Shown here: positions 1 to 64,000 of the stretch, piece by piece
Numbering within the stretch: position 1 is the first letter of the stretch
Layout of the letters: each line of letters begins with the position of its first letter
Assembly (NCBI GenBank): GCA_965603825.1
Contig: CBFDEM010000013.1
Span: forward strand, 372,001-436,000
Length of the DNA: 64,000 nt
Direction of reading: 5' to 3'
DNA from: Blepharisma stoltei ATCC 30299
Taxonomy: Eukaryota; Protista; Ciliophora
Program-made: the position numbers and the translations under genes
The notes under the pieces: generated by a model
Told to the model about the DNA's origin: nothing
Seen by the model: the letters and a program-made list of their open reading frames with translations, nothing else
The model's database searches: none

Positions 1-3000
1 TTAGATATACACCTGATCAGTCTCAGAGGGCTTCAAGAGAAGCAAGGGACTTCCCTAATTCTAATTTAGTTCAGCCTACCATTCAATTCGCCAATCCTCC
101 AAAAGCATCAATACCCAATTTCGGAAATAATGAGCTGACTGGGCAAAATCCAAATTTAAATATAAACCCAAATAACAATTATCAGCCAAGGCTTATAAGC
201 GAATTTGAACAGCTGAGAAAACAGCAACCTCATTCTTACCAGCCGCCCTATCAATCTCCTCCAGTCGGTTATTCTCCTCCTTATGTCCAGCCATTTCAGG
301 ATCCAACCCCTCAGCCTCCAATTCCAGCTGAAGATCCAGGAGTCAAATCGCTCAAAAAAGAGCTTAAGAAGCTTAAAAAGAAGCTCAATAATAAAGGAAG
401 GGACGAATTTTACCAAGGCATGCAAGATGCAATAGGCTCTTTCCAAAACAGACTCTCAGCACTAGATAATCCACAGAGCAATTTAAATAGTGAAGTGAAA
501 CCAGCTGAGATGCTTCCTGAAGAAAGAGCTCTAAATAATGTACTTCGACAAGAACAAAGCGATTTAAAGCTGCTGTCAGCCTTACCAAAAGATTCAGATC
601 TTTACCAAGCCAAGCTAGAGCATTATAAAGAAATGTCTCAGATCCGAATGAAGATGGAAGCGATGTTGCAAGAGCTCACAATGCAAAGGATGAAAAAGAA
701 TTTTGATTTAGAGATGGAACTAGAAGAGAGAAAGCTGCAAAATGAAAGATGGGCTGAGGAACAAAAGCGAGGACTAATTGCAGCTAAAATACAGGGAAAT
801 TTAACACAAAATAAACCTATAGCTGCTGACTACTCTCCAGAGACTGGGTTTTTTATTTGTTGGGACTATGCTGTAGGAATCCCAAGAAGATATAAAGAAT
901 GCCAAATCGCATATGGTCTATATGAAAGAGGAGAAGTTAGACTGGAGCCTAGGCTTGTCCCACCTGTAAAAGTAGAAGATGATCCATTTAGTGAATTTAC
1001 TGGAAGAGCTATATTCAGAACAGAGCAAGATATAGCCAGAGTTCCTCCTTTCCCATTAATCAATTTAATTATTGAGTTGCAAGTTGTATCACCTACAATG
1101 GATGGACCAAAAGTAGGAAACTTTGGATGGACAGTACTAGATATTTTTACACACCAGCGAAAATTAATTGAAGGACTTTGGAAAATTCCTATATATAGAC
1201 CGCCTACAGACTCTGCAATTGAATTAAGAGATATTAGAAGTCTCGTCCCTATGCCAAATACTTTTGTTTTTATAAGAATTGTGCAAACTGGCACAAATTC
1301 ACCTTTAATGAATATTCCAGTTGTTCCTGAGGAAACAATGAATCGATATCGAATTCCCCAATCTCATCTTAGAGACAATCCTATGTCAAACAATGGGTAT
1401 CTGCAGCAGCCAACCGGATATCAGCCTATGCCAATTAAATCTTCAAGCCAACTCCCAGACCCTACTCAAGACATACAAAACTACCCTTCAAATCCAACTG
1501 AAATGATCCCACAATCCAGCCCTCTCGCCAGCAAAGGTCTTGCAATAAAGCTTGAAAGTTTAGTCGGATTCTTATCTAGGTCAGTCTTAAAATTTCAAAT
1601 CACTATTCAAGAAGGGGAAAGAATTGTCGTTGATAAAAATGGGAAAAACTGCAGATGGATAAGTGACCCGATCAACACCCTGGATACCGATGTAATTGGC
1701 AGACTAAGCTCAAATCGTCAGTCAGGTAACCGTTCAGTAGCGATGACTCCTGCTGATGAAAGAAGCCGCCTGGCTTCAGGGTCAAGAGGAAATATGAATT
1801 TGACTATAAATAAAGAAACAGTCTTCATCAATGATTTTTATTCAATCGTCCAAAAAACTGACTGGAACGAAGACTTGTATTTGATAATTGAAATTTTAGA
1901 AAGATCCTCACAGAGACTTACAACTGCAGAACTTCAAAGGAAAAACTCATTAGATCTTGAAGCATATTTTGCAGTTGGATGGACAGTTTTCCAATTGACA
2001 AATCCGGACCTAAGAACTTTGAATTATGGGACAGTTGAATTAAATATTTATGAACCTCCAGTTGCGGTCCCAATATATGATCCTCAGCAGCTTAGACAAA
2101 AGGACGGAGCACTTAAGTTAACTGTCGCAGAGCCATCATCTATCTGATCTCCTGACCACAGAAGAAATAGCTCAAATAGAGTCAATCCTCAACGATTAGA
2201 AGCATTTTTAGAAAACTTGGCTCCTCAGTTTGATGATTCAAAGTACTTCGAAAAAGGAGATGGCGTCGACTTCTATGTGGATGGGGCCAGGTTTTTGCCT
2301 GACTCTACTTCTTGCACTAAAATTGTTGTAAAAGGGTTTACTTCTCAGCTTGATAAAGTTGGGATCCCAGTAGGAGGTTTGCCTGATCTCAATTCTTCAG
2401 TTTTTTCACCAATTTTTGGATTTAGGACTGAGTTTCGCTTGCAAACATTTGACCCAACCACCACGATTGTGGTATCAATACTTACTCTTGATGCTATAAC
2501 GAACGAAGTTAGAGTGCTTGGGTATAGTGCAATCAACCTCTTTTTGAAAAAATTCAGGAAAGATCAGCCAGATAATCCAACTGAGCAAGACTTCATTTTA
2601 AATAAAGGACTGTTTCAATTGCCTATTTATTGCCAAGAACCTTATAGAAAGCCTCCATTTGGTCTCCAGTCTTTTACAAAAATGGAAATAATTCCATGCG
2701 CAACACTTCTTGTTAGGATAAGAGATGCTCCGAAATCTGAAAATGGGCTGAGAGTTTTGAGTGTAAAAGATGTGTTGGCAAGCGAATGATACCTTAGAGG
2801 CCTAGTTATTCCTCCTCCAAGGTACGAAGAGAGAGTTTACAATACGTCTATGTGTATGCCTTCTGTTGTAGAAAGATATTTATATGATGAACGGCTTCGT
2901 CGAAAAGACAGCACTGTTAGAGAAGCAACAATTCAGGTCCAAGCAAGAATGGGAGTCAAACTTGACATCAACGATGAAGAAATGCTGAACTGGATTGATC

Positions 3001-3812
3001 AAAAGCTGCAAGTCAACCCAAGAACTCCGATGCTTGACATGAAATACTTCGCCAAGTATAATCCCAAAATGGGTTTTAAAATTGCAATTGATGCTATTCA
3101 CAATATTCCTACAGAAACTCCTCATACTGTGATCATTAGTCTTAATCCACCTGGAAATCTATATTCAACATCCAATATCAGTCAAGATGTTGAATTTAAT
3201 ACAAAATTGGACTGAAATAGCTCAATCAGAACTCCAACATTCTTGGATGGATTCCATACCTATAAAAATGTTTCTTTTAACAGATTCCTGCACATCATAT
3301 TTGATGTTAGGACTATCAACTTATCTAAGAAAAGGCCTGAAGTTATTCCTGTTGGATGAACCATTTTGACGGTCTTTACGGAAGACGGTTATATAAAATC
3401 AGGTATTTATCAATTACCTTTGTTCAAAGGAGCAGTGCCAGTTCCAATTTTGTCCGATCTTACTAATAATGATCCATGGTCATTTATTATGAATGCTGCC
3501 ACTAGACAAGGAGGGCCACAATTTTTGGAGCCTGTTTCTATATTAGTAAGGCTTGTTGATACACAAAGAGATGGACACTTTGCAACACCAATGGAGCTCC
3601 AAAGATTGAATTATCAGTTTATTCCTGAAGCTTTACTAGCTAAGTTCTCATATAATGCAGCCGCAGAACAGCGTGGAAGCCAACAAAAGAGATTGAAGTC
3701 TTTGATACCTTCGAATCAATCTGCAGAAAATTTCTCCAAGAAAATCAATGAAGCAGTCGCAAATGTAATTTTTATTTAGCATTTGGGTTTGAATCATATT
3801 AACATTGCTTAA
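1..3812 (+). CDS. 5'-truncated large coiled-coil protein with multiple C2-like domains (CCDC17-like); 15-nt intron at 3765-3779
   Basis: One frame is open from base 3 when TGA=W, joining track ORFs 420, 2217, 2850 and 3366. It has a coiled coil, then GFFICWDYAVG..IAYGLY, GWTVLDIF..GLWKIPIYRPP and DFYVDGARFLPD blocks. After the intron it ends HLGLNHINIA-TAA. Confidence 0.75.
3765..3779 (+). other. 15-nt spliceosomal intron GTAATTTTTATTTAG
   Basis: GT..AG, 15 nt, A at position 10; removal deletes an in-frame TAG and adds 10 codons. Confidence 0.8.
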
Positions 3813-3896
3813 ATTTTGAAAGATTTCTATATAGATTACTATTAAATTTTGAAAGATTTCTATATAGATTACTATTAAATTTTTTAGATTTCAATA
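3809..3896. repeat. 33-bp tandem repeat (2 exact copies plus a degenerate partial third)
   Basis: TTAAATTTTGAAAGATTTCTATATAGATTACTA at 3809 and 3842; partial copy from 3875. Confidence 0.9.
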
Positions 3897-4296
3897 ATGA
3901 CGAAAATGCATTTCTTTAGTTGCCCATATAAGAAATATATCCCAAAGTTTATTGTCCTTTTCTCTCTTTGTTTGAATTGTCATTACGCATTATCATGCTA
4001 TTTAAATTTTTTTCTTTTCAAATAAAATTGTCTCTTTAGAATTAGAACTTCTTTCAGGTCTTCTTCATATTCGTGTGCAAATTTTGATTGCTTTCCTCCT
4101 TAAGACTTAAATTTTGACATTAAAAGCTAGCACCACCCTCTTGCTCCATTATAAAGCTCAATTTTCAGCTAAATAATTTAATAAATGGATTTACATTATC
4201 ACTTAATTTTGCAAGAAATTCCCAAACAAGCTTCCAATCCTAACCTTGACATAGAAAATATTTATTTAAAATTACCGTTAAATTTATAATTTAAAA

Positions 4297-5490
4297 ATGG
4301 ATTCTTGTGAAGATCAAAATCCTTCACTTATACAAGGCGCAACAAAAAGATATTTCAGCCAAGGCTCAGATTTTACTTATAATCAAAATAAAAAGAGAAG
4401 AAGCAACACTGGAGGCGAAATCTTTGACCAAGGAAGCAGTAGTTTGTCAAACTCTTTTATTGATTCAAAAAGTAACACCTCAATGACTGATACAAGAAGA
4501 AAAAACTTTACAGTTCCGATGCCATTCCAGCTGCACACTGAAATGCGTTCAAATAATAAATGTCTTGCTACTAAAGAAAATAATTCTTCTGAAATATTTA
4601 AGAGGCCGATTTTTAAAGCAAGGCCAATGCCGAAATTCTATAAACCTTTATTGCAGAAATCTGCCTCTCTTACAAGCTTATCTGAACAATCGACTTCTTT
4701 TTCAAATTCTGGTTCAAATGAATTCAAAGCAAGACCTGTGCCCCATTATAAGCCTTTTGAAATTAAAAAAGAAGAAAGAGAATCAATTGCTATTAAACCA
4801 TTCAATTTGAGAACAGAAGAAAGAGGCCTTGAAAAAGAAATGACCTTCAATCAAAAGTTGAGGGCGAAGACCATGGTTGAAAATGAGCTCAGATACTTCA
4901 AAGCGAACCCTAAGCCCGAATTTAAACCAATACCATTAAAAGAGCCTGAAGGGTCCATCACTCTTCCAGATCCTTTTGTGCTTGAAACGGACTTAAGAGC
5001 AAGAAGGAAATCAGTCTCACAAACTACAAGCATTCAGAAGTTTACTGCAAAGCCTATGCCTGATTTTAGTCGTCCTTTCACCCCAGCACATGAAAATAAG
5101 CACTTCATTCAGCCATCCAACTTTGAGTTGTACTCTTCTAAGCGAGCAAAAGAAAGAGAGGCCTTTGAAGTAATGATGAAAAACAAGGAAAATATGATGC
5201 AAATTGAAACTGAGAAACAGAATCAATTAAAGATGGAAATAGAGGCTGAAGAATTGAAAAATTATCGAAAAAGCTTAGAGTTTAAAGCTCAGCCACTGCA
5301 AGACATATCTCCATTTATTGCATCTCGGTCACAAGCAATTCTCACCAATCCTCAAAGCCCTAACCTCGCGACAAAAGAGCGCTCCTTGAAAAGAAGATTA
5401 AACTTTACAAATAGTGAATGTCCTACCACAAATCACTCTTTATTTTCATCTTCTTCCATAGATAGCCACTGTCCGATGGATCTTGATTAA
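4297..5490 (+). CDS. TPX2-like microtubule-binding protein
   Basis: Repeated FKARPMP/FKARPVP/FKANPKP/FKAQPL and PFxLxTxxR motifs; C-terminal FELYSSKRAKERE..EAEELKNYRKSLEFKAQP..PQSPNL block; TAA stop. Confidence 0.8.
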   Translation: MDSCEDQNPSLIQGATKRYFSQGSDFTYNQNKKRRSNTGGEIFDQGSSSLSNSFIDSKSNTSMTDTRRKNFTVPMPFQLHTEMRSNNKCLATKENNSSEIFKRPIFKARPMPKFYKPLLQKSASLTSLSEQSTSFSNSGSNEFKARPVPHYKPFEIKKEERESIAIKPFNLRTEERGLEKEMTFNQKLRAKTMVENELRYFKANPKPEFKPIPLKEPEGSITLPDPFVLETDLRARRKSVSQTTSIQKFTAKPMPDFSRPFTPAHENKHFIQPSNFELYSSKRAKEREAFEVMMKNKENMMQIETEKQNQLKMEIEAEELKNYRKSLEFKAQPLQDISPFIASRSQAILTNPQSPNLATKERSLKRRLNFTNSECPTTNHSLFSSSSIDSHCPMDLD

Positions 5491-5549
5491 ATAGCGTTAA
5501 ATCAATTTTTTTTGTAATTATTTCACTATCGATTTTTAACCAAAATTAA

Positions 5550-6602
5550 ATGGGTAATAGCCAAGCCGAGATCTGCAACGATACGTCTATTCACAAAGCC
5601 ATGTTCAATTTCAAATACATCATAGGCCGCGGTGGATTTGGAAAAGTCTGAAAAGTAGAACTGAAGCGAAGCAAAACCACTTACGCGATGAAAGAAATGC
5701 AAAAGCTCAAAATAGTTTCGAAAAAAAGTGTATATTCAGTTATGAACGAAATGAAACTGTTATCCAAATTTCAGCATCCTTTCATAGTAAACATGCAATA
5801 CGCTTTTCAAGACAAAAGTAACTTATACCTGGCTATGGATTTAATGCCAGGTGGAGACTTGAGATACCATTTTGGGAGGATGAAGAGGTTTGATGAGCAG
5901 CAAACAAAGTTTTTCACAGCATGCATTATGAGCGGACTTGAGTATCTGCATGTGCATGGGATTATTCATAGAGATATTAAGCCAGAAAATATCGTTTTAG
6001 ATGAAAGTGGGTATGCACATATAACTGACTTTGGAATTGCTGGGATTATTAACCCCAAAAATTATAAAGACACTTCTGGAACTCCAGGGTATATGGCTCC
6101 AGAGGTTTTGTGTAGGAAATCACATGGGATTGCTGCAGATTATTTTGCATTGGGGGTGATGATTTATGAATTCATGATGGGCAAAAGGCCTTATGACGGA
6201 AAAAATAGGAAAGAAATTAAAGAGCGAGTTCTTGCGAGGCAAGTTCAGCTAAAAAAATCCGATATCCCAGCAGGATGGTCTCTCGAAGCAGCCGATTTTG
6301 TAAATAAATTAATTCAAAGGAAGCCTGAAAACAGACTTGGAAATAATGGTCCTCAAGATGTAAAGAATCATGTATGGCTCAGAGATTTTCCATGGCCAAG
6401 CTTATATGATAAAACAATGGCTTCGCCTTATCTTCCAGCTAAATCTGATAATTTTTCACCTAATGTAGAACTCGATTTTCCAGGAGATGATGACAGCGAA
6501 GTAAGCCTTAAGCTCGATACAGTACAAGAGATGTTTAAAGGATATCACTATGAATGTAAAAAGCAGAATAGTAAGTCAGAATCAACTCTTTCTAGTCAAT
6601 AA
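5550..6602 (+). CDS. AGC-group Ser/Thr kinase with N-terminal MG (possible myristoylation)
   Basis: ATG at 5550; GRGGFGKV-W(TGA 5649)-KVE, HRDIKPEN, DFG, GTPGYMAPE; paralogue of 10095-11156. Confidence 0.93.
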
Positions 6603-6663
6603 ATGTTTATAGTAATAATATACGCGATGCATCTTAAACAAGCAATTTTTAATTAAAACTGGC

Positions 6664-9405
6664 TTAAGCATTAAGATACATTAGATATACATTATAGAGA
6701 TTCTTTAATCCTTCTGCAAGTCCAAATGAAACTTGTATTTCATCTGTTGCCTCAATCCATTCGATCAGTTTGCCAAGCCCTTTCGCCAAGTTTCCTATTC
6801 ATTCTTTTTCACTTAACTTATCTTGGCTATTTCTGTCATGATTTTCATCAAAATCTTCAAATAGTTTTTCCATTCATTCATAAATTAAAAACAAATTATC
6901 CCCAATAGCATTTACAAATGCATCATCAAGGGTTTGCCGATTAACTACCAAAAGCATCAATGTGTGTATTAGCTCTTGCCTGAAATATCTTTGATATTTT
7001 AATACAGTTGCATCTAGAGCCATTAAATCTTTGTCGGACTCTAAATTTTCTATTAGTGAAATAAGCAATTCTGCATCATAAGAGTATAGCTCTTCTTTAT
7101 AATTTCTCAAAATCTGGCAAGTACTAATTCTTGTTCGGTAGTTGTGGTGATGAATAATGGTATTAATAAGTATTGGTATCAGTTTTTCAGACATATTATA
7201 AAACTTATCTTTATGGAAATCGTAGAATTTAAATAAGGTGTTGCACGAGTCCCATCCAACTTTAGAGTTTTTATGGTGAAGACCATTAATCACTATGCCA
7301 AGCAGTTTTGGAAAATTATCTCCTAGCTCGTCATAGGTAAAAATTTCGAAAAGATTTCCAACTGATATAATAGCGCTGGAAACAATTTTTTCCTTTTTGT
7401 TTTTGCTGTTCACTTCAAGGATGGATGTGATATTTGGAATTCAGCTTAGCGACTGCTTGCTAGTGCATAAAAATGAAAGCGCATATGAGCAGCTGATGTA
7501 AAGATTTTGGTTTCCTGATGTGCTATGAGATAAAGTAAAGTTTATTATTGTAGAAAAATAATCAGCTGGCAAATTACTGTTTCTAGCGAATGACCCAATT
7601 AATTTTAGCACACTGCATCTTAATGGAAAAAGATTCGATTTAAATTTTTGTAGCGATTTGATAAATGAAAAAAGCTGTTCAAGCTGAGAAATAGAAAGCA
7701 TTGGATATAAATTGGCTGAGGATAGCGCAGTAAAGCATAATGCCATTCTTTCGTTGTCATTGTTTTGCATTGCTTTAAACGTTAAGTCTACTACAAATAG
7801 CATTATAGAAAGTGATTTCCCTATTTTAATAATTTCTTCGATAACATCAAATGCACTTGACTGCACTTTTTGGTCTTCGCTATTAATAAACTTCGATAAA
7901 ATTTCTATTAGCCACATATCAGTTCCTATCAATACTTCTGGAAATGACTTTACAATTTTCTCAAAAACTTGAAGTCTTTCAGAATGCAAATCGTCTGCAT
8001 AAAATATGCCTTGAATAAACTGTGGACTCAAAATGAATCTTGCTTCCTCATTTCTTTCACTAAATAAAGCAGCAAATACAGAGAGCAACGCGGATTTTAA
8101 GTTCAAATCATTGCTGCTGATTTTAGAAAAGAAAGCTTTTATCATAGCTTTGATGTGTTTTCTGTCAATAGCTTCAATCCTCATTAAGCTCAGGAGCGAA
8201 ATTGAAACTTTTATCAACGAGCATTCTATTTGTGTGCATTTTTCTTGAGCCAAAAAATGCGGGATAGTTTCAAATAAATTAGATATAGTTTGCTTTATGC
8301 ATTGGTTTAAACTAAACATTGAAGAAATAACAGGAGCTTCAGTCAGGAAGGTATTTAAAGGCGAGCTTTCGATTAAAATCGATATAGTTGAAGCTATAGC
8401 TGCTTTTACTTTAACTGATTTTTCCTGCGCGAAAAGTGAGATCAGTGATTTCTTAGACAACAATGTGTCGAGAGGAGCTTCAAAGGAAGGCAAGAAAAGT
8501 GGCCAGAATGAAAACAGCTGTTTTGAATATTTTTTGAAAAGTATTTGAAGGCAAAATAAAGCAGAGCACTTTATTTTGTTATAATAGAAATCATCGGTGT
8601 TAGAATTGCTTTCACTGTCTGACCCTTCTGTGCTGATGCTCATTAAAGACAAAAGAACTTCTTTTGGCCGATCAGACTCTGATGAAGGCCATAAATAGAT
8701 AATTCTTTTCATAGTAAGCACCAAAGAAAGCACTTTATTTAACTCTTCACTTGGAAAATGAGGCAATGCCAACTGCATTGCCCTCATTACATTACAGTAT
8801 AATTTGTACGTGTGCACCGAATCAATTTTAGTGCTAGAGCTTAAAAGCTCCACAAAATAGAGAAGAATTTCTTTTGCAGGGACAGCTGCAACATCTGACT
8901 TTGAAAGCATATTAGCAATGCAGTTAATTGCGAGTCTGCAAGTCTGCTCATCAAATTCAAAATTGCAGTAAGGAATTACTGCGCTTAAGACTGCGCTTTC
9001 TACTTTGTAATTGTTGAAGCAAGCTGAGTAGCAGAAAGTGCCTAAAGTTTTCAGTAAAACGCTTTGCTTCAGTATCCCTCTTTGTAATTCTTTTGACAGT
9101 GTTGCGATAATCTGTGGCCCACATTGTAGCGGACGTTGAAGTATGACATCACGAATTGAGTAGCTGGAGTTAATGAACTCGCAGAAACTCAGAAATCCTT
9201 GGCCTGATTCTTTTATCAGCGAATATGATTCATTCAGCAATGTGACTAATTCATCCTTGGATATAAGATCTAATTGATACTCTTGGCTTTTCAGGTTTTC
9301 CAAGATTTGTGATGGGTCTTTTGAGTGTTTTAAGGAATTTAGAGTAGATCTTATGAACTTTGCATTTGGCTTCAATTGTGTATGCAAAGGGCTTCTCGTC
9401 TTCAT
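6664..9405 (-). CDS. HEAT-repeat protein, HEATR6/DUF4042-like
   Basis: Continuous frame from ATG 9405 through TGAs at 7441, 6874 and 6799 to TAA 6664. KIKCSALFCLQ..LFSFWPLFLP, KVGWDSCNTL and NYRTRISTCQIL resemble HEATR6 blocks. Confidence 0.7.
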
Positions 9406-10094
9406 TTTAATTGTATTTATGCAACTTTTTCTGGATGGAGACAAAGGAAAATTCTATTTAATTAAGTTTTTAATTATGATTGCAGATATTATAAATAAAG
9501 AAGTGCTGATTATTTTGAGATATTCTTGTGATAAATCAATATTTGCCGAAAGTTTATATCATTGAAAAGTCAAAAAAGGAGCTTCTGATCTGGATAGTGA
9601 AAATATGGAGCATAAATTCATACTTTCAATATCTAGAAAAATTAAATAAATTGATAAAATCAAAAAATAGCATCATTAACTTTTAAATTTAAAAAATATG
9701 AATTTGTTTATAAGATAAAATAAATAATTGTATATGAATTATATTAAGCATTCCTTGCATAAAGATATAGTGCGTTAAATCAGCTATAAGTTTATATTAC
9801 CAAAATAATGTTAGTTTTTAGTCTTAATTTTATTTGTGCTTTACTTTTAAAGCAATATTTAGGAGAAACTATATCTATTAGGTAGGTAATATTTTATACT
9901 ATTAAGCTCCTGTTAGATAAATCCAATAGATTTAAAAGATAAATACGAAAATGGATAAAGAAGAATAAAGACAAGTTATATAGGCCAGAGTGCTGTTCTC
10001 CTCTGAATTGCAAAGTTAAAAAATTATAAATTCTGTTTTTTAATTTTATTTTCCTATTTTTGAGATAAAAAATAGTCAGTGAATTATTATAATA

Positions 10095-11156
10095 ATGGGA
10101 AACACTGATCAAAAACTAGAAACGCTCGGGCTTGAAATTCATAAAAGCTATTTCAGCTTTAAGTGCCCCATAGGGCATGGAGGCTTCGGTAAGGTTTGGA
10201 AAGTAGAACAGAAAAAAACAAAGCAATGCTTTGCAATGAAAGAAATGAATAAGCTAAGAATTATAAGAAAAAAAAGTGTGAGCTCAATACTAAATGAAAG
10301 AAAGCTACTTTCAATAATTAAGCATCCTTTTATTGTAAATATGCAATACGCTTTTCAAGATAAAGAAAATTTGTACTTAGTCATGGATCTCATGACTGGC
10401 GGAGACCTAAGGTATCAGATTTCCAAGTTGCGTAACTTTAGTGAAGAGCAAGTCAAGTTTTTCGCTGCTTGCATTATAAGTGGGCTCGAATACTTGCATT
10501 TGCTTGGAATAATCCATAGAGATATTAAGCCAGAAAATTTAGTTTTCGATAAAAAGGGATATTTAAGGATAACCGATTTTGGAATTGCAAGGACAATTTA
10601 TATAGAAAACTCAAAAGAAACATCTGGAACGCCCGGATACATGGCTCCAGAAGTTATGTGCAGCAAGAACCATGGAATTGCTGTGGATTATTACGCTCTT
10701 GGAGTAATTATTTATGAACTAATGAAGGGAAAGAGACCTTATATTGGGAAAAATAGAAAAGAAATTAAAATGCAAATGCTCTCTAGTCAAGTCCAATTAA
10801 AAAAATCTGACTTGCCTTCTGGGTGGTCAATAGAATCTGCAGATTTTGTCAATAAGCTTCTTCAAAGAAAACCAAAAAATAGATTAGGCTTTAACGGCCC
10901 TCAAGAAGTAAAAAATCATGTATGGCTCAGTGATATTCATTGGGCGAACTTATACACAAAAACCCTCAAATCACCATTTATTCCCTTAGAAGGTGATAAT
11001 TTTAAACCTACAAATAATTTTGGCTTTAAAGATGATTTAGATGCATTTATACCTTTGGATTCCGTTGATGAACTCTTCAATGGCTATTTTTATAACCAAA
11101 ACATTGATGAGTGTAAATGTGATACTACCCAAACAATAAAAATCCGAACCCGTTAA
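10095..11156 (+). CDS. AGC-group Ser/Thr kinase with N-terminal MG (possible myristoylation)
   Basis: GHGGFGKVW, HRDIKPEN, DFG, GTPGYMAPE; TAA stop. Confidence 0.95.
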   Translation: MGNTDQKLETLGLEIHKSYFSFKCPIGHGGFGKVWKVEQKKTKQCFAMKEMNKLRIIRKKSVSSILNERKLLSIIKHPFIVNMQYAFQDKENLYLVMDLMTGGDLRYQISKLRNFSEEQVKFFAACIISGLEYLHLLGIIHRDIKPENLVFDKKGYLRITDFGIARTIYIENSKETSGTPGYMAPEVMCSKNHGIAVDYYALGVIIYELMKGKRPYIGKNRKEIKMQMLSSQVQLKKSDLPSGWSIESADFVNKLLQRKPKNRLGFNGPQEVKNHVWLSDIHWANLYTKTLKSPFIPLEGDNFKPTNNFGFKDDLDAFIPLDSVDELFNGYFYNQNIDECKCDTTQTIKIRTR

Positions 11157-11336
11157 AAGAATGTAAATATACATATATAAATAAAGTAAATAATCTAAAT
11201 ATTCCAATTAAAATAAATTTTTAAAATTAATCAATCTAATATTCAGCAACATAACAAAAAATTGCTGCAAAATTCATATTTTGGATTTTTTACAAAAATA
11301 CTTAAAAATTGTTAATTCTTAAATATGAATTTAAAT

Positions 11337-13286
11337 ATGGATCGGCCAATTGATTGCACGAATAGTCCTGTATTTCAGCATGCTTCATTTACTTTTGACG
11401 AAGATAGCACAATTTTTTCTAGTCAATTTGACTCTGGAAACTTAGCAAGAGTTGAGAGAATCGGAATAGGAATTTATCATCTTTGAACTGGGCCAGATTG
11501 TATAGGAACTAAAGCTGAAAATTCATGCAGAACTTGGTTTTATTTCAAAATGACTGCCCCCCAAGGCCTTACAGTCACATTTACAGTGAAAAATTTAAAT
11601 CTTCAAGGTAAATTATTCAGAGATGGAATGAAGCCTGTAATCAAAACTCCAAACGAAGATTGAAAGAGAATTTGCTCTCCAGTAACATTTAATGTATCTG
11701 GCGATGTAGGGAATATGTTTGAACTTACGTTTATGCACCATTTCCAAGAAAGAGAAGCCTATTTTGCATTTTGCCACCCATGAAGCTACAGTGAACATTT
11801 AAAATTGTTAACTGAAATACAAAATAAAGATGGACACTTTTACTTGCATAGAGAAAATTTAATAAATTCTTTGGAAGGAAGAAAGTGCGATGCTCTAACA
11901 GTATCGAGCTGGGAAGGGATCCTTGACCAAATAGAGGTTCAGATTCCAAGTTTATACCCTGATCCTTTAGAAGTAAGAGCAAAAAGATTTTCTAATAAAA
12001 AAATCGTGATTGTATCAGCGAGAGTTCACCCAGGTGAGACTCCAGGGTCTCACGTTATGAATGGGTTTTTAAAGTTTATCACAAGTGAAGATCCACGAGC
12101 TTGCATGCTAAGAGATTCTTTTGTGTTCAAAATAATTCCAATGCTGAACCCTGATGGCGTTTATAGAGGCCATTACCGAACAGATACAAGGGGCTTAAAC
12201 TTAAATAGATTTTATACGAATCCATCATTATTGGAACACCCAACAATATATGCAGTAAAAGAACTGCTTATGAGCTATCATAAAGAAGACAGTGAATTAG
12301 TGTACTTATATGTTGATTTGCATGGACATGCATCTAAAAAAGGATGCTTTATTTATGGAAATTATATGGATTTTCCTCGTCAAATTGATTCATGCTTATT
12401 TGCGAAATTAATGTCCCTCAATTGTGTCAATTTTGATTTTGAAGGCTCAAATTTTTCAGAGAAAAATATGCATGCGAAAGACAAATGTGGGTTATCTAAA
12501 GATGGAAGTGGCAGAGTTGCTCTATATAAAGCTTGCAATATTACTAGATGCTATACTTTGGAATGCAACTATAATACAGGTCGCCTTATTAATAAAATTT
12601 CACCACTTGACTTACCAGAAAGCGTAGAAAGTGATATTTCTAATGAAATGTACAAAAATGGTCCTCCAGTTTATTCCATACCAATTTATGAAGATGTTGG
12701 TAAGGCAATAGGAATTTCTCTTTTAGACAGCATTGGAAAAAACTGCAATTCAAGAGTATTACAAAACGATCCTGAGCTAAAAAATGTAAGGCTGCAAGTG
12801 GCAGCTTATATAGCTGATCAAATACCTTTTAGGTATGATCTCTCAATTAAAAAAGCTGTTAAAAGCATTGATGACTTAGAAAATTATATTAAAAATGGAG
12901 GAAAACTCACAAAATCCAGACTGAAGAAGCCTAGTGATGAAGAAAGTAAGAAAAGAAGAGTTATTCGGAACAAAACTTCTGTATCTTCTTGTGATAGAAA
13001 AAAAGGGAGTCAAAACTCTGAGCCTGTTAAGAAGCAAGTCCTAGAGAAGGTAAAAGAAATTAATATTGTTCCTGTGAGGAATTATAATTTTCCAAAATCT
13101 TCTCCTGATCTTCCCAGAAGTGCAATCAATAGAGGAAGACAAATTACTAGGACTGTTCTTAATCCCTTTAATAGAGGCTCAAGAAGTGCTAGCACTAAAT
13201 CTTGTGGAGATGAAGCTTCGAAAAGGAGCAAATCTATAGAAAAAGATAGTAAAATGATAACTGTGATTGAAGCTGTTGGAGAGTAA
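11337..13286 (+). CDS. AGBL5: Cytosolic carboxypeptidase (M14 tubulin deglutamylase), CCP5/AGBL5-like
   Basis: FSSQFDSGNLARVE, HL-W(TGA)-TGPDC..RTWFYF, ARVHPGE, PMLNPDGV, NLNR, DLHGH, YTLECNYN; alternative in-frame ATG at 11325. Confidence 0.88.
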
Positions 13287-13430
13287 GTAGCTATATGTGT
13301 TTATATTTAAATAAATTACTAGATTAAAAACTATAGCTCTTACTATCACTTATAAGTTAGGATACTAATATAAATTTATAAAGCAAAGTATTAAAGGCAG
13401 TTGCTAATAATAAAAATAAGATAATTAATC

Positions 13431-14675
13431 CTAAAATAGAACGCATCCCTTGCACGCAGCACATGTTGCGCCTCTCTTCGGTCCTGACAAGCCTGCTTGT
13501 TTTTCTCTTTTCTCTAGTTCTCTTTCGTTGCTATTTATGTTTGGCTGTGTTTCTGCCATGAAAGATATAGGTGGCGTGGAATAAACATCCGAACTGACGT
13601 CTAGCGGGTCCTCATCAGAACTTGAGTCTTCAGAGTCAATATGTGAGTCTTTGGGGTCAACAAATTTTTTCTGGGCAATTTCAAAGTCAGCAAGTCATTT
13701 CATCTTAGGAGACGAAAGATCTCCTTTCGTCAGAGACTCTGAATAGTCATTTGGATGAGCAATTGTATTTGATTTAGGCCTAGTTTTAGGCTCTTCTATG
13801 TTAATCGGTGAGATTTCTCCGAAATCAAGACCTTTTTCCTCCGTTACAGGCTTTGAATCAATAGTGAGTTTGCCATTTTGCTGAGAATTATTTTGAGGTG
13901 AATTTTCTTGTGAAATCGAATATGGAACAGAACCACTTCTGTACCTTGAGTTTTCGATATAATTAGTATCCTTTGATATAAACTTTTTAGCCTCATTCGA
14001 TCCTGAAGGAGGAGAGGCTTCATCTAGCAATAAATCGAACTCTTTAGAGCTAGTAATCACAGTAGATTGACTTAGAATATCAAAGCTATCCTCTTCATCT
14101 TCTGATCCTTTATGAATTGTTGCTCTTCTGGGTTGTGAAGTTAAAAATTTTTGCTTGGCGTTGTTAACTTGCACCTTTTGCAAAGAAAGATCACTTTCTT
14201 GTGCTTTATTGTTTAATATGGGAACTGCATCTGTTTGAGACCTTAATCTGCTGATATGACTCAAATTCATACTTACACAAATTACGGCCGACTTATCTGT
14301 GCATCCTTTTAGCTGAATTTCTTGCCTTTCTATTTTTTCCCCAGGATTATTTGCAAGTTCAGAAAAATCAAACTGTGCTTTTCCATTAATAACAGATTTT
14401 TCTCCATGAAGCTCTATCAGCTTAAAATTAATAATTTTCCTAACATATTTTTCGCTTTTCTTGTGCATTGTAATTACGAATGATAATGGATACTCAAAAA
14501 TTACATTGGAATTAATGGCATTATATTGCATAGGCTGTGTTTCTTCTAACCCTCTACCTCGTTTTGCAATGACTTTCAGTTTTTCTTTGTTGATAAGTTT
14601 AGCTTTTACATAATGGATGCTTACATTTAGCTCGTATTTCACCTTTTCTGCACCTATTTTATGCAAGAATGCCAT
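13431..14675 (-). CDS. NT-C2 (EEIG1/EHBP1 N-terminal-type) domain protein with C-terminal CaaX box
   Basis: N-terminal beta-rich domain (KYELNVSIHYV..NGKAQFDFSELA..LKGCTDKSAVICVSM), then a low-complexity linker. Reading through TGA 13695 gives ..TCAACKGCVLF-TAG. Confidence 0.75.
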
Positions 14676-14927
14676 TATTATTTCAACTTAAATATTAAAT
14701 TCTCTTAAATTAATAATTCGTCTTTATTAAATTATCCAAATAACTTGCCGAGATAATTGATATTTTTCAAAGATTTCTGAAAATTTCACCTTAGCAAGCA
14801 AAGAATAAAAATACTTAAAGACTTCTATTTAAAAATAAACTTTATAGAGATAGATTAATCCTTATAGATCCAGTTTTAATATATAGATGCATTATTAGAT
14901 TATAATGCTATAGATGGAATTAATTTC

Positions 14928-16040
14928 ATGAAGAAATTAATAAGGGTAAAATTAATCACTTCAAAAAAAGAAAACTTGCTTTTGCCCGAAGGCTTTCCTT
15001 TATCAGTAAAACCAAACTATTGGAACTTTATTAAATGAAACTTGGTCCAAAGCACCGCATCAAGTGCTTTAGGAGTTCTCTCTACACAGCAATTACTGAT
15101 TACCCTAGGCACAAACTCAATTACAGCATCAGCAGCATTGAATTGAATAATAAAGGATGGGCTTGGATTACTAGGAGGAGTGATTTATGCAGGCAGAATT
15201 GGAAATAGATTTGATGAAAACTCCAAATATTACAAATGAATTTCAGCTGTGTCAGTAAACCTGGCTAGTGGCTTAGAAATGATTAGTCCATGCTTTCCAA
15301 GTCTATTTTTGCCTATTGCTACAATAGGAACTCTAGGTAAAAATGTTTCAGCTTTAGCTGGAAGCGCTTCCAAAGCTGCAATTCATCTCAACTTGTGCCT
15401 AAGAAATAATTTAGCTGATGTTACTGCTAAAAGTGGAACCCAAGCTACAGCAGCAGGGCTGGTAGGAACCTTAATCGGAACTTTGTTTGGATACTCCATA
15501 CAAAGTTACTGGGGAAGTGTAGCAATTTTTAGTGCGCTTTCAGTCTGCCAGCTCTGAGCATGCTATAAAGGTCTAAAATACGTGGATTTGAATTCATTGA
15601 ATCCTCAGCGATTAGATATTATCATTAAGAATTTTATCGAACACAAAATTATTTTAAGTACAGAAGAAGTGTCCAAACATGAAAAGTTTTTACTTCCTTA
15701 TCCAAAACAAAATTTAATAGTGGGGATAGTACCTGAAATCTTTCAAGGACAAGATGGAGGATCTGCGAATATTGATGAAAATGTCGAGTACCCAAATGAA
15801 AATTTGAAGAAATACATAATTAGTAGACATGACAACAAGGTTTATTTGCTATATGAAGAAACAGCAGTGAACTCAGATATAATTGAAGGATATGTTTTGG
15901 CTAGATGCATATCATGGAATGTCCCTCCTGTGACTATTCCATTAGAAGATCTGAAAAATATTGGCTGGGAGATCTCACAGCCATTTTTATCTCCTACAAA
16001 CACCCGTTACAAAAATGAAAGCTCTGATTTAACTCAATAG
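14928..16040 (+). CDS. RUS1/DUF647 family protein
   Basis: LLPEGFPLSV, AALN-W(TGA)-IIKDGLG, NNLADVTAKSGTQ, LNPQRL; TAG stop. Confidence 0.88.
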
Positions 16041-16048
16041 TTTCTAAG

Positions 16049-18184
16049 TTATTTATCGTCTTCAATTAAAATGCCAGCTCCTGCAAACTTCGTAATAACC
16101 GTCCTCTTTATTCTCATCATTTCTCTAAAAGTGTCTTCATTGCCATGATACACTTCGAAATCATGCCAAACCTTCCAAAATTCCTCTTCTTCTGGCTTCC
16201 TTGGATCACAAAATTGCGAAATATAATTATAAATTGATCTTGCTCTGTCAATTTCTCCCAATTTTCTTTCAATATTTGCAAACTTCAGCCCAATTTCAAT
16301 TACTTGGGTAGGGATATTTAAAACTTCATAGACTTCTTCAAAGAGTTTCCTCATTTTGAAAATTCCGAAATAGTCACAAGTTTTCTGTAAATATACATAA
16401 AGCATTTCCACCTTTTCAGAATCCAGGACTTCTTTTATTGCTTTTGAGTAAATTTCGATTGAGTGGTTTAATAGCCCATACTCTTCTTCAAGCTTAGCAT
16501 ACAAGCAAAAAAATATTTTTTTCTTATCTTTTGGGCAGTTCGTCAAGACTTGCTCAAAGAGATCCCTTGCTCTTTCAAGCTTTTTTTCTCCATAGTGTTT
16601 TACAAATGAAGTGAGGTAGGAGATTCATATATCATATATAAATGGCCATGAAAAATTATTAATTCCTTGCTCGTATACACGAAACGATTCTTCCCAAAAT
16701 TCATTATTTTGTAAATAAGAACTGTAATTTAAGATTGCTTGAGGAGTCGCGATTTTTAAAGAAATCATCCTATCATAAACAGCTTTTACAGACTCTGTGG
16801 TTCCTAAGCTTTCTTCAAGGTCTACATATAGTCCTCATAGCTGCGTTCGCATTGATACTTCTTGCTGAAGACTTAGCTCTTTCGAGTATTTTTTGGCATG
16901 CCAGTTGCAAAAATGTTTGGCAAGTTTTAAGGCATCTCCATAGTGCCGATGTTCTAATTCCATTTCTATTCAAGCTTCACAGACTGCTTCGAGCTGTTTT
17001 GGATTTTTAAATTTCGATTTCGTTGCTTTGTCTAGTACAATTCTAGCACTCTTCATATCTCCATTTTTCTCATACAGCTTTGCAAACTCAATTCAAAGGT
17101 CCTGAGGTCGTCCAATAGCTTTCATAGGATCAAGAATAGTAACAGCCTCAGCATAAGTCCTCAGCATTTCTACAATGTCTCCTTCATGGAGCTTCACTCT
17201 TGATTTCCATTCATTCACATCATTTGGAGTTTCTTTTATTTTTACATCAGAAAGCAGAAATTCTCTGCTGTCAAGCAATTCTTCAAGTATTTTCATTTCG
17301 CTGTCAATTACATCTTGAGGATAACCTTCGCTTACATATAAATTTAGAAGTTCTTCTTCGAGCTGCGAATAGGCAGCAAACACAACTCCGAAGTCTCTCA
17401 CGCTTTTTACATCAGCCAAGGCCTTTTTATATACCCTCCTTGCTTCTTCAATTTCTCCTCTTCTGATGTAGAACTCGGCCAACATTTCTCAAGCTCTTCC
17501 TTGATCTTCCATTCTGCCCATGCATCTTTCTAAGATTTCTTTAGAGTTCTCAACAGCGTCAGGATTTTGCGAAACCAAGCGAGCAAGAGTGTTCCACAAA
17601 GTGCTGGCTTCATCATTTTCCACTACTTCTAATATAAGAGTGATGGCTTCTGATGAGTATTGATATTTTACCAAAAAATCGATGTATTCCTCAATGAAAA
17701 ATGGGTTGAATTGGAGATATCGGATATAAATCCTTCGCGTTGTTTCATGGATTGGGATAGTTTCTGCCCATTCTAAGTATTTGTCCCAAATCAAATCATG
17801 CTGGGTTAACGGAAGCTGCTGCAAGGAATAATCAAACATTCGCCTTGTTTTTGTGATATGATCTTGACTAATGAGAAAATCAAGATATATTAGCCATATT
17901 TTAGGCATGAGGTACATATATCTCAGAGCCCTTTCAAAGAGGAGGTTTGCAAGCTCATAATGCTCTTCTGAGGGACTTTCTGATACATATTGAGAAACTT
18001 CTGAAAGATAATTATATCACAGCTTATAGCTTCCGGGTATGTATGAGAGTGATCTTTCATATAGATTACATTTCTCCAGAAAAGTTGGAGCCACTTGTAT
18101 ACAATTTCACCAGGCTCGTTGGGAGTATGGATTGTGAATTAAGTCTTCTGTATTTAGGTCAGGTGGGAAAAACACATTCGCCAT
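16049..18184 (-). CDS. SYF1: Pre-mRNA splicing factor SYF1/XAB2 (HAT repeats)
   Basis: YERSLSYIPGSYKL-W(TGA)-YNYL, MPKIWLIYL, ERKLGEIDRARSIY, FEVYHGNEDTFREMMRIKRTV; single frame through several TGAs. Confidence 0.92.
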
Positions 18185-18489
18185 TGTGTTTTATTAATAT
18201 GCTATTTTGAGTTTTTAACTATAAATAAAGAGTTTCTACTGAATCTAAATACAATCAATATTATCTGCCAATTAGCAAGAGAAATCAATTGCGTATTTTT
18301 AAATTATTAAAAGGAGACTAATCAAGAGCTACTTATATAATACTCATGGCTAATGGGTACCATTCAATTTATAATGATTCAAGCAATCATATTAAAAAAT
18401 TCGAACTATGAAAAATCATTTATAATATAATATTGATTATTAGGTTTTCATTAGTAACTGTTCTGACCCTTTTTTATAAATTAAGGCAT

Positions 18490-20265
18490 ATGGGATGCGG
18501 AGAAAGCAGGAACGGCGAAGAGTGGAATCAACGTATAATTGATAATTTGCATGAAATCAGCAGGCTACTTCATGCCCTGAAGCCTCAATCGAAATCCTTA
18601 TACGAGATGTATTTTAAAATTCAGTCATCGATTGAACAAGAATTGCTCACTAACAAAGATCTCGAATGCGAAAAAGATGAAGTCCTCAAAAAAACAATCA
18701 AGCTTATGGAAGAAAATGAACAACTCAGTGACTTGATAAACACTCTCAAAGCTGAAAATAGCCAGGAATCTTCTGAAGGCGCTCTAGAGATGGAGGAGCT
18801 AAATCTTGAGCTCCAGAACACCAAGAAAGAAAAGCAATTCTATGAATCCACCGAAGAAGAAATCGTCCTTAGCAACGTTTTCACGATTTCTAGAGGAAAA
18901 GTAAACACACTTTTATTAAGAGCTTTTCTTATCTGGAAAACCTCATCCCCTAAATCTGAATTTGTCAGAAGAAAGCGAAGACAAAAAACAGTTCTCATCG
19001 TTAAAAAACTCAAAGCATTTGAAGACCAAAATCTATTAGACATTAACGAGCTGCTGAAGAAATCCCAGGAAAGAGAATTTAAAAATGCAAAACCATTAGA
19101 TCTTGGATACACTTTCAAATTTCTTGAGAAATTGATGGATGACAAATTTGATGAAGACTTAAAAATGATTGAGGAAGGGAAAATACCAAGAGAGCTTTCT
19201 GATTATTTAATAGAGCAAATCTTCGCAAGATATGAGAACGAAGAGCTTGCTTATAAATTTTTAAATGAGCTAGTGGCATCGTTGCATAGCTTGTTTAAAA
19301 TGAATCAAACATATGGAATCCTCTTTTGTAGGCTCTTTAATCTCTTTCATGCGCAGCCTATTCCTTACCGCTTAGTAATTTATATTACCCAAGCCCGAAT
19401 GTATTTTCAGCAATTAAAGCAGCTCAAGCCAGTAGCTGACACTCCTGGATCAATTGTTAAAGGGTTTCTTGAAGATTCCTATGGAGGTGAGTCTCTTCTT
19501 TCAGATGTCATAATGCTTATTGAACTGCTGTTCAAAGAAGACCCAGCTACTGGAGCTAAAGTGCTAGAAAAATGCAGGCCAACTAGTGTTGGAATGGGAG
19601 AGTACTGCTTATATATAGTCTGCAATAAATTTTTTTCAGAAAATATTGACGTTGACGAGTGAATAGAAAGTTTGGGAGCTGGGGAAACAGTACTTTATAC
19701 AGTAATAGCAAGAAAACTATTGAAAACTGAAGTATGGGTAACTGAAGAAATGATACATCAAATGCTATTGGGAATATTAAACAATAAAGCTGCATCTAAA
19801 TCAGACTTACGTAGCTTATTAGCCATAGAAAGATATATTGATGGGTACACGCATCAAAAATATCTTATAAATAAAGCAAGCTTCATGAACGCAATAGTTA
19901 CAGTATACGATGAGCTATGGACTGAAGAAGGTGTTCGTCTCTATATGGAGTTTGTAACTGCAGACGAAGAAAACGGGCTTCTAACGGAGCGAATGTTTGT
20001 GGAAAAATGTTTTGAGCTCGAATTATCAATTCCTCATTATGAGCTCGAAAATTTATATAGAGAAGTGGCGACTGAGGAAGGGATTACTGGTGAGGCAGCT
20101 TATAAGCAAGTGCTTAAGCGCCTCCAATATGGAGCTTTCAATATTTTCAATATGCCTAGCTTCGAAAATTTTAGTTTCCGTACAAAAGAAAGAAAAACAC
20201 TTATAGGAGAACAGCGGCCATCAATATCTTCTTTATCATTTCCAATATCTCGGCTTACAATTTAA
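18490..20265 (+). CDS. Hypothetical coiled-coil protein with MGC N-terminus and helical/EF-hand-like C-terminal region
   Basis: ATG 18490 (MGCGES; possible myristoylation plus palmitoylation); frame continues through TGA 19660 to TAA 20265. Confidence 0.75.
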
Positions 20266-20344
20266 TTTTACTCTATTAATAATCATGAATTAAATTCTAT
20301 AAATTAAGCCTACCATTACATTAAATCTAATAAATTAAACATTA

Positions 20345-22525
20345 CTAATCAAACTCTGACACTTTCCTTAATTCTTTTGAAGATGCAGTCATATCGTGCA
20401 TCAGCTCTTTAAAAAGAAGCAAAGAGCACATTTCTTTCAAAAACTCTTGGAACACTACCACTGCTTCTAAGAACTGCTTTTCGCTTTCATTGACGCAATT
20501 CTCATTGGTTTTTCTTCTTGTTAGTTTTCTGCTAACAATGATGCTATCATAGAACCCAAGCTTTAAAGGCATTTCAAGCATTTCTTTGACTATTAGTAGC
20601 TTTGAGTTCAGCGACGTGTCTTCTAGAAACTTGGAATCGATATCAGAGGCAATGTTTTTCAAAACATGAATAAACATCACATTTGATTTCTTATCTTGTG
20701 GCTCAATTAAGAAGTTATTAAGAGCTCTTGTGGCTTCATTGACTTTTGGGTAAACAGCCAAAGCAGAAATAATGCCTGTGAGCATAAGGTTTTCTTGGAA
20801 TGAATTTCCCAAGAAGTTGTTGAATTTTGACACAACGTAATCCAGAATTTCGCCTGGGTTAAAGGGCTCGTCTTCTTCAGTTTCTATGAATAGCTGCAGC
20901 CTTTTTCTAGGAGTCCCTCCAGTTCCTGCAGATTTGGCAATTGGGGACTTAGAAAAATTTTCATTAAGTTTTGAAGCTGATGCACCTGTAAATTCTGAGT
21001 CTTCATTCGCAATATTTTTATAGATGATTGAGGACCCTTCAAATGTGCTTGAATATGCAGATGTAATGAAGTCAGAAAATGTGTTAGCGTTGAAGCTAAA
21101 AACGCTGCTTGGGAACATAGACATAAAGGTTTCGCAGTCAATTTTGAATTCATCATTAGGAGGAGTACCCGAGAAATTGTCAGTGATCATTAATTTCACG
21201 ATTTTTCAGTTATTCTTTGCAAGTAAAATATATATAAGCCTAAGTGTGTTGAAAGATAAAAGATAATTATCACAAAGAAGATTTTGCAGAATCGTCTGTC
21301 ACATTTTTTTAATATCAGCAAGCGGTTTGCATCCTTGATTTCTTATATTCACTTGTGGAGGATGAGAAACATTTTCCACTTTATTTGCCTTCTGTTCTCC
21401 TGGGAAGATAATTTTATGCTCAACTGAATATGTCGGCGTAGAAACCAAAGAAGCCACTCGCTTGTCTCCATTTTTCCCTTTCCCTTGCAAAAAATAAACC
21501 AGCGGCAGCACAAGGTCCATGTTACTGATTTCCTGCATTATTATGCACAACGCAAAAGTTGCTGAGCACCTAATATTTACATCCATGCTTTGAAGTCGTG
21601 GAGTGAGCACCGAAACGCAAAACTCTTCATAAAAATTATGAACAATATCATCCTTAAAAAAATCGTGAATTGTCTCTGCATATATGTCATTCAAAAATTG
21701 TGTGTAACTGATTAATTCTTTTATTTGATTTTCCAGAATCTGAAACTTTTCTTCTGTGTCAACAATGACTGGGAGAGTCTGAAAATAAAACACTAGCTTT
21801 GTTATCAGCATTAATGAGAGCTCAGAACTTTTTATTGCCATTTCAAATAGAGGCCGATTCTCAATTTGGCTGGCAATAATAAAAGACTCTCTTAGTTCTG
21901 GAATTTCTTGAGCGTATTCGTCTTGAAAATATATCATCAACACACTTAAAGGTAAAAATTCTTCTTTGTCACCACTTTTGCAGTTAAAAAGTTCAAGAAT
22001 CACTGGGTCTTGGTATCCTTGCTTTAGAAGTTCGTTAATAAGCTTTAATACCAGAGGCTTAGAATGGCTGAACTCGTGCCCACTTAAGAGTCTTCCGCTA
22101 ATGACATGAAAAAGTGCTGTCAATGATAAGTGAAAGGACGACTGTGCCAAAATGATTTGATTCTGAATGCCAGTGAGAAGCTGAACTATAAGATTCAAAA
22201 CAAAATTCATCAGGCCAGGAGGAAAATCAGTCTGGGCAGCTGCTACGAGCTCTTCAAAGAGACTGCAATCTAAACAAGATTCCATACATACGCCCATCGA
22301 TCTCTGGCTAAAATCATCAGTCATATCTTCTTGAATCAGAATTTGTACGATTTTTTCAAGCCCTTGGATTTCAGATGAACCAAGGGCTTTTGCCACTTTT
22401 GAGGATCCTGGGCCTTGCTCGCATAAAGTTGTGTGATATTTTTGAAATGATTTCCAAAACTTCACAATTTTGTCTAAGTCAGAACCTTTGGCTGGGGAAA
22501 GTGATGATTTTAGCTTTCTCCACAT
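20345..22525 (-). CDS. FHIP/FAM160 (FTS-Hook-interacting, RAI16-like) family protein
   Basis: CMESCLD..LFEEL..DFPPGLMNFVL and FLGNSFQENLMLTGIISALAVYP motifs; ORFs joined via TGA 21299. Confidence 0.78.
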
Positions 22526-22716
22526 AATTATACAGTTATAGGCAAATCTATTTAATAAGAATCATTTTTTTTAATCTGTTATAAACTTTGACATGCAGAA
22601 ACTAGCGGAAAATAACAAGAAATAAATGATCTATTTTCAAAGAAATTAATCTCAAATAGAAAATTAATTTTTAGCTTTAATCAGGCAGATGTTTTTATGA
22701 ATGATTACTTAAAGAG

Positions 22717-23793
22717 CTAAGTTGTTCAGATCACACCGTGACCATTTCATATTGAAGAAAATAAGGAAGCTTGAGGAACAAGACTTGGCAATTTTTCTTC
22801 GATTTCGTTCTCATGATCTGCAATAAGCCTGAAATCTGACGGATTTGAGAGTGAGTTTTCGAAGAAATTAGACTCAAATGTAATAGAGATACTTGAGTTA
22901 AATAACGAGCTTTGTTCTTGATGCGCGTGAATTGTAAAAATTGAGTCTGCTTTGCATAGCATAGGACATGGCATATCCAATAGTTCCTCGTGCTGGCAGC
23001 TATTAGCTGCTCCATTATGACAGCCAGCATTTAAGCTACCAGAATTTCTATTAGAAGCACTCTCACAACTGTTTTCTTTAACACTGACTTCTTCAGATTT
23101 GATTGAATTAGTTGGGCTGTCCGAAGTTTCTAGGAAATCTAACTCAATTGGATGGAAATTTCTCTCGTCAATTTCCATATCAATTGCATCTTCAAGTACT
23201 TCATCAACATAATAATTATAATTTATCATGGCTTCGTCTTCCTCATGGATATTTGGACGGTATAGCAGCATGAATCTCTTATTAAGCTCCTGTGGTAAAA
23301 TAATCATTGCTTTTCTATTACACTCAATTCAGCGGTTATAAATCATAGACAGGCTAGGGTATTTCTTTGAAAGGAAAGCCTGAAATGGAGAAATTGATTC
23401 ATTCAAGTATGCTTTGACAGCCAAGGATGTGATATAAAGGATAATTTCCAACGGGACGAAATCTTGTGTCCAAGCGAACTTATCGAGGTAAATAGACCAC
23501 ACCACAGCTTCTAAGTCATTGAACATCATTTCTTGGGCAATTCTGGTAAACACAATGGATAAGGGGGATTTCCTTATCTCAGGGGGAATTTTTTTATCGG
23601 AAACGATTCTTTTAATAATCGTCTCAGTTTTTTGACTCATACGATAACTGAGAGTCATTTGGGTATAGAGGTTGCACAAAATCTTATGCTTTAGAAGAGT
23701 CTTCTCAAGGTCTGAGCCGAAGAGCCGAAGAAGACTAGTTGCCATTGAATCATTCTGAATAGGATTTGAATACTTTTGGACGACATTCTTCAT
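22717..23793 (-). CDS. Hypothetical protein (helical N-terminal domain, acidic/Ser-rich tail)
   Basis: ATG 23793; frame passes TGAs at 23329, 22747 and 22726 to TAG 22717. Confidence 0.75.
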
Positions 23794-23984
23794 ATAAATT
23801 ATTAGGCAAGCAAATTCAGAAGAAAATGGAGGACTTGCATTTTTATTTCATTGACAGATTTTATTTTATTTATAGAAAAATAAGCACATAAAATGAGGAA
23901 GAAAATTTTAAGGTAGATTAATTTTGAAGAAGAACTTTTAGTGATTTTTTTATAACCTTCAAATAAACTGAATTTAATTATAAT

Positions 23985-24249
23985 ATGGAAAGGTCTTTGC
24001 TTCAGATCTATAGAGACTGGATGAAAGCTTGCAGACATATGGGTAGAGAGGTAAGCATTAAATTAGAGCACAAAAACAGAAGCCATTCGATCTTTAGTAA
24101 GAAGAGAATGAAAAAAGCACCAGTTTGAGACTGATGCTGAAAAGATTGAGGAATTTAGAGAAGGGCAAATAAGAGGACTCGGAAATTACCTTATATACAC
24201 AGTGAAATCCGAGTTAATTGACAAAAAACCTGAAGATATCACTAAGTAA
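23985..24249 (+). CDS. LYR-motif (Complex1_LYR-like) small protein, 82 aa, two exons (23985-24050, 24067-24249); absent from the ORF track
   Basis: MERSLLQIYRDWMKACRHMGRE^STKTEAIRSLVRRE-W(TGA)-KKHQFETDAEKIEEFREGQIRGLGNYLIY..-TAA; IYR motif plus the downstream VRxE(F/W)..ETD pattern. Confidence 0.8.
24051..24066 (+). other. 16-nt intron GTAAGCATTAAATTAG
   Basis: Removal is required to join the two halves of the LYR domain in frame. Confidence 0.85.
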
Positions 24250-24295
24250 CCCATAATTCTTTATCAACCCTCTTTCATTCTTAATTTTAAAATAT

Positions 24296-25606
24296 TTAAT
24301 TAAATAGCTGTTTGTATTCATCTGGATAATTTCCTTTATATATTTTCATTACATCCGCAAAAATTCTTGGTGCCAGTTTAGGGTCTTTCAATTCCATTTC
24401 TGCAATAGCAAGTATCAATTTATCAACACAGCTATAATCTTCAATCCTCTCTATATTAGAAATTGCATTTTCTACTATTGTAAGAAAAGAAGGCTCCTTT
24501 ACAATCAGTCCGGGGTTGTCTGTGCTCCATCGAGGCATCATGACCGCAGCTCCACTGATCTCATCAGGCATCATTTCTACACTGTTAAGTGTGGAGTTTG
24601 AGTTGGAAGAGCAGTTGCTGGAATTTTTCCTATGTGTGAGTTGTCTCATTTTAGCACTTTCTGAGCTGTGTGTGTGTCTGTGTGAATTGTCTGAAAGATG
24701 CAAAATTGTGTTGGCTGGTGACTGAGTTGATGAGGACCTAAAGTGCTCCTTTTTCAATACAGTTGAAGAATCCAAGAGATCAGTCAAGTAATAAGTCTTT
24801 TTAGCATTTTTGATAAATTTGTGGTTTAAAAGACTTTCTGTATCTGGTCGCAAGTTTGGGTTTTTTTCTAAACATTGAGCAATAAAATCTCTAAATGTAG
24901 GAGAGAAGGATTGATCCAGTTGTGGGGATGGATCAGTTTGAATCCGAAATAAAGCAGATAAAGGAGGCAAATCCATGTATGGAGGCTTTCCTGTAGCAAG
25001 CTCTATTGCTGTGATGCCAACAGATCATATATCAGCTTTGTAGTCATAGCCAGACTGCACAACAACTTCAGGAGCCATTCAATAAGGTGTGCCAACAAAT
25101 GAGTTTCGCTTGTTCACACTTTCAGTGATCTGAGCTGTGACTCCGAAATCTGCAAGCTTGACTTGTCCATCCATTGAGAGCAGAATATTTGCTGCTTTAA
25201 CGTCTCTGTGGATTTTTTTGTTAGAATGCAGATAAGCTAGTGCAAGTAGGAGTTCTTTGAGAAGAATAGGGATGTAGATTTCCTGCAAAGGCCCTCTAAC
25301 CTTCAAAATGTCTTTAACAGATCCTCCAGCTACGTATTCCATAACAATGTACAGCTTCCCTTCGTGAACAAAAGATTCGTAAAAATTGGTGATTCTAGGA
25401 TTTTGGCATTCTTTTAATATCTGTATTTCTCTGTTTAAGGTATCCAACGAATCTTCTGTATCCTAATTATAATTTACAGTGAGATCTATCACTTTCATGG
25501 CTACAATTTCTCCCGTTTCCTTGGCGAATGCTTTAAAAACTTCGCCGAAGGAGCCTTTACCTATTTTCTCAAGTAGCTCGTACTGCAGCAGACGCTCAAT
25601 ATCCAT
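24296..25606 (-). CDS. STE20-family kinase (MST3/MST4/YSK1-like); 15-nt intron at 25463-25477
   Basis: [30 protein letters not shown](TGA)-MAPE, KADI-W(TGA)-SVG. Confidence 0.93.
25463..25477 (-). other. 15-nt intron GTAAATTATAATTAG
   Basis: Contains an in-frame TAG inside the kinase N-lobe; removal gives KVIDLT^DTEDSLD. Confidence 0.92.
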
Positions 25607-26383
25607 TATATTATTTTAGTGAGATATGGGTAAGTTCATTTAAATTTAAAATCTTACTCTCCTTTAATTTGAAGAAGATCTTTTATTCAATTTAAGTGGA
25701 GGGAATGCTAGGAGTAATAAGTTTAAATGAAAGGAGATTTTATAGCTTACTTATCAATTATCAATGATGATTAATTAGTATATGCACTAGAATTTAGATA
25801 CTTAATTTGTTATAAATTTTTGCAATTGCTTCTCTTTTCTTAATAATTCAAAACTTGATCTCTGCCTGCTGCTGAGATCATCCCAATAATAAAATATGAA
25901 TATCTTAAAATAAATAAATTCTCTAAAGTTATATCTCAGTCATTAGCTATTAAATTAATGTTTTTTGTTAATTGAGGGAGCTATTTCTATGATCTTAATA
26001 GATATAAATGATATCTTTTTAATAAAATAATTCAATTTCCATAATTTTTAGTAATTAATAATTTCCTTCAACTTCTAAGATCAGGTTAGTAAATAAAACT
26101 CTCTTAAAGGTGATCATGGCTAAGTGAGCTATTTGATTTATTTTTTATCCTAACATATCAAGATTTGCAAGGATATTGATTTTTAACTGAAATTTTATTT
26201 AAATTATCAAAGCTTACCCATCAACAACTAATATTTTTATATTCAGCTTAAGCCTAGTCAAATTAACTACATTTATTTAATTATTTTAATAAACGAAAGG
26301 AAGTTATTAAAAAAATCATCCCGTATTTAGGCGAGTGTAGTGCTGATAGACATTTTCTTGTTGAATAATTTGCTTAAAACATC

Positions 26384-29300
26384 ATGGAAGAGCATCTTCT
26401 CCAAAATGAAGCTGACAGAAGAAGGTCTACATCTGTTGTAGCAACAGAAAGGACATTTCAAATTCCTCTTGTCGAACCTCCTATTATGTTTATCCCAAAT
26501 ACTATTAGCACAAGCAAATACAATTGTCTGACATTCCTCCCTAAAAATTTATATTATCAATTTCACAAATTAGCGAACGTTTATTTTTTGGTTATTGCAG
26601 TTTTACAAGTAATTCCTGCGATTTCTGTGTCAAGTGGTATTCCCACTATCTTATTACCTTTAATTTTTGTGATGACAGTAAGTGCAATAAAAGACTTCGT
26701 GGAAGACCGAAAGCGTAAAAAGTCAGATCAAGAAGAAAATTCAAGGAAGACCCAAATAAGGGCTGGTAAAAGCTGAAGAAAAGTCACCTGGCAAGAAGTC
26801 AGGGTTGGCGACATAATCCGCGTAAACAAAGATGAGTATTTTCCTGCGGATATCATCATATTAAATTCAAGTGATTCGAAAGGAATTTGCTATATAGAAA
26901 CCAAAAACTTAGATGGTGAAACAAATTTGAAGCACAAATCTGCAAATAAAGATACCCAAACTTATTTTAATAATGATTCAATGTTCGATGGAATTACAGC
27001 AACGATAAGATGTGAAGGACCAAATCCAATGATTTATCAATTTAATGGATTATTAACAATTCTTGACACAGTTTTAGTATTAGCTACCGAGCAGCTTTTG
27101 CTAAGAGGGAGTTCTTTGAAAAATACAGATTGAATTACTGGAATTGTTGTTTATACAGGCCATGAGTCAAAAATTATGCTTAATTCCCCACGAGCAAGGG
27201 CAAAAAATTCTAAGCTTGAAAATCAAATGAATAGGCAAATTATTTACATTTTCTTTTTGCAATTAGGCATATGTGTTTATGCAGCTGCATATTATGCAAT
27301 ATGGTTCAATTTGTCAAAAAGTGACACATATATGTACTTAGAGCTTGAAGAAACCTATAATAATGCTGGTATCCAGTTTATACTTCAATTTTTTACTTGA
27401 ATGCTTTTATTTACCAATTTTGTTCCTATTTCTTTATTAGTTACTCTCGAAATGGTCAAGTTCTGTCAAGCTATTTTTATATCATGAGACTTAAAACTAT
27501 ACTATGAACCCACAGATACCCCTGCAAAAGTTCAAAGTTCCAATCTTAATGAAGAGCTTGGGCAGATAAATTACGTTTTTTCTGATAAAACTGGAACCCT
27601 CACCTGTAATATTATGGAATTCAGAAAGTTCACTATTGGGGGAATTAGTTATGGAACAAATCAAAGGGTTCCTCAAAACATAAAAATCCCTCACGTAGAT
27701 TTTGTAGACGATCATTTCGATAAAACTTCGTCAGCTGCTTATGATTTTTTGATGCATTTAGCCTGCTGCCATACAATTATTACAGAAGAGAAAGATGGAG
27801 TAATTGAGTATAAAGCAAGTTCTCCAGACGAACTAGCTCTAGCAAATGCAGCTAAGTTTTTTGGGTATGAGTTTATGGGTAGGGACCAAGATTTGAATAT
27901 GAATCTAAAAGTTGGAGGAAAAGACGTAAAAATAAATGTGCTGAATGTTATTGAATTTAACAGTGACAGAAAAAGAATGTCAGTAGTAGTTAGGATGCCT
28001 GATAAACGTATCAAAGTGTTATGCAAAGGAGCAGACTCGATTTTATTGCCGAGAATCAGAAAAAGTGATACTATTGAGCCAACTTGGGCTCATTTAGAAG
28101 AATATGCAAACGAAGGGCTAAGAACATTAGTGCTGACTTCAAGGGACTTAACAGACTCTGAATACTTGGCGTGAAACGAAAAATACACTGAAGCTCTCAG
28201 AGATATTCATAATAGGGAAAAAAGGATTGCTGAAGTCAGTGAAGAAGTTGAAACAGAGCTGACTCTTCTAGGAGCAACTGCAATTGAAGATAAGCTTCAA
28301 GACCAAGTTCCTGAAACCATCCAATTCTTAAGAGATGCTGGAATCAATGTTTGGGTACTTACCGGCGATAAGGTTGAAACTGCTATAAATATTGGATTTT
28401 CGTGCAATTTAATTACATCTGAAATGATCAGAATTATTGTTCAGAGCGCAAAAACTCAAGAAGTCCAAGAAGAGCTGCAAAAAGGCATATTATCAACTAA
28501 GGCTGGATATGGAGCAAAGTTCGTGCTTGTGGTTACTGGAGACGCTCTGATTAAGGCTATGAGAAACGAAATAAAGCCTTTGCTAATGGAGATCACTGAT
28601 AGGTGCAATGTAGTCCTTGCGTGCAGAGTTAGTCCACAGCAAAAAGCTGATATTGTTAAGCTCATCAGAAATTCCAAGGTAAATATTCGCACTTTAGCGA
28701 TTGGCGATGGAGCAAATGATGTCAATATGATAACCGCAGCTCATGTAGGCATTGGAATATCAGGGCTAGAAGGTCAGCAAGCTGTTAGAGCTTCAGACTA
28801 TGCTGTTGCTCAGTTTTCTTATTTGAAGCGGCTCATGTTCGTGCATGGCAGAGAATGCTACAGAAGGAACGCTACTTTGATCTGCTACAACTTCTACAAA
28901 AACGTGTTACTTGCAATGCCTGTTTTCTTTTATGGAATGTTTTCAGTCTACTCTGGGCAGCTCCTTTACAACCAATGGACTTATCAGGTGTTTAATCTGC
29001 TCTTTGCATCACTCCCAATTGTAATTTACGCTGTCTTTGATAAAGAAACTGAATATGAGATTCTAGAAAATGACTCGAAGCATTACAAGCTTGGTCTAAG
29101 AGGAAGACTATTCACCACGTCAGCATTTTGGTTTTGGATTTTAGAGGCAGTTTTACAAGGTATGGTGATCTGCATGATTTCTCTTAATGCTATATGCACT
29201 GTTTCAGGAGAATGGGAAAGTGGTCGTATGGATTCAATGTATGTTTTTTCTGTTCTCGTCATGGGTCTTGTGATCATTGTTGTGAATGTAAAGATTGTCC

Positions 29301-29816
29301 TTTTCTCCTATATCCATTTTTGGTTTTCTTTGGCCATTGTTGCTATTAGCATTCTCCTCTACTTTTTTGTGTCAGCAATTATAACGGAGTGGCTTCCAAT
29401 GGCTTCATACCTTGATAACTATGACTCCAATAATAGCACTTCAAGGATGTTTAAGAACCCAAACTCTTATCTTTCATTAATTCTGGTTACTTATTTCTGC
29501 TTTTTCTTGACCCCTCTATTATATAAAAGCATTGAATTCGTAAATGTGCTCAGAGGAAAACTTGGAAAAGTTGCTGATGTCGAGCTGCCTGAAAATCTGA
29601 GTGAAATGGATATTGAAGAGGAAGAAGAAGAGACTAGAGATAAAGTCCTTAATGAATTACCAATTGAAGATAAGCTGAAAGCTCAAGAAACATTGAATTA
29701 CTTCAGAAGAAGCTGTAAGTTCTATTTTAGATACGGGCTTTGCGTTCAGTGGTGATGCTGGACATGTGCCTCAATTAACAGAGAATTTGATTCACAGAAC
29801 TTCAATAGGATGGTAG
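26384..29816 (+). CDS. P4-type ATPase (phospholipid flippase); 16-nt intron at 29715-29730
   Basis: ETKNLDGETNLK, FVPISL, DKTGTLT, SSPDELAL, FNSDRKRMS, TGDKVETA, IGDGANDV; spliced tail RRSYTGFAFSGDAG..-TAG. Confidence 0.95.
29715..29730 (+). other. 16-nt intron GTAAGTTCTATTTTAG
   Basis: Removal restores the conserved P4-ATPase C-terminal GFAFS motif. Confidence 0.88.
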
Positions 29817-29884
29817 AGCTCATTTATAATTTCCTATATTTTAATATGGATTTAGAAATATTGAAATTAATTTACAAATATGCA

Positions 29885-31081
29885 TTAATTTTCTTTGTTC
29901 TCTCTTCCTTTTATAGATTTAGGAGCATTATGCTCGCATTTATCCAAATCAATATGACTATTTGAACTCTGCAAAACTCCAGAGAATTTCATCCATGGGT
30001 CATCTCTTATTTGAGAGCACGTTGGCCTTTTATTTCAATCAGTCTGCAAAATTTTTCTTATCAGTGATTTTGCAAAAAATGAGATCCCAGTTGGCTCTTC
30101 AAAATTTCCAATCAATATATTTTTATATACTTCTTGGTCAGATTTGCCTCGGAATGGATAATTTCCACATAGAAGCACGTATAAAAGCACACCTAACGCT
30201 CATATATCTGCTGATCTTCCATAATACTCCCTCCTTGCCACAATTTCAGGTGCCATGTAGCTTGGAGTTCCACAAAAAACTGTGTTCTTTTTATCACTTG
30301 ACGTGTAGGTTGAAAATCCAAAGTCAATCAGCTTGACATTATTAGATTTATCAATCATGATATTTTCCAGCTTAATATCCCTGTGAGCAATAAATAATGC
30401 ATGGCAATAATCTATGGCTGATAATATTTGCCCAAAAATTCTCCTACCTTCACATTCATTGACTCGTCTATTGGGAAGCGCTTTGAGATATCTATGGAGG
30501 GACATCCCTCCAACATATTCCATAATTATATATATTTGGCTTTTTGTGTCTATAAATTCTTTCATTTTAATAATAAAAGGATGATTTAAAGTTTGCATAA
30601 TCATTATTTCTTTTTTGACGTTTCTTTTTTTATGAGGGTCTACCAGTTTGCTTTTTTCATAAATCTTGGCGGCATATCTGGCTTGTGATGGAATATGAAG
30701 TGCTTCTTTTACAACTGCATAAGATCCGATGCCAAGTACCTTCCCAAAATCATAAAAATCAATAGGGTCTTTAGCGTTTTCATCTTTATTTGCAGAGCCA
30801 TGATTTGCTACATGGCTAGTGGAAACAGGTGTTTTAGATCGCTTTTTTATTATCAAAGTTGGTTTGGAGTTTCTAGGAGATGAAAGTTTTAAAATGCGTT
30901 TTGTTTCAAAGATGTTTATGTTTTTAGCTCTCTTTTCATTATTGTTACTTGGAGTGCGCTCTGATGTTGTGTTTGTTGGGGTCAAATTGAATGTTATCAT
31001 TGTTTTACTGAAAATATTTCTTGAAATTGGTTTCAAATTGTTGACTCTATTCTTAGTTTCTAACGGACATTTTCCTTGCAT
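29885..31081 (-). CDS. CAMK-group (SNF1/MARK-like) Ser/Thr kinase
   Basis: LGIGSYAVVK, HRDIKLEN, DFGFS, CGTPSYMAPE, SADI-W(TGA 30200)-ALGVLLY; TAA 29885. Confidence 0.92.
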
Positions 31082-31239
31082 TTTTAATTTTAAGTTATTA
31101 TGAATTTGGCACAAAATATGAATTCTGATCTAATCATTCGTGCTCAATGCTTAGTAAACTGCCAAATTAAAATATTTATAGATCAATATTCAGTTACATA
31201 AAATTCAAAGAAATAAAATAATTTGATTTTTAAGGCTCC

Positions 31240-32424
31240 TTAGTTTGACATTATCACGTTATCGAGCAGGAGACAGAAAAGCGCTGCTGTTACTATACCC
31301 AAGTTGTTGAAGCACAAACTGACATTAAAAGTTGCTTCCTTTAGCTCTTTCGGGAGCTTCTTGGTATTCAAAATCAAATAAGCCACATTCACGTAGCTCA
31401 TTCCTCCCATGCATCCGACCCAAATTGACAAAATAAATTCTCCCCACATCGTTAAAAACAAAAACTCAGCCTCGAACCACCACAAACAAAAATTAAAGGC
31501 TTGCAAAGCTGTAACAATTCACACTTGTGGCACTTTAAAGCACTTCAAAGACGACCTTGAGAACAGCACTCCAATTTGATAGCAAAACTGTATTATAATA
31601 AACGCATTTTCTTTAAAAAAGCTTCCATTATCCGAATATTTTAATGTTGCTCTGTCCGCGAACCCAGTAATCACACAATATTCTAAAAAATATACACTCC
31701 CTAAATTAACTGCCCAAAATCCGGCTTCAGCCCAAATAATTGGGATTTGACTTCGAGAAAATAAGGCATTTCCTGTTTCTGCTGAGATTTTCCCTATTTT
31801 TTCAACACTATTATTTTCCGGATTTTGTTCAACAAGTGGGATGCTTTTTATTGAGTTTTGTTTCTTGCTCTTCTTATAAACCCAGAGAAATCCTAGCCAG
31901 TAAGGGATTAATAAAGGAGTGACTATTAAAAAAACTTGATAGTTTTCCAAACTTACTGCTCGGAAAATTAGCCATGCTCCAGAGCCAGCAACCCCAGCAA
32001 AGCCTGTGCCTGATGAAAATCCAACAATATACTCACTTGGAAACGACTTTTGGAAGGCAAGATTAATGCATTCTCCCCAGGACTGAGACATCCCCATCAA
32101 AAGTGTTGCCAATAAAGCTATTGGAAATCCCCAGCTTCCATTTGCGGCAGAACATATAGCCATCACTCCGAAAGATAAAACCATCGAGCATGCAATAATA
32201 GTAACTCTGAGCATGGTGTTCATCCCCACGAGGTATCGGAAATTCACAGCAAGCACTAATAAATTGCAGCAAACCAGCATAAATTGGAACAAAGGCATTA
32301 AATTTTGTTCTCCAAAATGTGTAGCGATATCTTGCGCACCGACTCCTATCATAACATATCCTAGGTTGTTTACCAGTCCAATTACAAACAAAATTGAGAA
32401 GTGCTGCCAAAAATCTATATTCAT
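31240..32424 (-). CDS. CLN3: Battenin/CLN3-family membrane protein
   Basis: GLVNNLGYVMI..AQDI, FSSGTGFAGVAG, VYFLEY, YQIGVLFSRSS, GCMGGMSYVN; joined via TGA 31519. Confidence 0.9.
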
Positions 32425-32474
32425 TTTATTTATAGGTGATCCTGTGAAATTTCATAATTATTTCTTAAGCTAAT

Positions 32475-33506
32475 ATGGCTTCAGTCAATAAGAGCATGTC
32501 TGCGCTTGCCACTTTGGTTTTCAGAATGCAAAATGACCCTCTAGGGCCTAAAATGATCAAGACTCTCGAGCCAATTTTTATTAAGCACAGAAGGAAAATG
32601 TCTCATATTGATCTTAGCTATATTGTAAAGCCTTATGCAAATAATCCTTGAGTTTCAGATGAAATGAAGCAAGCAATAATCCAAAGTACTATAGAATTAA
32701 AAGAAAAACTTGAGCCTTTTAATATCATCAATATTTTCCCATGGGTGTCAAAATTTGAAAATACACAGAATTTATTTGTTGTTTTTCAGGAAAAAATGCT
32801 TTCGATTGATTGAACTCCAAAAGAAATTGCTATTCTGCTAAGTGCTTATTCTAAAGTTAATGGAAGCACATTTCTGTGAAAAAATATGGAAAGAAATATT
32901 CTAAGCTTAAAGAATCAATTAACCTCATATGAAATAAGTGATTTCCTCTTTAGCTATACTAAGAAAAAAATAAAAACTCGGCTATTTGATGAATTAAGAG
33001 ATATTGTGATGAAAATCCCATTTAAATCTAATGATGCAGTCTACACAATGCACTCATATATAAAAAACGAACACTATGATGTTTTAATAATTGATAAACT
33101 ATCAAGAGAAATTAATCTCAACGAAATTTCTCTCAAAGAAGTATGCATACTTTATGCTTCTGTTCTGAACTGCCTAAGATATTTTAATGAATTGCCAAAA
33201 GCTGCCAAAAACACAAATATAGAGGAGTTCACCAAAAATATCAGTAATTTTACAGTCGAAATTGAGACATTGATTCGTAAAAATTTGAAGATCTTTCATA
33301 TAATTGATCTATTATCAATCCTTGAAGTGGTCGACAAATATAGCAGGCCAATTTCAATTAAATCTATAGCACAATCAATCTCATCAGCAGATCAGCTAAA
33401 AGGGGATCTTTCAATTAAAGGATTTGAAACTGTAGCCAATATCCTTGCCAAAAACAATCTCCCTATCCCAACACCATTAATAGACATAATTTTTACTTTA
33501 ATTTAG
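32475..33506 (+). CDS. Helical-repeat protein (HPR/OPR/FASTK-like), possibly organellar RNA-binding
   Basis: Frame open from ATG 32475 through three TGAs. Units of about 35 aa: MSHIDLSYIVKPYA, LEPFNIINIFPWVSK, WTPKEIAILLSAYSK, LTSYEISDFLFSYTK. Confidence 0.6.
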
Positions 33507-33552
33507 TAAAATTTCGTGTTTAATTAAATTTACAAATACCAAATTTAGGGTC

Positions 33553-34899
33553 TTATATATTGTAAAAATCCTCGTAGCAGAAAGTAGGCTTTTCAAAAAT
33601 CTTTCCTTTTGCTGGTTCTTGATTTAATATTAATGATTCTGTTGGTTGTTGATTCATTATTGGTGACTGAACTAGCTCTTGATCAATTAATGGTAACTGT
33701 GTTGAAGGAGAAAGTATGGAACCAGCACTTCTTGCTCTATTTTCAGGACGAAGTCTAATGAGTCCGTCAACGACTTCAATGTTGGCATTGTTAAACTTGA
33801 TTTCATTAATAAACCGCCTTTCTTCCTCCAAATAGTCTAGTTGATCACTTCCTCGTTTATATTTTTCATTGAATTCATTAACTATCTTTACATGCTTCAT
33901 CAAAGAGTCTCTAACTTCCTTAAACTTTTCGTTAATTTCTTCAAGCTGTGAGGAATCTCTTTTTCTATTTATTGGTGCTAACTTATTTTTTAAAGTTTTC
34001 ATGATGCTCTGCCAATTTTCTTTTGCTTCAGTCTTTTTCATTTGCAGTAAATATTTTTCGATTGTATTGATTATTGAGCTTATTTTCAGCCCACTGATGT
34101 TTTCAATGATTTTATAAATACACTCGGAATTGATGTCTTCATCTTGCTGGATCATGGCACCAATTTTACCAATTTGATTATAAGCTCCTCGAGGATATGC
34201 AGTGGCAATTCCACCTTGACTTTTAACATCATAAATATCATCAAGTTCTTCAAGTAAGTGCTTCATTTTGTCTGGGACATTTTCTAAATCAAGGCTCCTT
34301 TTTCTTTTTAATTCTATATTTTGAGACTTGGAGGCTGGAGCATTATTGATTAAATTATGGAATTCTTCAGCGCTGATGACGTAGTAACCTTCTTTTTCGG
34401 CATTTCAAAATTCCCGCTCTCCATCAATTGAAATATGGCCTTCATGTTCATCATCAATGAAGTCGTCATCTAAATCATACAAGTTTTCGTTTACTCCATA
34501 AGAACCGCTACTATAGCTTTCTTCACTTCCTTCTAAGTTTCCTTGACTGTTTTTATTTTCATTGCTTTCTCCATGCTCTTCCATCGGTGTGTTCAGTTCA
34601 AAGTTCTCATCAATTTTCTCAATTTTGCTTCTGTGCTGTCCAATTTTTTTAGAAAGTGCTAAATACCCATATTTTTCTAGCCTTTCAATCAGCCCTTGCA
34701 TAAAAACAGGATAAGAGTGAGATTCTTCTGATTCATCTGAAGAAGAATCAGAAATATCATGCTCTTTATTATATTCTTCGACTAAAGATGCATAAGAAAC
34801 GACTTTATTTTTCGAGAGATCAATTTTGAAAGAATAAGAAAAGGAGTTTTGTGTGCTTGCTTCACTGCCTTCATTAGTTTCTTTCTTTTCAGAGTCCAT
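33553..34899 (-). CDS. Ubinuclein/Hpc2-like (HUN domain) histone chaperone subunit
   Basis: LIERLEKY..NLYDLDDDFIDDE..EGYYVISA spans TGA 34405 and matches the HUN pattern YDxxDxFIDD..GF/YY. Confidence 0.68.
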
Positions 34900-35116
34900 A
34901 GTTTAAGCCAGAATTTTAAATTTACCATTTTAGTTTAGCGCTAAAATGCTTAATCCTTAAAGAATTTATAAATAAATTGTTTAAAAGTATTTCGTATTTT
35001 AATCTGATATGATGAAATCGCTAATTTGATTAAGAAAATTATTAATAATATTAAAAGACACTGATTATTAATAGTATCATCAATTTTAATTTTTTAAATT
35101 AATAATAAAGCATTAT

Positions 35117-36190
35117 ATGCCTATAATTATAAGCATGGAATATCTAATTGATTTAAATAGAGGATCTCTAAGAACAATTTTTCAGATCCACAGTAGCGAG
35201 AAGCAAACTATTTCTTATAATGAATTTATCAAGTTCTGTACTATAGTGAGGATCTATCCAGATATGCTTTCTTCATTCGAACTAAAAAGACTCGTAATGA
35301 AAACTGCTAATTCCCACACTTACATTGACAGAAAAGTAGAGCTCGGTTACCTTCAATTTGAAAAGTTATTAGTTCTGATAGCTGAGCATTGCTTTGATGG
35401 GATCCAAACAAATGAAAAACTAGGTCTTATGTTCATGCATATAAAGAACCCATGTAAGCAAAACTATCAAGTTGAAATTTTTACAAGCCCTGATAACTAT
35501 TACCCAAAAGAAGACTTCTCTCCAATCACAATTCAAGCTCTTAGTCACTCAATTGAAAGGCCAGGGATCAAAACTACATCCTTTATTAAATCTAATGGCC
35601 ATCTTGGTGAATCAACCCATGAGCATATCAATGAATCTTCAATAAAACGAGTCATTAACAAATCAGCATCACTAAAAATTCCATTTAGCAGCATGGGTGC
35701 TTTTAAAAATCAAAGCATTTTGAGTCCAAAATTCATTCAACCGACGCCAAAAAATATAAATAAGAAAGTCAAACAACTTTATGCGTTAATTTCTCCACGG
35801 AACAGTTCATCAAGAAACATTTCATCTATTTCTCCTAAAAACAAGAATGAGAGCAGCATTTCCATTGACCACTCAGTCATGTCAAATAAATCAAAATCTA
35901 TAGTAGATTTATCGAAACTTCCAAGTAATCTGCACATCAGCCCAGAAGCAAATTCCATACAAAAATCGAATGACAAAGATAAATTGGATCAGTTAAAGAG
36001 CGTCTTTTTAAACTTTAAGTCGAATTTCGAAGAGAAAAAAGCGATAAAAAGACCCTGCATAGGAGCTCAAATGCAAACTTTCATAAAAAATATCCACAAA
36101 AGGAGGTATGAGTCTGTAAGATTTATATAGAAAATTGTTTTGAAATTTGCTTTTGAAAACTGGAAACTGAAAGCAATGCTAAAAGGTTAA
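35117..36190 (+). CDS. Hypothetical protein with N-terminal EF-hand/p25-alpha-like domain and Ser-rich tail; 15-nt intron at 36116-36130
   Basis: ISYNEFIKFC..IYPD..LGYLQFEKLLVLIA; spliced end KIVLKFAFENWKLKAMLKG-TAA. Alternative ATG at 35135. Confidence 0.7.
36116..36130 (+). other. 15-nt intron GTAAGATTTATATAG
   Basis: Consensus match with A at position 10; removes an in-frame TAG and adds 19 codons. Confidence 0.8.
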
Positions 36191-36219
36191 TTATATATTT
36201 TAAGAATAATTTTATCAAA

Positions 36220-36663
36220 ATGGAAGAAATGAGCAAAAATCTTTCAAGCTTATCAGAAGCTCTTGATGACATAACAAACCAAATTCAGCCACTTTTTGAG
36301 CATGAGTCCCTTTCCCAACTGAATCTCCAACTCACTCCTGAAGATTCTCTCAAAATGAACACAGCAATTGCATATACTTTGCATTCTCTATACTATATCC
36401 TTCTAAAAACTCAAGGAAATGATCTCAGCGATCACCCACTAAAAAAAGAAATTGATAGAGTCAAAGAATATGTTTCAAAGGTTCAAAAATTTTTGTCTTC
36501 ACCCACTCCTCCACCAACGAGGATTGACAAGCAAGAAGCTGCAAGATTAATCACAGCTAACATAGAGGGAAAAGGAAGAGTATTCAAAGGAAGCACTCCT
36601 TTACCCCAAGCAGGCCATTTGAAGTGGAAAGAAGATGTTGATAGAATTCTCGGAAAGAAATAA
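36220..36663 (+). CDS. C1D: C1D/Rrp47 (Sas10/Utp3/C1D family) exosome cofactor
   Basis: AYTLHSLYYILLKTQG..HPLKKEIDRVKEYVSKV..RIDKQEAARLI. Confidence 0.82.
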   Translation: MEEMSKNLSSLSEALDDITNQIQPLFEHESLSQLNLQLTPEDSLKMNTAIAYTLHSLYYILLKTQGNDLSDHPLKKEIDRVKEYVSKVQKFLSSPTPPPTRIDKQEAARLITANIEGKGRVFKGSTPLPQAGHLKWKEDVDRILGKK

Positions 36664-36707
36664 TAAACACAGTTTTCTTATATGATTTATTTTCAACTAT
36701 TTTCTAA

Positions 36708-39396
36708 TTATTGGAATGTTGTAGGTCTTCTATCCATCGTTTCTTCTTTATTTAGGCTATCAATCAGCTCGGTATCTTCTATTGCATTTATTATATTGGC
36801 TTCTTTATGCTCTTTAATTTCTCTCAGTTTTTCTAAGTTTGTATTAGCATCGACCAAGTGGGGTTGAGTTTTCAATCTTGCTAATGGATTTTCTGCAGGA
36901 GTTGGAACAGTCACTGGGGACAGATTCCAAATCAGCTCAGAATAGTCTTCAATGCTTCTATCGCTTGAAAATTTTGCTGCATGCAGCGCTCCAGAAATGG
37001 ACATTTTGTTCCATCTGATTTTATCTTTATAGGCAGCATCAGATCTTTCATGAGCTTCGACATATGAGCTAAAATCATGGCATAACAAATAAGTCTCGTT
37101 TTTTTCTAAGTCCTCCAATAAAGATGCCATTTCTTTTGCGTTGCCAAATCGGTCCTCTCTGATAAGAGTGAATATATTCCTTAGTCTTGGATCTATTGGG
37201 TGATCCCCTTTTGCTAAACTTTCTCTGATTGATTGAACTTGATCTATTCTGGCTCCAAAAATAAACATATTATCTTCGCCTATTTCTTCTGCAATTTCTA
37301 CATTTGCGCCGTCCATAGTTCCGATAATAACTCCACCATTCATAACGAACTTCATATTACTTGTTCCAGATGCTTCTGTTCCGGCTGTTGAGATTTGTTC
37401 GCTTAAATCAGTTGCTGGGATAATTAATTCTGCAATAGAAACTGAATAATTTGGAATGAAAATCACTTTCATCAAATTTCCGATTTCTGGATCATTGTTT
37501 ATTACTTCAGCAACACAGTTAATCAGTTTGATGATTTTTTTAGCTGCAATATAGGTCGGCATTGCTTTGCCTGCAAAAATACTCATGAAATCTCTTAATG
37601 ATGACGTCAAACATAGAGTATGGAGACACTTCAATTTCTGTCTCTTTTAAGATGAATTTAGTTAACCTTACTTTGTTCTGGAACTTTATATCTGACCATT
37701 CTTCTTGAAATTTTGAATCGGTGATCTTTGGGTCTAAATTCCTCAATAATGACAAATCAGCTAATCAATCACTTCCATCTAAGTATTTATTATAAATATC
37801 TGCTAAGCCGTTATTTGCACAATGAATTCACCTTCTTGGGGAAACTCCATTTGTAATGTTGATAATCTTATGCGGAAAATACTCATTAAAATCTTTAAAA
37901 ACTAGATTCTTTAAAAGATTTGTGTGAATTTGTGAAACTCCATTGATTTTATGGCAAGTTAAGTTGCAAAGATTAGCCATTCTTATTTTTTTATGTTCAC
38001 CTTCTTTAATAAGTGACAAAGCTTACAGTAAATGGTTTTTTCTATCTTCACTTTCATTTTCATATCTCTTTTGGATTTCTTGCATGAATTGAAAGTTAAT
38101 GCTATAAATAATTTCTAAATGTCTTGGAAAAAGCTTTTGAAATAATTCTATTGGCCACTTCTCCATTGCCTCAGGAAAAATGGTATGGTTAGTATATGCG
38201 AAAACTTTCTGAACCAATTTTCAGCTGTATATTGGATCTAAGTCATAGAGGTCAATCAGAATTCTCAGCATTTCTGGTATCGCTAAAGTTGGGTGTGTGT
38301 CGTTAAGCTGAATGGCAACTTTACTAGGTAACTCATCCCACTTGTGACCTTTCTTCAAAAATCTTCTTATAACATCTTGTATAGTTGCAGAGCAGAAGAA
38401 ATACTGCTGCCTCAGTCTCAGCTCTTTTCCTGAATATGTTAAATCATTTGGATATAGCACAGAAGTAATTAGCTCCGCTTCTTGCCTAGACTTAACGGCT
38501 TCAAAATAGTCCCCTGTATTAAAAGAAGAAAAATCAAATTCATTTGCAGGCCTAGATCTCCATAGCCTTAGATTGATAGTGTTAAACGTTCTATAACCAG
38601 AAATTGGTGTATCATAGGCCATTGCGATGATATTTTCAGCTGGGATTCAGTTTCTTTTTTCCCTTCCTCCTTCATAGACAGACTCGACATGGCCTCCGAA
38701 ATAAATATCGTATGCTACATCAGATCTTTCAATTTCCCAAGGATTTTGCTGAATAAGCCAATAGTCTGGAAGCTCAACTTGGTAGCCTTTGATGATTTTT
38801 TGCCTGAACATTCCATAATCATAACGAATTCCATATCCTCAGCCAGGATATTCAAGAGTGGCCAGCGAGTCTAAATAGCAAGCTGCAAGCCTTCCAAGGC
38901 CTCCATTTCCTAAGGCAGGGTTGATTTCTTCTTCATAGAGGTCTTCTAGCTTAAATCCAAGATCTGATAAAGCTTCCTTATAGTCTTTTTCCAAATCAAT
39001 ATTGTACAAATTATTTTTGAGAAGGCGGCCTAAAAGATACTCGAGAGATATATAATAAACTCTTTTATTGTCAGAAGCTGTGAAGATCTGTTGAGAGTCA
39101 TTTCAACTCTCAATAAGCCGATCTCTTACAGAAAATGCTGTGGCTCGATAGCATGATAAATTATCAAAGTTAAACCTTGTTCTAGCAAGAGTATACTCAA
39201 CATGGGAAACAATGGACTTTTGAATTGTTATTAAATCTGAGTCTAAGTATTCAGCCATGAGTTTTCATAACTTGTCTGTTCTTTCTTCGCCTTTTAGCTG
39301 GCCATGGAATTCCGGGCGAAATTGCTTTTCCTTTAAAAAGACTCTTGAGCTTTTTCTATGAATGGATCTTCTTGGAGATTTCTGTTCTTCTTCCAT
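36708..39396 (-). pseudogene. Glycogen phosphorylase, disrupted as assembled (in-frame TAA at 38023-38025; frameshifting deletion at about 37580)
   Basis: [60 protein letters not shown]. The frame changes between KRFHEY and IFAGKA and the intervening conserved segment is missing. Family identity is secure; pseudogene status less so. Confidence 0.8.
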
Positions 39397-40046
39397 TTAA
39401 TGGCTATTAATTTTTATCATATTAATATCCATTAATTGTCAAATCAATAGTAATTGAAGGCTATTTTAATAGTTTTATCTTTTCCCATGATTGCGAAAAC
39501 AATTTAACGATTTAATCCTTAAGCTGCTAATATTTCTTTTATTGGATGGAACCTAAGACTCTCATTTCAAGATGAAAAAGTTGGATATGCTTTTTTAGAG
39601 TTCCCAATTTATGCTCGAGGATTATTTTGCTATAATGATAAGCAATAAAAGAAAATTTATTGCTCTTTTAGCGTAAAAATTTTTAAACAACTCGATTTGA
39701 AAAATATAAAATCTGAAGAGTCCCATAAATAAAATGTTAAAAAATAATCATATATTTAAACAGCAATATGAATGCTCTGAATTATTTTTGATTTGAAAGG
39801 ATCAGAATCTATTCAAAAACACCACAGCGTCGCAAAATCTGCAGACTCTTCAATGCTGCCGCTCCAAGCTGAAATCAGCTACTTGTAGCTTACAGCAATT
39901 GATTGAAATTATTGTACTAATAATACAGCGCAGAGCAGGCACTATCGCCTCTAAGCTTTTGATTTTAAAGATTCTTCGTCTATAGAATATGCAGCAATCG
40001 ATGCTTCTCTTGAGATCTATAATTAGATGTTATTTAATAAAATAAA

Positions 40047-40439
40047 TTAAACAAGATTGAGATTATATTTAGACTGCATTTGAACATAAAAATCTTTTAG
40101 TTGGGAGCCATCAGGAAGCTGTGAAAATTGTGATAAAATTCTTCCAGAATGCAGCCTTAGATTTACGTCGGCTCCGAAAAAATAAAGATCTCTCCAAGTG
40201 AAAAGAAGCCCAAAAAGCATAGGATATCGAATAAGTCGTCTTGGAAATTTAAAAAGCAGTGGCCCTACAAATGATAAAAAGATATAGGAAAATACAGCTC
40301 CTCTTCCACCCATATATACCAAATAGCCCATATGGTCTATGATTTCTTCCTTCATTTCTTTATCTCTATTTGCTACCCTAGCTTTATTTAACTCTTCACT
40401 TATATCTTCAATAAGCATCTTTTTCTGCTTCCAGTTCAT
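40047..40439 (-). CDS. Small hypothetical membrane protein (1-2 TM)
   Basis: 130-codon ORF from ATG 40439 to TAA, with two hydrophobic stretches. Confidence 0.65.
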   Translation of the reverse strand: MNWKQKKMLIEDISEELNKARVANRDKEMKEEIIDHMGYLVYMGGRGAVFSYIFLSFVGPLLFKFPRRLIRYPMLFGLLFTWRDLYFFGADVNLRLHSGRILSQFSQLPDGSQLKDFYVQMQSKYNLNLV

Positions 40440-40563
40440 GATATTATAATGAATATAAATAAGCAAATGATAAAATTTTCATATTTATTTCTCACAGATA
40501 GCTAAATTTTTAATTTTACTTTTATTTAAAAACTAAATACATAGATATTATATCTAATCTCAG

Positions 40564-41469
40564 CTATGCTTCTGTTTTGGCTCTATAAGGGGAGCTATTT
40601 CTACTACCACTACTCACTGAACTATCAGAAACCTTTGCGGATTGTATTATTTGCATAGATGACACCTCATTTTCATTTGGAGCATTATTGCCTTCTTGAA
40701 CCTCTATTTCATCATCTTCTTTTTCAACCAGCCCTTTTGCTTCTCTCCTTTTTAATATCAAATCATAAGTTGTAATTCCATGGCGGATGAGATATACATG
40801 AAATCCTATCAAATATGCATTTGAAATAAAAATCAAGAAACTTAAAATCATCATTGACCAAACAATTACCAAGATGACAACATGAGCGTTTTTTCCATAA
40901 ACGTCTTCGCATTTATCCCGAAAATCACTAGAATCATCAATTCCTAAATGAATTTCATAAGCACAGCAAATAATAAAACACGCTTGGGTGATCTCTACAA
41001 TCCAAATTAAAAGAAAAAATATTGAATAATTCTTGCGGCCCACACAGTTATTTACTCATTTGCAATGGTGGTCAAATTTGTCTGTGCATCTATTGCATCT
41101 CATACAATGCTTACTATCAGCACTTACTGGGGAGCTGCAGAGTGAGCAATAGTTTGTATATGATTTCCTAAATTCTTCTCTAAGTTAGAATTACTTTGCT
41201 TTTTGGGCTTCTAAGTACTCTAAGACCATTGGATCAGTTGGATCAGAGACTGTTAATATGAATCCTAAAATTATTGTAAAAATTTGCAAAATTCCATATA
41301 TGATTGACATGGGAATTTGCGCATTCATTTCTTGGACTGGAATTATCAAGGCAAAGAAAACGAAAATCGTAGTTAACGTAATAATCCAACTTGTAAGCTG
41401 ATATGGGTGATATGGGAGCTGAAGACCAGTGCTTTTCACTTTACGCTCTGACTGCTCTTTATCTTTCAT
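40564..41469 (-). CDS. DHHC palmitoyltransferase (ZDHHC1/11-like); 15-nt intron at 41180-41194
   Basis: [40 protein letters not shown](TGA)[10 protein letters not shown], GITTYD. Confidence 0.94.
41180..41194 (-). other. 15-nt intron GTAATTCTAACTTAG
   Basis: Removes an in-frame TAA between the TM segments and the DHHC domain. Confidence 0.92.
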
Positions 41470-41757
41470 TTTTGATAATTTTTTTCCTAAGACTCGTGAT
41501 GATGAGATTAAATAATGAAATGATGCTGTGTGAAATAAGTTTTCTCAGAGAAGTTTGAGGCATAAACAGAAGTATAATTAATTTAGTATTGGGGTTACCA
41601 GTTAATTTTTATGAAATATCCAGTAAAGCTACAATGAATCTAGCTGCCAAATCCATGAAGCTATAGTAATCATTTTCTAACAAAGTAATAAATTTTAAGT
41701 TAAGTGAATATGAAAAATTTATAGATAAATGACAATATTGAGAGATTAGTGAATTAT

Positions 41758-42768
41758 TTAGAAGGTAATTCCATTCATATCATAAATCACAGCCATAATA
41801 GAACTTTGCTCATAATGATCTATGATAAGAATATTCCCTACTTGATAATGCTCATGCTTCAAGCTTTTCCAAAACTCTGGTAAGAAAGGATTCCCTAAGT
41901 CGGCCAGCTGAATCAGAGTATGTGGCTTCAAGAATTTGATAGAATCCAAAATTGTTTGAGCATTAGGTGTTAAAGTCCAAGAAACTTTGAAAATTTGATT
42001 AGGCCAAGTGCTGCTCATATACTGTTGCACAGTATCTTTATTGAATTTAATCATCTTCCTAATAATTGGAGAATTAGCATATGTATTATAAATTGTGTCT
42101 CCAGGCCATATAGGAGCTGAATCCTCCTCTGACATAGTGACAATAACTGTTTTCCCACTTTCTATCATATCATTTATCGTGAAATTGAAACTTAAATTTA
42201 CAGGATAAATAAATTCCCCAAAATATTCAATAATCATGGCTCTGAGATCCCTAATATTTTGATGAGAAGGAAATCCGCTGAAGTGAGAAACTTCAAGGAC
42301 CAATATTTCATTTTTATATTCTTCCATGAATTTAGAAATATTTCCAAAAAGTTCAGTTATTGGAGAACCACAGAGGTAATGAAAAGTGACCCATTGATTT
42401 GTTGTATTGTCCCATCCTGAACGAATATCAAGATATCTTATTCCTCCCAAAAGCTGCTGGTAGAGATTTTGATCTTGGGCTAGTGCAAAATTTCTTGTTA
42501 CCCATGTTTCATTTTTACCTATTTTTTGGCCAACTGCAGCAGCTTCATTTGGCCAGTCTGAGCCTGCGTCTGGCATCCAAACATCTCCCAGCCAATAAGC
42601 GCCACTATCATGAGTTCCTGGAAGCGTGATCTCTTTAAGTGTTTTTTGGCCTATAAATTCAAGAGAGTCACTCATTCACGAGGCTGGATTAATTCGCCCT
42701 GCTGGAACTTTGGATAAAACATATGAAATCGCAGTTAAAGCAAATATAATTAAGACCTGAAAGTTCAT
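41758..42768 (-). CDS. PI-PLC X-domain protein (PLCXD-like) with signal peptide
   Basis: MNFQVLIIFALTAISYVLS leader; PAS-W(TGA)-MS, LPGTHDSGAY, QLLGGIRYLDIR. Confidence 0.88.
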
Positions 42769-42966
42769 ATATGAAACCACTATTATTATCAGAATTATTT
42801 CCCTTCATAATTAGATTGCAATTTTGATATTTTAATTTAAATGGAAAATATAAGAGCAATAATTTATTTCACACTCTAAATTAGGCATCGGCTTGGAGAA
42901 TTATTGTAGATTTGAAACATTAGAACAAGCAATGTAATTTTTTGGAAAAATTTTTGATAAACAAAA

Positions 42967-45288
42967 ATGTATTTTGAGGCACAACAGACAAATGATGAAA
43001 GGGAATTAAAAGATACCGAGGAAAAAGATGCAAAAGATCTGTTGACCATGAATAAAAGTACTACTCATCAAATATTTAAAAGCCAAGAAATAAGAACATC
43101 AACCAAAGTTATTACAAAATCTTGATCAAAATCGAGCGGAGAAAAATCTGAAATATCAGACTATAGAAACAGTAATTATATAATTAATAGAAGATCAAGA
43201 CAAGGGATTATGGAGGCGAATAAAATTATTAAGAATGAAGCTGAAATACAAACCGATGAAAGATATTTGAAGGTATTGAAGGGAATACATTGCTTTTTTT
43301 ACATAATAGAATTTAAAATGAAAGAGAGTTTAAAAGAGTGCTTTCTTAGTATGTGCAAGACTAATAGTATGAATCAAATATATCATGCTTTGCTTTTAAT
43401 TGCAGTTAAGCTTAAATTACTTCTAAATAGAAGTTTTATGGGATGGAAAATGCAATGAATTGCTGAGAAAACTAGAAATCTACAGAAATCAACACTCTCA
43501 TTAGAAAATTTGAATATAAACCAAATTTGCATCAATAAGTTATTTCTAGAAAAAAGTGAGAATGAGACTCAAACTAGCACATCCTTTATCAATATAATCA
43601 AATGATTAAATGCAATGGTGCATATACTGGAATTTAATAAAAAAATAAGCTTGATTGTAGGATTTTCAAAAATTTCCCAATTCAACTTGAAATCTTTAAA
43701 ATTAAGGGCTATAAGGATAATAGTTCGTTTCCCAATGCACGCATTAAAGCAGGCATTTTGCAATTGATCATTATTTAGCATTAGAGGAAGTGAAAAAGAA
43801 AGAAAAATATCAAATCTCCAAATAGAATCTTTGTCTGAGCTAACAAATAATTTTTATAGAGCAGCAGAGATTGAAAGAGAAGATATTGAAATACAGACAG
43901 ATATGAACTATTTTGACTCTATACGTTCAATTCAGTGCTTATTTTGTATTTTTGATTACAAGAGAAAATTAATCTTAAAAGATAGCTTTTGCTCTATTGA
44001 AAATGCTAGTGACTTTTCTTCCTTCAGAAAATCTTTAAGAAGGTTGAATAGTAAATTAAAAACGGTTCTATCTCATGCATTCTTGAAATGGAAAGTAAAA
44101 TGTGATTGCAAATTCTATGTAAACATGAAAATTGATATTCTCAATAGAGAGCAAGTTGAAAGAGAATTGATATGTAAAGGATTTCTCATATTATTTAAAT
44201 TTGAGTACAAATACAAAATTTTTGCATTTTCTACGATTCGAAGGGGATGCTTGATAAAAAAGCACGATTCTGAAGTTGAGTGTGTATCAAACCAGTTTAA
44301 ATTACATAAAGTTGACTCTGCAGCTAGCCAAATATATCGGCTAATGAAAAAGATTAGTTACATAAATACTCAAACCTGTTTTAGAATATGAAAGGACTGT
44401 ATATCTGCACTAAAAATTCTATCATTAGATTTAGAACTTTCTTGTGAGAGAGCCAAAAAAGCATGCTTATTTTTTCTTTATATCCAAAGTAAATTGAAAA
44501 AGCAATATATGTGAAAATATTTTTATAAACTCAAACTCAACGCTATAAAATTTTCCCAACAAGTCTGTCTAAACAAACTTGTTGAGAAAGAAAAATTAAT
44601 TTCAGCTACAAAAATTGCAAAGTTGCTATATTTGCTTCATTTTAAAAGTAATCAAAAAATATTCTATAATTTGAAAATCTTTAATTTACAAAAAGCATAT
44701 TGAATAGCTAAAAGAAAATCAAAGGCAAAATTTTTATTTTCTCTTTGCAAGCAAAAATGGCTTATAAAGATGCAGGCTTCACTTTTATTATGAAAAATAA
44801 ATTGAAAAACTCATCAATTATATTCAATTCGTGATTTATTAAATGATATTAAATCAAAAAAGATTGAACTGAACCAATCAATTACAAATGAAAGAAAGGA
44901 GCTCGATGAACTAGACAAGAAAATTATATTTCAGCAAGAAATTATCAAAGGCCTCTTAAATGAGCGCGATGAAGTGGATCAGTTTAGTGAAAGCAGTCAG
45001 TCTCAAGACACAACTCGTTGCAATGACAGTTCAGCTTTTACTCCTGTGAAATCTTCATGTTCCTATAATAATCTTACTTCTCCCTCAATAACTCCTATCC
45101 CTAAATCCATTTCTCGATCACCATTGATCTCCGATTTTTCTCTTAAAACACAAACACATACAGATAAATCTCCCGCTAAAAAGGCTCTTCACATACAGTA
45201 CAAATCAACTAATAATTCCTATGGGTTACTTATGGCTCTAGTTGTTTTTATTCCCATCATAATTTGCATTTTTATGTTATTATCTTAA
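42967..45288 (+). CDS. Hypothetical 773-aa repeat protein with (I/T)QT motifs, FxxW (Sfi1-like) motifs and a C-terminal TM anchor
   Basis: Single frame with about nine TGAs and no TAA/TAG, joining track ORFs 43210, 43831 and 44974. Confidence 0.75.
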
Positions 45289-45310
45289 CTAGAATATAAA
45301 TTTGTTAATA

Positions 45311-47188
45311 TTAGGCTTTCTTTCTCCACAATAATCCTTCTAATCTTGCGCAAGGCATTTCAACAAATAAGAAGAGGAATAATGCAAATGCCCATGATGC
45401 AGCAGCTAGAAAGATAAAATCTTTGAAACAATATATTCCGCTTAGGATTGCAGAGCCTTCTGAGTTACCATAAAAGGCTGTGAGCAAGCCAATGTGCCCT
45501 AGAAATACTGCGAAGCTGAGTTTTCCTAAGGGTTCCCAGAAGCTAAGTGATAATATCTTTGCAACGAATCTGAGCCTTCCAAAAAGAAGAGGCAATAAAA
45601 TCATAGCCAACCCAATAGTATATCCTAGTCTGCATGAGCCTTGAAATACAGCATTTTCTCCATCAGTTCAAATATAGCTGTTTGTTATGTCATTATATAC
45701 TTGCTTTTGAATCAAAATAAAGAATAAAACTGTGATCCATCCCATTAAAAAGCTAATGATTGCGCCGAACTTTGTATCTCTGATAATTTTGATGATACCA
45801 TTGCAAAAAGGATCCGGATAAGTGTCTTCTTCTTTAGTCACATAATTTTTGTAATATCTTAAATATATAAACCCAATCCATACTCCTAAAAAGTAAGGTA
45901 AAAATCGTATGTATGGCTTGGTGTAGTACCAGTAAAACCAGAGGTCAACATTCATTTTGGGGTCTGCAACATTCACATAGAAGTGATTTTCTGCAGCTAG
46001 AGAAATTCCAATTGCTAGTCCAGCTATAACCAGAAGGAGATTAATTACCCATGCTAGCCATTTTGCAGCATTGTAATATAATATAATAAGCAGTTGACCA
46101 AGCCAGAAAAATTGCATGTCATTAGCTAAGTACCATCCAACTCCAAAGCATCCATTGCCTTTGCCATTTGGAATAAAGTTATTTAAAAAAAGAAAATTTG
46201 TTCACCAATATGAGTCGCATTGGTTGTTAAGTCTTGCTGTAGTAGACCATAATGGGCCATTTCCTAATGATATAATCACGAAATTGTAAAAAATCATTAA
46301 GAATCCATAAAGAGGAATTATTCTTAAATACCGATGGATATTTAAATATTTCCATCCGCCAACGCCCAAATGTCCTCTTTTAGCTTCTAAAGTCTTTAAT
46401 ATTAAATATCCTGTAAGAAGTCCTCCAATAAAGAAAAAGGAATCAACTGAATAGTAGCCTCCATACATTATTGCCACCCAGAGCTGAGACGCAATATCTG
46501 GAGACTCCATCAGATTTGTAATCACTTTAAAGTGGTAAAAAGTAAAAGCATGCCCAACGATAACCCAATTGATCATAAAAAATCTTAAAGAATCCAGTAT
46601 AGATAAGTTATCACCCTTTTTTAAAACTCTTTGTTTTACCAAGCGTGCATAATTTGAAGATAAAGAGCAACAATTGAGTATTACGTTATATGTCGATTGT
46701 CTTTCATTTTTATCACTTAACTTGTCATTAGAACTTTTAGATAGATAGCTTGCAGCAATACAAAATCCTACCCATGCTATAAGAAAAGTAAGAGTTAACC
46801 AACCAGCTATGCTAAGAGGATTATCAAATCCAGACTGCACAGAGAGCTCAAAATCACTATTTTCAGGGTTATAATTCAATAATGAGAATACCGCTTGCTC
46901 AGTTTGGCTTTGTGAGCATTCTTGAGGGACACATAGCCCCATGTATATTCTTCCTTGTGTTTGATGACGTAATAGAAAATAATTATTGTTTTGCCTAAGA
47001 CAACTTCTATAGTGGCCTAAATCATTCAATCCTTTCCCGTTAAATAAAAACATTTCAACACTGTGAGGATAGTTATTCTTATTAAAAAGAGTAAGCATTG
47101 TCTGGTTAAATCTCTCTTCAATTGCTTCCATGCATTTTTGATTTGCCAAGCTGACTATTATTCATGCAAGCAAAAGAGCACCTTTCAT
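45311..47188 (-). CDS. NRF-6/O-acyltransferase-like (Acyltransferase-3) membrane protein
   Basis: NDLGHYRSC..GLCVPQECS (NRF domain), LDSLRFFMINWVIVGH, SVDSFFFIGG, HRYLRIIP, WYLANDMQFF, YTKPYIR, FVEMP. Confidence 0.9.
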
Positions 47189-47900
47189 TTATTGTTAAAT
47201 TTTATGGAATGAAAATATCATAAATCATTATTTTTAGACTATTATTTTGCCTATTTTTCAATTCCTCTACACATAAAAATGCATATATATATAAAATGGA
47301 AAGTCAAGTCTTAACTGTTAATGTGCAATTGATATATTGAAAATAAGAGAATTGCAATGATACTTTCTTAGATAAAATATTGTGTCATAGAGCAATTGAA
47401 GGAGAAACTTGCTTTTAATGCAACATAGCAAGCGAATTTAAAATATGTTGATAGGAAGAAGCTTTAAATGCAATTTAACAATTGAAAATTCTTTGCTGCC
47501 AAAATTCTATAATCAGACTTCTCGATGAACATTGATTGATGGCAATCTAGGAAGCCAAAAGCCAAGCACAAATGGGACGTTGCTTTTTTTGAAGGATGGC
47601 TTTAAAATTTATAATGAAACGATTTCAAAGCCAATCATTGTTATTTAGGCAATGCTGATATGAGGGTCATAAATGAAGTTTTGTCAGTCTTTCTATTCTA
47701 GATATCAAAACTTATAGCTTATAGTGATACGCACTAATATGCATTTCCTATAAGTACAAAATATAATCCGATTCATATTGTTTTAAAAATTGCAATCCTT
47801 TCTTTTTTTATGGCTGTTAAAACTTCTTCAAAGTGCATTTTTTACTATTTTTTAAGTTTCATTTCTTCAGCCTAAGCAAAATATAACTTTATTATTCAAT

Positions 47901-49040
47901 ATGGAATCAGAAAAGTTTTCAAATCTCTCCAACCCTGAAGTTCTGTTAGGATTAAAAAGTCAGCATTCATCCTCCAAAATGAGTGAATCTTCTGAGGAAG
48001 CCCAAATCAAGCCCCAATATTTAGATAAGCAATGGCAATGGGCATATCCTACGGTTGAAGGTATTCCTCCAAGCCCTCGTGGAGGTCATACAGCTACTTT
48101 AGTAGGCGCCTCATTAGTGATTTTCGGAGGACACTATTATGCAGGGAAAAAAGAAGGATTTGTCTACCTCAATGATACAATTGTATTAGATGTCAATGAT
48201 AACCGCTGGTATAGGCCTCGAATAAACGGGACTCCTCCAGCTCCTCGGTATGGCCACACCTCAGTTCTGGCTGGCTCTCGAGTGGTTTTATTTGGAGGAA
48301 GAGGTGCAAATTCAGCTCATTTTAGGGACCTTCATGCCTTGGACCCAGTTACTATGACATGGTATCAAGGCCCTGAAGGTGGAAATGCTCCAGGTGGACG
48401 ACTTGACCATTCTGCTAATTTAGTAGGTTCTAAAATGTTTATATTTGGAGGGTGGAATCAAGATATTTTTTATAATGATTTACATGTGCTGGATCTTGCA
48501 TTAATGGCTTGGACCCAACCAGAAACATCAGGACCTTCCCCATCTCCTAGAATGGGGCATGTTTCTGTTGTGGTTGGAACAAATATTGTGATTCAAGGAG
48601 GATTTTATTTTGACCCTAAAAAGCACGAAGATGGAGGTCTGAGGATGGGAAGTATGTTGAAGGAATGCTATTTAAATGATCTTAGGGTGCTTGATACAGA
48701 AACCCTAGTATGAAGCAGACTCAGAGTGTCGGGAACTCCACCTTATCCATGCTATGGCCATACCATGGATATTTCTGGGTCTGATATTATTGTTTTTGGA
48801 GGATATGGAGCTTTTCAGAAAGGGACAGAAACAAAGTGCGATTATTTTGTGGATTTGAATACAGACACAATGACTTGGAATAGAGGAAATTATATTGGAA
48901 CCCCTCCCCCTCCAAGGCATGGACACACTTCGACACCAATTGGTCCACATGTTTTAATATTTGGAGGGTGGGAATCGACAAAAGCAATGAATGATGTGGT
49001 TGTGATAAGAGAAATATCTGATGCAAAAGATGCAAAATAA
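47901..49040 (+). CDS. Kelch-repeat beta-propeller protein (RABEPK/p40-like)
   Basis: Six PxPRxGH..FGG..ND..W repeats; joined via TGA 48711. Confidence 0.9.
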
Positions 49041-49283
49041 GTAATATTTAAAACTTTATTCAAAATTTCAATTATTTTAAAGTATTGAAAAAATCAGTTT
49101 GCTGGCAAATTTTCAATTAAAAAATAGGCTTTAAAATAGTGCCTTCATAATTAAATAAATTTTTTAGCAATCTAGCTTTAATGCTATTTGTCATAAGCTA
49201 ATTGTCTGTTTTCACATTCATGAGATGATATGAATAATTTCACTTGAGTGACTGTTAAAAATGGCAATAAATAATACTCTATA

Positions 49284-50384
49284 ATGACTTCTCATCCATT
49301 GCAGTTAATTGAGCAGCTAGGAAGATTAAGAAATTCTCAAAACAACGAGAATAAAACGAATCCCTCCATAGCAAAGCAAGCACAAAATGACTTTGGCCTA
49401 AATGAATTGATGAAAAGCTTGTCGAATGAAAAAAATCCAGAGAAAAATAACAAATATCTTGAAATACCAAATCCCAAAGAAAACAATAAAATTTGGCAAG
49501 AATTAATAAAATCAACTGGCTTGAAATCAGAATCACAACCTAAGGATTTCATTTCTCCAAATAAAGAAACTCTAGCTTATTCTAAAGCAGATGAAGCAAG
49601 GTCTATGACCCCTACACCTATGAAATATGACCAAACGCCACCAAAGTTGCCAGAAAGGTCTATTAAATCAAAAAGCAAATCCCCAATAAGAACTATCGAT
49701 TTTGTCCCTTCTATTTCTGAAAAATCTAAAATCCTAGCAAGTAGGCATGGAAAAACTCAAGAAAGGCTGCTAAATCATACTATAAAAACCATTACAATAA
49801 GGCCAAATAATGCAAGTCCATGCCAGTTCAAGCCTAAGCTTAACCCAAACTCTGTTAAAATGGACAAGGCGATCCATAAATCTAAACACGAAAGATGGGA
49901 AACCTTGTACAAGCTCGATTCCCAAAAGAAAGAAAAATGAGAAAAAATAAGAAAAAATGCTCAGGATATTGCTGATGCTATTGAAGAGAAAGAGTGCACA
50001 TTTGCTCCAAGTATTAGCTGCTCTTCAATAAAAACCCCAAAAACTAAAAAAACATGGGATAGGCTGCATAATTGACAAAAATTCAAAGATCAAAAATTAG
50101 AAAAAATAAGGGAAGAAAAGAAAGACAAAGAACTACTTGGGTGCACGTTTACACCAAAAATAAGGGATCTTTCACCTTCTTATGAAGATGACACATTATC
50201 AAGAATAAAAGGAATAGGGAGATATTTCGAGCGACAAGCTCAATCCAAGGCATCAAAAGTTGGAGTTTCATTTGACTCAGGGAACTATGAATCTACCTTT
50301 TATACTCACAGAGATTTGTCTCCGAGCGAATACACTCAAGCTATAGGAACCCTCCGTGGCGAGCTTCGCTCTATTCTGATGTAA
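49284..50384 (+). CDS. Hypothetical protein with CTFxPxI repeats
   Basis: DFVPSI, CQFKPKL, ECTFAPSI and GCTFTPKI motifs with WDRL/WETLY helices; frame passes two TGAs to TAA 50382. Confidence 0.75.
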
Positions 50385-50414
50385 TTCATTTTATTACTAA
50401 TATATTTTTCTGTT

Positions 50415-51167
50415 ATGGATAATAATTCTCAAACATTCTTCTCCAGTTTCTTTGCTGGTAAGAAGCCCAAATGTGCTCACTGCCAAGAAGAAGGCAGCCT
50501 TATTTGTTTCTGATGCAAAACTGATATATGTGAATATCATGGCTGCAAAAGATACATTAAAAGGAAAAATGTTGCTATTTGCAATCATTGTTCTTATTCT
50601 GATCTTTATAATTCGATAACAGAAAAATTTGAGCTAATGAAGTCTGAGATTTGCGGTGACTTGAAAAAGATAAATAAGGAAAATATGCAGCTTAAAAAAG
50701 AAATAGAAATAAATGGCAAATTGTGCCAGTCATTGAAGGAAAAAGCGGATATGAATGAGTATGTGAATAATGAAACGTCTAGAAAATTAATGGAAACTAT
50801 AAGAGTTAATGAGTTGGTGATTAGTGGATCTAATCAAACATTTAGAAGCCTTGCAGAATCACTTGAAAGGCAAAAGCAATGCAATTTGAAATACAAAGAG
50901 AAAATAAACTGCACAAATAATGCAATAGAAATGGTGGAAAGTGAAATCAAAGTGATATCTGAACAGAAGCAGCAAGCTGCTATGCATGTCAATACACTTA
51001 GTAAGATATTGAGCTCAAGTGGCCCTGCTGAATCGATTGCTAGAATTCTTTGTGAAAAATGCAAAAAAAGATTCTTTGGTTCTGCAAATCTTGCGAGGCT
51101 TTCTTTTTCAGAATCAATTGATAAAAATGACCAAAAAGCGTCATGCGTAAGTTGCTCCTTACTATAA
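50415..51167 (+). CDS. Cys/His zinc-finger plus coiled-coil protein with CaaX (CSLL)
   Basis: ATG 50415; CAHC..CF-W(TGA)-C..CEYH..CNHC; coiled coil; CEKC; ends SCVSCSLL-TAA. Confidence 0.78.
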
Positions 51168-51203
51168 ATGCCATGTAATTTATTCTATTTATATCGACTG
51201 AAT

Positions 51204-52919
51204 TTATTTCATATATCTTGCACGAAACGGCCCTAGTTGGCTCGTCCTTCTTTCCTTTTGCACTTTTCTGTCAAGAGCATCTCTTAACTGATTGACTTTT
51301 TGTATTGTCTTCATATTTCCCTCTTTCTGCTCAGCCATAGCTTTGAGGTTCTGCAAGCTTTCTTTATAATGGCTTGTTTCTTCTGAAAATTCACTACAGA
51401 CAGCTCTTGCCAGCTCACTGCTCATTTGTGTTTTACATGTTACATGACATAAGAATTCTTCTTTTGAGCCACAATCTCCTACAGATCTATTTGAATCTGT
51501 GGACTCTTCATTACTACTTATACTATATGCAGATGGAAATGATGAGCTCCTTTCTGCATCATTTCCAATGGACTTAATTTTATAAACACTACGTTTACAT
51601 TCTACTCTTTTGTATCCAAGCCTATTGTTTATCAGTGGAGTTTTCACTGAAGAATATTCAACATAAGTTGTTTCGCCTTCTATTCGGATTGTGCATACAG
51701 TGGCTAAATCAACTGGCTTGCCTTTTTCGCTAGGGAAAGAAAACCAGACTAAATAATGCTTCAAAAATTCGTATTCTTTGACAATTTCGTAGCCAGAAAT
51801 ATAAGTGTCTCATTTTAGTCTTAGTTCTGTATCAAGTATCAGGTTGAGGATTTTTTCGACTGAGGACTCAATAAAAATTGAGCTGCGGGTTTCAAAACAG
51901 TCTTCGGCAGATCTGAAACAGATCATCATGTTTCCGGGATAATTATTTGTGTTTAAGCATCTTCAATCACTTTTATCTTTTTTTGTTTGAATTTGTGCTG
52001 GAATTAATTCTTGGCTCGGGATTAATTCTTGACTTTGCCAGGTGGAATAAACCTGAAAAGCTTCATCGCTGTTGTTGAGGATGTATTTGAACATGTGGCT
52101 AGAAGAATTTCTAGCCATGCACTCGTCTATGATTTTACAAATTTGAAAAGCTTGCTCTGCTGAATCACCTTGAAAGACCTTTAATAAATGTAGGTCTAAA
52201 TTCATTGATTTTAAATGCTCTTGATCTAATTTTACTAATGCTTCTTGGATGTCAGTATAAAATCTATAGCGATCTCTGCTTAGTAGTTTGCTTAGACTGT
52301 CCAAAGCTTTTGAGGCAACAACCAAAGTGCCACAAAGAGGAATCAAATGATTCAGAAGCATTCAGATTGCGTTCTTTGATAATTCTTCTCTGATTTCGAA
52401 AAATTCGTTATCAAATTTTTGAACTGCTTTCGTACTATTTTTGTCTGATTTGTTTAATCTTCGAATGAATGCTGCAACACAACGGTCAGCAGAACTCATT
52501 TTGCATTCTTTTTGCCTTTGAGATAAAATAGCCTCTCTTTTCTGATCAGGAATTTCCAAAAACTGTAATAAAATATCTACTGCTGAGTCTAGCTGTGAAA
52601 CTTCGTTTATTCATAAATTTAACATTTCTCTACGACGCTCAATGCATAAAGGTGTTTTATTGTGAAGTAAGCTTTTCTTAGGGAACCCTGGAATACATAT
52701 ATGAATAAGACACTTAATCTGAATATATTGTACCTGTTCTTTTAGAGCTGAGAATTGCCGATATCGCCTATAAATAACGTGTGTATAAGAGTGAAATTTA
52801 GCATGGATTTCATACTCCTGATTAGAGCTTACTGTAAAGACTTTTTGAAATAATTGCTTTGATTCTTGGCTGCGAGTTCTTGGGATTGAAATAGAAAAAC
52901 AACCATCACTCAAATCCAT
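51204..52919 (-). CDS. PX-domain plus START-like domain protein; probable 15-nt intron at 52719-52733
   Basis: IYRRYRQFSAL..PGFPKK..IERRREMLNL-W (PX); ILDTELRLK-W(TGA)-DTY..KPVDLATV..YVEYSSV (START-like); single frame. Confidence 0.78.
51999..52034 (-). repeat. 18-bp coding tandem duplication (SQELIP x2)
   Basis: AGTCAAGAATTAATCCCG / AGCCAAGAATTAATTCCA; three differences, all synonymous. Confidence 0.85.
52719..52733 (-). other. Probable 15-nt in-frame, stop-free intron GTACAATATATTCAG
   Basis: CAG|GT..AG, 15 nt, A at position 10; would encode VQYIQ if retained. Confidence 0.6.
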
Positions 52920-53385
52920 ATTAATTTATTTATATATGTGCATCTAGAATTATTGTTAAATACGTTAAGAGCATCATAGCAAGTTGCTGCATTCTCAAAT
53001 TTCATCTTAATTCCATTCAGCAAAACTGACACAAAGAATTATCCGTTTGCAGCTTTTTAAGATTTTTAATTATTTTTTATCAAAGCTGATCTGTGAACTT
53101 GTTCTCTAGGTCTGATCTCATCACCATTTATAAATATTTTAATTGCATATTTTATATTTATCTCAGATTATTAATATTTAAAAAATATAGCTAACATTTT
53201 AAAACAAATTGCTATACGATCAGATCCGCCACAGGATGGCACTCTTAATAAATAAAATTATATTTATTGAAAAATATTAATTTTATAAGCAAAACCAAAA
53301 TAAAACTTAAAAATGCAAATATTTAGTTAGAAATTTTTGCAAAATTATTGCATACCTCAAATATCTAATATTTTGTGGTCAATGG

Positions 53386-54567
53386 CTATTTTAAATATAT
53401 AACAATACATGAAATATCATCAATCCCTCCGTCTCTCTACGTGAATCTTACATTTTCTCATAACTTTCTTGCTTCATCAACAATTTCCTTACAGGCAGTT
53501 GTGACTTGGTAACTGTCATAATAATTGCTAGCTATTTCTATTATTTCTTCATTTTTCATGTGCTCATATAGACCATCTGATCCTATGACTATAATTCTGT
53601 CTTGATGCATAATATTTCTTTCAATAATTTCAGGCTCTGAGCTGACTCCAACTTGATGCGCAATTGTGTCTCCTAAAGATCTTGTCATCGCAAGTCCAGG
53701 CAAGTTTTGATTTTTCATTCATACTCTCAAAGGTCCATACTTTTTCCCACCAATTTCCTGTTCACAAATCCTTCCTCCAGATTTCATAACTCTGCTTGCT
53801 TCATCTAATTCTTTAGGCTTATGATCTCTACTAATTGGTATAGAGTCTCACCTCCCATTGGTATTTCTTCCTAAAATAGCTCTTGAGTCTCCTGCATTTG
53901 CGCAAAAAATCTTATTTTGAGTCATTAAAACAACACAAGCTGTGGTCCCACTAAACGTGATTTCATAAGATGACCTAAATAGGTCTGAATTTGCTTTCAT
54001 AAATGCCTGGATTAAAGCTCTTTTCGAAGAACCCAGCAAATCCTCATCAATTTTTAGGGCGTTAACTAACTGTTCAGCTACAAATTGAGAAATTTGTTTC
54101 CCTGCAGATCCATGACCATCACAAATTCCAAAAAAATGAGTCTGTTGGTCTGTAAACAAATTAGGATGGATTATAATTGAGTCTTGGTTTTCTTTGAGAG
54201 GGTTTCTTCATGTAAGTCCTTTTTTGGTTCCTCATGCATATGAAATTGAGTGCGGCTTTAAATCTAACGAAACTATTCTTTTGTGTAGTGAAGGCAGATC
54301 GTTAGGTATTGACATTGCAGAAATATTTCGCCTGTGAAAAAGAGGTATTTTTTTGGAAGGGATTGGCTTAAGGTCTTCAATTAAGCTTTGGGGTTGAGGG
54401 CGAAATGGTGTTGGCGAAAGACGAGATGAGTTTGGAATACTTGGAGTGACAGGAGACCTTCTTGGAGATCTCTTAGATACTGCTCTTTTTGGGCTAATGC
54501 TTACTGATTTTTTTCTTTGCTCTAAAAGACTGGCAGTCTCCTTTGTAATTTTAAGATTTCTTTTCAT
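53386..54567 (-). CDS. PP2C/PPM protein phosphatase; 15-nt intron at 53437-53451
   Basis: ENQD, FGICDGHG, SGTTA, ANAGDSRA, RDHKP, GLAMTRSLGD, GSDGL; spliced end IDDISCIVIYLK-TAG. Confidence 0.94.
53437..53451 (-). other. 15-nt intron GTAAGATTCACGTAG
   Basis: Removes an in-frame TAG upstream of the conserved terminal DDIS metal-binding motif. Confidence 0.92.
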
Positions 54568-54827
54568 ATTGAACCTAAAAAAGATGAAATGGAGTTGGAA
54601 ATTATTAAATTATAAAGTACCCTTCCTGTATTCAGATTTTTAATATCTTTACTTAATAATTTATTTCGCTTCCTCTCTTGGTTTCTTTGCTTGCTTATGG
54701 AAATATGTTTTTAATTCATATATAAATCTATCAGCACAAGTATGCATATCATGACTGTATACCCAATATGTGCAATTCTTTGTAATAAACAATTTTATAG
54801 CCTCAAACTAAAATACAAATCTATAAA

Positions 54828-56261
54828 ATGGCGAAAGGACTAAAAGATAGGTTCTTAGAAGATCTGAGCTCCATTCTTTCACAAAATCCTATAGACAAAA
54901 GTGAGCTTTCCTACAAGTTACAAGAAATAGCAAGGGAAAAATTTGTAATAAGTATCAAAACTACTGCAAAAGTTCAGCCAAGATATTGTGACGGCAATCC
55001 TTGCAGCTATTATTATAACCAGCCCCTGGATCTAAGCTATTTGTATAAGCCTCAAAATTGCCAAGTTCATCGATATTGCAGTTACTGCCTTCGAGATCAT
55101 ATCCTCATGTCATTGCAAAAAAATCCTAACACCAGAGTCTTGTGCAAAAAATGCGAATTCCAAAGTAATTTCAATGTCCTTGAAGAAAACGAGCTTTATT
55201 TCTTTATTACTCCAGAAGAAAAAAAAGAAATCGAAGCAAATTATGAAGATAATCAAAGAAGAAGACAATGCTACTCAGGGTTTCCAGAATGCTCATATAA
55301 AGGAAGCACAGAATACATAGATTACATGGTTAAATATGAATGTGATGATTATTTGTGCTATTTCTGCTATGCATTTCATGTTGCCAGTAAAATTCTGGAA
55401 AAAATTAACGAAATCACTCAAAATACAAATGACAGGTTTGTGATACGGCCTTGAAAAATAGGATGCCCTCATAATCATCCTAGAAGTATAAATAATTTTG
55501 ACATCGACCACGCACTTGATGCAATAAGAAAGGCTGGATTCGAAGAAGAAATAATTGATAAAATTGAAACAAACGTAAACCAATTCAAATCTGTTTTTGA
55601 AGGCCGCCAAGAAGCTTTCATTAAGTGTGCAAACTGCAGCAAACTTCAAGTTTATAATTCAGCTAACCCAAGCCCTTGTAAATTCACAGAATGTGGAAAA
55701 TGTTTATTCCAGAAGCATGATGCCCACCCTGGCAGTTCTTGTGATGATTTACTGCAAGACACTTGGACTCTATCAACAAACGCAATTCCAAATCCATCTC
55801 CTGATGATTATAGCGAATCAGCAAAAAAATTTAAGCATACAGCCTTTATTCTTAGTGGTCTATCTAAAGCAATTCGGCTAAAACTAACCAATCTGTATGA
55901 AGCTGAAAATAAATTTTGTGAAAAAAATTTTTTAAATCTGCAAATGAGTATCGAAGCCAATTTTTTATCTGTGATTACTCCTTTTATGACAAAGCAGGAA
56001 GCTGAAAATCAAATTAAGAATGGCTTAGTTAAAGACCAAGCAACGCAGTGCTATATATTTTTAAAAGAAATTAATGCAAATCCTCCAGCTGGACAAAATT
56101 GCTTTATTGAGTGTGAGATAATTGGTGAAGGCCAATTGGAAAATAAAGTTCCAGCTCAAAGCGATCTAAAAGCTCCTTTCCCAAAAATATTTTGGTTTGG
56201 TGATAAATACTATGTTTCTGACTTGAAAGGAATCTTAATAAAAAACATTGGACAAATTTAA
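54828..56261 (+). CDS. Multi-zinc-finger protein (two RING-like, one IBR-like) with uncharacterised C-terminal domain
   Basis: CQVHRYCSYC..CKKC; ECDDYLCYFC..GCP; CANC..CGKC..HPGSSC; one frame through TGA 55452 to TAA 56261. Confidence 0.72.
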
Positions 56262-56552
56262 ATAAGTATTTCTTATAATAAAACTTTATCTTAATAAAAA
56301 ATGTTTCCACTATTTAAATCGTACCTCATGAATGAGGTCTAACTTTTGATTTTTTATAAAGAATATTTGAAACTTCTGACATACTTATAAATAGTAACTC
56401 ATAACGTAACAATAGTCTGATCAAGAAAACATCCATAAACTGGCTAGTTTTAAAACAATTTCGGTTATATTCGAAAAAAATAATTCTGGAATCATGATGG
56501 TCTGATCAAAAATTTAAATAATGCAAATGCCAGCAACCATAATTCATAAAAA

Positions 56553-58013
56553 ATGGGCTGTAGTGTTAATACAAGAATGAAAAGACCCCAAACAACAGAC
56601 TTGCCCCGCATAAGTCAAGTCGGAGAAATCAAAGTAAAGCCGGAAATTTTTGTTCAAGAAAACCAGCACCGTTTTGCAGAGGTTTATCGTCTCGGTGAAA
56701 GTTTGGGTTCTGGAGGATTTGGCGAAGTTCGTATTTGTTTTCACAGAGAGAATGGGAACAAGCGCGCTGTAAAAATTATGCGAAAGGATCTTATGAAAAA
56801 TGATAGGAAGCGAGATGATTTGGAAAAAGAAATAAGCATTTTGAAGTCTATGGATCACCCTAATATTGTAAGATTATATGAATTTTTCGAAGATACGAAG
56901 CGGCTTTACATTGTTATGGAATATTGCAGTGGTGGCGAGCTGTTTGATGAAATTATAAAAAGAAAAAACTTCCAAGAAATCCACGCTGCCCAAATAATGT
57001 ATCAGCTGCTCTCAGCAGTTGCATATCTCCATAATCATTCTGTAATACATAGAGACTTGAAACCTGAGAATATCCTTCTGGAAGATACAAATGATTGCTT
57101 GAACATTAAACTTATTGACTTTGGGACTGCAATTATGTCAAGTAATAAAGTGAAAGATGCAATGGGGACAGCTTATTATATTGCTCCAGAAGTCTTAAGT
57201 GGGACTTATAATGAAAAATGTGATATGTGGAGTTGTGGAGTCATTTTATATATTTTACTATCAGGCAAGCCTCCTTTTGATGGAAGAGATGACACGGAGA
57301 TAGTCAATAAAATTCGAATTGGAAAATTCAGCATGGAGGATGAGCCATGGACCCGAATTTCAAATGAAGCTAAAAATTTAATTAATGGTTTACTATGCAA
57401 ATCTGATTCCAGACTTTCTGCTGCACAATGTCTTCAGCACCCTTGGATTACTTCAAAGGCCCGCCGTGCGCTTGCCACTGAAGAAATAATCCAAGAAGTG
57501 ATGCGAAACTTAACAGCTTTTCATACCAGCAATAAATTGCGGGATGCTGTGAATACCTTTGTGACATCTCAATGCCTTTCCATACAGGACACGCGACTAT
57601 TACGGGAAGTGTTCCGAAGTATGGATAAAAACGGAGATGGGAAACTAAGCAGGGAAGAGCTCATGGAGCAGTATGTCAGATCAATCGGAGCTGCTGATGC
57701 AGAAATTGAAGTAAATAGAATTATGGCTGAGGTGGACACTGATAATAATGGTTATATTGACTATACAGAGTTCTTAAAGGCAACTCTGGATATGAGAAAG
57801 TTGTTGTCAAGTGATAACTTGAAAGCAGCTTTCAGAATGTTTGACAGGGATGGCAGCGGAAGTATTTCAGCTGCTGAGCTGAAAAAGGTACTTGAAGGAG
57901 GACTTGCAAGTGATGATAAAGTTTGGAACGATCTAATTGTACAGGTGGATCAGAATGGAGATGGAGAAATCGACCTGCAGGAATTTCAAGATATCATTTT
58001 GTCAAAGCTTTAA
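56553..58013 (+). CDS. CDPK: Calcium-dependent protein kinase (kinase plus 4 EF-hands), MGC N-terminus
   Basis: GSGGFG, HRDLKPEN, DFG, YIAPE; EF loops DKNGDG, DTDNNG, DRDGSG, DQNGDG. Confidence 0.97.
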   Translation: MGCSVNTRMKRPQTTDLPRISQVGEIKVKPEIFVQENQHRFAEVYRLGESLGSGGFGEVRICFHRENGNKRAVKIMRKDLMKNDRKRDDLEKEISILKSMDHPNIVRLYEFFEDTKRLYIVMEYCSGGELFDEIIKRKNFQEIHAAQIMYQLLSAVAYLHNHSVIHRDLKPENILLEDTNDCLNIKLIDFGTAIMSSNKVKDAMGTAYYIAPEVLSGTYNEKCDMWSCGVILYILLSGKPPFDGRDDTEIVNKIRIGKFSMEDEPWTRISNEAKNLINGLLCKSDSRLSAAQCLQHPWITSKARRALATEEIIQEVMRNLTAFHTSNKLRDAVNTFVTSQCLSIQDTRLLREVFRSMDKNGDGKLSREELMEQYVRSIGAADAEIEVNRIMAEVDTDNNGYIDYTEFLKATLDMRKLLSSDNLKAAFRMFDRDGSGSISAAELKKVLEGGLASDDKVWNDLIVQVDQNGDGEIDLQEFQDIILSKL

Positions 58014-58223
58014 TTTATCATGTTTTATTTAAGCATTGAATTATCTTCTAAATCTTATTGTACAGTTATCTTCATTCTGCAGACATTATTAGAAAGGTTA
58101 ATCTAATTTTGAAAAGGTTTATGGACCGCTTTGCCAATAATAATATAGATGAAATAGCCTTCAAACAGTTTTTTTGATTAATATTATTATCTGCATTATT
58201 TACAAAAATGAGACGCTATTAAA

Positions 58224-59249
58224 TTATTCAGGATCTTTTTGCTCCCTCATCAGCTTTACAGATTCGTCAAGAGCCCACTTCAGCATGGCTTCTTCATCTT
58301 CTTTCATTTCTTTTAGTAAATCTTCACCTTGTGATACTTTACCATTAAATTCTGGAATCGCTGATTTTAGTGTTTCAGGCAGTTGATCACACATCAGTGT
58401 TAAGTAAAAAAATCTAGATACGGATTCATGGAAAAATTTTGGCCTTATTGAATTATGATCTCCTTCAAATAAAATTATATCCTTTTCTCCTGGATATTTA
58501 TCATACAAATCTTGTGTATGGTGTGGCCTTACGAATAAATCTTGAATTCCTGCACCAAATAAAGCTGGTTGAATACACGTATCTATTTGATCAATAGGAT
58601 TTATTTCATTTATATCAAATTTTGCTTTCTTTTTAACTGTTTTTCTTATCATACTATAAAGAAGTTTTCTCACAAAATTGGGCAGTCTGGTATAGTTACT
58701 GCCTAGTTCAGTTGCTAATTCTTTTAATGAAGCAAAAGGACTATCTAGAACCATACTATGTATATCATCATTGGCGCATGCATAGAAAATAGCAGTTGCA
58801 GCGCCCATACTTCTTCCCCATAGTCCAATTTTTCCAACTCTTCTATTTTCTTTAAGATAAGTTATAAGTTTTCTTAGGTCGTGCCGCTCATTTCACCCTA
58901 GCGATATATACTCTCCATCTGAAATGCCGCAGCCTGCGAAATCAAAAACGACTAGTGTTGCATTCATAGGAAGAATAAGAGGAACTGCAACTAACCCTTC
59001 TGTTCTTGAGCTTGAGTTTCCATGTAAGTATATTACACATGGCAGTAGGTCTGCGGTTCTTTCTGAATCGAAAGGCTCAAAATGAGAGCACTTCATTCAA
59101 TATCCATTGATATTTGCCAGGGAAAAATCTGTGCGCTTATAAGGCTTTCCACTTAATGTGAATTCTGATGGACCTAGATCAAAATCGCTGTATGTTTCTC
59201 TTGGAGGTCTTATGATTGATTTTCATAAAGCTTTATAACCTTTCTTCAT
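58224..59249 (-). CDS. Alpha/beta hydrolase (YqkD-like) with C-terminal UIM-like motif
   Basis: IIRPPR, VIYLHGNSSSR, FDFAGCGISDGEYISLG-W(TGA), GLWGRSMG nucleophile elbow, GDHN; tail EDEEAMLKWALDES. Confidence 0.9.
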
Positions 59250-59411
59250 GCTTTATATAAAAAATAATGCAGCTTTTATTATTCAATTGTTTCGCATTAT
59301 AGAGAGTGCGATTTTATAGCTTACTGAAAATTTGGGCATGAATACGGAAAGTAAAATAATTAATAGCTCAATGATCTGCCCTGAACTCTTAGAAAGTATA
59401 ATAAACCATTT

Positions 59412-60035
59412 ATGATACTTTCAAGGCTCTTTAGCTCAATAATAAAGAACAAAGTTGAAGTGGTATACGCAGGAAAGTGACTAAACTACCATCAAATGAC
59501 ATTCACAGATTCCACAGGGAATCTAAAGAAATGGGAATATGTCTCAAGATCAACAAAAAGAGCAGAGACTGATGGGGTTTCAATATTGGCAACTATTAGG
59601 CTTAATGGAAGCTTGCATTTAATAGCAAATGCTATTTTTAGGTATCCTGTATCCAAATATGTCCTTGAATTTCCTGCAGGACTCATTGACAAAGAAGACT
59701 CAGATTGCATTAATTCAGCTCTGCGAGAGCTAAAAGAGGAAACTGGCTACACAGCAAGAAGAGAAGATGTAACTGAAATTGGAGAAGTGTCATACAATGA
59801 CCCATGGAAAAGTGATGAATGCACTAAAATTGTCAAGATTACTATAAACCCTGATTTAGAAGAAAATAAAAATCCAATTCAGGAACTAGAGCCTTCTGAA
59901 CAAATAAGCGTAGAATTGATCCCCGTAAACGATATGCTCAAGCACATGCTGGAGCTCTGCAAACAAAAAGACTACTTGCTTGATGCAAGACTTTATTCAC
60001 TTGCACAAGGACTTGAATTGTCTAAACTAATTTAA
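59412..60035 (+). CDS. Nudix hydrolase, ADP-ribose pyrophosphatase (NUDT5-like)
   Basis: GK-W(TGA)-L, KWEYVSR, LEFPAGLID..ALRELKEETGY Nudix box. Confidence 0.9.
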
Positions 60036-60067
60036 TTTCAAATAAATTAAATATACTGTGGCTTACA

Positions 60068-61693
60068 CTATCTTTTGGTTTCCCAAATAAATGTTTCCAA
60101 GCTCTTCTGTAGCTCCTTCGCAAGTGCTCCAACTTGATTTTCTCTGTTTGCATTTTTAGCTAAGCTTGGAGAGTCATATATAGAAGTGAACGCAATTAGG
60201 CAGTTTTCGCATTTTCTCATTCTTTCTTCTCGGCTCAGATCCACCCCTCCCATTACTGGCGCTACCAAAGTAGATGTGACGATATCTCTAAACTGTTTTA
60301 GCATTAAAGAAGCAACATTAATTCCAGTCCTTATATAAGATTCGTATTTTGAGTCAATAAGCCCTTTAGCCAGGTTTACTATTAATGCGCAGTGCTCTAA
60401 ATTTAGCCCTTCAGCTTTACTATCAACGAGGCTGTATTTTAGCACGTCAGCAGTTACTGATATATCATTCATCATATTTAATGCGCTTATTGTAGCGTTA
60501 ACGTCTCCTCTTGCTCAATAGCTTACTACTAGTGAAGCGTTTTCAGTTCGCCTTTTGATGACAGAAAGGATACTGCTATGGTTTTTATAGATTTCGTTTA
60601 TGATTTCTTCAGTATTTTCTACTGGAAGAGCGTTTCTTGGCATAAAATCATTTACATCAAGCCCAACTGGCTCTTCAGAATTTGCTGCTACAAAGCTTGT
60701 CATCATGTCAGACTTGGACTTTTTCTTGGCTTTTGGGATATTTGGAACTACTTTTTGTTCTTCTATTCTAGCAGCAGCTGTATTTGCATTTAAGTCTTGA
60801 GTCCAATATGCGAACGAAGTCCCATTAATTGACAAGCCCACAATCATCCCATCTTTTGAGTTGACTTTTAAGTCTTCCACTCCTCTTCATGTTGTTTCAT
60901 AAACTCCTGACAAGTCTCCATGCTCAATATCCCATGACTTCAAAGAGTCATTTGTGGCTGAAAATAAAACAGTCCCATCATCATCAAAGCAAATTCTTTG
61001 AATAGGCAAAGAATCTGGCGCAGTTGAAGAAATGTGACCGAAGTTTTCCATATCCCAGTATTGGACTACTCTATCTTGATGGCCAGAAGCTATAGTTAAA
61101 TGTTGAGGATTGAAGCTCATGCATGTGATTGGTGAATTGCTTATAGAGAACTCAAATATTTTCCTCGATGTATTTAAATCCCACAATTTTATGTTCCCAT
61201 CAACTCCTCCTGATGCTAAAAAGTTTCCATCCGGGCTGAATTCGACTACATTTACTGGCCCTCTGTGACCTTTGAAGGTTTGCACGCAAGCTTTTTTCCT
61301 TAAGTCCCATATCTTTACATTGCAGTCTGTAGATCCAGTTGCGAGGTAATTTTGTTGGCCTGCTGGAAATGGAGCAATTGTTGTGCATGATGACATGTGG
61401 CCTTTTAAGCTGCTGATAGGCCGTTGGGATTTTAAATCTCATATGATTACTGTGCCGCCGAATGATCCAGAATAGACTTCTTCTTCGTTTGGCGAAAAAG
61501 CTACAGTTGTTATATCAGAAGAATGCCCTTGAAGATTTAAGAGGGACTCTTTTCTTGTAATTTTCCAGAGTCTGATGTTTTTAGCATCATCACCAGCAGC
61601 AACAACTTGAAAAGACCTTGGGCCGATGGTGGCACAAGTTGCAATGCTGCTGCCAGGTGCGCTTAAGGCGATATCAAACTCAAAATGTATCAT
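60068..61693 (-). CDS. KATNB1: Katanin p80 subunit (WD40 plus con80 domain)
   Basis: Six WD40 repeats, some with TGA-GAT = WD; C-terminal con80 block DISVTADVL..LIDSKYESYI..GVDLSREERMRKC. Confidence 0.92.
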
Positions 61694-61785
61694 ATTTATA
61701 AATTTGAAGTTCTAAGAATTAACATTTTTATTAGAGATAATGCTTTAGTTAGGGATTAATTTTTATTTCATATTTCACAAAAACA

Positions 61786-62118
61786 TTATTTATTCTCTTT
61801 TTTTTCTTGTTTGTCTCGCTCTCCAAATGTTACTAAATCTGATGCACCTTCCTGCGAGTATATAAAGCCTCCTTGCTGGCTATCATATATATCGTGAAAT
61901 TGGTCTCTTTGCGAAGCAGCCTCAACCTTTGTATTTTGGGATTTACCAAGACCGCTTGGATTCGGTCCTTTTGTAGTTACAGCCATTCCCTCTTTTTGGC
62001 CTTGTAATTGGCTCCCCATTTCTTTAGTTTTATCCCCTGCGACCTCTTGAATGTTCTTCATGCCCTCTTTCTGATCACCACTTTCGTATGGCTGATTTTT
62101 TTCATTTTTTTCTGCCAT
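61786..62118 (-). CDS. Small hydrophilic protein (hydrophilin-like composition)
   Basis: 110-aa ATG..TAA ORF rich in G/E/K/Q, with no Cys or Trp. Confidence 0.7.
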   Translation of the reverse strand: MAEKNEKNQPYESGDQKEGMKNIQEVAGDKTKEMGSQLQGQKEGMAVTTKGPNPSGLGKSQNTKVEAASQRDQFHDIYDSQQGGFIYSQEGASDLVTFGERDKQEKKENK

Positions 62119-62268
62119 TTAATTATTATGGTTTCTTTATGCATCATTCAATTTCTGCGATTTCCGAATACTCGGGCTTATAATTTATTTCAAATAGGAA
62201 TCTTTAAAATAATTAAATATTTTGCCATATTTAATTATGAAAAGTTAATCTTTTTTATCTTAGTCATA

Positions 62269-62517
62269 TTATTTTGTGTCAGAACTTTTAGGCATATGCT
62301 TTTCCATCTCACTTTTGACCTCTTGCTTTATCTCATCGACTTTTGCTGCAGTCCGAGGCATCACTTTTGTTACTTCGTTGCTCACGCCTCTTTTAAGCTT
62401 TTCACCTGCATGCTTTGAATTTCAGTAGCTATTCGGACTATATATTTGATAGCCAATAATTGCCGCTGATATTCCTCCTAGAACCCAGCTCATCCTTATC
62501 CCTCCCATTCCGCTCAT
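62269..62517 (-). CDS. 82-aa single-TM microprotein; absent from the ORF track
   Basis: MSGMGGIRMSWVLGGISAAIIGYQIYSPNSY-W(TGA)-NSKHAGEKLKRGVSNEVTKVMPRTAAKVDEIKQEVKSEMEKHMPKSSDTK-TAA; GC-richer than its flanks. Confidence 0.68.
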
Positions 62518-62561
62518 CTTTATTAATGGACATTATTATTTGAAATTATATTAGGTTATAT

Positions 62562-64000
62562 CTAAGTAGGTCTTGGGTGAGTTTGTTTGTCTCTAACTCT
62601 ATCTTTATAAATATCAAGAAGAAATCTATAGTCGACCATTCCATCTTTCATAGCAACCCCGATGATCTTCCTCCATTGCTCATCACTCAAAGAAATTTCT
62701 CTTAAAAATCCTGACAGCACGTCTTTAGCTTGCTGAAACTCTATTCTCCCGCCTTTGGCTAATGAGTCAAAAGCTGTCTGCAATAGTTTTCTGTTTTTGG
62801 AGATCAGTTTGCAAATATCTTCATATTGTCTCGAGTCTTCCCATGTGTTTCTTTCTACATCTTTAAACGTATTCAGCCACTCTCTCATATCAAGGACACT
62901 ATCTTTTCTGATATCAATAATATCAAACAAATCTTTGAGAATAGTAAAAGGTGGTGCTGACTCATTTGCTAGCTGGCAGAGTCTATTTACTAATGCTGTA
63001 AAATGAGCAAAAGTAAGTTTTCTGTTTCTTTCAGTGTCAAACTGATGAAAAGCGTCTTTTGGAGACAACATATATGAGTACATGTTTTGTCTTAATGTGT
63101 TTAATCGCTGCTGAGCAGTTCCTTTAATGATATGTTCAGTTTCTGGGGTCTTAAATCGTTTTTTAAACTCATCCCAGTCAATCAGTCCGTCGTTATTTGT
63201 ATCAATTCTTGCCTGGATCATATCAATATCTCTCGCTGTTAAGCCTATATTAAGCTTTCTCATTGCATTTCTGAACTCTGTGATTGAAATTTTCCCTGAT
63301 TGGTCAGTGTCCATTTGTTTGAAAATATCTTCCAGGCTGTATGGGCTTGCCCTTATAAGTCCTTGTAGTACTCTTAAGGGATCTTCATCAGTCTTAATAG
63401 ATGATTGGGTCAAAGTAGATGTGGAAGGTCTGGAAGAAACTTTGCTTGAACGGGTGCCTGAAAAAGTACTCATGAATTTGCCATGGTCGAAATGGGTCTT
63501 AAAATCTTGGAATCCTATGAGTGAGCTGCTATTAGAGATAGTGTTTCAGACCCTCGTCAACTCACTTTGATCGAATCGTTTAGGAATTAAAGAAACAATG
63601 GCTTGCTCAAATTCAGACTTTGTCAGCTTGTTTTGAGGGTAGCCTTTATGATAGCTCAAAAAGAAATCAAATGCTGCATTTATGTCAGAAAAATTGCTTC
63701 GAATTGCATCTTTAATCTCTTGCATACATTGACTGGAGTAGTTAAACCCTCCAAGTCCTAAATCCCAATCTTGGTCAGAAATGTATCCTTTCTTATGAGG
63801 ATCTAAGTATGCAAAGAGCTGCTGAATGAGCTGTTGAGTCAAATTGAAGCCAGATAAAGCTTGGCTATCAGATAGCCACTTGGAAAATTGATCCAAAGTA
63901 ATTTTCCCAGTATCTCCTGATACACTATCAAAAGCTGCCCTATAGCTGGCAAAGTGTCGGGAAATATAAATCCCCAGTTGTTGCTTTGCACTTTCTCTCC
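62562..64000 (-). CDS. 5'-truncated multi-EF-hand protein
   Basis: DPHKKGYIS, DTDQSGKISITEF, DTNNDGLIDWDEF, DIRKDSVLDMREW; frame open to the window edge through TGA 63546; TAG 62562. Confidence 0.88.

Follow-up and report, generated by a model that had tools for sequence, protein, structure and literature searches.

The DNA analyzed here, which we call the window, is a stretch of 64,000 nucleotides that corresponds to positions 372001–436000 of contig 13 in the somatic (MAC) assembly of Blepharisma stoltei ATCC 30299. This assembly (41.46 Mb in 64 contigs) is a consensus obtained by merging Flye assemblies of two independent HiFi libraries (70x and 76x), and the genome to which the window belongs is 66% A+T. 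UGA encodes tryptophan in B. stoltei, and its introns are 15–16 nt long (PMC9942806). Our analysis of the minus strand between positions 39396 and 36708 shows a glycogen/starch phosphorylase gene, the fourth and a divergent paralogue in this genome, that is broken in the somatic assembly; it was delimited by matches to PF00343, by translation with UGA as Trp and by alignment to an orthologue and to the other paralogues. The PF00343 (GT35) profile matches the gene in two parts, profile positions 1–461 (607 bits) and 459–713 (302 bits). The frame that runs downward from position 39396 encodes a phosphorylase as far as the codons AAG AGA TTT CAT GAG TAT (KRFHEY), whose final TAT occupies positions 37581–37579, and then in the somatic form enters a frameshifted tail (37540–37578, minus strand; FCRQSNADLYCS) that ends at a stop codon at 37540–37542. 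The C-terminal part of the enzyme (36708–37578, minus strand) is out of frame with the N-terminal part. It begins at the same junction with (AGT) ATT TTT GCA GGC AAA GCA, which reads (S)IFAGKA, carries the PLP-lysine motif EASGTSNMK and is open to a stop at 36708; the open reading frame list, Pfam and PDB matches (E value 3e-68) all identify it. Thus KRFHEY runs into IFAGKA in another frame, as the earlier note on this DNA had reported from the sequence alone, and the pentanucleotide AGTAT that it placed at the junction is present there (37583–37579).

The family motifs (the PLP-lysine EASGTxNMK, TNHT and one further 11-residue motif) are all present in the translation and alignment, with the PLP-lysine motif in the out-of-frame part of the somatic form. 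A continuous open frame across KRxHEY-KRQ is absent from the somatic DNA, in which KRFHEY is followed by the frameshift. In the three full-length paralogues encoded in the same genome (L001–L003), HEY is separated from GGKA by about 33 residues (KRQ...RVF), and in the solved phosphorylases and the syntenic orthologue described below a stretch of about 33 residues (KRQ...) likewise separates HEY from (I/G)GKA. Because the paralogues, the orthologue and the solved phosphorylases all keep these residues, a piece of 3n+2 nucleotides is missing from the somatic gene. The public annotation of the locus contains three gene models of 457, 146 and 254 amino acids; these three fragments are one pseudogene, and the gene is by descent a member of the GT35 family that is a pseudogene in the soma.

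Two simpler accounts of the junction were tried and rejected. A tiny intron there finds no GT...AG of suitable length and, in an organism with introns of 15–16 nt, could not supply about 33 residues. The second account arises from a stretch just upstream of the junction (37620–37646, minus strand), where the IFAGKA frame reads KRQKLKCLH and so mimics the KRQ-L-x-x-L-H expected after HEY; owing to this mimic the second Pfam match starts there, at profile position 459. A collapsed tandem duplication of 68 nt would place this KRQ after HEY, and was rejected since the true KRQ... lies in the 101-nt germline insert described next; for the same reason we take the upstream KRQ to be fortuitous, the out-of-frame reading of purine-rich DNA.

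The germline-scaffold reference was the published "MAC+IES" assembly of B. stoltei ATCC 30299 (GCA_914767885.1). To make it, BleTIES was used to reconstruct IESs from the PacBio CLR reads of a sample enriched in micronuclei (Seah et al., 10.1101/2022.05.02.489906; PMC9942856), and these were inserted computationally into the MAC assembly, the bases outside the inserts being copied from MAC. The two DNA forms were compared assembly against assembly, by an exact walk of the window along GCA_914767885.1. A 21-kb locus of that assembly (L008, which includes L006) matches positions 45864–28599 of the window without a single mismatch once 14 inserts are taken into account, and the C-terminal phosphorylase fragment is also encoded on its contig CAJZBQ010000013.1. 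In the walks of both L006 and L008 an insert of 101 nt (L006:3794–3894) lies at 37578/37579, precisely at the phosphorylase junction, and the somatic form retains a single TAT, which contains TA (37579–37581, minus strand), where these 101 bp are lost. The insert has a length of 3n+2 and is open in the frame of the gene, such that the germline form reads KRFHEY, then KRQ...PKVY, then IFAGKA; when it is added, the Pfam match becomes one ungapped stretch (profile 399–647). Alignment of query residues 1–231 with residues 514–743 of a rabbit muscle phosphorylase chain puts the start of the insert at about Lys574 and its end at about residue 606 in rabbit numbering, a placement taken from the alignment offset and not from a printed alignment.

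The insert shares 18 of 33 amino acids and 62 of 99 nucleotides with the syntenic orthologue. A search of the somatic genome with the insert found no other match, so it is not mis-mapped sequence from a paralogue; judged by its sequence, it is orthologous coding DNA and not a transposon relic. The earlier note had predicted that the lost piece would be about 90–110 nt long, with a length of 2 mod 3, and that it would encode KRQ... and include the residue equivalent to rabbit Lys574. The insert agrees with each of these predictions, and its length corresponds to the roughly 33 residues found at this place in the heterotrich orthologue. The same note had suggested that a germline copy would carry a TA-bounded 3n+2 insert encoding KRQ..., and the MAC+IES assembly does carry one. 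Its picture of the ends requires some correction: the insert is bounded by TA, as proposed, with a direct repeat that consists of TAT and not of AGTAT, and the second AGTAT copy that it postulated is absent. Nor is the Ser of SIFAGKA an original residue, since the germline form reads ...VY/IFAGKA and the Ser is a by-product of the junction.

The ends of the insert resemble those of IESs. The terminal direct repeat is TAT, of which one copy is left in the MAC, and just inside the TAs lies a 5-bp inverted repeat (TA-TAAAC...GTTTA-TA) such that both ends read TATAAAC. Among the 1,979 pairs of TAs in the window that are 99–103 bp apart only two (about 0.1%) have an inverted repeat of at least 5 bp. 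Both ends also fit the weak consensus of the periodic IESs, TAT-rr (5'-TAT rrn tttt; Seah et al., PMC9942856). The lengths of the periodic IESs peak about 10 bp apart, at 65, 72, 82, 92, 101 and 110 bp (Seah et al., PMC9942856), and 101 bp is the centre of the published 99–103 bp size class of 688 IESs (Table S1 of Seah et al., PMC9942856); the length match is weak on its own, as roughly half of the lengths between 64 and 112 fall in one of the peak ranges. Twenty TA pairs with periodic spacings and inverted repeats of at least 5 bp stay in the somatic sequence of the window (at 18151, 19160 and 18 further sites), so IES-like ends alone do not suffice for excision. These 20 retained pairs are candidate sites of cryptic excision.

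Two other inserts lie in the same gene, and these are ordinary IESs whose removal restores the reading frame; the exact walk places the junction of a 394-bp IES with the terminal direct repeat GATTT at 37754–37758 and that of a 213-bp IES with the repeat TTA at 37107–37109 (both on the minus strand). Alignments were made with a joined coding model from which these two IESs had been subtracted, and searches used the unspliced sequence. Among the 14 IESs of this 17-kb stretch, the 101-bp insert is the sole short periodic one; it alone is open in the frame of its host gene, and it alone, on removal, breaks an open reading frame instead of restoring it.

The direct repeats of these 14 IESs (window positions 28599–45864) are more varied than the published "mostly TA-bound" summary: seven of them have terminal direct repeats without TA, and four have long repeats of 9–13 nt (TTGCTGTTT, ATCCAACTTTTT, AAAAGGAGAGAA and TAAATTCTTTAAG). 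The last of these repeats, 13 nt long, flanks a germline-only insert of 457 bp at window position 34955 (L008:12731–13187), which is 50% G+C and starts with TTAG repeats, a composition unusual for an IES.

The phosphorylase gene contains a second lesion. At codon 458 (38023–38025, minus strand), 148 codons upstream of the junction, an in-frame TAA replaces the Ser codon TCT of the orthologue; the flanking alignment is colinear and ungapped (NHLL*ALSL against DHLLSVLSL), and the first public gene model ends at this TAA. An intron over the TAA was considered and rejected, since the candidate GT...AG spans are 14, 17, 23 and 26 nt long, none of which is 3n, and the orthologue aligns here residue for residue. 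The earlier note had proposed that genome editing inactivates the gene. Excision does break its frame; the TAA inactivates it as well, and editing is thus not the sole cause. Because the MAC+IES assembly repeats the MAC sequence outside its inserts, it gives no independent germline reading of the TAA, and either of the two lesions may have arisen first. Beside the TAA, at window positions 38026–38060, the gene has two more codons (...ENESED...) than the orthologue and all of the paralogues, an in-frame insertion in a variable loop.

The gene is otherwise well kept, with a pN of 0.17 against a pS of 0.81 that is saturated and from which no dN/dS ratio can be derived. Relative-rate tests against three outgroups were not significant (73 versus 57, 70 versus 58 and 65 versus 51 unique changes). 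As the rest of the gene is so well preserved, we conclude that it died recently and is now a pseudogene in the soma.

The syntenic orthologue is found in a related heterotrich (L007:3225–6005, on a Logan contig of run SRR24908292), where a Sas10/Utp3 gene adjoins it. Its identity with the B. stoltei gene is about 72% at the DNA level and 73% at the protein level; it too reads UGA as Trp, and it forms an uninterrupted frame of 927 codons that includes the segment missing from the B. stoltei soma. In a search of a collection of 5.8 billion proteins the nearest relative was only 67–71% identical. The B. stoltei paralogue and this orthologue form a clade separate from the other three paralogues, with (I/F)AGKAMP(T/S)Y in place of GGKAAPGY and a short N-terminus, which may reflect an old functional divergence of the enzyme.

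These relatives also give the ancestral state of the two ends of the insert. The left end (GAG TAT AAA C) also occurs in paralogue L002 and in the orthologue. For the right end, B. stoltei has GTT TAT ATT, against GTG TTT ATC in the orthologue and GT(C/T) TT(T/C) ATG in the paralogues; that is, the orthologue and all three paralogues have a Phe codon (TTT/TTC) at the position of the B. stoltei TAT, and the GTG to GTT change also distinguishes B. stoltei from the orthologue. From this comparison it appears that the TA at which the right end would be cut is ancestral, and that a B. stoltei-specific change of TTT to TAT (Phe to Tyr) probably gave it the T that follows TA and completed the inverted repeat.

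We think it probable that the 101-bp piece is ancestral coding DNA that is now removed by IES-type excision from a redundant, and now dead, phosphorylase paralogue. The insert shares with the short periodic IESs of B. stoltei its absence from the MAC reference, its presence at the same site in the MAC+IES assembly, a TA-containing repeat, a length at the 101-bp peak and TAT-rr ends, here with an inverted repeat, as well as its non-repetitive and intragenic nature (Seah et al., PMC9942856). By this account the DNA would be cut during macronuclear development at two TAs 101 bp apart, as in the removal of short periodic IESs and presumably by the domesticated PiggyBac excisase, leaving one TA(T); the 3n+2 loss shifts the frame, and translation would end 12 codons past HEY. 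Of the two ends, the left is ancestral and the right would have been made to match it by the TTT to TAT change, so the IES would have been born from coding DNA and not from a transposon. Since codon 458 is an in-frame TAA and the three other paralogues are intact, there would be no selection against the excision. Against this account, the 3-nt microhomology at the junction also fits a spontaneous deletion, and the 20 retained TA pairs indicate that ends of this kind are not enough to bring about removal.

A possible, clearly less likely, variant is that excision is incomplete: the 101 bp would be a "cryptic IES" of high frequency, lost from most MAC copies and kept by a sizeable minority of them, and the reads that carry the insert would come from MAC DNA. 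The IES filters applied by BleTIES (at least 10 supporting reads, a length of at least 50 bp and a retention of at least 0.075; Seah et al., PMC9942856) ask only for that low retention, in a MIC-enriched library that was still rich in MAC DNA (Seah et al., PMC9942856), and 10,048 low-frequency cryptic excisions of MAC-destined DNA have been reported for this strain (Seah et al., PMC9942856). The coding frame of the insert is still perfectly open, in keeping with this variant. On the other hand, cryptic IESs, as published, are deletions seen only rarely against a reference that has the sequence; at this locus the reference, built from two HiFi libraries, is itself the deleted form, and the TAA at codon 458 means that copies retaining the insert would give no full enzyme either.

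It is quite unlikely that the two forms differ by an ordinary germline deletion, made by slippage or by microhomology-mediated joining at TAT and heterozygous or polymorphic, with one form in the MAC assembly and the other called an "IES". BleTIES cannot separate an indel allele from an IES, a pseudogene tolerates deletions and the junction does have its 3 nt of microhomology, but ATCC 30299 is virtually homozygous, with just 1,277 heterozygous SNPs and a heterozygosity of 3e-5 (PMC9942806), and the TA ends, the 5-bp inverted repeat and the length at the centre of a peak would all have to be coincidental. Although only assemblies were compared, an artefact by which the MAC assembly wrongly lost the 101 bp or the MAC+IES assembly wrongly gained them is very improbable, given that what the insert encodes in frame is precisely the orthologous segment of the phosphorylase, so that it is no spurious consensus, that it has no second match in the somatic genome, that the somatic form comes from merged assemblies of independent libraries, and that the published annotation, made on the somatic form, splits the gene at the junction.

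IES-type excision of coding DNA at this locus may be compared with several known systems. An ordinary B. stoltei IES interrupts a gene, which regains its frame once the IES is gone; the phosphorylase piece, in contrast, is the gene's own conserved coding sequence, is not derived from a transposon, and breaks the frame when it is removed. Like the cryptic IESs described in Blepharisma and in Paramecium (Catania et al. 2013), it appears to be MAC-destined DNA with chance IES-like ends that is cut between TAs; unlike them, it has its excised form in the somatic assembly and its retained form in a minority of copies or in the germline, while a cryptic IES is by definition part of the somatic assembly and lacking in just a few reads. 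According to Catania et al. (2013, PMC3698930), a sequence whose excision is rare in one species may be faithfully removed in a different one. A further parallel is offered by the Paramecium mating-type genes, where excision removes either the mtA promoter or a part of the coding sequence of mtB (Singh et al. 2014, described in Sawka-Gądek et al., PMC7900874). As in the phosphorylase gene, a coding segment of mtB that lies between two TAs with IES-like ends is lost from the MAC and the gene is inactivated, for example by a 168-bp deletion in P. biaurelia mtB (PMC7900874). The mtB excision, however, is an alternative and maternally inherited switch with a phenotype, whereas the phosphorylase locus is known here from the assemblies of one strain and has a second lesion.

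The locus is a well-resolved new example of a known phenomenon, the excision of coding or MAC-destined DNA, and its insert already figures among the publicly listed IESs; the two published accounts of the B. stoltei genome and its IESs considered here make no mention of IESs that carry host coding sequence. We consider it unlikely that the 101-bp piece is one of a class of Blepharisma "coding IESs" that are removed from part of the MAC copies, or in some clones, and give heritable dosage or on/off control of ordinary genes. If such control were real it would extend to a heterotrich, and to a metabolic gene, the kind of control known for the mating-type genes of Paramecium, and the point mutation that created the switch would still be visible.

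IESs are generally regarded as decayed transposon insertions. The 101-bp IES clearly consists of ancestral coding sequence of the gene itself, for which the orthologue and three paralogues supply the ancestral state, and a single Phe to Tyr codon change seems to have completed an IES-like end at a permitted spacing. The locus would also be a natural substrate on which to study what the Blepharisma excisase needs in cis (the TA, a T as third base, a short inverted repeat and the helical phase), and it carries a warning for annotation, in that some of the gene pieces that are "missing" from the Blepharisma MAC reference are in the IES track. If our reading is correct, it is a concrete and datable case, within a ciliate lineage that is among the earliest to branch, of an IES born from DNA destined for the soma.
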